The notes under the pieces: model-generated
The model's database searches: none
Seen by the model: only the letters and a program-made list of their open reading frames with translations
What the model was told of the DNA's origin: nothing
In this document: in pieces, positions 1 to 51,781 of the stretch
Layout of the letters: each line of letters starts with the position of its first letter
Numbering within the stretch: position 1 is the first letter of the stretch
Made by a program: the position numbers and the translations under genes
Origin: an uncultured Methanosarcinales archaeon
GTDB lineage: Archaea; Nanobdellota; Nanobdellia; Woesearchaeales; DSVV01
Assembly (NCBI GenBank): GCA_964593285.1
Contig: CAZQHZ010000002.1
Coordinates: 16,858-68,638 of the forward strand
DNA length: 51,781 bases
Reading direction: 5' to 3'

Positions 1-5
1 AAAAA

Positions 6-845
6 ATGATAATTAAAAATAAAAGAAAAGGTGCAGTAACTTTTGAAATGGTGCTTATTTTATTAGCTTTATTTATTTTATTTATTTTTATCATGTATGT
101 TTTTTCTAAATTTTCAATAACTAATAAAATTTCTGAAGCAGGTTGTAATTTAGGTCTTGATAAAATTTTTGTTAAAATGTGTGGAGAAAAAGATTCTATT
201 TTTATTGTTTCAAAAGATGGTTCTATAAGATTACCTAATTCAAATTTAGATTTATCTAAAATTTCTATTGAATTTAATCCAAAGGATAATGTTCCTAATG
301 AATATGGGATGAAAGGTAAGGTTTATTTAATTGATGTTTATAATGCTGCAAAAAATGCAAATGTTAATTATTATCTTCTTTTAGCTATTGGTGCACATGA
401 AAGTGGAGATTTTCAATATAATAAAAATTTAAAAGGAAGTGGTGCTCATGGTGTCATGCAGATGTTTCCTTTGGCAACTATTGATGTTTATGATAAACAT
501 AAAACAACTTTAAAACAATTGTTTCCTGAAAAGATGAAAGATATAAATAATGAAAATGATGTTGAAAATAAAATTTATAATGATTATTTTTTAAGTTGGA
601 ATAGGGAAGATGTAAAAATGCAACTTCAGTTTGGTGCTTATTATATTAGGATTATTGAGGATTATTTAAAATATTATAAAAAACCATATGATGTTCGTAC
701 AGTAATTCAAGCATATCATGATGGTATTGGACATATAACAAAAGATGGAAACTCTATTATTTGCGAAAAAAAACCAGAATCATGTAGTGCATCAAATAAT
801 TATTATGCAAATGTAATGGAAAAATATGATGGTTTAATTACTTAA
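6..845 (+). CDS. Pilin-like (class III) signal peptide protein with a C-terminal lytic transglycosylase (SLT/GH23-like) domain
   Basis: The N-terminus MIIKNKRKG|AVTFEMVLILLALFILF has a basic stretch, then Gly, then a hydrophobic helix with Glu at +5. Later AIGAHESGDF, GAHGVMQMFPLAT and AYHDG match the SLT catalytic E-S, GxxGLMQ and AYNAG motifs. Confidence 0.75.
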   Translation: MIIKNKRKGAVTFEMVLILLALFILFIFIMYVFSKFSITNKISEAGCNLGLDKIFVKMCGEKDSIFIVSKDGSIRLPNSNLDLSKISIEFNPKDNVPNEYGMKGKVYLIDVYNAAKNANVNYYLLLAIGAHESGDFQYNKNLKGSGAHGVMQMFPLATIDVYDKHKTTLKQLFPEKMKDINNENDVENKIYNDYFLSWNREDVKMQLQFGAYYIRIIEDYLKYYKKPYDVRTVIQAYHDGIGHITKDGNSIICEKKPESCSASNNYYANVMEKYDGLIT

Positions 846-864
846 AATTTATGAGGTGCTTTAG

Positions 865-1149
865 ATGTTAAATAAAAAAGGTATTGAAATTGGTTTGAAT
901 ACAATTGTTGTTGCTGTAATTGCTCTTGCTGTAATGCTAGTTGTTTTATTAGTTTTTACTGGTAGATTTGGTATATTTTCAGGTCAATTACAAGAATGTG
1001 AAAATATTGGCGGTGTTGAAATGACTGGAAGTGAATGTGATGGCAGGGTTGTTGAAATAAGTGATGGGAAAGAATGTTGCGTTAGTTTAAAATCAAAATC
1101 TCCTGAACTTGAAGAAAATAGTGGTTCATCAGATTCAATTCAAACCTAA
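865..1149 (+). CDS. Small type IV pilin-like protein (class III signal peptide) with a Cys-rich C-terminal domain
   Basis: The N-terminus is MLNKKG|IEIGLNTIVVAVIALAVMLVVLLVF. AGGTG lies 7 nt upstream of the ATG. The ectodomain has 4 Cys ending in CCVS. It is a tandem paralogue of 1173..1433. Confidence 0.7.
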   Translation: MLNKKGIEIGLNTIVVAVIALAVMLVVLLVFTGRFGIFSGQLQECENIGGVEMTGSECDGRVVEISDGKECCVSLKSKSPELEENSGSSDSIQT

Positions 1150-1172
1150 CGTAAATTTATGAGGTGCTTTAA

Positions 1173-1433
1173 ATGTTAAATAAAAAAGGTATTGAAATTG
1201 GTTTGAATACGATTGTTGTTGCTGTAATTGCTCTTGCAGTTTTACTTGTTGTTTTACTTGTGTTTACTGGTAGATTTGGTTTATTTTCAGATCAATTACA
1301 AAAATGTGAAAATTTACTTGGAGAGCCAAAAGATAAAGATGATTGTGAAGAGGAAAATGGAAGAGTTGCATTTGTTATTGATGATAATGAAGTTTGCTGC
1401 GTTAGTAAAAGTTCAATAGCACCGGGTGATTAG
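1173..1433 (+). CDS. Small type IV pilin-like protein, tandem paralogue
   Basis: Its RBS and first ~47 codons are near-identical to 865..1149. The C-terminus is diverged but keeps the C...C...CCVS pattern. Confidence 0.7.
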   Translation: MLNKKGIEIGLNTIVVAVIALAVLLVVLLVFTGRFGLFSDQLQKCENLLGEPKDKDDCEEENGRVAFVIDDNEVCCVSKSSIAPGD

Positions 1434-1436
1434 TAA

Positions 1437-1700
1437 ATGTTTTTAAAGAAAAAAGGAGAAGTTAATTATTTATTGGTTTCAATTGTTATTGCATTAGTTT
1501 TTTTATTAAGTTATGTTATTTTAACAACTGATATTGTATCTAATGTTTTTGGTGGAGTTGAAGTTGTTGAAAATGAAGCTATTTTAAAAGCTAAATGTAT
1601 GACAAATGATGCAACACTTGATACAACAGGTAATGGATTTCGAGATGATGTTATTACAGAAAACGGAAAAGAATATAATTGTGCTAAATTAAATGAATAA
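1437..1700 (+). CDS. Small pilin-like protein with a class III-type signal
   Basis: The N-terminus is MFLKKKG|EVNYLLVSIVIALVFLL, followed by a short 2-Cys ectodomain. It starts 4 nt after the previous stop. Confidence 0.55.
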   Translation: MFLKKKGEVNYLLVSIVIALVFLLSYVILTTDIVSNVFGGVEVVENEAILKAKCMTNDATLDTTGNGFRDDVITENGKEYNCAKLNE

Positions 1701-1703
1701 AAA

Positions 1704-2321
1704 ATGAAAAAAAAGGCTTCATTAAATATTAGTTTAGAAACACTGGTTGGAATAATTATTGCAGTTATTGCAATTGTTTTTATTTATTCTATTATTTCTA
1801 GTTTAATTTTAACATTTACTAAAGAAGATAGATTACAAATGGATAATTTTTATAATTTGAGAAATTTACTTGAAAATCAACAAACAGATGTTAATTTTTT
1901 TGGATTTGTTAAAAAAGATTATGTTATTTTGGGATTTAATAAATATCAACGTACATTAACTGGAGAATGTCAAAATTATTGGTTTGGAACAAAACTATTA
2001 AGTACAAAAGTAAAATCTGCAGATTTTTCTATTCGACGTGATTATTTAAAATGCCCTTTAGAGTTTCCTTGTATTTGTTTATGTAAATTAGAATTAAATT
2101 CACATACTGCAGATTGTTTTGATCATGGAATTTGTTTACCATTAACTTCTGAAAATACTAAGGATATTAAATTTAGTGGATTTAAAGGAAAGAAAGGAAA
2201 ATATAAAGAAGAAAGTTGTAATATTCCATTAATTTATACTGGTGGGGATTATGTTGTAAATTATTGTTTGGTTGAATCGGATGATAAAATTATTTTTGAA
2301 CCAGGTGACTGTGAGTCATAA
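1704..2321 (+). CDS. Larger pilin-like/secreted Cys-rich protein
   Basis: The N-terminus is MKKKA|SLNISLETLVGIIIAVIAIVFIY, followed by a ~170-aa domain with many Cys (CPLEFPCICLCK, CFDHGICLP). It is the last gene of the co-directional array. Confidence 0.55.
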   Translation: MKKKASLNISLETLVGIIIAVIAIVFIYSIISSLILTFTKEDRLQMDNFYNLRNLLENQQTDVNFFGFVKKDYVILGFNKYQRTLTGECQNYWFGTKLLSTKVKSADFSIRRDYLKCPLEFPCICLCKLELNSHTADCFDHGICLPLTSENTKDIKFSGFKGKKGKYKEESCNIPLIYTGGDYVVNYCLVESDDKIIFEPGDCES

Positions 2322-2405
2322 AACCTCGAAAAAATCAATAAATTTAAATACTTCATAGTTCATAAATATACTAAATAAACAATTTTTGGGGTGAATTAAC
2401 AAAAA

Positions 2406-2633
2406 ATGGCAAGAACTAAAAAAGTTGCAAAAGTAGGTATTAAAAAAGAAGAAGGATATCTTTATTTTGTTGATAAAGATGGAGATATTTCTCAAGTTTT
2501 AATGAATAGGGGCGGAAAAAAGAAGAAAAAAACAGCAAAAGCACCAGTTAAAAAAAAAACTGCTAAAAAAGTAGCAAAGAAAAAGCCAGTGAAAAAAAAA
2601 GTAGTTAAAAAAAAACCTACTAGAAAAAGATAA
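2406..2633 (+). CDS. Small basic protein with a lysine-rich histone H1-like tail (putative nucleic-acid binding)
   Basis: A ~35-aa N-terminal module (EEGYLYFVDKDGDISQV) is followed by a KKKKKTAKAPVKKKTAKKVAKKKPVKKKVVKKKPTRKR tail. GGGGTGA lies upstream of the ATG. Confidence 0.5.
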   Translation: MARTKKVAKVGIKKEEGYLYFVDKDGDISQVLMNRGGKKKKKTAKAPVKKKTAKKVAKKKPVKKKVVKKKPTRKR

Positions 2634-2668
2634 TTTTATTAAAATTTATCAAAAAAAGTAGATAAATT

Positions 2669-4996
2669 TTAATTATTTTTTTTAATAATTCTATAATTAT
2701 TTTTAATGTCTTTTATGCTATATCCTTTTTGTTCTATTTTTTCTCGTAATTTGTCTGATAATTCCCAGTTTTTTTCATTTCTTGCAATTAACCTTTCTTC
2801 TGCTAAATCTATTATTTCTTTTGGTATTTGTTCTTCTTTATAATCAAGGATTCCTAAAATTGTATCTAACTTATTTAATTCGTCTTTAATTTTATTTGCA
2901 TTTTCTTTTGAAATTCGATTTTCATCAATTAATTTATTTATTTTTTTTATAAATTCAAACAATGATGCTATTGCTTCTGGTGTGTTTAAATCATCATCCA
3001 TTGCTTTGATGAAATGTTCATTTAATTCATTTATTAAAATGTCAATTCCTTTATTATTATTTTTATTATTATTTTCAATATCATTTAGTCTTAAGATAAA
3101 TTCATTTAATCTATTAATTGTGTTTTCTGCAGCGTTTAAACTTTTGATTGTTAAATTTAATTGTTGTCTGTAATGAGTTGAGATTAATAAATATCTTATT
3201 GCTTTTTCACTAAAACCTTTTTTTAATAAATCTCTGATTGTATAAAAATTACCAAGGCTTTTAGACATTTTTTTACCATCAACTATTAAATGATTACAAT
3301 GTATCCAGTAATTTACAAAGGTTTTTTTAGTTAGTGCTTCAGATTGTGCAACTTCATTTTGGTGATGTGGGAATACTAAGTCAATTCCTCCTGTGTGAAT
3401 GTCAATACATTCTCCTAGATATTTCATAGACATTGTAGAGCATTCTAAATGCCATCCTGGCCTGCCCTTTCCAATTTCAGTTTCCCAAAATACATCTTTG
3501 TCTTCTTCTTTTTTATAGGCTTTCCATAATACAAAATCTGATGCATTTTCTTTTTCATAATTATCATGGCAAATTCTTGCACCTTTTTTTAAATTATTTA
3601 AGTTAATATTTGCCATTTCACCATATTTTTTGAATTTAGAAATATCAAAATAAATGCTACCATCTTCACTTTTATAAGCATAACCTTTATCTAAAAGTTT
3701 TTTTACAAATTCTACCATTTCATTAATTGTATCTGTTGCTTTTGGAATAAATTCTGGTTTTAAAATATTTAAGGATTTAAAATCTTTAAAAAATTCATTT
3801 GTATAAAAGTTTGTAAATTCTGTTAGTGTTTTATTTTCATTTATTGAGCCTTTTATTGTTTTATCATCAACATCTGTTATATTCATTACATGTATTACTT
3901 CATATCCTTTAAATAAAAGATATCTTTTTAGTAAATCTGAAAAAATATAGCTTCTAAAGTTTCCAATGTGGGCATAATTATATACTGTTGGACCACATGT
4001 ATACATTTTAACTTTGTTTTTTTCTAATGTTATAAATTCTTGTTTTTTTCTAGTTAAAGTATTAAATAGTTTAAAGCTCATTTTATCACCTTCTATTAAT
4101 TTGGTACTTAAATATTTTTCTGCTCTATCTGGAAATATTATTACTATGTTTAATTCTTTATCTTTACATCCTTTATTAAATTCTTTTGCTTTTTTTAATG
4201 CGCCAAAAAGCGCGGCACCTGAGCTCATTCCAACAAATATTCCCTCAATTTTCATTATTTGTCGTGCATAATTGTATGCATCTTCATCAATTACTGTAAT
4301 TTTTTCATCATATAAATTTTCATCATAAATTCCAGGGACAATTGCTTCATTCATATTTTTTAGACCTTGTATTTTATGACCAATTGTTGGCTCAACTGCA
4401 ATTGTTTTTATTTTTTTATTGTATTCTTTTAATTTTTTAGAGCATCCAATAATTGTTCCAGAAGTTCCAAGTGCACATATAAACATGTCAATGTTTGGTA
4501 AGTCTTTTATTATTTCATTTGCTGTTGTTTTATAATGTGCTAGGTAGTTATTTTTATTATTGAATTGATCTGGCATGAAATATTTTTCTGGATGTTTTTT
4601 AACTAAGTATTTACATAATTTAATAGCACCATCTGTTCCTTCATCTTTTGGGGAAAGAATTATTTTTGCACCTAAAGCTTCTAATACTTTTCGTCTTTCA
4701 ATACTTACAGCTTCACTCATTACAATTTCAACATTATATCCTAATACTGCGCCAACCATAGCAATACCAATTCCAGTATTTCCAGATGTTGGTTCAATTA
4801 TCGTTTTGTCTTTTGTTAATTTTTTTTCATTTATTGCATTATTTATCATTTCAAGTGCAATTCTATCTTTTATGCTCCCACCAGGATTTAGTCCTTCTAA
4901 TTTTGCATAAATATTGACATTTTTGTATGGATTTATTTTGTTTAATTTTATTAAAGGAGTATTTCCAATCATTTCAATTATATTATTATATATCAT
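2669..4996 (-). CDS. cysK-cysS: Fusion ORF: cysteine synthase (CysK/CysM family, PLP-dependent) plus cysteinyl-tRNA synthetase
   Basis: Residues 1-304 carry GNTPL, SIKDR (PLP Lys), TSGNTG, GTSGT and YLST. Residues 305-775 begin MSFKLFNTLTRKKQEF and carry HIGN (the HIGH motif) and KMSKS. Confidence 0.85.
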   Translation of the reverse strand: MIYNNIIEMIGNTPLIKLNKINPYKNVNIYAKLEGLNPGGSIKDRIALEMINNAINEKKLTKDKTIIEPTSGNTGIGIAMVGAVLGYNVEIVMSEAVSIERRKVLEALGAKIILSPKDEGTDGAIKLCKYLVKKHPEKYFMPDQFNNKNNYLAHYKTTANEIIKDLPNIDMFICALGTSGTIIGCSKKLKEYNKKIKTIAVEPTIGHKIQGLKNMNEAIVPGIYDENLYDEKITVIDEDAYNYARQIMKIEGIFVGMSSGAALFGALKKAKEFNKGCKDKELNIVIIFPDRAEKYLSTKLIEGDKMSFKLFNTLTRKKQEFITLEKNKVKMYTCGPTVYNYAHIGNFRSYIFSDLLKRYLLFKGYEVIHVMNITDVDDKTIKGSINENKTLTEFTNFYTNEFFKDFKSLNILKPEFIPKATDTINEMVEFVKKLLDKGYAYKSEDGSIYFDISKFKKYGEMANINLNNLKKGARICHDNYEKENASDFVLWKAYKKEEDKDVFWETEIGKGRPGWHLECSTMSMKYLGECIDIHTGGIDLVFPHHQNEVAQSEALTKKTFVNYWIHCNHLIVDGKKMSKSLGNFYTIRDLLKKGFSEKAIRYLLISTHYRQQLNLTIKSLNAAENTINRLNEFILRLNDIENNNKNNNKGIDILINELNEHFIKAMDDDLNTPEAIASLFEFIKKINKLIDENRISKENANKIKDELNKLDTILGILDYKEEQIPKEIIDLAEERLIARNEKNWELSDKLREKIEQKGYSIKDIKNNYRIIKKNN

Positions 4997-5552
4997 TTTT
5001 TATTTCCTCTATAATTTTTGTAAATTAATTTTATATTAAAAATTTAAAGTAATTTTATAACAATAAATATTTAAAACAGTTATTTAATTTAAAGAAAATA
5101 GTAGCAACAATAATCAATTATACTTTTTGTTTGTACATCTTTAGTTATCATTTTTTTAAGTATTGTAAACTTATTTTTAAATTTTTAGGAATAATATTAA
5201 TTTAAATATTATAATTTGATATAAATAAATATATAAATTATTTTGTGAAATTTTTATAAATTTTATAAATTTTGATGGTGTTATTTATAAAAAAATATAT
5301 TTATTGTATATTATTATATATTATTTATATATAAATATATTTATCATTGTAATATTTTAATTTTTATTTGATAGTGATATTTAAAATGAAGGTGTGCTAA
5401 AAAATATAAAATTTTTAATAATTTTTTATTTAAAAACACAACTTTTATAAATAAATCGATTTTCTTAAAAAAAATATCAATTATTTAAAGAAAAATTTGA
5501 AAAAAATTATTAAATTTGATTGATAAAAAACCAAGCCTGGAAAAGAGTTTTT

Positions 5553-5583
5553 CAGTACGAGGTTCTAATAAGAGCTCGTTCTG
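5553..5583 (+). promoter_or_regulatory. Hairpin in the putative leader of the ribosomal protein operon
   Basis: CAGUACGAG (5553-5561) pairs with CUCGUUCUG (5575-5583), giving 8 of 9 pairs with one U-U mismatch and a 13-nt loop. It sits in the only GC-containing island of a 630-bp AT-rich spacer, 44 nt upstream of the rpl3 ATG. Confidence 0.3.
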
Positions 5584-5626
5584 GATTATTTTTAAAAAAT
5601 GCTTTGTTTTAAATTAAAAGATAAAA

Positions 5627-6619
5627 ATGCCAAAATCACACAAACCAAGATCAGGGTCAATGCAATATTGGCCAAGAAAACGAGCTAAAAAACCACTAGC
5701 TAAAATTAGGTCATGGGCTAAATTAAAAGATGCAAAATTATCTGGATTTGCAGGATATAAAGTTGGTATGACTCATGTATTAATTGAAGATACTCGTAAA
5801 TTTTCAAAAACAAAAGGAGAAAAAATAAGTGTGCCTGTTTCAATTATTGAATGTCCTCCATTAAAAATTTATTCCGTAAGATTTTATAAAAAAGTTTATG
5901 GCGGTTTAAAAATTGTTAATGAAGTATTAATTAAAACAAACGATAAAGAATTACAAAGAAGTGTTGTTTTACCAAAAAAAGATTTAAACAAATTAGAAGA
6001 TGTTAAAGTAGAAGATTTTGATGAATTACGTGTTATTGTTTATACTCAACCAAAATTTACAAATATTGGGACTAAAAAACCAAGTTTATTTGAATTAACA
6101 ATTACTGGTTCAAACGATATTGCATTAGAATATGTAAAATCTAATATTAATAAAACTATAAGTATTAATGATATTTTTTCGGCAGGTCAATTAGTTGATT
6201 TTCATACAATTACTAAAGGAAAAGGTTTTCAAGGCCCAGTTAAAAGATTTGGTGTTTCAATTAGATCTCATAAATCTGAAAAAACTAAAAGGGGCCCTGG
6301 AAGTATAAGTGGTGGTTGGATATCAGCTGGCCATATGATGTATAGGGTTGCAAAAGCAGGTCAGATGGGTTACCATATGCGAACAGAATATAATAAACAA
6401 ATATTTGCTATTGAAAATGATGTAAAAAAAATAAATCCAAAAGGCGGTTTTATTAGATTTGGTGTTGTTAAGTCGGATTATATTTTAGTTAAAGGTTCAG
6501 TTGGTGGAAGCAAAAAAAGATTATTAAAATTTTGCTTTCCGATTAGAAAAAATAGAAAAATTTCAGAAGAAGCACCAAAAATTTTAGATATTAGTTTAGA
6601 ATCAAAACAAGGAAGATAA
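5627..6619 (+). CDS. rpl3: 50S ribosomal protein L3 (uL3)
   Basis: The sequence contains PRSGSMQYWPRKRA and FQGPVKRFGV. It is the first gene of the conserved archaeal r-protein cluster. Confidence 0.95.
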   Translation: MPKSHKPRSGSMQYWPRKRAKKPLAKIRSWAKLKDAKLSGFAGYKVGMTHVLIEDTRKFSKTKGEKISVPVSIIECPPLKIYSVRFYKKVYGGLKIVNEVLIKTNDKELQRSVVLPKKDLNKLEDVKVEDFDELRVIVYTQPKFTNIGTKKPSLFELTITGSNDIALEYVKSNINKTISINDIFSAGQLVDFHTITKGKGFQGPVKRFGVSIRSHKSEKTKRGPGSISGGWISAGHMMYRVAKAGQMGYHMRTEYNKQIFAIENDVKKINPKGGFIRFGVVKSDYILVKGSVGGSKKRLLKFCFPIRKNRKISEEAPKILDISLESKQGR

Positions 6620-6620
6620 A

Positions 6621-7472
6621 ATGAAAATTCCATTAATAGATTTATCAAATAAAGAATTAAAAAAAATTGATTTACCTAATCAATTCAATGAAATGGTTAG
6701 GGAAGATTTAATTAAAAAAGCGGTTTTAGCAATTAATGCAAACAAAAGACAACCTTATGGTGCAAAACCTGATGCTGGAAAAAGAGCATCTGCAGAACTT
6801 TCAAGAAGAAGAAAAAAATATAGGGGAAGTTACGGCCAAGGTATTTCAAGAGTTCCAAGAAAAATTTTAAGCAGAAGAGGAACACAAATGAATTGGGTTG
6901 GTGCTTTTGCTCCTGGAACTGTTAAAGGAAGACGTGCACATCCTCCAAAATCAATAAAGATTTGGACTAAAAAAATAAATTTAAAAGAAAGAAGACTTGC
7001 AATTAGATCTGCATTGTCCGCATGTATTCAAAAAAAATTGGTTGAAAATCGAGGCCACATTGTTCCAGAAAATTATCCATTTGTTATAGAAAATAAATTT
7101 GAAAAATTAAATAAAACAAAAGAAGTTTTAGAGACATTAAAAAATGTTGGTTTAACATCAGAATTATCAAGAATTGCTGTTAAAAAGATAAGGGCAGGAA
7201 AAGGAAAGATGAGGGGCAGAAAATATAAAGTTAAAAAAGGCCCTTTATTAGTTGTTTCAAAGGATTGTCCTTTAATTAAATCTGCAAGAAATATTATGGG
7301 TGTTGAAGTAATTTTAGTGAACAAGTTAAATGCAAAAGCACTTGCTCCAAATACAACTATTGGAAGGTTGTGTGTTTTTACTGAAGATTCAATTAAAAAA
7401 CTTTCAGAAGATAATTTATTTACAAATATAAAAATGAAAAAATCACAAAAAGCAGGTGCTTTAAATGAGTAA
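6621..7472 (+). CDS. rpl4: 50S ribosomal protein L4 (uL4)
   Basis: The sequence contains RQPYGAKPDAGKR and GKGKMRGRKY. It occupies the expected operon position after L3. Confidence 0.95.
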   Translation: MKIPLIDLSNKELKKIDLPNQFNEMVREDLIKKAVLAINANKRQPYGAKPDAGKRASAELSRRRKKYRGSYGQGISRVPRKILSRRGTQMNWVGAFAPGTVKGRRAHPPKSIKIWTKKINLKERRLAIRSALSACIQKKLVENRGHIVPENYPFVIENKFEKLNKTKEVLETLKNVGLTSELSRIAVKKIRAGKGKMRGRKYKVKKGPLLVVSKDCPLIKSARNIMGVEVILVNKLNAKALAPNTTIGRLCVFTEDSIKKLSEDNLFTNIKMKKSQKAGALNE

Positions 7473-7719
7473 TGTTATACTTTATCCATTGTCTACAGAA
7501 AAATCAATAAGGTTGATGGAATCTGAAAATAGTTTGGTTTTTGTTGTGAATAGAAAATCAAACAAAAAAGAAATAAAAGAAGACATGGAAAAAAAATATA
7601 AAATGAAAGTTTTGAAGGTAAATACTTTGATAACAAAAGATGGTATAAAGAAAGCATATGTTAGGTTTGCAGATGAAACACCTGCAATCGATCTTGCAAC
7701 AAAATTAGGAATTATGTAA
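7465..7719 (+). CDS. rpl23: 50S ribosomal protein L23 (uL23)
   Basis: The sequence contains ILYPLSTEKSIRLMESENSLVFVV. It overlaps the L4 stop and follows operon order. Confidence 0.93.
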   Translation: MSNVILYPLSTEKSIRLMESENSLVFVVNRKSNKKEIKEDMEKKYKMKVLKVNTLITKDGIKKAYVRFADETPAIDLATKLGIM

Positions 7720-7751
7720 AATTTATAATAAAAAAATAAAAATGATTAACG

Positions 7752-8477
7752 ATGGGTAAACGAATTATTTCACAAAGAAGAGGAAGTGGAACTTCAAGAT
7801 ATAAATCACCTTCACATAGGTTTGATTCTAAACCTAAATTAATTAAGTTACATGATGGAATAATTAATGGAAAAATTATTGATATTATGCATTCAAGAAC
7901 ACACAGTTCCCCATTAATTGAGGTTGATTATGATGGGACAAAAGTTAGATCAATTGCACCAATAGGTGTTAGAATTGGAGATAGTGTTGTTTCAAATAGT
8001 AAGGATATAGCTGTTGGAAATACTTTGTGTTTAAAGGATATACCTGAAGGATCATTCATTTTTAATATTGAATCAAAACCAGGAGATGGTGGAAAATTTG
8101 TTAGGGGATCTGGTTGTTTTGCAAAAATTATGGCAAAAAATTCAAAAAAAGTTGTAATTATTATGCCATCAAAAAAGAAAAAAGAATTTTCACCGTTATG
8201 TAGGGCTGTTATAGGCGTTGTTGCTGGTGGTGGAAGACTTGAAAAACCGTTTGTTAAAGCTGGCGCAAAATTTTTTAAAATGCGTGTAAAAAATAAACTT
8301 TGGCCAAGAACTGAAGGTGTAAAAATGAATGCAGTAGACCATCCATTTGGAAATTCAAGATCAAGTAAAAAAGGAAGACCTACCATTGCAAGAAAACATG
8401 CACCTGCTGGTGCTAAAGTTGGAAAAATTAGACCTAGTAGAACTGGTAAAAAGATGGGTAGGATTAAAAAAAATTAA
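7752..8477 (+). CDS. rpl2: 50S ribosomal protein L2 (uL2)
   Basis: The sequence contains MGKRIISQRRGSG and NAVDHPFGNSRSSKKGRP. Confidence 0.96.
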   Translation: MGKRIISQRRGSGTSRYKSPSHRFDSKPKLIKLHDGIINGKIIDIMHSRTHSSPLIEVDYDGTKVRSIAPIGVRIGDSVVSNSKDIAVGNTLCLKDIPEGSFIFNIESKPGDGGKFVRGSGCFAKIMAKNSKKVVIIMPSKKKKEFSPLCRAVIGVVAGGGRLEKPFVKAGAKFFKMRVKNKLWPRTEGVKMNAVDHPFGNSRSSKKGRPTIARKHAPAGAKVGKIRPSRTGKKMGRIKKN

Positions 8478-8514
8478 ATGATTGTATCATTAGTAAAATA
8501 TAAAAGGTTATAAA

Positions 8515-8898
8515 ATGGCAAAAAAAGAATTTATGTATTGTGGAAAAACTCTTGATGAACTTCAAAAAATAAGTATAGAAGAATTTGCAAAATATGTAGA
8601 TTCAAGAAAAAGAAGAACATTGCTTAGAGGAAATACAGACGAACAGAAAAGGTTTTTTGCTAAATTAAATAAAAAAAAGGATAATATTAAAACACATTGT
8701 AGAGATATTGTTATTGTTCCTTTAATGGTTGGAAAAACAATCTTTGTACATAAAGGAAAAGAATATCAACAATTATTAATTCAACCAGAAATGATTGGTC
8801 ATTGTCTTGGTGAATTTGCATTTACACGAAAAAGGATATTGCATTCATCTCCTGGAGTTGGAGCTACAAAATCAAGTTCAAATGTTTCAGTTAAATAA
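8515..8898 (+). CDS. rps19: 30S ribosomal protein S19 (uS19)
   Basis: The sequence contains the IFVHKGKEY...MIGHCLGEFAFTRK motif and follows operon order. Confidence 0.95.
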   Translation: MAKKEFMYCGKTLDELQKISIEEFAKYVDSRKRRTLLRGNTDEQKRFFAKLNKKKDNIKTHCRDIVIVPLMVGKTIFVHKGKEYQQLLIQPEMIGHCLGEFAFTRKRILHSSPGVGATKSSSNVSVK

Positions 8899-8906
8899 GT
8901 AAAAAA

Positions 8907-9653
8907 ATGGCAAAACACAAATATTCGTTTCAAAAATATGATGAAGAAAGGATGGCTAGAGTTGTAGGTATTTCAATGCCTGCATCAACAAAGCAAAGTA
9001 TTGAAATTTCAGCACATCTTCGAGGAAAAAAATTAAATGTTGCAAAAAAAATATTGACTGATTCAATAGCTTTAATTAAACCAATACCATTTAGAAGATT
9101 TACTGATGGAGTTGGGCATAAAAAAGGCATGAATATACAAGGAAGGTTTGCATGCAAGGCATGTGGTGTTTTTTTAAAACTTTTAAATTCATGCGAATCT
9201 AATGCAAAAAATAAAGGTCTTGATACTGAAAATTTAGTAATTGCACATATTAATGCACATAAAGCATCTCAGCAGTGGCATTATGGAAGAATTAGAAGAA
9301 TTAGGTTTAAAAAAACACATATTGAAATTGTTTTACAAGAAAAAAAGTTAGAGAAAAAACAACAAGGGAAAAAAGAAGACAAAAAGGTAAAAGCAACACA
9401 AGAAGAAAAATCAATAAAAGAAGCAGACAATAAAAAAGAAAATAAAAAAGAAAATAAAAAAGAAAATAAAAAAGAAAATATTCAATTAAATGAAAAAAAT
9501 AAAAATACTCAAAAAACTGCTACGGAAGTTAAAAATACAAAGAATAATGTTAATAAAACTGATAATTTAAATATTCAAAAAGATAAAAATATTAATTCAG
9601 ACGATAATAAAAAGAAAGTTGATGAAGAAAAAAATCAAAAAAATAATGCTTGA
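8907..9653 (+). CDS. rpl22: 50S ribosomal protein L22 (uL22) with a ~100-aa K/N/E-rich C-terminal extension
   Basis: The core ARVVGISMPASTKQSIEISAHLRGKKL ... THIEIVL is followed by a low-complexity tail that includes (KKEN)x4. Confidence 0.92.
   Translation: MAKHKYSFQKYDEERMARVVGISMPASTKQSIEISAHLRGKKLNVAKKILTDSIALIKPIPFRRFTDGVGHKKGMNIQGRFACKACGVFLKLLNSCESNAKNKGLDTENLVIAHINAHKASQQWHYGRIRRIRFKKTHIEIVLQEKKLEKKQQGKKEDKKVKATQEEKSIKEADNKKENKKENKKENKKENIQLNEKNKNTQKTATEVKNTKNNVNKTDNLNIQKDKNINSDDNKKKVDEEKNQKNNA
9429..9480 (+). repeat. 12-nt tandem repeat (aataaaaaagaa, 4 copies plus a partial) inside rpl22
   Basis: The direct tandem repeat was read from the sequence. It encodes NKKENKKENKKENKKEN. 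Confidence 0.9.
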
Positions 9654-9667
9654 GGATTTATAAAAAA

Positions 9668-10447
9668 ATGATTCATAAAAAAATTGTTCAGCAAAAAATA
9701 AAAGAATTTGAAATTCAAAGTTATGTAAAAGATGGTCTTAAAGGAGTTGGTTTGAGTAAAACAAAATTACAAATAACTCCTCTTGGAGAAAAGATTATTG
9801 TTAGTGCATCAAGACCTGGATTAATTGTTGGACGAAAGGGGCAATCAATAAAAAAACTTACAAGTTTATTAAAAAAAAGATTTAATTTAGACAATCCACA
9901 AATTGAAATTGATGAAGTAAAAGATATTCGTCAAGATGCAAATATTGTTGCTGAAAATATTGCTACATATTTGGAAAAATTTGGTGCTGGAAGGTTTAAA
10001 AGTATTGGTCATAAATCTCTTGAAAATTCAATTAATGGTGGAGCACTTGGAATTGAGATTTTAATTTCAGGAAAAGTTCCAAGTTCACGAGCGAAAAGAT
10101 GGAGATTTTATAAAGGATATTTAAAAAAATGCGGGGACGTTGCAATAAATGGTGTTAAAAAAGCATATTATGTTGCAAATTTGAAAACAGGCGCTATTGG
10201 AATTCAAGTAAGAATAATGAGTTCAGATATTAAGCTACCTGATGATGTTCAAATTTTAGATGAACCACAAACTATTATTGAAGAATTAGACAATGATGAA
10301 AATAAAAATAATTCAAAAGAAGAATCTAAAAAAACAGATGATTTAAAAAAAAAAGAACAAAAAAAAACAAAAAAAACTGTGAAAAAATCAAAAAAAAAGG
10401 TCACAAAAAAAGTGTCTAAAAAAGCAGTTTTAGAAAATAAAAAATAA
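9668..10447 (+). CDS. rps3: 30S ribosomal protein S3 (uS3) with a K-rich C-terminal tail
   Basis: A KH domain is present (LIVGRKGQSIKKLT). The ATG at 9668 is preferred over the TTG at 9650. The tail is KKKEQKKTKKTVKKSKKKVTKKVSKK. Confidence 0.93.
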   Translation: MIHKKIVQQKIKEFEIQSYVKDGLKGVGLSKTKLQITPLGEKIIVSASRPGLIVGRKGQSIKKLTSLLKKRFNLDNPQIEIDEVKDIRQDANIVAENIATYLEKFGAGRFKSIGHKSLENSINGGALGIEILISGKVPSSRAKRWRFYKGYLKKCGDVAINGVKKAYYVANLKTGAIGIQVRIMSSDIKLPDDVQILDEPQTIIEELDNDENKNNSKEESKKTDDLKKKEQKKTKKTVKKSKKKVTKKVSKKAVLENKK

Positions 10448-10453
10448 ATTAAA

Positions 10454-10657
10454 ATGAAAATAAATGATATTCGGGCTTTATCAGATAAAGACTTAAAATT
10501 AAAATTAGATGAACTTTCGTTAGAATTAGTTAAATTGAATTCCCAAGCAGCAACAAAAACACAAATGAAAAGTCCTGGGAAAATCAAGCAACTAAAATTA
10601 GTAAGATCACGGTTATTGACTGTGTTCAAGGAGAGGGGAGTTTTAAAGCATGAGTGA
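10454..10657 (+). CDS. rpl29: 50S ribosomal protein L29 (uL29)
   Basis: The sequence contains IRALSDKDLKLKLDELSLELVKL and follows operon order. Confidence 0.92.
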   Translation: MKINDIRALSDKDLKLKLDELSLELVKLNSQAATKTQMKSPGKIKQLKLVRSRLLTVFKERGVLKHE

Positions 10658-10988
10658 AATATGCACAACTTGTGGACTACCAAAAGAGCTTTGTGTTTGT
10701 GAAGAAATCGCAAAAGAAGCTCAAAAAATTGAAGTTTATAATATAAAAAAAAAATTTGGTAAGGTATATACAGTAATTGAAGGAATGAATTCAAAAGAAA
10801 TAGATATTAAAGATATGACTAAAAAATTAAAAAACAAATTTGCGTGTGGTGGAACTGTAAAGGATGGAAAAATTGAATTGCAGGGAAATCATAAACAAAA
10901 TGTCCGAGAGACATTAGTAAATTTTGGTTTTGCACCAGAATCAATTAATATACAAGAAGACAAATTCAAAAAATCATTTAGAAGATGA
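10650..10988 (+). CDS. sui1: Translation initiation factor aSUI1/eIF1
   Basis: The sequence contains CTTCGLPKELCVCEEIAKE and KFACGGTV. It occupies the L29-SUI1-Rpp29-S17 position known from methanogens. Confidence 0.9.
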   Translation: MSEICTTCGLPKELCVCEEIAKEAQKIEVYNIKKKFGKVYTVIEGMNSKEIDIKDMTKKLKNKFACGGTVKDGKIELQGNHKQNVRETLVNFGFAPESINIQEDKFKKSFRR

Positions 10989-11230
10989 ATTATTTAAAAA
11001 AAGAATATATTGGAAAAAAAGTAAAAATAGAAAATTCAAAAAATAAAAATTACATGGGCATTAATGGAATTGTGATTGATGAAACAAAAAACACTTTCAA
11101 AATAAAAGAAAACAATAAAAAAAGAATTATTTTAAAAAAAGGTACGGAATTTATGTTTGTTGATAATAAGATAAAAATTGATGGTTTAAAAATTTTAAAA
11201 AAACCACAAGATAGAATTAAAATTAGGTGA
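10985..11230 (+). CDS. rnp1: RNase P protein component 1 (Rpp29/Pop4)
   Basis: The sequence contains IGKKVKIENSKNKNYMGINGIVIDETKNTFKIK. It sits in the conserved position before S17. Confidence 0.85.
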   Translation: MNYLKKEYIGKKVKIENSKNKNYMGINGIVIDETKNTFKIKENNKKRIILKKGTEFMFVDNKIKIDGLKILKKPQDRIKIR

Positions 11231-11236
11231 ATTATA

Positions 11237-11575
11237 TTGATTAAAAAAACAAAAAACATTGGGGTTTTAATAAATGCTCCAAAAGAAGAATGTGTTAAAG
11301 ATACCCATTGTCCATTTCATGGACAACAAAATGTTAGAGGTAGATGTTTTGTTGGAAAAGTAATTAAATCAAAAATTCCAAAATGTGTAACTGTTGAATG
11401 GACAGGACAAGCTTATGATAAAAAATATGAAAGATATTATAAAACTAGAACTAAAGTTAAAGCACACAACCCTGTTTGTATATCTGCAAAAGAAGGGGAT
11501 ATTGTAAAAATTATGGAAACTAGAAAAATTAGCAAAACTAAGTGTTTTGTTGTTATTGAAAAATTAGGTGTATAA
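11237..11575 (+). CDS. rps17: 30S ribosomal protein S17 (uS17)
   Basis: The sequence contains CPFHGQQNVRGRCFVGKVIKSKIPKCVTVEW. The start is TTG, 6 nt after AGGTGA. Confidence 0.92.
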   Translation: MIKKTKNIGVLINAPKEECVKDTHCPFHGQQNVRGRCFVGKVIKSKIPKCVTVEWTGQAYDKKYERYYKTRTKVKAHNPVCISAKEGDIVKIMETRKISKTKCFVVIEKLGV

Positions 11576-11577
11576 AT

Positions 11578-11979
11578 ATGCAATCTGTCAAATCAAGTGT
11601 TACAAAAAGTCTCCCAGTTGGAAGTATGGTTGATGTTTGTGATAATAGTGGTGCTAAAGTTATTAAAATTACTAATGTAAGAAAAGTAAATACAGTAAAG
11701 GGAAAACTTGCTAGTGCTGGTGTTGGAGATTTGATTATGGGCAGTGTAAAAAAAGGCAAGCCAGATATGAAAAAAAAAGTAGTACTTGCTGTTGTTGTAA
11801 GACAAAAAAAAGAATATAGAAGGGTTAATGGTAAAAGAATTAAGTTTGAAGATAATGCAGTTGTTGTTGTAAAAGACGATAAAGGAAATCCACAAGGAAC
11901 AGCAATTAAAGGTGTTGTTTCAAAAGAATCTACAGTAAGGTGGCCTGCAATTTCAAAACTTGCAAATATTGTTGTATAA
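11578..11979 (+). CDS. rpl14: 50S ribosomal protein L14 (uL14)
   Basis: The sequence contains VCDNSGAKVIKI and FEDNAVVVV. Confidence 0.95.
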   Translation: MQSVKSSVTKSLPVGSMVDVCDNSGAKVIKITNVRKVNTVKGKLASAGVGDLIMGSVKKGKPDMKKKVVLAVVVRQKKEYRRVNGKRIKFEDNAVVVVKDDKGNPQGTAIKGVVSKESTVRWPAISKLANIVV

Positions 11980-12008
11980 AAATAAATAAAAGTGAATGGT
12001 TATAAAAA

Positions 12009-12569
12009 ATGAAATCAAATTTTTCAAAAGATTGGATAAGTTCAAAGAAAGCAAATAAGCAAAGAAAATATCTTTATAATGCTTCAATACATATTAGAGG
12101 AAAGATTTTATCTTCAATGCTTTCAAAAGAGCTTAAGAAAAAATATAATAAAAATTCAATTAGGCCTAGAAAAAATGATAAGGTTAAAATCATGAGAGGT
12201 CAGTTTAAAGGAAAAACTGGAAAAATTGAAAAAGTTGATATTAAAAATTATAAATTAATTGTTGATTGTTGTGAAATAATAAAAAAAGATGGTACAAAAA
12301 CAATTTATCCAATTCATTATTCAAATGTAATGATTACTGAACTTTATTTAGATGATAAAAAAAGATTTAGTAAAATTAATTCCTTTAGAAAAGATGCAAA
12401 AAAAGAAGATAAATTTGAAAAAAAAGATGAAAAAAAGACAGAACAAAAAACAGTTGAAAAAATAAAAGAAACAAAAGAAAGAAAAGACACAAAAGAAATA
12501 AAAGAAACAAAAGAAAATAATTCATCAAATGAAAATGATAAAAAAACTGAAAATACTAAAAAAAAATAA
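12009..12569 (+). CDS. rpl24: 50S ribosomal protein L24 (uL24) with a K/E-rich C-terminal extension
   Basis: The KOW core is KNDKVKIMRGQFKGKTGKIEKVD. The tail is KKEDKFEKKDEKKTEQK and onward. Confidence 0.92.
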   Translation: MKSNFSKDWISSKKANKQRKYLYNASIHIRGKILSSMLSKELKKKYNKNSIRPRKNDKVKIMRGQFKGKTGKIEKVDIKNYKLIVDCCEIIKKDGTKTIYPIHYSNVMITELYLDDKKRFSKINSFRKDAKKEDKFEKKDEKKTEQKTVEKIKETKERKDTKEIKETKENNSSNENDKKTENTKKK

Positions 12570-12631
12570 TTTGAATAAAAATTTGAAATTAGATATATGA
12601 TATAAAAAAACATTTAGGTGTAATAAAAAAA

Positions 12632-13333
12632 ATGGTTAAAAATCACATTAAAAGAATAGCAGCACCAAGTACTTGGAATATTAAAAGAAAAACTACTAAA
12701 TTTATTATAAAACCAAGACAATGTGGGTTTTCTTTTAAGTTATCAATTCCTTTATTGGTTTTGTTTAGAGATTATCTTAAAAAAGTAAAAACAGCAAAGG
12801 AGTTAAAATATGTTTTAACTAATAAAGAAGTTTTATTAAATGGGAAAAAAATTAAATCATATAAGGCGTCTGTTGGTCTTATGGATGTTGTTTCAATTCC
12901 AGAAACTAGTTCGTATTATAGAATTTTATTAAGTACAAAAGGAAAATTATTTGCTTTTGAAACTACTTTAGATGATTCAAAATTATTGCCTTTATGGATA
13001 AAAAATAAAACTGTTGTTAAAGGTGGCAAAATTCAACTTAATTTTTCAAATGGTTTTGTTTTAAATGTTGATAAAGATGAATATAAAACTGGTGATGTTA
13101 TTTTATATGATTATTTAGCTAAAAAAATAGTTGATAAATTTTCATTACAAAAAGATGCTTTTGTGTTTTTTATAAGTGGAAAACATAAAGGGGAGTCTGC
13201 AATTGTCAAAGAGGTTAATGAAGAAAATTTTGTTTTTAAATTAGGTGAAGAAATAGTAAATGTAGATAAAAAAAATTCAAAATTAAATGCATTTGTATTA
13301 GGCAAAAAAAAATCTTCAATAAAAATTAATTGA
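12632..13333 (+). CDS. rps4e: 30S ribosomal protein S4e (eS4)
   Basis: The sequence contains HIKRIAAPSTWNIKRK and follows operon order. Confidence 0.93.
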   Translation: MVKNHIKRIAAPSTWNIKRKTTKFIIKPRQCGFSFKLSIPLLVLFRDYLKKVKTAKELKYVLTNKEVLLNGKKIKSYKASVGLMDVVSIPETSSYYRILLSTKGKLFAFETTLDDSKLLPLWIKNKTVVKGGKIQLNFSNGFVLNVDKDEYKTGDVILYDYLAKKIVDKFSLQKDAFVFFISGKHKGESAIVKEVNEENFVFKLGEEIVNVDKKNSKLNAFVLGKKKSSIKIN

Positions 13334-13338
13334 TTAAA

Positions 13339-13851
13339 ATGGTAAATAAAATGAAAGAAATCAGAATTGAAAAGCTTACATTAAATGTAGGTGCAGGGAA
13401 AGATTCTGATAAGCTTGAAAAAGGAATTAAACTTATTGAATATATTACAGGGCTAAAACCTGTTTCAACAAAAACTTATAAAAGAATTCCTACATGGGGA
13501 CTAAGACCTGGTCTTCCAATTGGTTGTAAAATAACAATAAGAAACGATAATAAAAAAAATTTAATAAAAAAGTTTATAGAAGCAATAGATAATAAGATAA
13601 AAAGAAATAATTTTGACAATAATGGTAATATTTCCTTTGGAATACATGAATATATAAATATTCCTGGAATTAAATATAATCCGGATATTGGAATTATGGG
13701 TTTTCAGATTTCAATAACACTTTCAAGACCTGGATATAGAATTTTAAAAAGAAGACTAAAAAGTAAAAAAATTCCAATAAAACATAGAATTAGTAAAGAT
13801 GAAGCAATTGAATTCATGAAAAAAGAATTTAATGTGGAGATTGTTGATTAA
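13339..13851 (+). CDS. rpl5: 50S ribosomal protein L5 (uL5)
   Basis: The sequence contains [18 protein letters not shown]. The start is ambiguous among 13330 TTG, 13339 ATG and 13351 ATG. Confidence 0.92.
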
Positions 13852-13852
13852 A

Positions 13853-14083
13853 ATGACTTATAGTGATTATAAAAAAGAGTTTAAATGTTTAAAAACAAAA
13901 CCGCATAAGCTTGCTAAATATAAAAAACATAATGCACCAAATAAAAGAAGCACTGGTGTATCCCTTAAAAGATGTAGGCGATGTGGAAGAATTAGGGGCC
14001 ATATTAGCAAATATGGTTTAAATTATTGTAGGCAATGTTTTAGAGAAATTGCAACAAAACTTGGTTTTAAAAAATATTATTAG
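13853..14083 (+). CDS. rps14: 30S ribosomal protein S14 (uS14), zinc-binding type
   Basis: The sequence contains the [25 protein letters not shown] CxxC...CxxC motif. The ATG at 13853 lies just after the L5 stop. Confidence 0.92.
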
Positions 14084-14104
14084 AAATGAAACGGTGATTA
14101 AAAA

Positions 14105-14497
14105 ATGACATTAAATAATCCTTTGGCATCAGCATTATCACATACTTTAAATTGTGATAAAATTGGAAGAAGTGAAGTATTAATTAAACCTATTTCAACA
14201 ACAATAAAAAATGTTTATAAAATTTTAAACGAAGAATTATATGTTGGTAGTTTTGATATTGTTGAAGATGGTAGAGGAGATATGTTGAAAGTTAATTTAA
14301 TTGGTAAGATAAATAAATGTGGTGTTGTCTCACCTAAATTTGCAGTAAAAAAAGATAATTTTGAAAAATTTGAAAAAAGATATTTACCTGCATCTGATTT
14401 TGGAATACTAATCGTATCAACTTCAAAAGGAATTATGATTCATAAAAAAGCTAAAGAACTAGGAATTGGGGGTAAGCTTATTGCTTATTGTTATTAA
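14105..14497 (+). CDS. rps8: 30S ribosomal protein S8 (uS8)
   Basis: The sequence contains NPLASALSHTLNCDKIG and ILIVSTSKGIM. Confidence 0.94.
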   Translation: MTLNNPLASALSHTLNCDKIGRSEVLIKPISTTIKNVYKILNEELYVGSFDIVEDGRGDMLKVNLIGKINKCGVVSPKFAVKKDNFEKFEKRYLPASDFGILIVSTSKGIMIHKKAKELGIGGKLIAYCY

Positions 14498-14499
14498 AA

Positions 14500-15048
14500 A
14501 TGAAAATTTTGGATTTTAGAGAAGAAATTGAATTGCCAGAAGGTATTGTTGCAGTTAAAGATGGTAACATGTTAACTGTAAAAACTGAAAAAAACGAAAT
14601 TCAAAAAAAATTTGTTTCCCCTATTTTAGATTTAAAAGTAGAAAATAATAAGATTGTTTTAACAACTAATAAGTTGACAAAAAAAGAAAAGGCATTGGTT
14701 GGAACATTTAGAGCACATATAAATAATATGATAAAAGGTCTTTTAGAAGGACACCATTATAAACTTAAAATTTGTTCAGGACATTTTCCAATGAATGTGT
14801 CATATAATAACAATGTTTTATCAATAAAAAATTTTATTGGAGAAAAAATTCCAAGAACTTTGACTGTAAATGAAAAAGTTAATTTAAAACTTGATGGTGA
14901 TTTTATAACTATAGAATCTGTTGATAAAGAATTAGCAGGTCAAACAGCAGGTTCAATTGAAAAATTGACAAAAAGAACAAAATTTGATAAACGAATATTT
15001 CAGGATGGTATTTATATCGTTGAAAAAAATGATAAAAAAATAGAGTGA
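14500..15048 (+). CDS. rpl6: 50S ribosomal protein L6 (uL6)
   Basis: The sequence contains GTFRAHINNMIKGLLEGHHYKLKI. The ATG at 14500 is preferred over the TTG at 14488. Confidence 0.93.
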   Translation: MKILDFREEIELPEGIVAVKDGNMLTVKTEKNEIQKKFVSPILDLKVENNKIVLTTNKLTKKEKALVGTFRAHINNMIKGLLEGHHYKLKICSGHFPMNVSYNNNVLSIKNFIGEKIPRTLTVNEKVNLKLDGDFITIESVDKELAGQTAGSIEKLTKRTKFDKRIFQDGIYIVEKNDKKIE

Positions 15049-15053
15049 TAATA

Positions 15054-15692
15054 ATGAATAAAGCTGTTGAAATTAGAAATGCATTGAAAAAGAAAAAGCC
15101 AAATTTTAGAAGGCAAGACTCTCATAAAAAAAGTAAACTTTCATCTTCTTGGAGAAAACCAAAGGGCTCAGATAGTAAGATGCGAGTTAGTAAAAGAGGA
15201 TATTGTAGATCTGTTTCAAAAGGCTATAAATCACCTAAATTAGCAAGGGGCCTTACTAGAGATGGTTATAAAATTGTTAATGTTTTTAAAATTAAAGATT
15301 TAGAAAATGTTGATAATAAAATTTGTGCAATCAATATTTCATCAACAGTTGGATTAAGAAAAAAAATTGATATTTTAAAAGAAGCATTGAAGTTAAAACT
15401 AAGTGTATTAAATTATAAAAATGCAGAAGAAAAACTTTCAAGTTTTGAAGAATTAATTATTCAAAATAAAGAAATTAAAAATAAATTATCTAAAGAAAAA
15501 GAAATTAAACAAAAAGAAAAAGAAAAAGTTGCTGTAAAAAAGGAAGAAGAAAAAAAACAAAAAGAAAATGAAGAAAAACCACAAGGTAATAAGAAGTCAT
15601 TAGATGATATAGCAAAAGACGAAAAAGAAAAAAAACAAGAAGAGAAAAAAGAAAAAGATAAGTTATTGATTAATAAAGATAAAAATATTTAA
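15054..15692 (+). CDS. rpl32e: 50S ribosomal protein L32e (eL32) with a K/E-rich C-terminal extension
   Basis: The sequence contains KPNFRRQDSHKK and WRKPKGSDSKMR. The ATG at 15054 is preferred over the GTG at 15045. Confidence 0.92.
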   Translation: MNKAVEIRNALKKKKPNFRRQDSHKKSKLSSSWRKPKGSDSKMRVSKRGYCRSVSKGYKSPKLARGLTRDGYKIVNVFKIKDLENVDNKICAINISSTVGLRKKIDILKEALKLKLSVLNYKNAEEKLSSFEELIIQNKEIKNKLSKEKEIKQKEKEKVAVKKEEEKKQKENEEKPQGNKKSLDDIAKDEKEKKQEEKKEKDKLLINKDKNI

Positions 15693-15704
15693 GGTGTTAT
15701 GTAA

Positions 15705-16163
15705 ATGAAAAATCTTGATTTTCAAAAAAGAATTGCATCATCCGTTTTGAAATGTTCAAAAAAACGTGTTGTTTTTGATGTTGATGAACTTGAAAGCATT
15801 AAAGAAGCTATCACTAGATCAGATATTAAGTCATTGATTAGTGAAGCTGTTGTTGTAAAAAAACAAAAAAAAGGTGTTAGTCGGGTTCGTGCTAATTTTA
15901 TAAAAAGGCAAAAAGCAAAGGGGCAGCGAAAAGGACATGGTAGTAGAAAAGGAAAAGCTACCGCAAGAACACCTAAAAAAGAGACATGGATGGCTAAAAT
16001 ACGTTTACAGAGAAAATTTATAAAATCATTAAAAGATTTACAATTAATTGATAATTTAGTTTATAGGCAACTTTATTTAAAGTGTAAAGGTGGTTTTTTT
16101 AGAAGTAAAAGACACATAAAATTATATTTAAATGAGCATAATTTATTTTTAAAAAAAGAATAA
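15705..16163 (+). CDS. rpl19e: 50S ribosomal protein L19e (eL19)
   Basis: The sequence contains LDFQKRIASSVLKCSKKRVVFD and GHGSRKGKATAR. Confidence 0.93.
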   Translation: MKNLDFQKRIASSVLKCSKKRVVFDVDELESIKEAITRSDIKSLISEAVVVKKQKKGVSRVRANFIKRQKAKGQRKGHGSRKGKATARTPKKETWMAKIRLQRKFIKSLKDLQLIDNLVYRQLYLKCKGGFFRSKRHIKLYLNEHNLFLKKE

Positions 16164-16176
16164 GTAGGTTAATAAA

Positions 16177-16758
16177 ATGGTTAATAATAAAATAAAACGT
16201 AAAGATTATCGAAGAAAAAGAGAAGGCAAAACAAACTATAAACAAAGATTAACTTATCTTGTTTCACGGAAATTACGTTTTGTTATTAGAAAAACCAATA
16301 AACAGTTTATTGTTCAATTAGTTGATTATAAAACAGATGGAGATAAAATTATTTTTTCAGTTTCATCAGTTAATTTAAAAAAATATGGTTGGAATTTTTC
16401 AAAAAAATCGATTCCTGCAGCATATTTAACTGGTTTACTTGCTGGAAAAATGGCATTATCTAAAAAACATGATAAAGCAATAATTGACATTGGTATGCAA
16501 TCTAAATCGCATGGGAATAGTTTATTTTCAGTTATTAAAGGTATTGTTGATTCAGGAGTTAGTGTTCCATATTCAGAAAAATGCTTTCCAAAAGAAGAAA
16601 GAATAAAAGGAGAACATATTGTTTCTTTTAGTGAAACTGTTAAAAAAGATAAAGACAAATATTCAAATGTTTTTTTAAATTATGATAAAAATAGCTTAAA
16701 AGTAGAAGATTTATCAAAAATCTTTGAAGATGTTAAACAAAAAATTATGAATTTATAA
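16177..16758 (+). CDS. rpl18: 50S ribosomal protein L18 (uL18)
   Basis: The sequence contains RRKREGKTNYKQRL and LRFVIRKTNKQFIVQL. Confidence 0.93.
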   Translation: MVNNKIKRKDYRRKREGKTNYKQRLTYLVSRKLRFVIRKTNKQFIVQLVDYKTDGDKIIFSVSSVNLKKYGWNFSKKSIPAAYLTGLLAGKMALSKKHDKAIIDIGMQSKSHGNSLFSVIKGIVDSGVSVPYSEKCFPKEERIKGEHIVSFSETVKKDKDKYSNVFLNYDKNSLKVEDLSKIFEDVKQKIMNL

Positions 16759-16779
16759 TTATAAAAGGAGTTATAAAAA

Positions 16780-17829
16780 ATGGTTAAGAATAAAGAAGAA
16801 TCAATTGAGCAAGAAAAAATAAATGATGAAAATCTAGAAAAGATTGATTTGGATACTAGTCAAGAAGAAAATCAAGGACAAAAATCAAAAAAAACTAATT
16901 TAGCAGAAATTAAAGATGATAATCAAGAAGAAATAAATGAAAAAAGAGAAAATAAAGGAGAAAATAAAGAAGAAAAAGAAAATGAAGTAGACGACGATAC
17001 AATTGAAGATATAGATGAAATTGTAAAAGTTGTAAGTGAAGAAGATAAGACTGAAAGTGAAGATGATGATGTTAAAGAAGTTGAAGAAATTGAAAATGTA
17101 AAAAAAATTAAAGCAAAAGAAGTATCAGATGCATGGACTCCTAAAACACAAATGGGACTGAAAGTTAAATTAGGAGAGATTGTGGATATTGATAGTATAT
17201 TAGATTCAGGTATTAAATTACTTGAACCTGAAATTACAGATATGCTTTTGCCTAATATGGATATTGAATTACTTGCAATTGGTCAGTCAAAAGGAAAATT
17301 TGGTGGAGGTCAGCGAAGAGTTTTTAGACAAACTCAAAAAAAGACTAAAGAAGGAAATAAACCTCAATTTTCAACTTTTGCGGTTTGTGGTAATTATGAT
17401 GGTTATTTTGGTTTTGGGTATGGTAAAGCTAAAGAAACAGTACCTGCAAGAGAAAAAGCATTTAGACAATGTAAATTAAATTTAATAAAAATACGTAGAG
17501 CATGCTCTTCATGGGAGTGTAACTGTGGTATGCCACATACTATTCCATATAAAGTTGATGGAAAATGTGGTTCTGTAAAAATTGTTTTGATTCCTGCACC
17601 AAAAGGAACTGGTATTTGTGCTGAAAAAGAAATTGCAAAAATTTTAAAATTAGCTGGAATTAAAGATATTTGGTCTAAAACAATTGGTTATAAATCAAGT
17701 ACTAAATTAAATCATATTTATGCATGCATTGATGCATTATCAAAATTAACAAAAATGAAAGTTAATGAAATTGATAAAAAAAGATTAAATATTGTTGAAG
17801 GAAAAATAAAAAAAACTGTAGAGATCTAA
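16780..17829 (+). CDS. rps5: 30S ribosomal protein S5 (uS5) with a ~115-aa acidic N-terminal extension
   Basis: The core FAVCGNYDGYFGFGYGKAKE ... GTGICAEKEIAKILKLAGIKD is preceded by an E/D/K-rich low-complexity region. Confidence 0.92.
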   Translation: MVKNKEESIEQEKINDENLEKIDLDTSQEENQGQKSKKTNLAEIKDDNQEEINEKRENKGENKEEKENEVDDDTIEDIDEIVKVVSEEDKTESEDDDVKEVEEIENVKKIKAKEVSDAWTPKTQMGLKVKLGEIVDIDSILDSGIKLLEPEITDMLLPNMDIELLAIGQSKGKFGGGQRRVFRQTQKKTKEGNKPQFSTFAVCGNYDGYFGFGYGKAKETVPAREKAFRQCKLNLIKIRRACSSWECNCGMPHTIPYKVDGKCGSVKIVLIPAPKGTGICAEKEIAKILKLAGIKDIWSKTIGYKSSTKLNHIYACIDALSKLTKMKVNEIDKKRLNIVEGKIKKTVEI

Positions 17830-17830
17830 G

Positions 17831-18262
17831 ATGGATAAAGAAAAAATAATTAAAAATTCAAGTACAGAAGATATCAAAAAATCTGATACTTCAAAAAAGA
17901 TTGCAGTTATTCTTATTAGAGGTCTTTGTAAAGTTAGAAAAGATATTAAAGACTCAATAATTTATTTAAATCTTCATAGAAAAAATTATTGTGCAATTGT
18001 TGTTAATACCAAAGATAATTTAGGAATGATTAATAAAGCTAAAGATTATTTAACTTGGGGCGAGATTGATTTAGACACCTATAAAGAATTATTAGAAAAA
18101 CGTTCTGAAAAAGATAAAGATGGAAATGTAAAAAAATTTTTTAGACTACATCCTCCAAGAGGTGGATTTGAACGAAAAGGTATTAAGAAAAATGTTGTTG
18201 AAGGCGGTGCTTTAGGATATCGTGGTGAAAAAATTAATGATTTAATAAAAAAAATGCTTTAG
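17831..18262 (+). CDS. rpl30: 50S ribosomal protein L30 (uL30)
   Basis: The sequence contains IAVILIRGLCKVRKDIKDSIIYLNLHRKN and follows operon order. Confidence 0.9.
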   Translation: MDKEKIIKNSSTEDIKKSDTSKKIAVILIRGLCKVRKDIKDSIIYLNLHRKNYCAIVVNTKDNLGMINKAKDYLTWGEIDLDTYKELLEKRSEKDKDGNVKKFFRLHPPRGGFERKGIKKNVVEGGALGYRGEKINDLIKKML

Positions 18263-18271
18263 GTTTTTAAA

Positions 18272-18733
18272 ATGATAAATAGAAGAAAGAAAAATGTTAA
18301 ATTTCGTGGATCTAAAACTCATGGTTATGGTTCAATGAAAAAGCATAGAGGTGCTGGCAATAGAGGCGGTAAGGGTATGGCTGGTACTGGTAAGCGAGGA
18401 GATGTTAAAAAACCAAGTATTTTAAAAGATAAAAAATATTTTGGTAAATATGGGTTTACTACTAAGAGAAGAAAATTTATTATTTCTGTTAATGTTAATT
18501 ATTTAGAATTGAGTTGTAATTCTTTATTAAATAAAGGAAAATTTATAAAAACTGACGATTTTATAAAAGTTGATTTAACTAAGCTTGGTGTGGATAAATT
18601 AATTGCTAAAGGAAAAGCTACTAAAAAATATAATGTTTTTTGTAAATTTGCAACACCTAAAGCAATTAAAGCAATCGAAGAAGCTGGTGGAAAAGTCACT
18701 ATATTAAAAGAAGAAAATCAAGAAGAAAAATAA
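18272..18733 (+). CDS. rpl15: 50S ribosomal protein L15 (uL15)
   Basis: The sequence contains FRGSKTHGYGSMKKHRGAGNRGGKGMAGTGKR. Confidence 0.93.
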   Translation: MINRRKKNVKFRGSKTHGYGSMKKHRGAGNRGGKGMAGTGKRGDVKKPSILKDKKYFGKYGFTTKRRKFIISVNVNYLELSCNSLLNKGKFIKTDDFIKVDLTKLGVDKLIAKGKATKKYNVFCKFATPKAIKAIEEAGGKVTILKEENQEEK

Positions 18734-18878
18734 ATATTAAATTTTATTAAAATTTATTATATTATATTTTTTTAATACAATCTTATTTATTACAAAGTAA
18801 ATTAAAAATAAAAAAATATATAAATTGTTTTTTAATTTCAATTTATAATAAAAAGTTTATTTGAAAAAAGGTTTAAAA

Positions 18879-20258
18879 ATGTCATTGTTAAATGTATTAA
18901 TAAATAATTTACCATCTGTTTCTTCACCTACACAAAAAAAATTACCTTTTAAAGAAAAAGCTAAATGGACAATAATTATGCTTGTTGCTTTTTTTATTTT
19001 AGGTATTGTACCATTATTTGGACTTGGTGCATCATTTTTAGAACAATTTGAATATTTATCAATGATTTTAGCTGCTGAATTTGGTTCACTTGTATCTTTA
19101 GGTATAGGACCAATTGTTACAGCATCTATTGTTTTACAATTATTAAATGGTTCTGGAATTTGGAAATTTGATTTGACAAGTGCTGAAGGGAAAAGTTTTT
19201 TTCAAGGTGTTCAAAAATTACTTGCTATATTTTTTGTTATATTTGAATCTTTTATTTTTGTAATGCTTGGGGCACTTGGTGCTGAATCACCTAATTTAAG
19301 ATGGGTTTTAATATTTCAATTAATTTTAGGTGGCTTTTTAATAATTTTAATGGATGAAGTTGTTCAAAAGTGGGGTATTGGTTCTGGAATTAGTTTATTT
19401 ATTGCAGGTGGTGTTTCTAAAGAAATTTTTGTAAAAGCTTTTTCTTGGATAAAATTAGAAGGAAGTGATTATTCTGTTGGTGCTGTAATTAGATTTTTTG
19501 AAGCAATTTTTGCTGCGGATTTAGCAATTGCAGGTCAATCTTTAGGTTTAATTATTTCAACTTTAGTAATTTTTGCAATAGCAGTATATTTACAGGCAAT
19601 GAAAGTTGAAATACCTTTGTCTTTTGGCAGAGTTAGGGGACATGGTGTTAGATGGCCTTTAAATTTTTTATATACTAGCGTACTTCCAGTAATTTTGGTT
19701 GCAGCTTTATTTGCTAATTTACAGTTATTAGCACAGATGCTTGTAAGTAAAGGATATGGTTTTTTAGGAAATCCTGAAAATAATACTGGTTTTGTGTCAT
19801 GGCTTCATGCACCAGGTGATCATACAGGATTAATTGGTTTAATTATTCAAAGTGGTGGTTTTTTTAATATTGGTATAACCCCTTATTTACAATCTATTAC
19901 TTATATGCTTGCAATGATAATTGGTTGTGTAGTTTTTTCATATTTTTGGGTTCAAACAGCAGGAATGGATGCAAAATCTCAAGCTAAAAATATGATGTCT
20001 TCGGGCTTACAAATTCCTGGATTTAGAAAAGATCAAAGGGTTTTAGAAAGATTACTTAAACGGTATATTGGCCCTTTAACAATAATGGGTGGTATTGCTA
20101 TTGGTTTTATTGCAAGTTTTGCAGATATTTTGGGTGCATTATCAATGGGTACTGGTATTTTGCTTGCTGTTATGATTATTTATAAGATTTATGAAGAAAT
20201 TGCAAAACAACATATGATGGATATGCATCCTGCAATGCGTAAATTTATGGAAAAATAA
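18879..20258 (+). CDS. secY: Protein translocase subunit SecY
   Basis: It has 10 TM segments, LPFKEKAKWTIIML and GSGISLFI. It sits in the conserved position after L15. The ATG at 18879 is preferred over the TTG at 18861. Confidence 0.93.
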   Translation: MSLLNVLINNLPSVSSPTQKKLPFKEKAKWTIIMLVAFFILGIVPLFGLGASFLEQFEYLSMILAAEFGSLVSLGIGPIVTASIVLQLLNGSGIWKFDLTSAEGKSFFQGVQKLLAIFFVIFESFIFVMLGALGAESPNLRWVLIFQLILGGFLIILMDEVVQKWGIGSGISLFIAGGVSKEIFVKAFSWIKLEGSDYSVGAVIRFFEAIFAADLAIAGQSLGLIISTLVIFAIAVYLQAMKVEIPLSFGRVRGHGVRWPLNFLYTSVLPVILVAALFANLQLLAQMLVSKGYGFLGNPENNTGFVSWLHAPGDHTGLIGLIIQSGGFFNIGITPYLQSITYMLAMIIGCVVFSYFWVQTAGMDAKSQAKNMMSSGLQIPGFRKDQRVLERLLKRYIGPLTIMGGIAIGFIASFADILGALSMGTGILLAVMIIYKIYEEIAKQHMMDMHPAMRKFMEK

Positions 20259-20297
20259 TTTATTTTTATTTTTTTAAAAAGAGGTTTTATTAGATAA

Positions 20298-21125
20298 ATG
20301 GTATTAACAATTTTTAATTCAATTTTAGATCCTATTTTTTCTCCTTTATTAGTATTAGAGCCATTATTATCTTTAGTTATTATTTCTTTTTTAATAGCAC
20401 TACTTACAACTTTAGCTTATAAAAAATTTACCGATCAAAGTTTGATGAAAGATTTAAAAGACGAAATTAAAACACTTCAAAAACAGATGAAAGAATTAAA
20501 AGATAAACCTGATAAAATGCTTAAAGTTCAAAAAAAAGTTATGGATACTAATATGAAATATATGATGCATTCATTAAAGCCTATGTTTTTTACGTTTATT
20601 CCAATTATTCTTATCTTTGGTTGGCTACATTCTCACATGGCATATTATCCTATTGTTGAAGATCAAGAATTTACAGTAACTATTTTTTTTGAAGAAAATT
20701 ATGATGATTTAGTTTCTTTAGAAAAATTACCAAATGATGTGTTTTTAGTTAAAGGTGATTTAAATCAAAAAATTGCAGATTATAATACAGAGTGGGTTTT
20801 AACTGGAAAACAGGGGGATTATAATTTAAAGTTTAATTTTAAAGATGAAATATTTGAAAAAATTATAAAAATAGCTAAAGATGAAAAAAAACGAGAATAT
20901 GCATCTCCTGTTATTTCACAAAAAGATAATCAAATGTTTTCTGAATTTGGTATTGAAAGGGTAGAAGTTAATAATCAAAGAGTTAGACCTTTAAAAGATG
21001 CACCATTTGTTGGTGGTATTTTAGGTTCTATTCCATGGGTTGGTAATTTTGGGTGGCTTGGTACATATATTTTACTTTCAATTTTTTTTAGTATAACTCT
21101 TAGAAAATTGTTAAAAGTTTATTAG
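20298..21125 (+). CDS. DUF106 / EMC3-TMCO1-like membrane protein (archaeal Oxa1/YidC-superfamily homologue) with an extra soluble insert
   Basis: TM1 is followed by the coiled-coil DLKDEIKTLQKQMKELKDKPDKMLKVQKKVMDTNMKYMMHSLKPMFFTFIPI. The gene neighbours secY, as MJ0480 does in methanogens. Confidence 0.6.
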   Translation: MVLTIFNSILDPIFSPLLVLEPLLSLVIISFLIALLTTLAYKKFTDQSLMKDLKDEIKTLQKQMKELKDKPDKMLKVQKKVMDTNMKYMMHSLKPMFFTFIPIILIFGWLHSHMAYYPIVEDQEFTVTIFFEENYDDLVSLEKLPNDVFLVKGDLNQKIADYNTEWVLTGKQGDYNLKFNFKDEIFEKIIKIAKDEKKREYASPVISQKDNQMFSEFGIERVEVNNQRVRPLKDAPFVGGILGSIPWVGNFGWLGTYILLSIFFSITLRKLLKVY

Positions 21126-21255
21126 ATTGGTTTTTTTCTTAATTTTTAAATAATTATTATTGATTTAATTAATAATTTCAAATATTTTTAAGATGTAAAA
21201 TTATTTTAAAAAGAAGATATTGTAAAAATTATTTTTTATTTTATTTTTTATTTAA

Positions 21256-22116
21256 TTAAATTGTACATATTAATCCATAAATTATTGGTGTTACAAATAT
21301 TTCTATAATTGCTGCAAGGATTAATAAGCCAAAAGCTATTGTAATCATTGTTCCACTATCAAGTATGATGTTTGAAAATTTTTTTGATGTGAATGAATGT
21401 TTTACAACAGCAATAGATACTATTCCCATTGCAAGACCTGCAATGAAAAAAGAAACCATTTCAATTATGCCATGTGGTAAATATCTAATAAAATATGCAC
21501 ACGAATATACTTTAAAGTAACCTGCAATTTGTTCAAATCCAACAAGACCTGCAAGTTTTGCAATTTCTGTACTAATTAAATTTCCTATTGCAAAACCAAC
21601 AATAGATGCATTCCAAGCTAATATGTATATAGCACCAAGACCATAGATAAATGAAAAAAACATACAAAGAACTAAAACAATTAAATTATTAGAAAGAATT
21701 TCAAAGAAAGCTCCTTCTAAACTATATGCTCCACTCATCATATTTTCATATGTAGTTAATTGTGCTTCAAATAATTCATCAGTTACTTCTTCTGGTAAAA
21801 ATATATTTCCAAGTGAAAATGCAATACTCATCCCAATAAATAGACAGATAAAAACTTTTAGTGCTTTTGAGTGTTGTTTTAGTAATTTTGTTTCATTAAA
21901 GCATGTTTCATCTTTTTTTTCTTCATATTTTATAGTATTATAAACAAGAGGCATACATGCTAGAACTGTAAAAAAAACTTTTAAAACAGATGAGTAATCA
22001 GGTTGAATTAAATAAGCTAAAAACATTGCAACAAATGTATAAAACATACCAACTAATATCATTAATGAAGGTCTTTTTTGTGCAGATTTTGCAGTGAATA
22101 ATAAATCTATTATCAT
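21256..22116 (-). CDS. SpoIIM/DUF95-family integral membrane protein
   Basis: The protein is multi-TM and contains the family-like motif YLPHGIIEMVSFFIAGLAMG. Confidence 0.6.
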   Translation of the reverse strand: MIIDLLFTAKSAQKRPSLMILVGMFYTFVAMFLAYLIQPDYSSVLKVFFTVLACMPLVYNTIKYEEKKDETCFNETKLLKQHSKALKVFICLFIGMSIAFSLGNIFLPEEVTDELFEAQLTTYENMMSGAYSLEGAFFEILSNNLIVLVLCMFFSFIYGLGAIYILAWNASIVGFAIGNLISTEIAKLAGLVGFEQIAGYFKVYSCAYFIRYLPHGIIEMVSFFIAGLAMGIVSIAVVKHSFTSKKFSNIILDSGTMITIAFGLLILAAIIEIFVTPIIYGLICTI

Positions 22117-22225
22117 TTGGACAAATTATTAAATTTATTATTTAAATATTTTTGGAATTTAATCTTTTTTTATTATGTTTGAAATTCATAAAATATATAA
22201 ATAATCTGTATTTTAATTTTATAAA

Positions 22226-23908
22226 ATGGATTCTTATGAAAATAGACATATTGCTTATTTTAGCATGGAAATTGGGCTTGATTTTGATATTCCAACATAT
22301 TCTGGCGGTCTTGGTGTTCTTGCTGGTGATACTTTAAAGAGCTGTGCAGATTTAAAAGTACCAATCGTTGGTGTTACTCTACTTTATAAAAAAGGTTATT
22401 TTAAACAAAAAATTGATGATAATGGTAATCAACTTGAAGAAGATGAAGATTTTAATTATAAGGATGAATTTACAGAATTACCAAATACCGTTACTATTAA
22501 TATTGAAGGAAGAGAAGTTAAATTAAAAGGATGGTATTATAAGGTTTTTGGAATTAGTGGCTTTGAAGTTCCAATTGTATTTTTAGATAGTGATTTGTTA
22601 GAAAATTCAGATTATGATAAACAAATTACTCAAAAATTATATGCTAATGATAGAAGATATAGGTTTGCTCAAGAGATTATTTTAGGAATTGGTGGAGTTA
22701 GAATGCTTTTGGCAAATGGATTTATTAATATTCAAAAATATCATATGAATGAAGGGCATTCTTCATTATTAACACTTGAAGTTGCAAAAAATTTAAATGA
22801 TTTAGAAAAAGAAAATTTTTTAAAAAATACTCGAAAAAAATGTGTGTTTACTACACATACGCCAGTTCCTGCAGGGCATGATTCTTTTGATAAAAGTTTA
22901 GTTGAAAATATGCTTGGTGAATATTTAGAAGATAAATTTAAAGAAGTAATTTTTAAAGATTCTATGTTAAATATGACTTATTTGGGCTTAATTTTTAGTA
23001 AATTTATTAACGGAGTTGCAAAGCAGCATAGTGAAGTTTCAAGGAATATGTTTCCTGGTTATTATATTGAATCTATTACAAATGGAATTCATTCAAATTT
23101 TTGGACAGCTCAACCATTTAAGGATTTATTTGATTTAAAACTTAGTGGTTGGCGCAGTGATCCTTTTTGTCTTCGATATGCTTTAGGTATTTCAAAGGAT
23201 GAAATTTTAGATGCCCATATGAAAACAAAAAAGGAATTGATAGATTTTGTTAATCAAAAATATAATTTAGAAATGAAAAATGATGTTTTTACTATAGGTT
23301 TTGCAAGACGTGCAGCAACATATAAACGAGGGGATTTATTATTTTATGATATAAATAGATTAATTGAAATTGGTTCAAAATATGATGGGATACAAATTAT
23401 TTATGGTGGTAAAGCACATCCAAGTGATACACAAGGAAAAGAAGTAATAAAAAAAATAATTGATCATATGAAGCAAGTTAAAGATAAAATTAAAGTTTGT
23501 TATATTGAAAATTATAATATCGAAATTGCAAAATTATTAACTTCTGGTGTTGATATTTGGCTGAATACTCCAATGAGGCCAAAGGAAGCATCTGGAACTT
23601 CTGGAATGAAAGCTTCTCATAATGCAATCCCTCATTTTTCTGTTTTAGATGGATGGTGGCTTGAAGGGCATATAGAAGGTATTACTGGTTGGAGCATTGG
23701 GCCTCATCCAAAAAAATGTCTTGAAAATTCTAATGAAATAGATTCAAAGGATTTATATGATAAATTAGAGAATTTAATTTTGCCTAAATTTTATGAAAAT
23801 AAAAAAGAATGGGTTGATATAATGAGGCACTCTATTGCTATAAATGCTTCTTTTTTTAATACACACAGAATGGTACAACAATATGTAATTAATGCATATT
23901 TTAGTTAA
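22226..23908 (+). CDS. glgP: Alpha-glucan (glycogen/maltodextrin) phosphorylase, short GT35 type
   Basis: The sequence contains YFSMEIGL, GGLGVLAGDTLKSCADL and EASGTSGMKA (the PLP Lys). Confidence 0.88.
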   Translation: MDSYENRHIAYFSMEIGLDFDIPTYSGGLGVLAGDTLKSCADLKVPIVGVTLLYKKGYFKQKIDDNGNQLEEDEDFNYKDEFTELPNTVTINIEGREVKLKGWYYKVFGISGFEVPIVFLDSDLLENSDYDKQITQKLYANDRRYRFAQEIILGIGGVRMLLANGFINIQKYHMNEGHSSLLTLEVAKNLNDLEKENFLKNTRKKCVFTTHTPVPAGHDSFDKSLVENMLGEYLEDKFKEVIFKDSMLNMTYLGLIFSKFINGVAKQHSEVSRNMFPGYYIESITNGIHSNFWTAQPFKDLFDLKLSGWRSDPFCLRYALGISKDEILDAHMKTKKELIDFVNQKYNLEMKNDVFTIGFARRAATYKRGDLLFYDINRLIEIGSKYDGIQIIYGGKAHPSDTQGKEVIKKIIDHMKQVKDKIKVCYIENYNIEIAKLLTSGVDIWLNTPMRPKEASGTSGMKASHNAIPHFSVLDGWWLEGHIEGITGWSIGPHPKKCLENSNEIDSKDLYDKLENLILPKFYENKKEWVDIMRHSIAINASFFNTHRMVQQYVINAYFS

Positions 23909-23909
23909 A

Positions 23910-23923
23910 TTTTTTCTTTTTTT
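23910..23923 (+). terminator. Oligo-T tract (T6-C-T7) immediately after the glgP stop
   Basis: The tract ttttttcttttttt starts 2 nt after the TAA. Archaeal termination commonly uses oligo-T signals. Confidence 0.4.
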
Positions 23924-24058
23924 ACATTTGTAAAGTAAAAACATTACATTTATAAATAAATAAATTGTTCAAAAAGTATATGAGAGATAAATGAGAAGAT
24001 TGCAGGCAAAATTAGCTTTTCTTCTCTATTGAAAAAAAGCCTGAAAAAATAATTAATT

Positions 24059-24424
24059 ATGGTAAAAAATAAAATTAAACCAATTTTACCTTGTTTAAAA
24101 GAAAAAAAAAGGTATTTAGTTTTTGAAATTATTTTAGAAAAAACTATAGAAACTAATAAATTATATTTTCATTTAAATAAAATTTTAAAAAATATTTTTG
24201 GAGTTTTTGCCTATTCAAGTTCAGGTATAATTTTATTAAAAAAATTTTTTAAAAATAATGGTAATAGTAATTTAGGCATAATCAAAATAGATAATCAATA
24301 TTTAGAAATGCTTAAAGCTTCATTTTGTTTGATTACAAAAATTGATGATGTTAAAATTATGGTTAGAACTATTAAAGTATATGGTTCAATAAAAAAAGCA
24401 TCAAACTTAATTGAAGTAAGTTAA
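24059..24424 (+). CDS. rnp2: RNase P protein component 2 (Pop5/Rpp14)
   Basis: The sequence contains LPCLKEKKRYLVFEI and VYGSIKKA. It is the first gene of the conserved Pop5-PsmA-SBDS-exosome superoperon. Confidence 0.8.
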   Translation: MVKNKIKPILPCLKEKKRYLVFEIILEKTIETNKLYFHLNKILKNIFGVFAYSSSGIILLKKFFKNNGNSNLGIIKIDNQYLEMLKASFCLITKIDDVKIMVRTIKVYGSIKKASNLIEVS

Positions 24425-24460
24425 ATAAAATTAAAAAATAATTTTAAAGGAGGAGAAAAA

Positions 24461-25213
24461 ATGCAACCGATGAATCATCAAATAATGGGATATGATAGGG
24501 CTATTACTATGTTTAGTCCAGATGGTAGGCTTTTGCAAGTAGAATATGCAAAAAAAACAGTAAAACAAGGCAGTACTGCTCTTGGAATTGTATGTAAGGA
24601 TGGAGTATTATTATGTACAGATAAACGAATTGTTGATAAGTTAGTTGTTCCAAATTCTGTTGAAAAAATTTTTAAAATAGATGACCACATTGCAACAACA
24701 GCTTCAGGTATTTTATCTGATGCAAGAATTTTAGTTGAAAGAGCTCAATTAAAAGCTCAGCAACATTCTGTAACATATGATAGTTCTATTGATACATTAA
24801 CAGTTGTTAAAGATTTATCAAATTTAAAACAATTATGTACACAGTCAGGTGGTCTTAGACCTTTTGGTGTTTCTTTATTAATTGCTGGAATTGATAATAA
24901 TACTTGCAAATTGTTTGAAACAGATCCAACAGGAATTTTTTTCCAATATAAGGCTGCTGCAATTGGAGAAGGTGAAACTGAAGTTGAAGAAATTTTAACT
25001 AAAGAATATTCTGAAGATATAACTATTAAAGAAGGTTTAAAATTAGCTATTAAAGCACTTCATTCATTCATTGGAGATGATTTAATAGTTGATCGTCTTG
25101 ATTGTGTTTATATAGAAAAAACAGAAAAGAAGTATAAAACATTTTCAAACGAAATAATTTTAGATGTTTTAAATAATATAAAACAAAATCAAAAAAAATC
25201 TAAAAAGATGTGA
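24461..25213 (+). CDS. psmA: Proteasome subunit alpha
   Basis: The sequence contains the alpha-type signature GYDRAITMFSPDGRLLQVEYA. Confidence 0.93.
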   Translation: MQPMNHQIMGYDRAITMFSPDGRLLQVEYAKKTVKQGSTALGIVCKDGVLLCTDKRIVDKLVVPNSVEKIFKIDDHIATTASGILSDARILVERAQLKAQQHSVTYDSSIDTLTVVKDLSNLKQLCTQSGGLRPFGVSLLIAGIDNNTCKLFETDPTGIFFQYKAAAIGEGETEVEEILTKEYSEDITIKEGLKLAIKALHSFIGDDLIVDRLDCVYIEKTEKKYKTFSNEIILDVLNNIKQNQKKSKKM

Positions 25214-25218
25214 TAAAA

Positions 25219-25917
25219 ATGGTTGATGTAGATAAAGCGGTTATTGCTCGATTAAGAATTTCTGGAACTACTCTTGAAATACTTGTAGATTCTGAAAAGG
25301 CTTTAAAATTTAAAGAAGGAGAAAATATAGATATTCAAGAAATTGTATCAACACAAAAAGTTTTTTTTGATGCAAAAAAAGGCCAATTAGCTTCAGAAAA
25401 TAAAATTCAAGAATTTTTTGGAACTACTAATTTTTTTGAAGTTGCAAAAGAAATTATTAAAAAAGGCGATATACAAGTAACTGCAGAATACAAAAACAAA
25501 TTATTTTTGGAAAAAAAACAAAGAATAATAAATAAAATTCAAACATATTGCATTGATAGTAAAACAGGAAATCCTATACCTTTAACAAGATTGGAATTGG
25601 CATTTGAAGAAGCAAAAATAAAAATTAGTGAACACAAAGATGATGATTCACAAATTGCAGATATTATAAAAAAATTACGATCAATAATTCCAATAAAAAT
25701 GGAATTTGTTAATTTGAAAATAAATATCCCTTCAATTTATGCAGCTAAAGCTTTTCCATTAGTTAAAGAAATTTCAAAAATAAAAAAAGAGAATTGGCTA
25801 AATGATGGTTCATGGGATTGTTTAATAGAAGTTCCTGCAGGATTGAAAAACGATGTAATTGATAAATTAAATAGTATTACTAAAGGTGAAGTTGAAATTA
25901 AAATCGTTGAAAAATAA
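25219..25917 (+). CDS. sdo1: SBDS-family ribosome maturation protein
   Basis: The sequence contains KAVIARLRISGTTLEILVD and sits in the expected superoperon position. The ATG at 25219 is preferred over the GTG at 25210. Confidence 0.85.
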   Translation: MVDVDKAVIARLRISGTTLEILVDSEKALKFKEGENIDIQEIVSTQKVFFDAKKGQLASENKIQEFFGTTNFFEVAKEIIKKGDIQVTAEYKNKLFLEKKQRIINKIQTYCIDSKTGNPIPLTRLELAFEEAKIKISEHKDDDSQIADIIKKLRSIIPIKMEFVNLKINIPSIYAAKAFPLVKEISKIKKENWLNDGSWDCLIEVPAGLKNDVIDKLNSITKGEVEIKIVEK

Positions 25918-25980
25918 TTTTTAATAATATCTAATTTAAAAAAATTATTTTAAATTTATAATAATAAGGTGAAAAGAAAA

Positions 25981-26694
25981 ATGAGCGAAATTTATGTTAA
26001 GAACAGAGATGTTGCAGTTCCAGGAGATATTTTAGCTAAAGGGATGGATTATTTACCTGGATTTGGAACATATAGGAAAAAAGATTTAATTATAGGATCA
26101 AGACTTGGTCTTATAAAAGTTGATGGTAGAGCAATTAAGCTAACTCCACTAACAGGAAGATATATTCCTAAAAAAAACGATGTTGTTATTGGAAAAGTTA
26201 TTGACATTACTATGAGTGGCTGGAGATTAAATATTAATTCTGCATATTCTGGAATGTTAATGATGAAGGATGCAACTTCTGAATTTATACAAAAAGGTGC
26301 TGATTTAACTAAATTTTTTGATTTAGGTGAATATATGGTATGTAAAATAGTTAATGTAACTTCTCAAAAACTAGTTGATTTAACTATGAAAGGGCCTGGA
26401 TTAAAAAAGTTAAATTCAGGTAGAATTATTACTGTTAATCCATATAAAGTTCCAAGAATTATAGGTAAACAAGGTTCAATGGTTAGTATGATTAAAGATG
26501 CTACAGGTTGTTATATTGTTGTTGGTCAAAATGGTTTAATTTGGCTTAAGGGTGAAGCAAAGAATGAAACAATTGCTATCATGTGTATAAAAATGATTGA
26601 ACAAGAAGCACATATTCCTGGACTTACAACAAGAATAAAAGAATTTCTTGAAAAAAAACTAAATAAAGAAATTAATATTAATAAAGGTGAATAA
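25981..26694 (+). CDS. rrp4: Exosome complex RNA-binding protein Rrp4 (S1 + KH)
   Basis: The S1 region is GDVVIGKVIDITMSGWRLNI and the KH region is VPRIIGKQGSMVSMIKDATG. AGGTGA lies 8 nt upstream of the ATG at 25981. Confidence 0.88.
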   Translation: MSEIYVKNRDVAVPGDILAKGMDYLPGFGTYRKKDLIIGSRLGLIKVDGRAIKLTPLTGRYIPKKNDVVIGKVIDITMSGWRLNINSAYSGMLMMKDATSEFIQKGADLTKFFDLGEYMVCKIVNVTSQKLVDLTMKGPGLKKLNSGRIITVNPYKVPRIIGKQGSMVSMIKDATGCYIVVGQNGLIWLKGEAKNETIAIMCIKMIEQEAHIPGLTTRIKEFLEKKLNKEININKGE

Positions 26695-26696
26695 AA

Positions 26697-27419
26697 ATGA
26701 CTTATACTAAAAGACATGATGGACGAGGAAACGATGAACTTAGGCCTATAGAAATAAAAGCTGGAATTATTCCAAATGCTGATGGGTCATGTTATTTTAA
26801 GATTGGAAAAACTATAGCTTATTGTGCAGTTTATGGTCCAAGAGATTTACATCCAAGATTTATGCAAGATCCATCTGGTGGAGTTTTGCGTTGTAATTAT
26901 AATATGATGCCATTTTCTGGTATTGGTGATAGAGTACGGCCTGGTGCAAATCGGCGTTCTAAAGAAATTTCGATGGTTATTGAAAAATCATTAAAAAATG
27001 TTGTAGATTTAAAAGATTTTCCAAATTCTGTAGTTGATGTTTTTATAGAGTTACCACAAACAGATGCAGGTTCAAGGTGTGCAGCTATTTGTGCAGCTTC
27101 TGTTGCACTAGCAGATGCTGGAATTTTGATGAAAGATTTGGTTGCTTCTGTTTCTGTTGGAAAAGTTGACAAATTAATTGTTGTTGATTTAGATTATGAA
27201 GAAGAAGCTTATGATGAAGGAGAAGTTGCAGATATTCCTCTTGCAATAATTCCATCTACCGGTGAGATTACACTACTTCAAATGGATGGTGAAATTAATA
27301 AGGATGAATTGTTTAATGCAATTGAAATTGGAAAAAAAGCATGTCTTAAAATAAACGAATTACAAAAAAATGCACTTAAAGAAAAGTATAAAATTGAGGC
27401 TGATTTAAATGGAGAATGA
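26697..27419 (+). CDS. rrp41: Exosome complex exonuclease Rrp41 (RNase PH domain)
   Basis: The sequence contains RHDGRGNDELRPIEIKAGIIPNADGSCYF and PQTDAGSRCAAI. Confidence 0.92.
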   Translation: MTYTKRHDGRGNDELRPIEIKAGIIPNADGSCYFKIGKTIAYCAVYGPRDLHPRFMQDPSGGVLRCNYNMMPFSGIGDRVRPGANRRSKEISMVIEKSLKNVVDLKDFPNSVVDVFIELPQTDAGSRCAAICAASVALADAGILMKDLVASVSVGKVDKLIVVDLDYEEEAYDEGEVADIPLAIIPSTGEITLLQMDGEINKDELFNAIEIGKKACLKINELQKNALKEKYKIEADLNGE

Positions 27420-28179
27420 ATTAAAAAAACACATTCTAGAATCATTAAAGCAAGATATTAGAGTTGATGGTAGAAAATGTAATGATTTACGAGAAATTGT
27501 TGTTGAAACAGATGTATCTAGTACTGCTGAGGGTTCTGCTAGGGTAAAAATTGGAACAACTGAAGTTATGGCTGGAGTTAAATTAGGTATAGGAACACCA
27601 TTTCCTGATAGACCTGACGAGGGTGCAATTATGATGAATGTTGAATTATTACCTTTATCAAGTCCTGAATTTGAATCAGGACCTCCTGGAATGCAAGCTA
27701 TTGAACTTGCAAGGGTTGTTGATAGAGGAATTAGAGAAAGTAAAGCAATTGATTTAAAAAAACTTTCAATTAAAAAAGGAGAAAAATGTTGGATAGTTCA
27801 AGTGGATATTTGTTCAATAAATGATTCAGGAAATTTACTTGATGCAAGTGCACTTGCAGTGCTTGCTGCCTTAAAAAATACTGTTTTTCCAAAATATGAA
27901 AATGATGAAATAAATTATAAGGAAAAATCAGATAAAAAACTTGAGTTAAATAAGGTACCAATAACTGTAACTGTTTTTAAGCTTGGTGATGTTTTTTTAG
28001 TAGATCCATTACCTAATGAAGAAAATAATTTTGATGCAAGGCTTAGTGTTGCAATGACAGAAGATAATAAAATATGTGCTTTACAGAAAGGTGGATTTTC
28101 GCCTTTAGTCTCAGATGAGATAATTAAAATGATTGAAATTGCAGAAGAGAAATCTAAAGAACTAAGAAAATTCTTATAA
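27409..28179 (+). CDS. rrp42: Exosome complex component Rrp42
   Basis: The sequence contains RVDGRKCNDLREIVVETDVSSTAEGSARV. It overlaps rrp41 by 11 nt. Confidence 0.9.
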   Translation: MENELKKHILESLKQDIRVDGRKCNDLREIVVETDVSSTAEGSARVKIGTTEVMAGVKLGIGTPFPDRPDEGAIMMNVELLPLSSPEFESGPPGMQAIELARVVDRGIRESKAIDLKKLSIKKGEKCWIVQVDICSINDSGNLLDASALAVLAALKNTVFPKYENDEINYKEKSDKKLELNKVPITVTVFKLGDVFLVDPLPNEENNFDARLSVAMTEDNKICALQKGGFSPLVSDEIIKMIEIAEEKSKELRKFL

Positions 28180-28182
28180 TTT

Positions 28183-29991
28183 TTATTTTATTTTTTTTGA
28201 TAATTCTTCAAATTCATTGAGTATTTCTTTTATTATTTTTATTCCGTCTTGATAGAATTTTTTCGATTTTATATTAATGTTATTTTCAATTAGTAAATCG
28301 TATGGTTTTTTTGAGCCTCCTGATTTTAATATGTTTATGTATTTTGGAATGAATTTTTTTCCTTGTATTTTGTATTTTTTAAATAATGCAAAACTAAGTA
28401 AATTTCCAAATGCATATGAATAACAATAAAATGGAGATTTAAATATGTGTGGAATCATTGACCAGCCTGTTTCTTGATTTTTTGGTAAATCAAATTTAAT
28501 AGTATTACCATACATTTCAATTTGTTTGTTTCTCCATATTTTATTAAAGTCAATGAATGTTAGTTGATTATCATTTAATATTTTTTCATGTATCTCTTTT
28601 TCAAACAAAACATATTGTATTTGTAAAAAAATTGTTGCAAATATACTTGATAATTTTTTTTCAATTAAAATTAATTTTTCTTTATTGGTTAGATTTTTTT
28701 TTAATTCATCAAATAATAGCATTTCATTAAATATTGATGATGTTTCTTCTAATATAAGCGGTGCAGAAAAATTTTCTGATTTTAAATGTTGCCTTAAATG
28801 TCCATGTATAGCATGACCCATTTCATGAGCTAATGTAAATACATCATCAATTTTATTATTAAAATTTAATAAAATATAGCTTTCAAAGCCTTTTGTAAAT
28901 GATGCAAAAGCTCCGTTCATTTTTCCTTTTTTTGCAAAAACATCAACTCTTGCTTCTTTAAACATATCTTTTGAATATTTGTAAAAAATATTATCAAAAG
29001 TTTTAATAGATTTAAAATAGAGATTAATTGCTTCATTAAAATTTATTTTTTTTTCTTTTGAATTAATTGGAGCATATATATCATAATTATTTAATTTTTT
29101 TTTATTTAATAATTTTGTTTTTATTTTTAGAAATTTTTGATATAAATAATATGAATTTTTAATTTCATTTAGTAACATATTTACAACTTCATCATCTAAT
29201 TCTTCACTAATATTTCTTTGTGATAAAACATGTTTATATTTTCTAATCTTTATTTCATTTATATGATCTTTTACAATTGCATTATAAGTATTTCCAAGAA
29301 CAATTTGTGTTTTTTTATCATTATATATCTTTCTAATAGATTTTAATGCATCTTTTCTTATTTTTTCATCACTACTTTGTCTCAATGTTCTAATTTCTGA
29401 TTCTGTTAATGTTTTTTGTTTATTATTTATTTTTATTTTGAATAAAAATGAATTTACAAATTCATCATATAAATTATTAAATGCTGTAATTCCTGAATTT
29501 TCTTTAATGTTTAAAATAAATTCATTTTTTTCATTTAGAATATATTTTATTGATTTTGCAGTTTGATAAAAAAAGTTACTATATTCTTTTAATTCTTTAT
29601 TTTTTGATAATTTTATTAAATTTTTATATCCTATTTTTTTTATTTCTTGTGAAATAAATAATAATTCATTAGAAACATTAGTTATTAGATTTTCAAATTC
29701 AGCTTTTTTTATTATAATTTCTTGATTTTGTGTGTTAAGTGCAAAATTATAATTTAAATAGAATGAAATTTTATTTAATTTTTTAGTAATTTTTTCTTGT
29801 TCATTAAAAAATGTTATAAAATCTTTTGGTTTAAATGTTGAAATTTTTGTTTTGTATTTATTTTTAAATTTTAAAACTAAAGGCATTATTGAATCTATGT
29901 CTTTTTTTAAATTTAAATCATTTAAATTGTTATAAAATTTAGTTAAATTCCATTTTGTATTAATTTTTTCATTTTTAGTATTTTGTTTCAT
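28183..29991 (-). CDS. pepF: Oligoendopeptidase F (M3B family)
   Basis: The sequence contains the zinc motif HEMGHAIH. Its ~600-aa length and overall M3B layout also fit. Confidence 0.85.
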   Translation of the reverse strand: MKQNTKNEKINTKWNLTKFYNNLNDLNLKKDIDSIMPLVLKFKNKYKTKISTFKPKDFITFFNEQEKITKKLNKISFYLNYNFALNTQNQEIIIKKAEFENLITNVSNELLFISQEIKKIGYKNLIKLSKNKELKEYSNFFYQTAKSIKYILNEKNEFILNIKENSGITAFNNLYDEFVNSFLFKIKINNKQKTLTESEIRTLRQSSDEKIRKDALKSIRKIYNDKKTQIVLGNTYNAIVKDHINEIKIRKYKHVLSQRNISEELDDEVVNMLLNEIKNSYYLYQKFLKIKTKLLNKKKLNNYDIYAPINSKEKKINFNEAINLYFKSIKTFDNIFYKYSKDMFKEARVDVFAKKGKMNGAFASFTKGFESYILLNFNNKIDDVFTLAHEMGHAIHGHLRQHLKSENFSAPLILEETSSIFNEMLLFDELKKNLTNKEKLILIEKKLSSIFATIFLQIQYVLFEKEIHEKILNDNQLTFIDFNKIWRNKQIEMYGNTIKFDLPKNQETGWSMIPHIFKSPFYCYSYAFGNLLSFALFKKYKIQGKKFIPKYINILKSGGSKKPYDLLIENNINIKSKKFYQDGIKIIKEILNEFEELSKKIK

Positions 29992-30129
29992 TATTTTTTT
30001 ATAAAAAATTATTATTTAAATATTTATTTGTAAAATATTAATTTTATATGTTTATAATAAATAAAAATCAAAAAATATTTAAATATAAAGGATAATAAAG
30101 TAAATTATATTTAAAAAAGGTGAGTTGTT

Positions 30130-30624
30130 GTGAAAATTATATATGTGTTATGTGGATTAATTATTTTATTGTTTTGTGTAAATTTTAGTCATGCTAGCAG
30201 TGTTTCTGTTATAAATATGGATGTTTCAGATACATTAGAAGTTGGTAATAATATCTATGCAAATGCTTTTATTTATACATCTGATTTTAGACTTAAAACA
30301 AATATTAATTATATAAATAGTTCTTTAGATAGAATTTTAAATTTAAATGGTGTTAGCTTTAGTTGGAAAAATTCAGTAAATAATAAAACAAACATAGGAT
30401 TAATTGCTCAAAATGTTGAAAAATATTTTCCAGAGGTTGTTCATACTAATAACATTACAGGTATGAAAGCTATTGAGTATGCAAATTTAGTAGCACCTTT
30501 AATTGAGTCAATTAAAGAACAACAAACTCAAATTGAAAAACAGCAAAAGATTATAGAAAATCAACAAAATCAAATTGATGAACTTCGAAGAGAGATTGAA
30601 AATTTAAAAATTAGTTTTAATTAG
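30130..30624 (+). CDS. Secreted protein consisting mainly of a tail-fibre/endosialidase intramolecular chaperone (Peptidase_S74-like) domain
   Basis: The signal peptide is MKIIYVLCGLIILLFCVNFSHA. This is followed by SDFRLKTNI...LNGVSFSWKN...IGLIAQNVEKYFPEVV...YANLVAPLIESIKEQQ and a coiled coil. The start is GTG, 6 nt after AGGTGA. Confidence 0.65.
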   Translation: MKIIYVLCGLIILLFCVNFSHASSVSVINMDVSDTLEVGNNIYANAFIYTSDFRLKTNINYINSSLDRILNLNGVSFSWKNSVNNKTNIGLIAQNVEKYFPEVVHTNNITGMKAIEYANLVAPLIESIKEQQTQIEKQQKIIENQQNQIDELRREIENLKISFN

Positions 30625-30894
30625 ACAATAAAATTTATAAATTATTGTGTTTTATTAAAAAAAATGAATTTATTAAACCAATTAAATTTTTGTAATAATT
30701 TTAATAGTTTTAGTTTCTTTTATTTTAGTTGGTATTTTTAATTATCATTTTTTCTGATAAGCTTTATTTTTTTTGGGTGTTGAAAAGCCTTTATGAAATG
30801 AAGTGAAACAGAAATTCTTTGAAAGTTTTAATTGATAAATATTTTTTTTACTTTTTTTATGATAATATAATAAAATAATAAAGGTGATTTTAAG

Positions 30895-31176
30895 ATGAAT
30901 AATATAAAATATAAACAAATAGATGATTTAATAGATGATTTAACACAAACAAAAGAATTAGTTAAAAAAAATAATCTTTATAAAAATAGGATTAATTTTT
31001 CTGAAGGGATACCAAACGCAACTGTTTTGATAAATTCTGCAAATTATGTTATGGCTCAGCATAAATATAATGGTGGTTATAGTGAAAAAACTCGTTTAAA
31101 TGGTTTTCTTGAGGATAAAAACATACCAAATAAGCATAAGAATTATGTTAAGGAAATTTATAGCATTTTAAAATAA
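30895..31176 (+). CDS. Hypothetical protein
   Basis: This is a 93-aa ORF with AGGTGA 7 nt upstream. No motif was recognised. Confidence 0.45.
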   Translation: MNNIKYKQIDDLIDDLTQTKELVKKNNLYKNRINFSEGIPNATVLINSANYVMAQHKYNGGYSEKTRLNGFLEDKNIPNKHKNYVKEIYSILK

Positions 31177-31237
31177 TTTTTTATTTTTTTATTTTTTATC
31201 AAAAAACATTTAAAAAAATAAAAAACCCAACTATTTT

Positions 31238-31978
31238 ATGGCATTATACATTATTGGTATTGGATTATTTGATGAAAAAGATATAACTATTAAAGGACTT
31301 GAAGCGGTAAAAAAATCTAAATATGTTTATTTGGAAAATTATACTTCAAAATTTGATTCTTCACTTGAAAGGCTCGAAAAATTTTATGAGAAAAAAATTA
31401 TTGTTGCAGATAGAGAAATGGTTGAATCAAAAGCTGATGAGATTATTGATAATGCTATTTTTAATGATGTTTCTTTTTTAGTAATTGGCGATCCATTTTG
31501 TGCAACAACACATATTGATTTACGGCTTAGAGCTATTGAGAAAAATGCTCAAGTAAATATTATTAATAATGCATCAATTATAAATTCAATTGCAATAACT
31601 GGTCTTGATATTTATAAATTTGGACGAATTACAACAATTCCTTTTGATAATAAAAACATAATTTCTCCAATTAATGTTATTAAAGATAATTTAAGTCTTG
31701 GTTTATCAACTTTAGTTTTACTTGATATTGATTCTGAAAATGAAAAATATATGACTATTAATCAAGCTATTAATTATTTGATTGAAAATGGTTTTGATAG
31801 AGAAACTTATATTGTTGGTTGCTGTGCTATTGGTAGTGATAATCCAATTATTAAATATGGCAAAATTGAAGAATTGAAAAGTTATAATTTTAATTTATTT
31901 TTACAATGTTTAATTGTTCCTGGAAAAATGCATTTTATGGAAGAAGAAATATTAAAAAAATTAAGTAAAAAAAATTAA
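31238..31978 (+). CDS. dphB: Diphthine synthase
   Basis: The sequence contains MALYIIGIGLFDEKDITIKGLEAVK and LVIGDPFCATTH. Confidence 0.9.
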   Translation: MALYIIGIGLFDEKDITIKGLEAVKKSKYVYLENYTSKFDSSLERLEKFYEKKIIVADREMVESKADEIIDNAIFNDVSFLVIGDPFCATTHIDLRLRAIEKNAQVNIINNASIINSIAITGLDIYKFGRITTIPFDNKNIISPINVIKDNLSLGLSTLVLLDIDSENEKYMTINQAINYLIENGFDRETYIVGCCAIGSDNPIIKYGKIEELKSYNFNLFLQCLIVPGKMHFMEEEILKKLSKKN

Positions 31979-32235
31979 GAACACCAGCATGCACAACTTT
32001 TATCATTTAAAATATGTTTATGGTATTTATTATTATTTTCTGTGCAATATTTTGTACAATCATTTCTGCAACATTGTTCGCTTAAATCAATACTTTCAAG
32101 ACAATCTTCTGATAATGTTAAAATTTCTGGCGGTGGTAGATTTTGCGTTATTTCATCGTTTTTGCAACCAATAATTGATAAAATTGCAAATATTGATAAA
32201 ATAAAGCCAATTTTAATTATTTTATTTTTTGCCAT
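31975..32235 (-). CDS. Small Cys-rich lipoprotein-like protein (C-x3-C-x3-C-x16-C-x-C-x-C family)
   Basis: The signal with a lipobox-like motif is FAILSIIGC. The C-terminus CRNDCTKYCTENNNKYHKHILNDKSCACWC has Cys spacing identical to ORF 46041..46370. Confidence 0.65.
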   Translation of the reverse strand: MAKNKIIKIGFILSIFAILSIIGCKNDEITQNLPPPEILTLSEDCLESIDLSEQCCRNDCTKYCTENNNKYHKHILNDKSCACWCS

Positions 32236-32318
32236 AATTAATAGAATGTATTATTTAATATAAAAATATTATTAAAATTTAAAATAATTATTTATAATAG
32301 TTGTTTTTTATTTTGAAA

Positions 32319-33425
32319 ATGATAAATATTTTATTTTTTTTGATTTTTGTTGGTATTTTTATTTTAATCTTTTTTTTAATGAATTATTATTTTTTGTATA
32401 ATATTTTTAATTATCTTAAATTAAAGAAAACATTGTTTTTTAAGTTATTAATTTTTTTAATTCCAATCTTTTTTATTGTGATTTTTTTATTAGAAAATTA
32501 TTTTTTTAATTTTTTAATTAAATTTTTGTATTTTATTTTTACATTATATTTTGGAATTATTTTTATTTCTTTATTTTTTATGTTGTTTTTTAATTCTTTA
32601 TTTTTCATTATTAATAAAATATTTAAAAATAAATCATATAGAATAAAATGTTTTTTAAAATATAAGGGTTATTTTATTTTATCAATTATTGGTTTGATTA
32701 TAATTTATTCTTTTATTAATTCTTTTATAATAGAAACAACTTATGTTGAAGTAGAGTCAGAAAAAATTGATGAAGATTTAAAAATTGTTTCAATTGCAGA
32801 TTTACATTTAGGACCAATTTATGGAATAAACTATTTAGATAAAATTTTTGATAAAATTGATTTAATTAATCCAGATATTGTAATTGTTAGTGGGGATTTT
32901 GTAGATGGCTCAGGGGTATATAATTTTAATCTAATTAATTCTTTTAAAAATAAAACATATCCTATTTATTTGACTTTTGGAAATCATGAAATTTATGCGG
33001 GGGATGAATATTTAAATGAAATTTTTAATGATGTTAATATTAATATTTTAAGAAATGAAAAAATATATTATAAAAATATTCAAATAATTGGAATTGATGA
33101 TTCTGAAGATACAAATCAAGTTTATACTAATTTGAAAAATATATCTATAGATGAATTAAATTATTCTATTTTATTGTATCATCGACCAAATGGTTTTATT
33201 GATGCTAAAAATGATAAAATTGATTTAATGTTTTCAGGCCATACCCATAGGGGTCAAATTTTTCCTTTTTCTTTATTTGTAAAATTAGCTTTTCCATATA
33301 TTTATGGATTATATGAATATGATGGTTCATACTTATATGTAACAAGTGGTATCGCTACATGGGGACCAAAATTGAGGTTTTTATCTAATAATGAAATTGT
33401 TGTAATTGATGTTTTAGCAAAATAA
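32319..33425 (+). CDS. Membrane-anchored metallophosphoesterase (calcineurin-like)
   Basis: An N-terminal multi-TM region is followed by SIADLHLG, VSGDFVDG, GNHE and GHTHRGQ. Confidence 0.85.
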   Translation: MINILFFLIFVGIFILIFFLMNYYFLYNIFNYLKLKKTLFFKLLIFLIPIFFIVIFLLENYFFNFLIKFLYFIFTLYFGIIFISLFFMLFFNSLFFIINKIFKNKSYRIKCFLKYKGYFILSIIGLIIIYSFINSFIIETTYVEVESEKIDEDLKIVSIADLHLGPIYGINYLDKIFDKIDLINPDIVIVSGDFVDGSGVYNFNLINSFKNKTYPIYLTFGNHEIYAGDEYLNEIFNDVNINILRNEKIYYKNIQIIGIDDSEDTNQVYTNLKNISIDELNYSILLYHRPNGFIDAKNDKIDLMFSGHTHRGQIFPFSLFVKLAFPYIYGLYEYDGSYLYVTSGIATWGPKLRFLSNNEIVVIDVLAK

Positions 33426-33902
33426 TTAATATAATATTTTATCATCATTTATATTATAATTTTTTGTTGTGAATTTAATTCCATAGAAAATTATTTCTGT
33501 ATTTTTTGGTTTTGTAAAATGCCATGTTTTTTTTGGGATTATTAATGCATTATTTTTTGTAATTTTTGTTTTTAAATCATTTACAAAAAAAACAATATTT
33601 TTGTTAGAAAGAAAAATTTCAAATGTATGTTCGTGCATATGTTTTTTAATAATTTTATTAGGATTTATTTTTATTTTAAAGAAAGAAATTATTTTTATAT
33701 TGTTAAAATAGTTGTTATAAATTGAATAATTAAAATAGGTATTTAATTTTTTTTTAATATTTAAATTGAAATTTAAATTAATTGTTAATGGTTTATATGT
33801 ATAATATCCACCTTCTTTTTTTTCTTTTTTTTCATAAATAAATGTTTCAAAAAGATTTAATAAATAAGTTGATAATATTTTTGGTAGAAAATAGTTTTTC
33901 AT
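33426..33902 (-). CDS. Hypothetical protein, possibly cupin-fold
   Basis: KKHMHEHTFEIF and IIPKKTWH weakly resemble the two cupin motifs. The sequence is highly N/K/I-rich. Confidence 0.35.
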   Translation of the reverse strand: MKNYFLPKILSTYLLNLFETFIYEKKEKKEGGYYTYKPLTINLNFNLNIKKKLNTYFNYSIYNNYFNNIKIISFFKIKINPNKIIKKHMHEHTFEIFLSNKNIVFFVNDLKTKITKNNALIIPKKTWHFTKPKNTEIIFYGIKFTTKNYNINDDKILY

Positions 33903-33937
33903 TTTAATTTTTAAAATTATAAAAATAGAAAAAATAA

Positions 33938-34348
33938 TTAAACATTTCTAAGCATTTTAATAACTGCTTCAACAGTTCCTCTTCCAAATTTATCAATTCT
34001 TTTCATTGCATCCATTCTAGTCATTTTAGGACCGCTAATTCCAAGACCTACAGGTTTTGTATATTCAAGTGATAAATCCATTATTTTTCTTGCAGCATTT
34101 TGTGCAACAATTATATCATGGTCAGTATCGCCTTGTACAACTGCACCTAAAGTTACAATACCATCAATTTCTTTGTTTATTAACATTTTTTTAACAACAA
34201 AAGGTATTTCAAAACTTCCAGGAACATTTATTATTTTAACAACTTTTGCTCCTAAAAATTCAACATGTGTTTTTGCAACTTCAAGCATTGCATTTGTAAT
34301 ATCTTTGTATGTATCGCTAACAACAATTCCTATTTTTTCATTTGACAT
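33938..34348 (-). CDS. ribH: 6,7-dimethyl-8-ribityllumazine synthase
   Basis: The sequence contains VPGSFEIPFVVKKM and LGAVVQGDTDHDIIV. Confidence 0.88.
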   Translation of the reverse strand: MSNEKIGIVVSDTYKDITNAMLEVAKTHVEFLGAKVVKIINVPGSFEIPFVVKKMLINKEIDGIVTLGAVVQGDTDHDIIVAQNAARKIMDLSLEYTKPVGLGISGPKMTRMDAMKRIDKFGRGTVEAVIKMLRNV

Positions 34349-34351
34349 TTT

Positions 34352-34822
34352 CTACCCCCTTATTGGACCTTCATCATCAAATCCTTGACGAATTCCTTGT
34401 CCTGCATTTTTACTTAATTCATTTTTTCCTTTTAATAATTTGATCGCATTTATTGTATGTTTGTATGTTCTATTCTTTGTAACTTCATATAATTCTTTTT
34501 TATTATTAGTTTCATCCATATGAACAAAAACTTCTAAAATGTGTTTATTTACTAAAAGTTGAGTATTAATAATTCCATTTGATGCTTGATTTGCACATTG
34601 TTTGTCTATTTCTTTAGGTCCTGGCATTCCAAGTGCTAAAACTATATCACAATTATATTTTTCAAATAATATTTTTGATGCAACAGCTATATCTTTAATT
34701 CCAGGAACAGTATATCTAATAATTTCAATATTTTCACTAAAATCACTAATTGCTTTTTTTGCAAACTTATACATATCAATGATTGCAAAAGTTGTATCAA
34801 CAATTCCTAATTTTTTTTTCAT
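34352..34822 (-). CDS. ribC: Archaeal-type riboflavin synthase
   Basis: The sequence contains LGIVDTTFAIIDMYKFA and ALGMPGPKEIDKQCA. It is a lumazine-synthase-like paralogue next to ribH. Confidence 0.8.
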   Translation of the reverse strand: MKKKLGIVDTTFAIIDMYKFAKKAISDFSENIEIIRYTVPGIKDIAVASKILFEKYNCDIVLALGMPGPKEIDKQCANQASNGIINTQLLVNKHILEVFVHMDETNNKKELYEVTKNRTYKHTINAIKLLKGKNELSKNAGQGIRQGFDDEGPIRG

Positions 34823-34945
34823 ATGTTGTGGATTATTTGTTTATTATTTATAAGTTTCTACTTAAATTTGGGTAATATGGTTTTTTAAATCTATTTAGTA
34901 TAAATAGAAATATTTATAAAATACTTTTTTAACTTTGTTTTTAAT

Positions 34946-35830
34946 ATGGAATTTAGAAAGGTTCAAAAAACAGGGGATATGAATTATGTATATTTACCAA
35001 CTAATTGGTGTAAAAAATTTTCAATTAATTCTGATTCTAAATTAATATTAGAGGAAAATAGTAATGGTAGTTTACTGCTACTTCCTCATGAAATTAATAA
35101 AAAACCAATACATCTTGAAATCCATACAAATGAAGATAATATTGATATTATTAATATGCTTATTATGGGTTGTTATATAAATCCATTATCATCTTTTAAT
35201 ATTAATTTAAAAAAGAGCTTAGATAGTACTAAATTATTAAATCAAAAAAATATAATTAGCTTAGAATCTGTTGAAATTGAAAAGAATGTTATTTCTTCAA
35301 ATTCAATGATAATTTCACCAGACCCTGATTTATTGCTAAAAACTATGATTAAAAAAATTAAAAATTTAATTTATATAATGGTTAATAGTTATAATTTAGA
35401 ATTAATAGAAAAATATGAAGAAGAAATTGATAGAATTAAAACATTAATTGAAAAATCAGTTATTAGTTATATGACTTCAGCTGCTGCTCCAAAATTAAAA
35501 ATGATTGATTTATATTATATTTCTTTAATTTCAAGAGATTTAGAAAGAATTGTTGATCATATTATTAGACTTGAAAAAACAGATATTGTTTTTTTGAAAA
35601 AAATTGAAGAAGTTATTGTTTTTTTAAAAAATAATATTGAAAAACAAGATTTAATTAAAAATAAATTTAGGATTGATTATGAAATTGCAATTCAATTTAC
35701 AAAAAAAGTAAAATCAATTGGAAAAATTTCAAAACAAGATAAGCATTTATATGATAAACGAAGAATTATTGGTTTGTTAAATAAAGTTAGTGAAATTACA
35801 ATTGATTGGAGTATAACTAACAATATTTAA
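34946..35830 (+). CDS. AbrB/SpoVT-domain plus PhoU-like regulator
   Basis: The N-terminus is RKVQKTGDMNYVYLPTNWCKKF (AbrB-like). Later ISRDLERIVDHIIRL is PhoU-like. Confidence 0.55.
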   Translation: MEFRKVQKTGDMNYVYLPTNWCKKFSINSDSKLILEENSNGSLLLLPHEINKKPIHLEIHTNEDNIDIINMLIMGCYINPLSSFNINLKKSLDSTKLLNQKNIISLESVEIEKNVISSNSMIISPDPDLLLKTMIKKIKNLIYIMVNSYNLELIEKYEEEIDRIKTLIEKSVISYMTSAAAPKLKMIDLYYISLISRDLERIVDHIIRLEKTDIVFLKKIEEVIVFLKNNIEKQDLIKNKFRIDYEIAIQFTKKVKSIGKISKQDKHLYDKRRIIGLLNKVSEITIDWSITNNI

Positions 35831-35871
35831 TTTTAAAAAATATTTTTATAGTTTTTAATTTTGATGTTAGT

Positions 35872-36008
35872 ATGGCTAATTTTGTTACATTACTTATCTT
35901 AATTATTGGTAATGGTATTATAAAGGAAATTATAATTATAATGTTCCAATAAGGGATGATTTAGATAATGTGTATGGTTCAATTCCTTTAAAAATTACTG
36001 TTGATTAA
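35872..36008 (+). pseudogene. Possible frameshifted small membrane-peptide gene whose 3' end forms the left copy of the cassette-flanking repeat
   Basis: An ATG at 35872 encodes MANFVTLLILIIG. A different frame from 35913 reads WYYKGNYNYNVPIRDDLDNVYGSIPLKITVD then stop. One indel near 35911-35913 would join the two. Confidence 0.25.
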
Positions 36009-36024
36009 AAGTAAATTATTTAAA
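35962..36024 (+). repeat. Direct repeat, left copy (44-nt perfect core 35981-36024 plus ~19 nt imperfect)
   Basis: The core aattcctttaaaaattactgttgattaaaagtaaattatttaaa is identical to 37873-37916. The upstream ~19 nt are similar and read in frame as LDNVYGS versus LDNLYDL. Confidence 0.9.
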
Positions 36025-36380
36025 AAAAAGTTATTATTCAATTAAAGAAATATATTAAATTATTTTTGATAGTTTTTTAGGCATTGTATTTAAATCTAAT
36101 GATTTGAAAAATATATAAAGTATTTAATACTTTTATTTTATTATCAAAAAACACAAAGGTGCTTATTAGGGGTTTATAATACATGCAAAATTTAAAAATT
36201 TTAATTTTTTAAGGAATTTTAATATTTGTTTTCATGTAAAAGGTTATTAATACACACAAAAAGGGTTATTAAGTCAATAAAAAAAACAAAAATCTTATTT
36301 TAATTCATTTATCTAACCATATTTGATTAGTTTATAGTAAAATAATAAGATTTATATATAGGTTTAATTTTATAATAAAT

Positions 36381-37055
36381 ATGAAAGGTTTTCCTATTAT
36401 CACAAAAGCAGATATAAAAAAAGAATATAATTGTAATGATGATTATGCATATACTAAATTAAATAGACTTTACAAACAAAATAAAATAAAAAAAATTGTT
36501 AAAGGTAAATATACTCAAATTGATAATATTTATGTTATATCTTCAAATTTATATACTCCATCTTATATTTCATTTTGGACTGCATCGTCATTAAAAGGTT
36601 ATACTGAACAAATTGTTAATACCATTCATGTAGTTACAACAAAAAACCATAATGAAATTATTTTTGAGAATTATAAGATTTGTTTTCATAAATTTAGTAA
36701 ATCTACTTTTTTTGGTTATCAAAAAGAAAGAGTAGGTAATTTTTTTCAATTTATTGTAGATGATGAAAAATTAATAATTGATTGTTTATTATTTCAAAGA
36801 TTTATTGGAAATTTTGATGAATTAATTAAAATATTAAAAAAGTCAATTTTGAGCAAAAATAAAATAATTACATATCTTAAAAAAATAAATAACATTTCAT
36901 TAAATAAAAGAGTTGGTTTTTTATTTGAAAAATTTAAAGGTATAGATTTATCAAACGAACTAAATATTAATGACAAGAATTATATTCATTTATCTTTTTT
37001 TAAAAAAGGAGTAAAAATTGATAGTAAATGGAGATTAAAACATGATTTCAATTGA
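36381..37055 (+). CDS. abiEi: AbiEi-like antitoxin / wHTH transcriptional regulator (COG5340-like)
   Basis: The N-terminus YAYTKLNRLYKQNKIKKIVKGKYT is wHTH-like. The ORF overlaps the downstream AbiEii gene by 14 nt. Confidence 0.6.
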   Translation: MKGFPIITKADIKKEYNCNDDYAYTKLNRLYKQNKIKKIVKGKYTQIDNIYVISSNLYTPSYISFWTASSLKGYTEQIVNTIHVVTTKNHNEIIFENYKICFHKFSKSTFFGYQKERVGNFFQFIVDDEKLIIDCLLFQRFIGNFDELIKILKKSILSKNKIITYLKKINNISLNKRVGFLFEKFKGIDLSNELNINDKNYIHLSFFKKGVKIDSKWRLKHDFN

Positions 37056-37788
37056 AAAATTAAGAGAATATGCAAATTTAAAATCATTTAATTTAGGTCA
37101 GGCAGAAATTGATTATTATCAAGAGGTTATTTTATTTATTTTATCACGAGAGTTTGGCAGGGAATTATTATTTAAAGGTGGGACAGCATTAACAAAATGT
37201 TTTGGATTTGATAGATTTTCTGAGGATTTGGATTTTAATTTAAATTTAGATACTGATGTTGAAAAAATTATATCTAGTGGTTTGAAAAAATTTTATATAG
37301 AGTTTGAAGTAGTTAAAAATATTTATAAAAATTCAAAAAATTTGATTTATAGATTAAAAGGTCCATTATATAATGGAAATAAAAATTCATTTTGTAAAGT
37401 TTCATTAGATTTTAGTTTAAGAGAAAAAAACATAGTAGATGGAATTATTTCTAGAATTGGACTTCATATAGATGAAATTCCCTCATTTGATATTATTGTT
37501 ATGTCAAAAGAAGAAATTTTTGCTGAAAAAATAAGAGCAATATATACAAGAAATAAAGCTAGAGATTTATATGATTTATATTTTTTGATTAAAGGTAAAG
37601 TAAAAGCTGATAAAAATTTAATTAATACAAAATTAAAATTATACTCTTTAAAATTTCAAATGAAAACTTTTAAACAGATGATAAATAATAAAGAAACAAT
37701 TTGGGATAGTGAAATGGAAAATTTAACAAAGACATATCCTGATTTTAAGGAATTAAAAAAGGATATTTTTAATGTAAAGATTAAATGA
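37042..37788 (+). CDS. abiEii: AbiEii/AbiGii-family nucleotidyltransferase toxin (DUF1814)
   Basis: The sequence contains the family motifs LLFKGGTALTKCFGFDRFSEDLDFN and KIRAIYTRNKARDLYDLYFL. Confidence 0.8.
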   Translation: MISIEKLREYANLKSFNLGQAEIDYYQEVILFILSREFGRELLFKGGTALTKCFGFDRFSEDLDFNLNLDTDVEKIISSGLKKFYIEFEVVKNIYKNSKNLIYRLKGPLYNGNKNSFCKVSLDFSLREKNIVDGIISRIGLHIDEIPSFDIIVMSKEEIFAEKIRAIYTRNKARDLYDLYFLIKGKVKADKNLINTKLKLYSLKFQMKTFKQMINNKETIWDSEMENLTKTYPDFKELKKDIFNVKIK

Positions 37789-37852
37789 TTTTAATTTCTA
37801 ATATTTTTATAAGATTTGCATTCTTGAATTATAAAATTATATAGAATTTTAT

Positions 37853-37916
37853 CTAGATAACCTATATGATTTAATTCCTTTAAAAATTACTGTTGATTAA
37901 AAGTAAATTATTTAAA
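37853..37916 (+). repeat. Direct repeat, right copy (perfect core 37873-37916)
   Basis: See the left copy. This copy ends 22 nt upstream of the gatD ATG. Confidence 0.9.
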
Positions 37917-37938
37917 TTCTTATTAATTTTTAAAAAAT

Positions 37939-39237
37939 ATGGAACCAGAATTTGGAGATAATGTTTTAGTTTATGCAAATGATAATACTTATGAAGGCGT
38001 ATTAATGCCTAGACCTAGTTTGTTAGATAAAAATATTGTTGTTATAAAATTAAATAATGGCTATAATATTGGAATTGATAAAAAAAATATAAAAAAAATA
38101 GAATTAAAATCAAAATATAAGCCTAAAGTTGAAAAACCAAAAAAAATAGAATTTAAAAAAAATTTACCAACAATTAGTGTTTTATCTTTTGGTGGGACAA
38201 TTTCTTCAAAAGTAGATTATAAAACAGGTGGTACTTATGCTGATTATACTGCAGAAGATTTTGTTATGATGTGTCCAGAATTGTCTGATATTGCAAATAT
38301 TAAAGCAAAAAAAGTTATGGGTAAAATGAGTGAAGATTTTACTCCAAAAGATTGGACTATAATGGCTAGAGAAATAGAAAAAGAGATAAAAACAGGGGTA
38401 GATGGAATTATTATTTCTCAAGGTACAGATACCCTGCATTTTTCAACATCAGCAATTCATTATATGTTTGAGCGTTTAAACATTCCAATTATTTTTACAG
38501 CATCGCAGCGAAGTATTGATCGTGGTTCAAGTGATGCATTTATGAATTTAATTTGTAGTGTAAATGCTACATCTAAATTTAAACATCCAGGTGTATTTAG
38601 CTGTATGCATGGTACGACTAATGATGATTATTGTATTTTAATTAAAGGTAATAAATTGAGAAAAATGCATACAAGTAGAAGAGATGCATTTAGACCAATT
38701 AATGATAGTATAATTGCAAAAGTTTATACAAATGGAGTTATTGATATATTAGATGAAAATTATAAAGAAAATGTTGAAAATAATAATTTTAAAAAAAGTG
38801 AAGTTAGTTTAAAACCTGTATTTGAAGAAAAAACTGCATTAATTTATGTATATCCTGGGTTTAATCCAAAAATATTTGATTTTTATATTGAAAATAATTA
38901 TAAGGGCATAGTAATTGCAGCAACTGCACTTGGTCATGTTTGCTCTAGTGGGAAAAATAATGTTTTACCTTATATTAAAAAAGCAATTGAAAATGGTATT
39001 TTAGTTGTAATTTCATCTCAAACAATTTATGGTAAAACTCACAAATATGTTTATTCAACTTTAAGAAAATTATCTGTTGAATTAAATTGTGTATTTTCAG
39101 AGGATTTAACTCCTGAAACTTCTTATGTAAAACTTGGGGTTATACTTTCAAAAGCTAAAAATAAAGATGAAGCAACTAAATTATTTTTAATGCAAGATAA
39201 AGATGAAAGAAGTTTAGCTGATTCATTTCTTAATTAA
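37939..39237 (+). CDS. gatD: Glutamyl-tRNA(Gln) amidotransferase subunit D
   Basis: The asparaginase-like motifs LSFGGTISSKVDYKTGG and SQGTDTLHFS are present, together with the archaeal N-terminal domain. Confidence 0.9.
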   Translation: MEPEFGDNVLVYANDNTYEGVLMPRPSLLDKNIVVIKLNNGYNIGIDKKNIKKIELKSKYKPKVEKPKKIEFKKNLPTISVLSFGGTISSKVDYKTGGTYADYTAEDFVMMCPELSDIANIKAKKVMGKMSEDFTPKDWTIMAREIEKEIKTGVDGIIISQGTDTLHFSTSAIHYMFERLNIPIIFTASQRSIDRGSSDAFMNLICSVNATSKFKHPGVFSCMHGTTNDDYCILIKGNKLRKMHTSRRDAFRPINDSIIAKVYTNGVIDILDENYKENVENNNFKKSEVSLKPVFEEKTALIYVYPGFNPKIFDFYIENNYKGIVIAATALGHVCSSGKNNVLPYIKKAIENGILVVISSQTIYGKTHKYVYSTLRKLSVELNCVFSEDLTPETSYVKLGVILSKAKNKDEATKLFLMQDKDERSLADSFLN

Positions 39238-39285
39238 TTTTTTAATAACAAATTATTTATAGAAAATTATCTTATCCATAATAAA

Positions 39286-39864
39286 ATGAGTAATAATTTA
39301 AATTTATTTAAGTATTATAAAGAAGATGAATTTAATTTGTTTGTGACTGAAAAAATAAATTCTATTTTAAAAAATGTAGATAAAAAAAGTAATATATTAT
39401 TTCTTGGTAAAATTGATTTAAAAAATCTAAAAAATAAAAATTTGAATATTAAATCGTTTTGTTTTTCAAAAGATAATTATGAAAAAGAAATTGATGATTT
39501 TTTTTCATTTTCAAAAAAAAATAAATTAAATTTTGATTATATTTTTGATATATCTTTTATGCAGTATATAAAAATGAGTTTTTTATCTAAATATATGCAA
39601 ATTTTATCTAATTTGTCAAAATATAAAACAAAATATTATTTAATTTCTTTGTCTAATGATTCAAATTATTGTAAAATTAATTGTCCAAAAAGATTGTGGA
39701 CTATTAAAGATAAAAAATATGTTAGATATTTTAAAAAAAACCATATAAAAAGAACAGTTGAAAAAAAATTTAAAATTATTAAAATTAATTTGCTTTATTT
39801 TTCTATAGATGAAGATAAATATTTTGAAATTAGTGGTATAATGACTAATAAAAGACTTAGCTAA
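39286..39864 (+). CDS. Hypothetical protein (possibly a degenerate Rossmann/methyltransferase-like fold)
   Basis: This is a 192-aa ORF between gatD and gatE. ILFLGKIDL and FDYIFDISFMQYI only weakly resemble SAM-MTase motifs I and post-I. Confidence 0.4.
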   Translation: MSNNLNLFKYYKEDEFNLFVTEKINSILKNVDKKSNILFLGKIDLKNLKNKNLNIKSFCFSKDNYEKEIDDFFSFSKKNKLNFDYIFDISFMQYIKMSFLSKYMQILSNLSKYKTKYYLISLSNDSNYCKINCPKRLWTIKDKKYVRYFKKNHIKRTVEKKFKIIKINLLYFSIDEDKYFEISGIMTNKRLS

Positions 39865-39907
39865 AAACCAAAATTAATAAATACCTTCTTATTTTCTTTA
39901 TTTTAAT

Positions 39908-43614
<3,707 letters not shown>

Positions 43615-43717
43615 TTAACCTTTTTTAAAATTTATTTTTTATAGATAAGAGTTAATATTGAAAAACTTTAGTTGTTATATAAACTTTTCGAATAAATTTT
43701 TATTTTTGTTGTTAAAA

Positions 43718-44572
43718 TTAGTTTTTATTAAAAATAATTATATTTCCTCTACCTTTTTTGATTTTTTTAATTATTTTTTTCTCTTCTAATTCACTGATAA
43801 TTAAAGATATTTTAGCTTCAGATAAATCAAAATTTTTTCTTATTTCTTTTTGTGTAATTCTTTTTTCTTTTTTTATCAAATTTAGTACTTTATTTAAATA
43901 TTCATCGTTTGAATTTATATCTATTTTTGTTTCATCTTTTATATCTTCTTTTTTTGTTGTATCTTTTATTTCATAAATTTCATCATTATCTCTATTATTA
44001 TTGTCACTTATTAATTCAAAATTTATGCTTTGTGTTGTATCTTTTTTTTTGTTTTTTAAATTTGATTTATTTTTTATTAAATAAATTAAAATTGCTAATA
44101 ATAATATTATGCCTATTAGAATTAATGAGGATGTTATGATTGTATTTGCTTTAATATTATTAAAAATATTAGTTTCATTATTATTTGTTTCTTCTTCATA
44201 AGGTTTTGGTATTTCTTCCTTTAGTTGCTCTTTAGTCATTTCTTCTAAAATTAAGTCAACTACAAAACTTCCTTCTTTAGTTATAATCAAATCAACATCA
44301 GTTCCAAGAACATTTTCTTCATCTGCAAATGTTCTTGCTATTAGTTTATATCTTCCAGGAGGCAATTCAAAGAAATATGTTCCATCTTTTACAATATATC
44401 TTTGTATTGGATTTGAATTTATTATTACTATAACATCATTTATTTCATCAAGTGTGCTATTATATACTTGTCCTTTTATGATTGCACCATAAGTTAGATT
44501 TACTGATATTAATACGAAAATTAAAAAAAATAATGCTATTTTTTTATTAAATCTATTAATTTTAATAAGCAT
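43718..44572 (-). CDS. Single-pass membrane protein with an extracellular CarboxypepD_reg-like domain and a cytoplasmic C-terminal wHTH
   Basis: After the signal/anchor comes GQVYNS...DGTYFFELPPGRYKLIA. The TM segment is IITSSLILIGIILLLAILIYLI. The C-terminus is KRITQKEIRKNFDLSEAKISLIISELEEKKIIKKIKKGRGNII. Confidence 0.6.
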   Translation of the reverse strand: MLIKINRFNKKIALFFLIFVLISVNLTYGAIIKGQVYNSTLDEINDVIVIINSNPIQRYIVKDGTYFFELPPGRYKLIARTFADEENVLGTDVDLIITKEGSFVVDLILEEMTKEQLKEEIPKPYEEETNNNETNIFNNIKANTIITSSLILIGIILLLAILIYLIKNKSNLKNKKKDTTQSINFELISDNNNRDNDEIYEIKDTTKKEDIKDETKIDINSNDEYLNKVLNLIKKEKRITQKEIRKNFDLSEAKISLIISELEEKKIIKKIKKGRGNIIIFNKN

Positions 44573-44835
44573 ATTTATTTGTTATTTTTTTTAATTTAAA
44601 TAGTTTTGTTTTTTTAAAAATAGTTTTTTAAGCTTAAAATTCATTTTTAAGCTTTTAAATGCCTTTATTATTTAAAATAAGTATTTATAAAGTTTTATAA
44701 AGTTTTAAATCTGCTTTTAAAGTATTTAAATAAAAAAATACGAAAGTATATATTTAAATGAAATAATTTTATATATTAATTAGGCTATCTTAAATATTGT
44801 GTGTTAAATTTTTTTTATTTTTTTTTTATTTTTTC

Positions 44836-45987
44836 TTATACCTTTAAAAAATAACTAATTAATTTATCTGCATTAATTTTATCTTGTTTATAATCAGTAC
44901 ATAGTTTAATTACTTTTTTTTTATCAATTAAAATATTTTTTTTATCAAGAATTTCTTTTATTGTTTTTGAGCATAAGAATTCAGAAAATTGAGTGATATT
45001 TTTTGGTTTTTTTGTAAAATGAGATCTTTCAAAATCAATTAATGTGATATTTTTACCAATGATTATATGTTTTCTTGGATTGTGCATCTCTTCTTTGTTA
45101 ATTTTTAATTCATCAAGAATTTTTAGTTGTCTAAATATTTCTTTAATTACTTTTATTATCTTTGTTTTAGAATTGTTTATAATATAGTCTAAAAAATATA
45201 TTCCTTCATTGAATGTATAAATGAAATATTCATTTGTATAATCAATTATTTTTGGTCCTATATTATATTTTTCTAATTTTTTTATAATATTAGTTTCATT
45301 TTCAATTCTAAATGTCGCTTTTGAATTTGGATTTTTAGATTTTATTAATACTTTTTTATTATTTAAAATACCTTGAAAAATAATTCCTCTTTTTCCTTTT
45401 GAAAAGTATCTTATTTTCTTAATTTTTTTATTTTCAAGTTTTTTTAATAGTTCTGTTTTTTTAATTAAATAAACATATAAAATTTCAAAAAAAATTTGCT
45501 CTTTATCTATTAATTCGAATGAGAAGCCATAATTATTGATTATTTCATCTACTTTTTCTTTGTTTGTTAAATTACTAAATAATAATAATATTTTTCCATT
45601 TGATTTTAAAAATTTTGATACATTTAAAAAAAATTTTTCAATTGTTTCATATCCTTTTTTGCCTCCAAATAATGTTATATCTTCAAATTTTGGATCATTT
45701 GGTAGGTATGGTGGATTGAATATAATTAAATCAAATGATATTTTTTCTTTATTTAATGCACTAAATAGATCACTTTTTAAAAAAATAATATTTTTATTTT
45801 TGTATTCTTTTTTGCAATATTTAATAACTTCACTTTGAATATCAATTGCATATACTTTATTTGCAAATTTTTCTGCTTTATTTGCTAAAATTCCACTACC
45901 AGTTCCAACATCTAAAACATTACCTTTGGCATAATTTTTTATATGTTTTTCTATTAAATAGGAATCTTCTTTTGGTTCATATATCAT
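44836..45987 (-). CDS. Fusion of a HemK/Mtq2-like N5-glutamine methyltransferase domain and a protein-kinase-like domain
   Basis: Residues 1-~185 contain YEPKEDSYLI, LDVGTGSGIL and IFNPPY. Residues ~190-383 contain a Gly-rich GKRGIIF, VLIK, a NEG hinge and LIDFERS, in the layout of Bud32/RIO-type small kinases. Confidence 0.6.
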   Translation of the reverse strand: MIYEPKEDSYLIEKHIKNYAKGNVLDVGTGSGILANKAEKFANKVYAIDIQSEVIKYCKKEYKNKNIIFLKSDLFSALNKEKISFDLIIFNPPYLPNDPKFEDITLFGGKKGYETIEKFFLNVSKFLKSNGKILLLFSNLTNKEKVDEIINNYGFSFELIDKEQIFFEILYVYLIKKTELLKKLENKKIKKIRYFSKGKRGIIFQGILNNKKVLIKSKNPNSKATFRIENETNIIKKLEKYNIGPKIIDYTNEYFIYTFNEGIYFLDYIINNSKTKIIKVIKEIFRQLKILDELKINKEEMHNPRKHIIIGKNITLIDFERSHFTKKPKNITQFSEFLCSKTIKEILDKKNILIDKKKVIKLCTDYKQDKINADKLISYFLKV

Positions 45988-46040
45988 TTTTTAATTAATT
46001 CAATACATTTATATATCTATTTTTAATTAAGTTTTATAAA

Positions 46041-46370
46041 ATGATATTTAAAATATTTCAAATTAAGTATGGTTTTGTATTTTTATTTATTTTATTGTTT
46101 ATTTTTTTAAATGGATGTCTTAAGGTACATGAAACTGTTTTTACTGCAAGGGATGAGTGTATTGAATTTATAGAATATCAAAATTCAACAAATTTAAGAA
46201 ATTCTTATGATGAATGTGTTGTTTTGCATAAAAAAAAGTTAGAAAATAATGAATTTTGTGAATTTAAATGTAAAAAATATTGTGATTATCAAAATATGAG
46301 TTATTCAAATTCTTGGGCAGATTTTTCTGGATGTACTTGTAATTGCAAACATAATTTAAAATCTAAGTAA
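46041..46370 (+). CDS. Small Cys-rich lipoprotein-like protein (same C-x3-C-x3-C-x16-C-x-C-x-C family)
   Basis: The signal ends FLNGC. The C-terminus is CEFKCKKYCDYQNMSYSNSWADFSGCTCNC. Confidence 0.65.
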   Translation: MIFKIFQIKYGFVFLFILLFIFLNGCLKVHETVFTARDECIEFIEYQNSTNLRNSYDECVVLHKKKLENNEFCEFKCKKYCDYQNMSYSNSWADFSGCTCNCKHNLKSK

Positions 46371-46860
46371 ATTTTTCATCAATTTTTTTAAAATATTCTT
46401 TAATTCTGTTTAATATTGAGGGTAATACAAAAGATTCTATTTTTTCTTCAAATATTAAAGATAAATTGCTAAATTCATTAATCCTATATTCATTTTTAAT
46501 TTTTTCAACTAAATGTAAGTCTCTTAATCTTTTAATCTGTCTTCTAATGTTTGAAGATGCAATTCCAAGCAGTGGTAAATTTGATTCTTTTCTTAATTGT
46601 ATTACTTTATTTTCAATTTCTTTTGAATTAAGCATATTTTTTTCTTTTAGTTGTATTAGTAATGCATGAATTACATCAACTATAACATCTCTTGAGTCTC
46701 CTGGTTGTAGTAATCCTAAACTTAAGCAAAATTTTTTAAGTAGTTCTCTTGTATCAATTTCATAGGGCATTTCATATTTTCGTAAAATTAATTCGTTTAG
46801 TGGAGTTTCTTTTGAAACTTTTCTAGTGTTATTTATTTTATTGTTAATATTTTGGATCAT
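46363..46860 (-). CDS. Putative wHTH DNA-binding protein
   Basis: GIASSNIRRQIKRLRDLHLVEKIKNEYRI resembles a recognition helix plus wing. No precise family could be assigned. Confidence 0.45.
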   Translation of the reverse strand: MIQNINNKINNTRKVSKETPLNELILRKYEMPYEIDTRELLKKFCLSLGLLQPGDSRDVIVDVIHALLIQLKEKNMLNSKEIENKVIQLRKESNLPLLGIASSNIRRQIKRLRDLHLVEKIKNEYRINEFSNLSLIFEEKIESFVLPSILNRIKEYFKKIDEKFT

Positions 46861-46903
46861 ACTATTTAGATATACAATTCTAATTTATAAGTATTATATT
46901 AAA

Positions 46904-46974
46904 ATGTCCAGTGAAATATTTTTAAAATAATTTACTTTTGTAGTCTGTAAAAGTTTTTAGATTGATGTCCAGTG
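46904..46974. promoter_or_regulatory. Two copies of ATGTCCAGTG, 61 bp apart, in a divergent promoter region
   Basis: Exact 10-mers lie at 46904-46913 and 46965-46974. Each is followed within ~10 nt by AAATATTT. They lie between the wHTH gene (minus strand) and the signal peptidase gene (plus strand). Confidence 0.35.
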
Positions 46975-47082
46975 GTTACTTAAAATATTTAATTTTTATT
47001 TAAAAATATTATGTATCTATTAAATATTTTAATTTATTAAAAAATAGAAAATTTTATAATTAATTAATCAAAGCTTTATTTA

Positions 47083-47814
47083 ATGTCAAAAAAAAATAAC
47101 GAAAAGGAAAAAAAATTAAAACCTAAATCGACTTTTGGAAAAATTTGGTATTTTATTTGGGAAGATAATTCTCTTTTAAGTTGGATTGTAAATATTATTT
47201 TGGCATTTGTTTTGATTAAATTTATTGTATATCCTGTTATTGGTTTTGTTCTTGGAACGGGTTTTCCTGTTGTTGCTGTTATTTCTGGAAGTATGGAACA
47301 TAAAGCAGTTCATCCATGTATTGATAGTGATTGTTCAATAAGAGATACATCTACTTATAGAATTTGTGATGAATATTTTGATGAAAAACCAAAAACTAAT
47401 TTTGAATTTTTTTGGAATTCTTGTGGAGATTTTTATGAAAATTTAGGTATTGTAAAAGAAGAATTTAAAAATTTTCATTTTAAAAATGGCTTTAATACAG
47501 GTGATATCATTGTAATTAGGGGTATAAAACCTGAAAATATTGAAATTGGAAATGTTATAGTTTTTGCAGCATCTAAAGATTATCCAATTATACATCGAGT
47601 TGTAGATATTGATTTTAAAGATGGTGTTTATTATTATACAACAAAAGGTGATCATAATCCTGAAATAGATCCTATTTTAGATACAAATATACATCAAGAT
47701 AATGTTATTGGAAAAGCTTTTTTTAAAATTCCTTATTTAGGATGGATTAAAATAGGGTTTGTTAATTTTTTAGAATATATTGGGTTATTTAAATTAGTAA
47801 ACTTTATAAATTAA
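47083..47814 (+). CDS. Signal peptidase I, archaeal/Sec11 type, with a Cys-containing insert
   Basis: The boxes are SGSME (catalytic Ser), GDIIVIRG, PIIHRVV and TKGDHN. A ~65-aa insert lies between SGSME and the GD box. Confidence 0.8.
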   Translation: MSKKNNEKEKKLKPKSTFGKIWYFIWEDNSLLSWIVNIILAFVLIKFIVYPVIGFVLGTGFPVVAVISGSMEHKAVHPCIDSDCSIRDTSTYRICDEYFDEKPKTNFEFFWNSCGDFYENLGIVKEEFKNFHFKNGFNTGDIIVIRGIKPENIEIGNVIVFAASKDYPIIHRVVDIDFKDGVYYYTTKGDHNPEIDPILDTNIHQDNVIGKAFFKIPYLGWIKIGFVNFLEYIGLFKLVNFIN

Positions 47815-47833
47815 TAATGTTTATAAGATTAAA

Positions 47834-48145
47834 ATGATGTTTTGTCCAAAATGTGGTTCTTTGATGCTTCCAAAGAAAGGAAAAAAAGGTATTTTAGCAT
47901 GCTCTTGTGGTTATGTTGAAAAAGAGTCTAAAGATTTTAAGATAAAAGAGAACATAAAAAAAGAAGATGATATAGATGTTGTTTATACAGAAATAGACCC
48001 ATCACCATTAATAGATGCACAATGTCCAAAATGTTCTCATAATAAAGCTAGATTTTGGACTGTTCAAACTCGTGCATCAGATGAACCTGAAACAAAATTT
48101 ATGAAATGTGAAAAATGTAAACACATTTGGCGTGATTATAATTAA
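47834..48145 (+). CDS. tfs: Transcription factor S (TFS/RpoM)
   Basis: An N-terminal zinc ribbon CPKCGS...CSCGY is present. The C-terminus is CPKCSHNKARFWTVQTRASDEPETKFMKCEKC. Confidence 0.92.
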   Translation: MMFCPKCGSLMLPKKGKKGILACSCGYVEKESKDFKIKENIKKEDDIDVVYTEIDPSPLIDAQCPKCSHNKARFWTVQTRASDEPETKFMKCEKCKHIWRDYN

Positions 48146-48396
48146 TATTTTAAATTTTATAAATTAATTTTCTAGATTTTTTTATTAAAATTGATATTAT
48201 TTAACTAAAAATAAATAAAAATTTTCTGTTTTTAAAATTATTTTAATTTATGAAGTAAATAAATATAAAAATTTTAGAAATAAATAGATTATTGGATGCG
48301 TTAAGTCTTATAAATTAGATTTTGATTTAATGTTAATAATTATTAATTACTTACTTTTTTTAATTGATAATAAATAATTTAAAAAGGCAAAGTGTT

Positions 48397-48432
48397 CATT
48401 ACTAATGCAAACTTTTATATATTAGTAATGCA
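48397..48432 (+). promoter_or_regulatory. Paired palindromic ATTA(C/G)TAATGCA motifs flanking a TATA-like box just upstream of the ATPase gene
   Basis: The copies are cattactaatgca (48397-48409) and tattagtaatgca (48420-48432), with cttttatata between them. The ATG is at 48444. Confidence 0.3.
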
Positions 48433-48443
48433 CACCAGAAACA

Positions 48444-49646
48444 ATGTTCTTAAAAAATGAATTAAAAAAGATTGTATTAAAAAACCAAGAATATCTAAAA
48501 AAAGATTTAGGTATAATAAGAGATTTTAATTTAAAAATTATTAATAAATTTGTAACAATTATTTCTGGAATTAGAAGATGTGGTAAATCAACTTTAGTTA
48601 AACAATCACTTAAAGGAAAAAAACCAATATACTATATTAATTTTGAAGATATTTCATTAGCAGAATTTGAATTAAAAGATTTTATCCAATTAGAAAAAAT
48701 ATCCATTGAAACATTAGGAAAAAACGGTATTTTCTTTTTTGATGAAATACAAAATATAAAAAAATGGGAAAACTACATAAGAAATTTAGTTGATAGAAAT
48801 GAAAAAGTAATAATCACAGGATCAAATGCAAATATGCTAAGTAAAGAACTTGGAACTAAATTAACAGGTAGGCACATAACACAAGAACTGTTTACATTTT
48901 CTTATAATGAATTTTTAAAATTAAAAAATAAAAAACACAACATGAATTTATTCAAAGAATATCTAAGAAAAGGAGGTTTTCCAGAATATTTAAAATCAGA
49001 TGATGATATCATATTAAAAAATTTATTTCACGATATATTTTATAGAGATATATTACAAAGAAACGAAATAAGAAGTGAAACACAAATAAAATCATTATTA
49101 TACTATCTTATCTCAAACATAGGAAAAGAGGTATCATACAATAAATTAAAAAATTTAATAAACGTTGGTTCAACTAATACAATTATACAATTTATGAATC
49201 ATTTTAAACAATCTTATTTAGTTTTTGGTTTAAAAAAATATGATTTTTCAGTAAAAAAACAATTAATAAATCCAAAAAAAATATATTGTATAGATAATGG
49301 AATTATTGTTTTAAATTCTTTTTCATTTAGTGAAAATATTGGAAGGTTACTTGAAAATTTAATTTTTATTGAATTAAAAAGAAAAGGTCATGAAATTTAT
49401 TATCACAAACAAAAAAATGAATGTGATTTTTTAATAAAAGAGAGATTAAAAATTACATCTGCAATACAGGTTTGTTATATCTTAAATGATGAAAACAAAA
49501 AAAGAGAAATAGATGGTTTAATTGATGCAATGAAAAATTATAATTTAAATTCTGGGTTAATATTAACTTATGAACAGGAAGATGAATTAATAATTGATAA
49601 TAAGAAAATTTCAATAAAACCTGTTTGGAAATGGTTGTTAGAATAA
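48444..49646 (+). CDS. COG1373-type AAA ATPase (AAA_14 + DUF4143)
   Basis: The Walker A motif is ISGIRRCGKSTL and the Walker B-like motif is IFFFDEIQ. The 400-aa length and the C-terminal ECDFLI region are typical of the family. Confidence 0.8.
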   Translation: MFLKNELKKIVLKNQEYLKKDLGIIRDFNLKIINKFVTIISGIRRCGKSTLVKQSLKGKKPIYYINFEDISLAEFELKDFIQLEKISIETLGKNGIFFFDEIQNIKKWENYIRNLVDRNEKVIITGSNANMLSKELGTKLTGRHITQELFTFSYNEFLKLKNKKHNMNLFKEYLRKGGFPEYLKSDDDIILKNLFHDIFYRDILQRNEIRSETQIKSLLYYLISNIGKEVSYNKLKNLINVGSTNTIIQFMNHFKQSYLVFGLKKYDFSVKKQLINPKKIYCIDNGIIVLNSFSFSENIGRLLENLIFIELKRKGHEIYYHKQKNECDFLIKERLKITSAIQVCYILNDENKKREIDGLIDAMKNYNLNSGLILTYEQEDELIIDNKKISIKPVWKWLLE

Positions 49647-49728
49647 CAACCTACGAACGCAAGTGAGTATGGTTGCTCGAAGAGTAACCTACGAACAATA
49701 GTGAGCCAAGTTGTTAGAATAATAAGCT
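49633..49728 (+). repeat. Three tandem 38-nt-period units, each forming an 8-bp hairpin with a GAA triloop
   Basis: Unit 1 is GGTTGTTA-gaa-TAACAACC (49633-49651, spanning the stop codon). Unit 2 is GGTTGCTC-gaa-GAGTAACC (49671-49689). Unit 3 is a degenerate AGTTGTTA-gaa-TAATAAGCT (49709-49728). The linkers share TACGAAC-N3-AGTGAG. Confidence 0.8.
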
Positions 49729-49747
49729 ATGAAAACCAGTGAGTCTG

Positions 49748-49754
49748 TTTTTTT
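49748..49754 (+). terminator. T7 tract following the hairpin array
   Basis: The sequence gtttttttaaa follows directly after the third repeat unit. Confidence 0.4.
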
Positions 49755-49826
49755 AAATAATTTACATTATAGTTTAGAAAATTTTATTAAAATTTTTAAA
49801 TAGTTTTGAAATTTATTATTTTAATA

Positions 49827-50420
49827 ATGGAAAAAGATATTTTTGATAAAAGAAAAATTGATGTTTTAGCTAAAAAAGATAAAAGTAATATTGGTAAAAT
49901 TGATTTAAAAATAGGAAATTTAGTTAATTTAATTAATTCTTCAGATAATTTTTATACAACAAGTTCGTGTAGTGGTAGAATTGTTATTTTTAAAAATTCA
50001 AATAATTATAAAAAGAATTGTGAGTTTTTATATACATCACATAAAAAAATATTAAAAAAAGATATTTTAAAAATTTTGGATTTAATTGATAAATGTTATG
50101 TTGAAGATGATTTTGAAATTTGGTTAAAATTTGAACCGATAATAATTCATGTAAGTTGTGATAGTTTATTAAATGCAAAAAAATTAATAAATTTAGCAAA
50201 TTTATCAGGGTTTAGAAGAGCTGGAATAATTGCTTTAAAAAATTCTATTGTTGTAGAGATTGTTGGAACTGAGTTTTTAGAAACAATATTAAAGGATAAT
50301 TTTGGAAAATATTATGATGAAAAAATATTTACAAGATTAATATATTACTCTAATAAAAAAATGCAAGTTAATTTTGAAAAAATAAAAAGATTTGAAAAAA
50401 ATTTTAAATTAAAAAAATAA
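49827..50420 (+). CDS. taw3: tRNA wybutosine-synthesizing protein 3 homologue (Taw3/TYW3)
   Basis: The sequence contains DKSNIGKIDLKIGNLVNLINSSDNFYTTSSCSGRIVIF. The ATG at 49827 is preferred over the TTG at 49806. Confidence 0.8.
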   Translation: MEKDIFDKRKIDVLAKKDKSNIGKIDLKIGNLVNLINSSDNFYTTSSCSGRIVIFKNSNNYKKNCEFLYTSHKKILKKDILKILDLIDKCYVEDDFEIWLKFEPIIIHVSCDSLLNAKKLINLANLSGFRRAGIIALKNSIVVEIVGTEFLETILKDNFGKYYDEKIFTRLIYYSNKKMQVNFEKIKRFEKNFKLKK

Positions 50421-50421
50421 A

Positions 50422-50682
50422 TTATCCATAAATTCTTTGGTTTTCTTCAAATATTTGTTGATATAAAATTTCAATAATTTGTGGGTTTAGTCTTGATTTT
50501 TCTTTTAATTTTTCAATTAATTCTCTTTCTTTTTTTTTATCTCTTAATTCAATTTTATTTTCTTTTTTAATTTTCCAAATTTTATTAACAATTTCAAGTC
50601 TTGCTTCAATTAATGTAATAATTGCATCATCTATTTCTGCAATTTTTTTTCTTAAAGGTTTTATTTGTTCATTATGATTCAT
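50422..50682 (-). CDS. Chorismate mutase, AroQ class (stand-alone)
   Basis: LRKKIAEIDDAIITLIEARLEIVNKIWKIKK...RDKKKERELIEKL...ILYQQIFEENQRI matches the AroQ three-helix pattern. AGGTGA lies 5 nt upstream of the ATG at 50682. Confidence 0.7.
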   Translation of the reverse strand: MNHNEQIKPLRKKIAEIDDAIITLIEARLEIVNKIWKIKKENKIELRDKKKERELIEKLKEKSRLNPQIIEILYQQIFEENQRIYG

Positions 50683-50691
50683 TTTATTCAC

Positions 50692-51438
50692 CTATAGTAA
50701 ATTATGTATAACAATTCCATTATTTGTAATTTCAATTGGATGAACATCTTCGCTATTTTTTGTCATTCTCATTTTTTTTACAATTAAACTTCTAGAAAAA
50801 TCGCCACCCAAATTTTCAAAATTAATTTTAATTACACCATCACATACAAATTCACTAATTCCATCAGAACTTAAATTTGTTGAATGTTCATCAACTTCTG
50901 TTAATAAAATAGATGTTGAATTAGCTATTTTTAATTCTTTAATAAATTTATAAATAAAATTTTTTTTAATATCATCTAGATTCATTAGTTTATTCATTAA
51001 AGGATCGTTTAGTATTGTTTGTATTTGTGGATTATTTTTTGTTAAATAAAGCGGGGCATTAATTAACAATGCAGATAAACTATCTAAAACAATTCTGTTT
51101 ATTTTTCTATCTTTAATTTCTTGGATAATGTCTGTTGATGTTTCTTTATCTATTAAATTTGCAGCCAAACATACAAAAATAATTTTTTGTTCCTTTTCAT
51201 ATTTTTCAATATCAAATCCAAGCTGTTTGCATTGTTCTTTTAAATCATTTGGATTTTGTTCAAAGCTGATAAACATTCCAGTTTCATCATAATTTTTTGC
51301 ACCATTGTAAATATATTCAAGACCCATTATGGTTTTTCCAGTTCCTGGCGATCCAGAAATTAAGATGCTAGATTTTTTTGGAAAACCTCCTTCAATTAAT
51401 TCATCAAATCCTTTAATTCCAGTTGAAACTCTTTCCAT
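50692..51438 (-). CDS. KaiC/RecA-superfamily ATPase (single KaiC-like domain)
   Basis: The sequence contains STGIKGFDELIEGGFPKKSSILISGSPGTGKT. GGGGTG lies 6 nt upstream of the ATG at 51438. Confidence 0.8.
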   Translation of the reverse strand: MERVSTGIKGFDELIEGGFPKKSSILISGSPGTGKTIMGLEYIYNGAKNYDETGMFISFEQNPNDLKEQCKQLGFDIEKYEKEQKIIFVCLAANLIDKETSTDIIQEIKDRKINRIVLDSLSALLINAPLYLTKNNPQIQTILNDPLMNKLMNLDDIKKNFIYKFIKELKIANSTSILLTEVDEHSTNLSSDGISEFVCDGVIKINFENLGGDFSRSLIVKKMRMTKNSEDVHPIEITNNGIVIHNLL

Positions 51439-51555
51439 TGTAAACACCCCTTTAATTAAATATAAATATATTTCAATAGTTATTTAAATCTTTTCATAAT
51501 TTATTAAAATAAACAAAAACATTTATATAACTGTGATTAGTTTTTAAAAATTTAT

Positions 51556-51618
51556 GTTGCGATCGCATTATCTGCGAAGGGATTTCATCCTTTCGAAACC
51601 TAAATGCGTTTCGCTACG
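51556..51618 (+). other. tRNA-like element / tRNA-derived pseudogene sharing its first 19 nt with the adjacent tRNA-Ser
   Basis: GTTGCGATCGCATTATCTG matches GCTGCGATCGCATAATCTG at 17 of 19 positions. It can form a 6/7-bp acceptor-like stem, a 3-bp D-like arm and a 5-bp anticodon-like arm with loop AUUUCAU. It has only 17 nt where the variable loop and T arm should be. Confidence 0.4.
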
Positions 51619-51681
51619 CTCAAGCACATATAAAAAGTATGTTATATAAATAAAGTATAAATTAAAAAAATTAATAATTTT

Positions 51682-51763
51682 GCTGCGATCGCATAATCTG
51701 GTATTGCGCTGGCCTTGAGAGCCAGTTCCTCTGGAATTCCCGGTTCAAATCCGGGTCGCAGCG
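51682..51763 (+). tRNA. tRNA-Ser (anticodon UGA), type II with a long variable arm
   Basis: Hand fold: acceptor GCUGCGA/UCGCAGC; D arm GCA-UAAUCUGGUAU-UGC; anticodon arm CUGGC-CUUGAGA-GCCAG; variable arm UUCC-UCU-GGAA-UU; T arm CCCGG-UUCAAAU-CCGGG; discriminator G. No CCA is encoded. A T-rich tract follows and a TATA-like aaagtataaatta lies ~25 nt upstream. Confidence 0.9.
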
Positions 51764-51781
51764 TCTTTTCTTTTTAGAATT

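Follow-up and report, generated by a model that had tools for sequence, protein, structure and literature searches.

The 51.8-kb window (the whole stretch of DNA analysed, 51,781 nucleotides) opens with five consecutive plus-strand ORFs (Table 1), and the coordinates and N-termini given for them in the first-pass annotation proved exact. Its assignment of the DNA to an archaeon also agrees with the source, a low-GC DPANN genome of Candidatus Woesearchaeota. The intergenic spacings from ORF1 to ORF5 are 19, 23, 3 and 3 nt, and the NCBI gene call for ORF1 likewise gives 279 aa. ORF1 had been thought to head a five-gene array, and this view had to be abandoned: a public contig from the same organism (L001), which reaches 802 nt farther upstream, contains a further gene (at least 269 aa) that ends in an ATGA overlap with the ORF1 start, and the five genes are part of a larger multi-prepilin cluster. 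Judging by this layout, ORF1-5 and at least one upstream gene most likely form one operon.

Table 1. Genes and features at the start of the window. A slash marks the putative prepilin-peptidase site.
Feature	Position	Strand	Description
ORF1	6..845	+	279 aa; prepilin-like N-terminus, short Cys-containing linker, C-terminal GH23/SLT lytic transglycosylase domain
ORF1 basic stretch	6..32	+	MIIKNKRKG; putative prepilin-peptidase site after Gly9 (KG/AVTFE)
ORF1 hydrophobic helix	33..107	+	residues ~10-34; Kyte-Doolittle 19-residue mean 3.21
SLT catalytic domain	330..842	+	residues ~109-279; includes conserved Cys253/Cys260 pair
Predicted catalytic E-S motif	399..404	+	codons Glu132-Ser133, from alignment
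ORF2	865..1149	+	94 aa, small Cys-rich (4 Cys) prepilin-like protein, KKG/IEIGLNTIVVAVIAL...FTGRFG...CC
ORF3	1173..1433	+	86 aa, 4 Cys; tandem paralogue of ORF2
ORF4	1437..1700	+	87 aa, 2 Cys; prepilin-like N-terminus KKKG/EVNYLLVSIVIAL
ORF5	1704..2321	+	205 aa, 10 Cys; prepilin-like N-terminus KKKA/SLNISLETLVG; cluster family F3

The Pfam SLT model (PF01464; gathering cut-off 21.3) recognised the C-terminal domain of ORF1, scoring 25.7 bits on the domain and 23.9 bits on the full protein. An exhaustive phmmer search of 1.84 billion representative proteins yielded 14 relatives of ORF1, and 11 of 13 family members matched the same model (best E = 6.2e-10). In the family alignment Glu132-Ser133, part of H-E-S at residues 131-133, is invariant in 13/13 sequences, and a profile match to E. 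coli MltC (E = 1.7e-6) aligned this E-S on T-E-S-S-F. Both the G and the Q of A-H-G-V-M-Q-M (residues 147-153, with G-V-M-Q-M at 149-153) are invariant, and A-H-G-x-x-Q is listed as an invariant motif; so are Y-H-D-G of the A-Y-H-D-G motif at residues 236-240, with H-D in place of N-A, and the distal tyrosine, Tyr266. The AF2 model of the domain (pLDDT 89.5, pTM 0.89) has a goose-lysozyme-like all-alpha fold. Its top PDB matches in Foldseek were all GH23 enzymes (Slt, MltF, phiKZ gp144, MltE and MltC), with a probability of 1.0 and query TM-scores of 0.5-0.59 but modest E-values of 0.02-0.1. The first-pass annotation, which had quoted SLT motifs that are indeed present in ORF1, had set two tests beforehand for its SLT/GH23 assignment, a profile match and a catalytic Glu; the match lies above the cut-off and the Glu is present and invariant. 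By fold and motifs, the domain is a genuine GH23/SLT family-1 lytic transglycosylase, predicted to cleave murein.

Like the bacterial family-1 lytic transglycosylases (E. coli MltC, MltE and Slt70; P. aeruginosa Slt and MltF), ORF1 combines this fold with E-S, G-x-x-Q, A-Y-x-x-G and the distal Tyr, and it finds its best sequence-profile and structural matches among them. Unlike them, it is very divergent, has A-Y-H-D-G for A-Y-N-A-G and an extra conserved predicted disulfide, starts with a prepilin-like rather than a lipoprotein or Sec N-terminus, and belongs to an archaeon that has no murein. A basic N-terminus that precedes just one helix, together with the conserved Cys pair in the domain, suggests that the enzyme is extracellular.

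Beyond ORF1, the locus shares the families of ORF2/3 and ORF5 with a widespread cluster. ORF2 and ORF3 share 68% amino-acid identity; at the nucleotide level they are 91% identical in the first 120 coding bases and 52% beyond. They match homologues in the related clusters of L010, L012 and L011 at E = 1e-5 to 7e-11, ORF2 has a further homologue in the L015 cluster, and the small-pilin family that they represent occurs in at least 128 metagenome loci. ORF2 is a candidate major subunit. Against a mature-only F3 profile (28 loci), the mature part of ORF5 reached 24.6 bits, with the conserved C-x-C-L-C motif of F3 aligned, and ORF5 weakly matched L006_4085 directly. A homologue search with the mature part of ORF4 gave no relatives. 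The four small proteins had all been described as Cys-rich, which suits ORF2, ORF3 and ORF5 and fits ORF4 less well.

Collinear clusters were found in six loci (L006, L010, L012, L015, L011 and L009). Such Woese- and Nanoarchaeota clusters comprise runs of 10-20, and up to ~20, consecutive prepilin-like genes, often with a gene for a giant Cys-rich protein first. The window locus contains the small Cys-rich pilin family and F3 in a co-directional prepilin-like run; families F1, F2 and F4 are missing from the window, and the gene order differs from that of the canonical clusters. On gene content, we consider it a compact, rearranged version of this widespread multi-prepilin cluster.

At the N-terminus of all five ORFs, a short stretch rich in K/R closes with [KR][GA] and leads directly into a single strongly hydrophobic segment (best 19-residue Kyte-Doolittle means 2.85-3.42). 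We looked for the same N-terminus in the remaining ORFs of the window and found none with it; other window proteins with N-terminal helices resemble Sec or lipoprotein signals, or polytopic proteins. The ORF1 helix was modeled at residues 13-47, with pLDDT 86-87 across residues 11-30 even from a single-sequence model. When the window and the six related clusters were pooled, [KR][GA] stood at the helix boundary in 54 of 63 cluster proteins (86%), compared with 26 +/- 3.6 of 63 (~41%; maximum 38 in 2000 shuffles) after shuffling of the basic stretches and 3/18 (17%) for non-cluster proteins with N-terminal helices from the same loci. Gln is the commonest +1 residue in cluster proteins, and Gln, Glu and Asp are favoured there. 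The N-terminal helix of the small pilins is strongly conserved among loci differing in GC content, and it is the most conserved part of the tiny (~85-aa) cluster proteins. These comparisons indicate that the prepilin-type layout is statistically real and conserved in homologues, with cleavage after it putative.

The fit to known pilin signals is partial. In many cluster proteins the hydrophobic segment begins 4-9 residues past [KR][GA], which is atypical for pilins. The strict FlaFind-type site, reportedly [KR][GA][ALIFQMVED][ILMVTAS] and attributed to Szabo and colleagues in 2007, fits ORF1 (KGAV) and ORF4 (KGEV) but not ORF2/3 (KGIE) or ORF5 (KASL). If Gly9 is the cut point, ORF1 does carry the Glu at +5 (G/AVTFE) that had been pointed out earlier; its +1 residue is Ala and not the Phe of bacterial PilD substrates (G/F(M)xxxE, with the first residue N-methylated), and Glu at +5 is absent from ORF2-5, so that the N-termini in the window are not those of bacterial type IV pilins. 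No curated pilin, archaellin or class-III-signal model from Pfam or NCBIfam matched the five ORFs at E <= 1, and no curated pilin or archaellin model matched any of 64 cluster proteins at E <= 0.1. The sole matches to pilin-type models, both below cut-off, were one to Flp1_like (E = 0.0023) and one to TadF (ORF1 residues 3-43, 19.3 bits against a cut-off of 27.3). The class III signals proposed at the outset thus hold up as an enriched and conserved layout, but not as matches to any curated pilin or class-III model.

The missing model matches and the polar gap before the helix would also suit plain membrane-anchored or Sec-secreted exoproteins. Their ordinary signal anchors or uncleaved Sec signals would involve neither a filament nor a prepilin peptidase, the K/R-G would reflect the positive-inside rule or a lineage-specific feature, and the SLT enzyme would be tethered or released. 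Pilus machinery adjoins none of the clusters examined, and bacteria-killing peptidoglycan hydrolases of archaea are known to use Sec or Tat for secretion (PMC12352652). We nevertheless consider this reading rather unlikely: it accounts poorly for the frequency of boundary [KR][GA] relative to controls and shuffles, for the preference at +1, for the weak match of ORF1 to a pseudopilin (TadF), and for 10-20 consecutive genes, some of ~85 aa, whose N-terminal helix is the most conserved part, as in pilins.

As the first-pass annotation had noted, the window holds no assembly genes: prepilin peptidase (A24), secretion ATPase and platform protein are all absent from its 51.8 kb. The surroundings of the related clusters, searched out to 10 kb, likewise showed none of the three, and we found no T2SSE Walker-A signature in any of 95 loci and no secretion ATPase signature, platform protein or A24 peptidase in ~0.8 Mb of related loci. 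With no machinery genes in the window or near the clusters, we therefore infer the filament rather than observe it. CpaF/TadC loci are conserved in Woese- and Pacearchaeota (Hamm et al., 2024, PMC11291902), and archaeal pilin loci often lie apart from ATPase/TadC loci (Makarova et al., 2016, PMC4858521); a preprint states that DPANN genomes miss type IV pilus components (10.1101/2020.05.14.094862).

Hydrolases have been grafted onto cluster proteins repeatedly. Scaffold F0 carries an SLT domain either C-terminally or internally (two SLT types), scaffold F2 carries Amidase_3 or Amidase_2 depending on lineage, and M15/VanY domains occur on larger cluster proteins. In 127 larger cluster proteins, every catalytic Pfam domain recognised was a murein hydrolase; the adhesion-type modules VWA, fn3 and PKD are also found on cluster proteins. 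The earlier suggestion that ORF1 is aimed at another organism's wall gains from this, because the same scaffold proteins elsewhere carry other murein-specific hydrolases. Most clusters of this type are without any hydrolase, so assembly does not require one.

In bacteria, genes for SLT enzymes often accompany those for trans-envelope machines, and VirB1, FlgJ and EtgA are specialised lytic transglycosylases that open the producer's own sacculus for such machines. ORF1 resembles them in being an SLT enzyme genetically linked to a putative surface appendage system. It differs in that its producer has no sacculus, which is why we favor a foreign target. The co-encoding could otherwise mean that the hydrolase remodels a murein-like or pseudomurein envelope of the archaeon itself for passage of the surface structure. 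This is very improbable, given that we found no Mur-type wall synthesis genes in the window or the related loci examined, that most clusters have none of the hydrolases, that the chemistry SLT, Amidase_2/3 and M15 act on is particular to bacterial murein, and that published analyses regard these archaea as lacking murein (PMC8204110).

The same surface murein hydrolase might instead serve for scavenging, with amino sugars and amino acids gained from free murein debris or dead bacteria, or for defence, by killing competing bacteria at a distance. Murein of dead bacteria has been proposed as a nutrient of Pacearchaeota (PMC11537232), Woesearchaeota have been assigned a 'vampiristic' recycling role (PMC9723730), hydrolases of archaea are able to kill bacteria (PMC12352652), and the window shows a reduced, housekeeping-dominated genome. 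We find this improbable all the same: every hydrolase is anchored to a membrane helix or pilin module and not freely secreted, which favours contact-dependent action, the clusters also carry VWA, fn3 and PKD modules and giant Cys-rich proteins, and no muropeptide uptake or catabolic genes lie at the locus.

Least credible of all is that the locus is the remnant of a virus or mobile element with a lysis or entry module. Of the structural matches listed, the phage virion transglycosylase phiKZ gp144 did have the top query TM-score (0.59), and assemblies often break at these clusters. Against such an origin, the SLT domain is without a phage match, composition is unshifted relative to the flanking ribosomal-protein operon, RPA-YdjM-RadA synteny with the cluster is stable in at least five divergent genomes, and integrase, capsid and terminase genes were looked for and none was found.

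Among known filaments, Epd-type pili of methanococci (PMC4858521) come close: their loci have many consecutive genes with class-III-like N-termini and conserved cysteines, a small major-pilin candidate, at least five larger 'minor pilins' and a very large putative adhesin, and archaeal pilin genes may lie apart from ATPase/TadC. The words 'hydrolase' and 'transglycosylase' do not occur in that survey (Makarova, Koonin & Albers, 2016). Unlike Epd-type loci, the clusters described here match no known pilin family, lack EppA, ATPase and TadC both within and close by, extend to ~20 genes and include components with murein hydrolase domains. In bacterial minor-pilin/PilY1 tips and T2SS pseudopili, a set of pilin-like proteins of low abundance and a large non-pilin protein prime or cap the filament. 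ORF1, whose N-terminus weakly matches TadF, is conceptually similar to these systems and to TadE/TadF; it departs from TadE/TadF and minor pilins in its sub-threshold TadF score, its lack of an N-terminal Phe and its archaeal context. We know of no bacterial minor pilin with an enzymatic domain of this kind.

Large SLT-domain proteins have been reported in Pacearchaeota and Woesearchaeota (Castelle et al., 2021, PMC8204110, citing Rinke 2013 and Castelle 2015; Vigneron et al., 2022, PMC9723730). They share lineage, enzyme class and proposed role (binding or degrading bacterial walls) with ORF1, but are described as large (up to 3000 aa) and stand-alone, whereas ORF1 has 279 aa, lies inside a prepilin-like cluster and represents a distinct divergent subfamily. 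Neither paper contains the words 'pili' or 'pilus' or mentions pilin signals or a pilin-like cluster. The novelty first claimed for an SLT-pilin fusion is accordingly narrower: SLT proteins of these archaea, read as tools against bacterial walls, are already in print, while the pilin link and cluster context of these enzymes appear to be unpublished.

Altogether, we favor, with a probability of roughly 55%, the reading that ORF1 is an extracellular family-1 lytic transglycosylase held at the cell surface by its prepilin-type N-terminus, in an operon for a prepilin-type filament or surface complex that breaches bacterial walls. The cluster proteins would insert into the membrane with their basic N-terminus inside the cell, where a prepilin peptidase whose gene lies elsewhere would cut them after [KR][GA]. 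Type-IV-filament machinery of the CpaF/TadC type, also encoded elsewhere, would then use the hydrophobic N-terminal helices to build a short filament or a pseudopilus-like complex at the surface. Its bulk subunit would be the small Cys-rich ORF2/3 family, and larger members such as the SLT protein would serve as minor or tip subunits. When the complex meets a bacterium, Glu132 would cleave MurNAc-GlcNAc bonds and open the murein sacculus locally; sibling subunits with amidases and M15 peptidases may add to wall opening in sister lineages. More tentatively, Woese-, Pace- and Nanoarchaeota may possess a lineage-specific type-IV-filament-like organelle in which a giant Cys-rich adhesin joins ~10-20 prepilin-like proteins, and whose minor subunits acquired murein hydrolases time and again (two SLT types, Amidase_2, Amidase_3, M15) for contact-dependent breach of bacterial walls.

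To our knowledge, cultivation together with a host has yet to succeed for any Woese- or Pacearchaeote, and published work argues for bacterial partners from the mere presence of SLT genes. This locus adds physical context, in that the wall-cutting enzymes are grafted onto members of a conserved prepilin-like cluster for a surface structure and are not free secreted proteins. This route of export would escape surveys in which archaeal wall hydrolases are scored for Sec/Tat signals alone (PMC12352652). That different lineages place different murein hydrolases on the same scaffolds points to a surface device that could breach bacterial cells, and provides a concrete, testable model for cross-domain episymbiosis or predation. 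If the organelle is real, it would be a genomic marker of uncultured DPANN lineages living on bacteria rather than archaea, and hydrolase-bearing versus hydrolase-free clusters may serve as a sequence marker that predicts host type from metagenomes.

The first-pass annotation had described five consecutive plus-strand genes (ORF1 to ORF5), and all five were found at the coordinates it claimed; its observation as a whole was confirmed. Since the gaps from ORF1 to ORF5 measure only 19, 23, 3 and 3 nt, the array looks like a single operon. The interpretation attached to it was supported in part: the SLT/GH23 assignment of ORF1 stood, while ORF1 proved not to head the locus. L001, a contig of the same organism (GCA_046542125.1), holds 802 nt more upstream sequence and carries there a further gene of at least 269 aa, whose start is lost at the contig end and whose stop overlaps the ORF1 start codon (ATGA). 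The sole public copy of the upstream protein in a word-indexed homology search was the same incomplete NCBI entry, and an exact-match metagenome scan for DNA 5' of window position 1 gave no match. The window is very AT-rich (GC about 25%) and archaeal, with housekeeping genes (GatD/GatE, SecY, proteasome, exosome, SBDS) and an archaeal ribosomal-protein operon that includes SUI1 and RNase P p29. In NCBI the organism is entered as 'Candidatus Woesearchaeota archaeon'.

Coordinates of the features discussed
Feature	Sequence	Position	Strand	Length
ORF1	window	6-845	+	279 aa
ORF2	window	865-1149	+	94 aa
ORF3	window	1173-1433	+	86 aa
ORF4	window	1437-1700	+	87 aa
ORF5	window	1704-2321	+	205 aa
ORF2/ORF3 duplication	window	865-1433
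Lys-rich protein	window	2406-2633	+	75 aa
PALP-cysteinyl-tRNA synthetase fusion	window	2669-4996	-	775 aa
SecY	window	18861-20258
EMC3/YidC-like insertase	window	20298-21125
SpoIIM-family membrane protein	window	21256-22116	-
Peptidase_S74 ORF	window	30130-30624	+	164 aa
Lumazine synthase paralogues	window	33938-34822	-
AbiEii-type toxin, with overlapping ORF	window	36381-37788	+	248 aa (toxin)
SLT protein with VanY/M15-like middle region	L011	4840-6813
SLT protein with VanY/M15-like middle region	L009	1104-3047
P0004 (SLT family) and its neighbouring genes	L013	8764-15530		850 aa (P0004)
Giant Cys-rich protein	L022	1823-7444
Giant Cys-rich protein	L029	1787-7513
Giant Cys-rich protein	L041	393-6236
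Giant Cys-rich protein	L046	481-6903
Giant Cys-rich protein	L064	480-6809
Giant Cys-rich protein	L082	483-7673

Elsewhere in the window, a PALP (cysteine synthase-like) domain is fused to a class-I cysteinyl-tRNA synthetase (tRNA-synt_1e, DALR_2), as it also is in loci L001-L003. The same three loci keep the Lys-rich protein encoded just 3' of the cluster, whose N-terminus (GYLYFVDKDGDI) is structured and whose tail is very rich in Lys; it matched no family and may be a small nucleic-acid-binding protein. The AbiEii-type nucleotidyltransferase toxin gene (E = 1e-29) overlaps an unannotated upstream 224-aa ORF, with which it probably forms a type IV toxin-antitoxin pair, flanked by housekeeping genes. 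Peptidase_S74, a domain that acts as an intramolecular chaperone in endosialidases and phage tail fibres, was matched (E = 2.8e-17) by an ORF with no attached fibre protein. A lumazine synthase (DMRL_synthase) gene and its paralogue lie side by side (E = 4e-36 and 2e-11), and one of the two is divergent. The gene for a five-helix SpoIIM-family protein adjoins those for the EMC3/YidC-like insertase and SecY, the three being a small membrane-protein biogenesis cluster.

Pfam SLT (PF01464) matched residues 114-246 of ORF1 at 23.9 bits, above the curated cut-off of 21.3. Word-indexed homology searches with ORF1 and with A1, an alignment of 13 SLT domains from ORF1 and its relatives, recovered nothing beyond the query's own entries. 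When 1.84 billion representative proteins were searched exhaustively with phmmer, only 14 relatives emerged (E 6e-28 to 8e-4), most of them 440-850 aa long with the SLT domain C-terminal; at the sequence level, ORF1 is very divergent. The columns invariant in A1 (in ORF1 numbering, E-S at Glu132-Ser133, A-H-G-x-x-Q at 147-152, Y-H-D-G at 237-240 and a distal Tyr at 266) are the signatures of family-1 lytic transglycosylases. Pfam SLT was matched individually by 11 of the 13 members, and the A1 profile matched E. coli MltC (E = 1.7e-6), with E-S aligned on MltC T-E-S-S-F. An AF2 model built on A1 was confident (pLDDT 89.5, pTM 0.89), and its best PDB matches were all GH23 (P. aeruginosa Slt and MltF, phage phiKZ gp144, E. 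coli MltE and MltC), with probability 1.0 and query TM-scores of 0.5-0.59 but E-values of only 0.02-0.1. A single-sequence AF2 model of ORF1 was discarded (pLDDT 41), and phmmer matches of full-length ORF1 to the PDB entries for tau and PatB (SGNH) were spurious and composition-driven, and were dropped once the profile matched MltC. Because Pfam, motif, MltC-profile and fold evidence all agree with GH23, the assignment passed the refutation tests set for it in advance: the profile match lies above cut-off and the catalytic Glu is invariant. A Cys253/Cys260 pair kept in the closest relatives of ORF1 fits an extracellular location. A phage source for the SLT domain was rejected, as a tblastn search of 50,697 phage records gave no match. 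We regard a viral remnant as the least credible account of the locus.

Each of the five proteins opens with a short run rich in K/R whose last two residues are [KR][GA], the putative prepilin-peptidase site; immediately after it comes a strongly hydrophobic stretch (Kyte-Doolittle 19-residue means 2.85-3.42). None of the remaining ORFs of the 51.8-kb window has this N-terminus, and seven longer SLT relatives likewise show K/R-G/A and a helix. Among cluster proteins with an N-terminal helix, from the window and six related clusters, [KR][GA] lay at the boundary in 54 of 63, as against 26 +/- 3.6 when the basic stretches were shuffled (maximum 38 in 2000 shuffles) and 3 of 18 non-cluster proteins with N-terminal helices from the same loci. 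The +1 residue was most frequently Gln (16 cases), then Glu and Asp; EppA-type archaeal prepilins typically have Gln at this position. ORF2 and ORF3, which are tandem paralogues, are 91% identical in nucleotide sequence up to coding base 120 and 52% identical thereafter. Across genomes differing in GC, their homologues retain both a nearly fixed N-terminal helix and an F-T-G-R-F motif. Pilin subunits usually evolve in this way. The short-read contigs L002-L004 begin within this duplication, which fits repeat-induced assembly breaks.

Two observations count against pilin identity. Curated pilin, archaellin and class-III-signal models (Pfam, NCBIfam) matched neither ORF1-5 nor any of 64 cluster proteins, the nearest being TadF on ORF1 at 19.3 bits (below the cut-off of 27.3) and one Flp1-like match among the cluster proteins, and many cluster members have 4-9 polar residues between [KR][GA] and the helix. 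The main rival explanation is that the same enzymes are plain signal-anchored exoproteins that form no filament, which we consider possible but doubtful. Judged from their sequences, the cluster N-termini are conserved and non-random; as pilins they are not proven.

In the loci of the SLT relatives (L006/L007, L009, L010, L015, L011 from a Nanoarchaeota MAG and L012 from a Woesearchaeota MAG), the SLT gene comes last (3') in a run of 6-14 co-directional genes, almost all of which have the same type of prepilin-like N-terminus, and RPA, YdjM and RadA lie 3' of the cluster in several. When seeded with full-length ORF4, full-length ORF5 or the N-terminus of ORF1, jackhmmer searches drifted along the hydrophobic helix (133-274 matches); these results were discarded, and only mature-domain profiles were trusted. 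Comparison of mature domains gave a conserved family order: small Cys-rich pilin, F1, F3, F2, F4/F9, F10/12/14 and, last, the SLT carrier F0. ORF2 and ORF3 are members of the small-pilin family, and the mature part of ORF5 scored 24.6 bits with a mature-only F3 profile, the C-x-C-L-C motif being aligned; no relatives of the ORF4 mature part were found. In the window, the order (upstream gene, SLT, two small pilins, ORF4, F3) is a permutation of the canonical one. That the upstream gene might be a split-off F0 N-module was ruled out, as it matched neither the F0 N-module profile nor any cluster family.

A metagenome scan for the small-pilin family gave at least 128 confirmed loci, 80 of which were kept (GC 27-58%). 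The first gene of the long clusters often encodes a giant Cys-rich protein (about 1,700-2,400 aa, 60-118 Cys), and after it come four conserved prepilin-like genes, one to three small pilins and about ten further prepilin-like genes; that of L068 terminates at the same RPA-YdjM-RadA block. By these comparisons, the window locus belongs to a far larger, widespread cluster. The window's SLT subfamily occurs in none of the 80 loci, and SLT-bearing clusters are a minority subtype. The tabulated giant openers (1,873-2,396 aa, 78-118 Cys) are otherwise unannotated and are candidate adhesins; the one scanned, from L029, carries bacterial TSP3 repeats and matches Ig-like domains weakly. Independent assemblies repeatedly stop at or just upstream of the clusters (at the starts of L001, L006, L010 and L015 and at window position 1); repeats, or surface-protein genes that are hypervariable at strain level, may be the cause.

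The window, in which every sizeable ORF was annotated, encodes neither a secretion ATPase nor a TadC/FlaJ-type platform nor an A24 peptidase, and a scan of 95 loci (about 0.8 Mb in total) showed no T2SSE-type Walker A signature. The literature on DPANN type IV pilus machinery is divided: components were said to be missing from DPANN genomes (preprint 10.1101/2020.05.14.094862), whereas two conserved CpaF/TadC loci were described across Woese-, Pace- and Nanoarchaeota (Hamm et al., 2024, PMC11291902). Archaeal pilin loci are often separate from ATPase/TadC genes, and no cognate pilins could be assigned to the nanoarchaeal ATPases (Makarova et al., 2016, PMC4858521). Given the lack of local machinery and the divided literature, filament assembly by the cluster proteins is plausible, and we infer it only as such.

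The amidase carrier F2 is modular, as is F0. F0, usually 320-420 aa with no hydrolase, also occurs with an SLT from the window's subfamily at its C-terminus or with an internal canonical SLT (L082, Pfam E = 6.5e-17; L071, Pfam E = 2.4e-13), and F2, usually pilin-like and 125-165 aa, has variants with Amidase_3 (L010, L011, L076) or Amidase_2 (L088, E = 3.4e-21). ORF1 is the minimal form, with a signal, a linker of about 65 residues and the SLT domain but no F0 module. Since the internal SLT reached no more than 8-9 bits with the window-type profile and occupies another position in the protein, separate fusion events are suggested. P0004 has a long, seemingly multi-pass N-terminal region that is not prepilin-like, and its context differs: a 403-aa KRG|Q-type protein is encoded upstream, and three lipoprotein-like paralogues (306-325 aa) lie downstream.

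In a census of 127 larger prepilin-like proteins from the 80 retained loci (Pfam E <= 1e-4), the sole catalytic domains were murein hydrolases: SLT in three proteins, Peptidase_M15_3 and VanY in two each, and Peptidase_M15, Amidase_2 and Amidase_3 in one each. Other matches were mostly adhesion-type modules (VWA, fn3, PKD). The strongest indication that the cluster is directed at bacterial walls is this recurrent gain of murein-specific domains. That the archaeon remodels its own wall seems very improbable. The SLT proteins of 647-657 aa in L011 and L009 have a VanY/M15-like middle region (motifs SAYRTYEQQ and H-x-x-G-K-S-V), and one of 64 cluster proteins gave a weak VanY match (E = 0.03). 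If the resemblance holds, each such polypeptide would carry two murein hydrolase activities.

SLT/GH23 proteins of Woese- and Pacearchaeota are already established, and have been interpreted as tools against bacterial walls (PMC8204110; PMC9723730; PMC10936187; PMC11537232), and haloarchaeal peptidoglycan hydrolases with Sec and Tat signals were shown experimentally to kill bacteria (PMC12352652). A scavenging or defence role for the enzymes studied here is, in our estimate, unlikely. In the archaeal wall-hydrolase and pilin literature, covered incompletely for pilin terms, we found no link of these enzymes to prepilin-type signals or a pilin-like cluster. The enzyme class and the lineage are already known; the prepilin-type anchor and the multi-prepilin cluster with its recurrent hydrolase grafting appear to be previously unremarked. 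We favor, with a probability of roughly 0.55, a surface or filament complex of prepilin type, in which the subunit bearing the SLT domain would cut bacterial murein on contact.

Follow-up and report, generated by a model that had tools for sequence, protein, structure and literature searches.

The stretch of DNA analysed, hereafter the window, is 51.8 kb long. In its ORF listing, a single ATG-started reading frame of 775 aa occupies positions 2669..4996 of the reverse strand (-), with the start codon at 4994-4996 and a TAA stop codon at 2669-2671. Profile matches, independent assemblies and full-length orthologues identify it as a fused gene: a CysM-like PLP cysteine synthase (aa 1-300) is followed by a class I cysteinyl-tRNA synthetase (CysRS, aa 306-775), with no added linker. 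Pfam recognizes PALP at aa 9-289 (3.1e-66), tRNA-synt_1e at aa 323-624 (3e-115) and DALR_2 at aa 661-717 (3.4e-17). These full-domain matches, together with those of NCBIfam, bear out the preliminary description of the locus, in which one ORF joined a complete PLP enzyme to a complete class I CysRS; the motifs quoted there (SIKDR, TSGNTG, GTSGT, YLST, HIGN and KMSKS) are all found in the 775-aa protein. The AlphaFold prediction of the fused protein has a pLDDT of 88.8, with both domains confidently folded. A pTM of 0.62 and a linker pLDDT of ~70 lend no support to a fixed inter-domain geometry, interface or tunnel.

The host is a DPANN archaeon with a tiny genome, and the neighbourhood of the gene is archaeal: L3/L4 ribosomal genes adjoin it, and genes for GatE and gyrB are present. 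An Rfam search gave no match near the fusion gene. The gene occurs in sulfidic microbial-mat and hypersaline samples. Contigs across the junction were recovered from four separate sequencing runs (Logan), with 0 substitutions and 0 indels across 3800-4400 or the junction; the depth was 13.5x in a 2020 microbial mat, 31x in a 2024 mat and ~2x each in a hypersaline lake and another mat. The same fusion is present in at least 18 archaeal (DPANN) orthologues of 57-84% identity. Fused orthologues at 84%, ~66% and ~58% identity, originating from JGI, ENA, NCBI and Logan, have a linker of equal length. The best 120 database matches are all ~760-800 aa long and carry PF00291 and PF01406, and nearly all of them PF09190. 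A one-base assembly or sequencing error that erased the cysM stop of an organism with two genes, which the preliminary description had left as an explanation, can be set aside for all practical purposes in view of these independent assemblies and orthologues, even if both other frames contain stops at a junction that looks like that of an operon, and homopolymer runs rich in AT are prone to error. A restored stop was also looked for in the fused clade: none occurs, and the fusion stands.

The two enzyme halves

The CysM-like half is a fold-type II PLP cysteine synthase domain (aa 1-300; 4097..4996, -), defined by PALP, TIGR01136, PDB matches and invariant catalytic residues. The PLP lysine, Lys43 (4868-4870), lies in the GGSIKDR motif and is followed by TSGNTG (aa 70-75), Q144, GTSGT (aa 177-181), S258 and YLST (aa 295-298). 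K43, S71GNTG75, G177TSGT181 and S258 are invariant across 120 fusions, archaeal and bacterial. At the subfamily level, TIGR01136 (cysKM) matches aa 7-300 (model 2-298 of 299) with 354.5 bits, above its cutoff of 344.15. Both equivalog models score under their cutoffs: 312.9 bits against 394.2 for CysM (TIGR01138) and 317.7 bits against 350.95 for CysK (TIGR01139). The PDB sequence matches of this half are cysteine synthases (242 bits), the joint best being 2egu, which we take to be a Geobacillus cysteine synthase, and 5xem, presumably a Fusobacterium cysteine-synthase homologue producing H2S.

In the preliminary description, this half was given as a CysK/CysM-type enzyme and called the CysK part; CysM-like is the more likely assignment. 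Residues 172-267/271 include a short CysM-type loop and align ungapped with the CysM chains 3dwg/3dki and 2bhs/2jc3, whereas the CysK chains need a 7-aa gap. Lys213, in the motif GLKNM, stands, as mapped by alignment coordinates only, where E. coli CysM has Arg210 and the M. tuberculosis enzyme Arg220, presumably the anion-binding position. Stand-alone orthologues of the CysM half, with 60-65% identity, occur widely in DPANN archaea and in CPR (candidate phyla radiation) bacteria, under the annotation cysteine synthase B.

The CysRS half opens with MSFKLFNTLTRKKQEF at Met306. Its catalytic (Rossmann) domain (aa 306-625; 3122..4081, -) is delimited by tRNA-synt_1e, TIGR00435, PDB matches and a motif census. 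The anticodon-binding region (aa 626-775; 2672..3121, -), recognized by Pfam, TIGR00435 and AlphaFold, comprises DALR_2 at aa 661-717 and a C-terminal domain, and is predicted as a helical bundle with a terminal beta-hairpin (pLDDT ~90). HIGN, presumably a variant of HIGH that many genuine CysRS enzymes carry, is found at aa 343-346 (3959-3970); KMSKS lies at aa 576-580 (3257-3271). The zinc ligands are Cys334, Cys519, His544 and Glu548, in the motif contexts YTCGPT, WHLEC and FPHHQNE; we take them to correspond to Cys28, Cys209, His234 and Glu238 of E. coli CysRS, the cysteine-selecting zinc site. TIGR00435 (cysS) covers aa 308-771 (model 1-464 of 466) with 508.2 bits, well over the cutoff of 340, and the PDB matches include 8qhp (381 bits) and E. 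coli 1li5 (358 bits). The MshC model TIGR03447 reaches only 248.8 bits, its cutoff being 485.1. HIGN or HVGN, KMSKS, the four zinc ligands and the junction Met are present in 18/18 archaeal fusions. The window protein was also inspected by alignment for missing catalytic residues, and all are kept in both halves.

The junction and its candidate internal start site

The junction (aa 301-305, I-E-G-D-K; 4082..4096, -) is made of the natural C-terminal tail of CysM, extended by a Lys codon (AAA, 4082-4084). On the coding strand, the sequence across it is gaa ggt gat aaa ATG agc (window 4093..4076). A Shine-Dalgarno (SD)-like AGGTGAT thus lies within the coding sequence (4085..4091, -) and ends 3 nt (AAA) before the ATG of Met306 (4079..4081, -), the ancestral cysS start and a candidate internal initiation site; in alignments, Met306 matches Met1 of cysS in four unfused archaeal relatives (L009, L013, L015 and L174). 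The AAA codon of Lys305 occupies the position of the TAG stop in one of them, L015. The +2 frame reads agg TGA TAA, and a TGA of the +1 frame overlaps the ATG; an SD followed by the CysRS ATG, with TGA and TAA one frame off, can be read on the coding strand as initially reported. Upstream of the gene's own ATG, a weaker SD-like AGAGGA is found (5005..5010, -).

With the anti-SD GAUCACCUCCU, the junction SD has a duplex energy of -10.3 kcal/mol, in the top 0.3% of the codon positions of the gene and stronger than that of the gene's own start (-5.8 kcal/mol). By SD strength, the junction ATG ranks 1/17 among the in-frame ATGs, with a background frequency of 0.17%. In a ranking together with the window's 41 ATG gene starts, it would come third, after two of -10.7 kcal/mol each. 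The initial statement that AGGTGA is the SD used across the window is true in part: AGGTG or GGTGA precedes several genes (e.g. 11237, 11578, 14105, 15705, 26697 and 30130), but these are a minority, 8/56 naive ORF starts.

The junction SD is kept, as GGTGA, GGAGGA or GAGGT, in 6/8 archaeal fusion genes compared as DNA. The residues encoded there differ among the archaeal fusions (EGD, LED, EED, KED and EVD), and the codons used end in G, which is rare in those genes; synonymous resampling gave P values of 0.05-0.16 each, individually weak, for lineages that are not independent. The strength of this SD and its persistence in six of eight genes make internal initiation of a free CysRS plausible, as judged from sequence. 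Ribosomes can probably still start at Met306, which would yield a free CysRS of ~55 kDa beside a fusion protein of ~89 kDa. A search for RNA runs returned none. In two deeper-branching archaeal fusions (L008 and L001), the Met is kept and the SD is lost; internal initiation would hence not hold for all of these genes and might be a relic in decay.

It is quite possible, if not the probable case, that only the full-length protein is made, the SD-like motif and Met306 being leftovers, or a pause that helps CysM to fold first. The fusion does persist in L008 and L001 without an SD, purine-rich Glu, Gly and Asp codons easily mimic one, the resampling values are modest, and the bacterial fusions described below do without a junction Met. 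On the other side stand the rank of the junction SD, which exceeds the gene's own start, the turnover of its sequence with complementarity retained across ~35% protein divergence, and the invariance of Met306 in the archaeal fusions. The junction Met is present in all 18 archaeal fusions and in 1/102 bacterial ones. It is kept here as plausible that some free CysRS is made from Met306.

Probable origin by loss of a stop codon

In the four unfused archaeal relatives, cysM lies directly upstream of cysS, with a gap of 0 nt in L015, 1 nt in L009, 3 nt in L174 and 56 nt in L013; in these relatives, the closest unfused ones, the cysS SD lies within the last cysM codons. The cysM and cysS of L015 share one frame, GGT GAT TAG ATG, where the window has GGT GAT AAA ATG; those of L174 also share one frame, GAG GTA TAG AAT ATG. 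Since these pairs are already in one frame with only a stop between them, a stop-to-sense substitution is enough and no frameshift is needed. It had been proposed that coupled genes were fused by a 1-nt change of frame: a real fusion that keeps the SD and the ATG is retained from this proposal, and the frameshift is dropped as superfluous.

The cysS of L013 is the nearest by distance to the fused CysRS halves. Among the matches listed, no upstream cysM occurs at ~140 other stand-alone cysS loci, so the cysM-cysS adjacency is specific. The scan of genome contigs with the whole protein (query-specific patterns) yielded just two loci of interest, L014 (fused) and L015 (unfused); its remaining matches are unrelated stand-alone genes, which were used as adjacency background. 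The scan of metagenome contigs with the archaeal alignment (generic CysRS motifs) gave, among the matches listed, two bacterial-type fusions (L099 and L119) and an unrelated arrangement (L105). In trees of both halves, which are neighbour-joining only, the fused archaeal clade is monophyletic, with a bootstrap of 61% for the CysM half. In this lineage, the fusion would have been created when the stop between two translationally coupled genes, cysM and cysS, mutated to a sense codon. That the ORF is a genuine bifunctional DPANN gene, derived by stop loss from such a pair with the SD and ATG retained, is considered highly probable.

The same CysM-CysRS-like architecture is found in ~100 bacterial proteins (102 in the census), from Desulfofervidaceae, Thermodesulfobacteriota, Syntrophales and others (P0019-P0121, P0156 and P0160). 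They have the same domain order, an intact PLP domain and almost the same linker length as the archaeal fusions. Unlike the latter, they have a canonical KMSKS in 0/102 cases, and the last residue of their HIGH motif varies. Glu548 is missing from 43/102, and two deep clusters lack the zinc cysteines as well. The bacterial fusions probably represent paralogues whose function has changed, and probably do not work as synthetases.

The shared domain order and nearly equal linker could point to a single fusion event, followed by horizontal transfer between Thermodesulfobacteriota-type bacteria and DPANN archaea, with no local stop loss. The bacterial fusions are also the next-best full-length matches (45-50% identity), both halves of L015 fall between the archaeal and bacterial groups, and the fast-evolving bacterial CysRS-like half could mislead distance trees. 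Such a common origin is nevertheless unlikely. For the CysM half, a split uniting archaeal and bacterial fusions appears in 1/100 bootstraps, and the bacterial fusions alone in 100/100. The archaeal CysM half is 60-65% identical to the stand-alone DPANN genes and 52-56% to the bacterial fusions; for the CysRS half (catalytic core), the corresponding values are 50-54% and 45-52%. Furthermore, unfused in-frame pairs occur in archaea, and the junction Met with its SD is kept only there. Midpoint rooting of the CysRS tree places the long-branched bacterial fusions basal, and only unrooted splits are taken as informative. The protein search list for the CysM half omits the fused proteins, although these are 61-88% identical, and closeness was judged by identities and trees instead. 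Taken from the sequences, the evidence suggests that the bacterial and archaeal fusions arose separately, the archaeal one by stop loss.

Proposed function and comparison with known systems

From its sequence, the N-terminal domain, a CysM-like O-acetyl/O-phosphoserine sulfhydrylase, would make cysteine from an activated serine and sulfide (or thiosulfate), and the C-terminal domain would then load this cysteine onto tRNA-Cys. The fusion would enforce 1:1 co-expression and proximity of the two enzymes, and a local hand-over of scarce, reactive cysteine may be favoured. CysM and CysK enzymes are homodimers; the fusion would therefore also dimerise CysRS. Cysteine may be channelled from its synthesis to the charging of tRNA. 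A link between the fusion and the persulfide synthase activity of CysRS, raised in the preliminary description, is speculation. Neither cysE or ser genes nor a tRNA-Cys gene were found within the 51.8-kb window.

Alternatively, biosynthesis might not be the main role of the PLP domain, which could break down or convert cysteine (as a desulfhydrase, by forming lanthionine or persulfide, or in detoxifying sulfide), or act as a sensor of cysteine and sulfide that modulates CysRS instead of feeding it. The place of 5xem, presumed to produce H2S, among the joint best PDB matches would agree with this, as would the missed cysK and cysM equivalog cutoffs, the absence of cysE from the window, and the loss of KMSKS from the CysRS-like half of the bacterial fusions, which suggests non-canonical roles there. 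In addition, amino-acid biosynthesis is usually absent from DPANN genomes (PMC11606122). This role is nonetheless improbable for the archaeal protein. All residues for beta-replacement are invariant, the TIGR01136 subfamily cutoff is reached, and the stand-alone DPANN and CPR orthologues bear the annotation cysteine synthase B; a coupling of product to substrate is the simplest account of the conserved link to a fully canonical CysRS.

The observations can be joined in a broader reading. The fusion would then be the protein-only equivalent of a tRNA-dependent synthesis of cysteine: in the sulfidic habitats of these minimal archaea, a dimeric CysM-CysRS would make cysteine and pass it directly to the synthetase site, so that little of it is ever free. 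Internal initiation at the retained SD and ATG would set how much CysRS is fused and how much is free. The bacterial fusions, without a canonical KMSKS, would be a derived form whose CysRS-like domain has turned into a regulatory module that binds cysteine, or into some other non-canonical one. As a whole, this picture is rather doubtful and is offered tentatively.

A full-text literature search found no published description of a CysK/CysM-CysRS fusion, in agreement with the first impression that the architecture is undescribed. It is, however, not rare: more than 120 database clusters at 90% identity have it and are annotated only as 'cysteine--tRNA ligase', an annotation gap through which hundreds of such entries hide a second enzyme. 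To our knowledge, covalent fusions of an amino-acid biosynthetic enzyme with the cognate aminoacyl-tRNA synthetase are rare. This one would tie the enzyme that completes cysteine synthesis to the one that opens its use in translation, in unexpected hosts, as these archaea are credited with hardly any amino-acid biosynthesis. Public data still show how operon neighbours can become one protein, from a pair with a spacer through an in-frame pair without a gap to the fusion, and the junction offers a natural example of an internal ribosome-binding site that can outlast a gene fusion.

Compared with the stand-alone CysM enzymes of E. coli (2bhs/2v03), Salmonella (2jc3) and M. tuberculosis (3dwg/3dki), the fused protein has the same fold-type II, catalytic Lys, Asn loop, Gly-rich phosphate loop and Ser, and its short loop after the EP(T) strand can be aligned with CysM chains without a gap. 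It differs in being bound covalently to CysRS and in the Lys that replaces Arg at the presumed anion-binding position. With the canonical class I CysRS (E. coli 1li5/1u0b and archaeal 8qhp), it shares the HIGH-type and KMSKS motifs, the four zinc ligands and the DALR domain. Bacterial CysRS is monomeric; the fused protein, in contrast, has an extra N-terminal enzyme domain of 305 aa, through which it is likely dimerised. The cysM-cysS pairs of Woesearchaeota and other DPANN (L009, L013, L015 and L174) have the same gene order and the same cysS start as the fused gene, but are still parted by a stop (TAG or TAA).

In the SepRS-SepCysS(-SepCysE) system of methanogens, cysteine is made on the tRNA from O-phosphoseryl-tRNA by a fold-type I PLP enzyme (PMC5424206). 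This system likewise couples cysteine formation physically to Cys-tRNA-Cys, which is a functional analogy only, without homology: the fusion would make free cysteine, to be activated subsequently by a normal CysRS. Another parallel is a CysE-CysRS fusion of 711 aa (P0218) among the database proteins. In this protein, and in the gltX-cysE-cysS operon of B. subtilis, an enzyme of the cysteine pathway is likewise tied to cysS; the partner there is serine acetyltransferase, the first step, whereas in the window fusion it is the sulfhydrylase of the last step.

The fused gene and its setting

The gene is a single ATG-started ORF of 775 aa on the minus strand (window 2669-4996), and the PLP enzyme joined to a CysRS that had been proposed from the sequence is confirmed by the ORF listing, Pfam and NCBIfam. 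Pfam places a PLP-dependent enzyme domain (PALP) at residues 9-289 (3e-66), the class I CysRS catalytic domain at 323-624 (3e-115) and the anticodon-binding domain DALR_2 at 661-717. In NCBIfam, the cysK/cysM subfamily TIGR01136 spans residues 7-300 (354.5 bits, cutoff 344.15) and cysS TIGR00435 residues 308-771 (508 bits, cutoff 340; model positions 1-464 of 466). All motifs listed earlier (SIKDR, TSGNTG, GTSGT, YLST, HIGN and KMSKS) were found. Taken singly, the two halves are ordinary representatives of their families.

The window has a G+C content of ~24% and also encodes GatE and GyrB. The fusion gene and an archaeal L3/L4 ribosomal protein operon are transcribed divergently, with 630 bp of very AT-rich intergenic DNA (window 4997-5626) between them that gave no Rfam match at the gathering threshold. 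Convergent on its 3' end is an extremely lysine-rich 75-aa ORF (window 2406-2633, plus strand), the C-terminal half of which is nearly all K, A, V and P; no Pfam family matches it, and a small protein that binds nucleic acid is one possibility. Another ORF (window 6-845, plus strand) weakly matches the SLT lytic-transglycosylase domain (3.3e-05), unexpected for an archaeon, and could have to do with attacking the cell wall of a bacterium or host.

On the coding strand, the junction sequence is gaa ggt gat aaa ATG agc. The off-frame stops noted there are present: TGA and TAA in the +2 frame, and in the +1 frame a TGA overlapping the ATG. The preliminary description had left room for a single-base assembly error, which is excluded by independent contigs and by fused orthologues with an open frame. 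Logan contigs from four separate runs (13.5x, 31x, ~2x and ~2x) cover 3800-4400 or the junction with no substitutions and no indels; the runs containing this stretch are microbial-mat and hypersaline-lake metagenomes. The reading frame is uninterrupted in the DNA of eight archaeal orthologues, none of which restores a stop. Among the matches listed from a search of 5.8 billion proteins, all 120 are full-length (~760-800 aa) with the same Pfam combination. They include a JGI protein (84% identity), 16 more (57-67%) whose MAGs bear the names Nanoarchaeota, Nanobdellota or Woesearchaeota, and ~100 (45-50%) from bacteria. The domain architecture is real and conserved. The databases label these proteins solely "cysteine--tRNA ligase", and full-text literature searches found no description of a CysM-CysRS fusion, in line with the earlier impression; the architecture is apparently undescribed.

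Origin from adjacent genes and the junction

With the PLP half by itself as query, a protein search listed stand-alone cysteine synthases of ~297 aa (60-65% identity) from Woesearchaeota, Nanoarchaeota and candidate phyla radiation (CPR) bacteria; the matches listed were stand-alone proteins only, without the fused orthologues even though these are 61-88% identical, so that this ranking does not indicate the closest relatives. At four of the five archaeal loci looked up, cysS lies directly downstream of the stand-alone cysM; the pairing is absent at the archaeal locus L011 and the CPR locus L175. The gap between the two genes is 1 nt in L009 (GGA GAT GAG TAG A ATG), 56 nt in L013, 0 nt in L015 (TTT GGT GAT TAG ATG) and 3 nt in L174 (GAG GTA TAG AAT ATG), with both genes in the same frame in the last two. 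This adjacency is specific: cysM was upstream of other stand-alone cysS genes at none of the ~140 loci listed with upstream flanks. The fusion gene descended from such an adjacent pair, as one of the two explanations first offered had supposed. Of the unfused cysS genes, that of L013 (53% identity to the CysRS half of the window) has the smallest distance to the CysRS halves of the archaeal fusions.

The window junction, GGT GAT AAA ATG, differs from that of L015 essentially only by a Lys codon replacing the stop. Likewise, the fused L014 (GAG GTA GAT AAA ATG) is the counterpart of the unfused L174. The fused linker is thus the natural CysM tail, one codon and the natural CysRS N-terminus. Judging from these junctions, a stop-to-sense substitution would be sufficient for fusion; the 1-nt frame change suggested before is unnecessary, since the L015 and L174 pairs already share one frame.

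TAG is the stop of three of the four unfused cysM genes (L009:5895-5901, L015:3898-3903, L174:4892-4900), although it is not expected to be the dominant stop in such AT-rich genomes. Occasional read-through of this stop in L015 and L174 would already give a fusion product in lineages classed as "unfused". Immediately upstream of the pair in L013 (897-1526), and four genes upstream in L009 (592-1200) and L010 (454-1062), lies the gene of a short PP-loop protein resembling ThiI/QueC (tRNA thiolation family), which hints at a small sulfur/tRNA gene neighbourhood.

The ribosome-binding site of the downstream gene is retained with its ATG (Met306), as the operon-like junction first noticed implied. 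When paired with the 3' end of the 16S rRNA (GAUCACCUCCU), the 15 nt that precede Met306 reach -10.3 kcal/mol, in the top 0.3% of codon positions in the gene and first of its 17 in-frame ATGs; the gene's own start is weaker (-5.8 kcal/mol). Only 2 of 41 ATG gene starts in the window have a stronger Shine-Dalgarno (SD), at a background frequency of 0.17%. By simple motif count, the window has 226 internal in-frame ATGs, of which 3, including that of the junction, are preceded by an SD. A strong motif is kept in six of eight archaeal fusion genes, in varying form (GGTGA, GGAGGA, GAGGT) and encoding varying residues (EGD, LED, EED, KED, EVD), and those genes use G-ending, minority codons at the motif. 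Synonymous resampling gave P 0.05-0.16 per gene. Met306 is present in 18/18 archaeal fusions versus 1/102 bacterial ones; the junction SD is absent from two deep-branching archaeal fusions, L008 and L001. The strength of the SD, its retention despite varied residues and the invariant Met306 together favour the view that, in the subclade of the window, initiation at Met306 may still be under selection.

Competence of the two halves

In the PLP half, Lys43, S71GNTG75, Gln144, G177T-GT181 and Ser258 are invariant in alignments of 24 and 120 fusions, and solved cysteine synthases score up to 242 bits. Of the "CysK/CysM-type" assignment, membership in the cysK/cysM subfamily stands, but the domain looks CysM-like rather than CysK-like: residues 170-273 align gap-free only with CysM-type chains (M. 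tuberculosis 3dwg/3dki, E. coli 2bhs, Salmonella 2jc3), and CysK-type chains require a 7-residue insertion. As a lead from alignment coordinates only, the invariant Lys213 (GLKNM) lines up with E. coli Arg210 and M. tuberculosis Arg220, arginines that bind the anionic substrate. In close relatives of this half, P0275 (433 aa) and P0321 (469 aa), the fusion partner is a ParB-like nuclease domain (PF02195), likewise an unusual one for this cysteine synthase subfamily.

The CysRS half scores 381 bits against 8qhp and 358 against E. coli CysRS. HIGN or HVGN, KMSKS, Cys334, Cys519, His544 and Glu548 occur in 18/18 archaeal fusions, the last four being the zinc ligands, which correspond to those of E. 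coli CysRS. Judged by these residues, one polypeptide carries two intact catalytic modules. AlphaFold folds both domains (mean pLDDT 88.8); the pTM of 0.62 and a linker pLDDT of ~70 mean that the model does not fix their relative orientation.

In a habitat rich in sulfide, the N-terminal domain would combine O-acetyl- or O-phosphoserine with sulfide or thiosulfate to give cysteine, and the C-terminal domain would charge tRNA-Cys. Fusion would fix stoichiometry and proximity, and a dimeric PLP domain would pair two synthetase units; ribosomes starting at Met306 may also supply free CysRS. Channelling of cysteine between the domains is a hypothesis, on which the structure model is neutral.

Bacterial fusions and known systems

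About 100 bacterial CysM-CysRS proteins (P0019-P0121, e.g., L004:10001-12334; P0156, P0160), from Desulfofervidaceae, Thermodesulfobacteriota, Syntrophales and others, have an intact PLP domain. Canonical KMSKS is found in 0/102 (KMSRS in 23, the rest unrecognisable), the HIGH motif varies at its fourth residue and 43/102 lack Glu548; the zinc cysteines, too, are gone from two deeper clusters (P0156, P0160). From these substitutions, the CysRS-like half looks like a CysRS-derived pseudo-synthetase or a neofunctionalised domain.

Clustering at 50% identity gave ~5 full-length fusion clusters, of which one is archaeal, another is bacterial and large, and three are smaller and more degenerate. 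The CysM half of the window is 61-88% identical to other archaeal fusions versus 52-56% to bacterial ones, and the CysRS core 65-87% versus 45-52%. Neighbour-joining trees recovered the archaeal fusions as a single clade for either half (61% bootstrap support for CysM) and the bacterial ones as a single clade for the CysM half (100%); the two were united in 1/100 replicates. The archaeal fused CysRS falls among stand-alone CysRS of 50-54% identity; of the stand-alone cysS loci that carry a name, those nearest to it belong to Woesearchaeota. On this reading, a recurrent cysM-cysS pair was probably fused on separate occasions; caution is due because the trees are distance trees and the bacterial CysRS-like half evolves fast.

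Two other architectures were seen. P0218 (711 aa) begins with a serine acetyltransferase (CysE-like hexapeptide repeat, by eye) and continues as a canonical CysRS in which HIGH and KMSKS are present, a different link between cysteine biosynthesis and CysRS. P0126 (858 aa), with a truncated, divergent CysRS-like segment before a complete CysRS of the "DHIPVHH" subtype, looks like a tandem duplication in one ORF.

The fusion is built from two well-known enzymes and its origin is unusually transparent. In most organisms, according to PMC5424206, cysteine formation and Cys-tRNA production are separate steps. The SepRS-SepCysS pathway described in the same paper likewise couples the two, a functional echo without homology. 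Compared with the cysM-cysS operon, the fusion acts like a covalent version.
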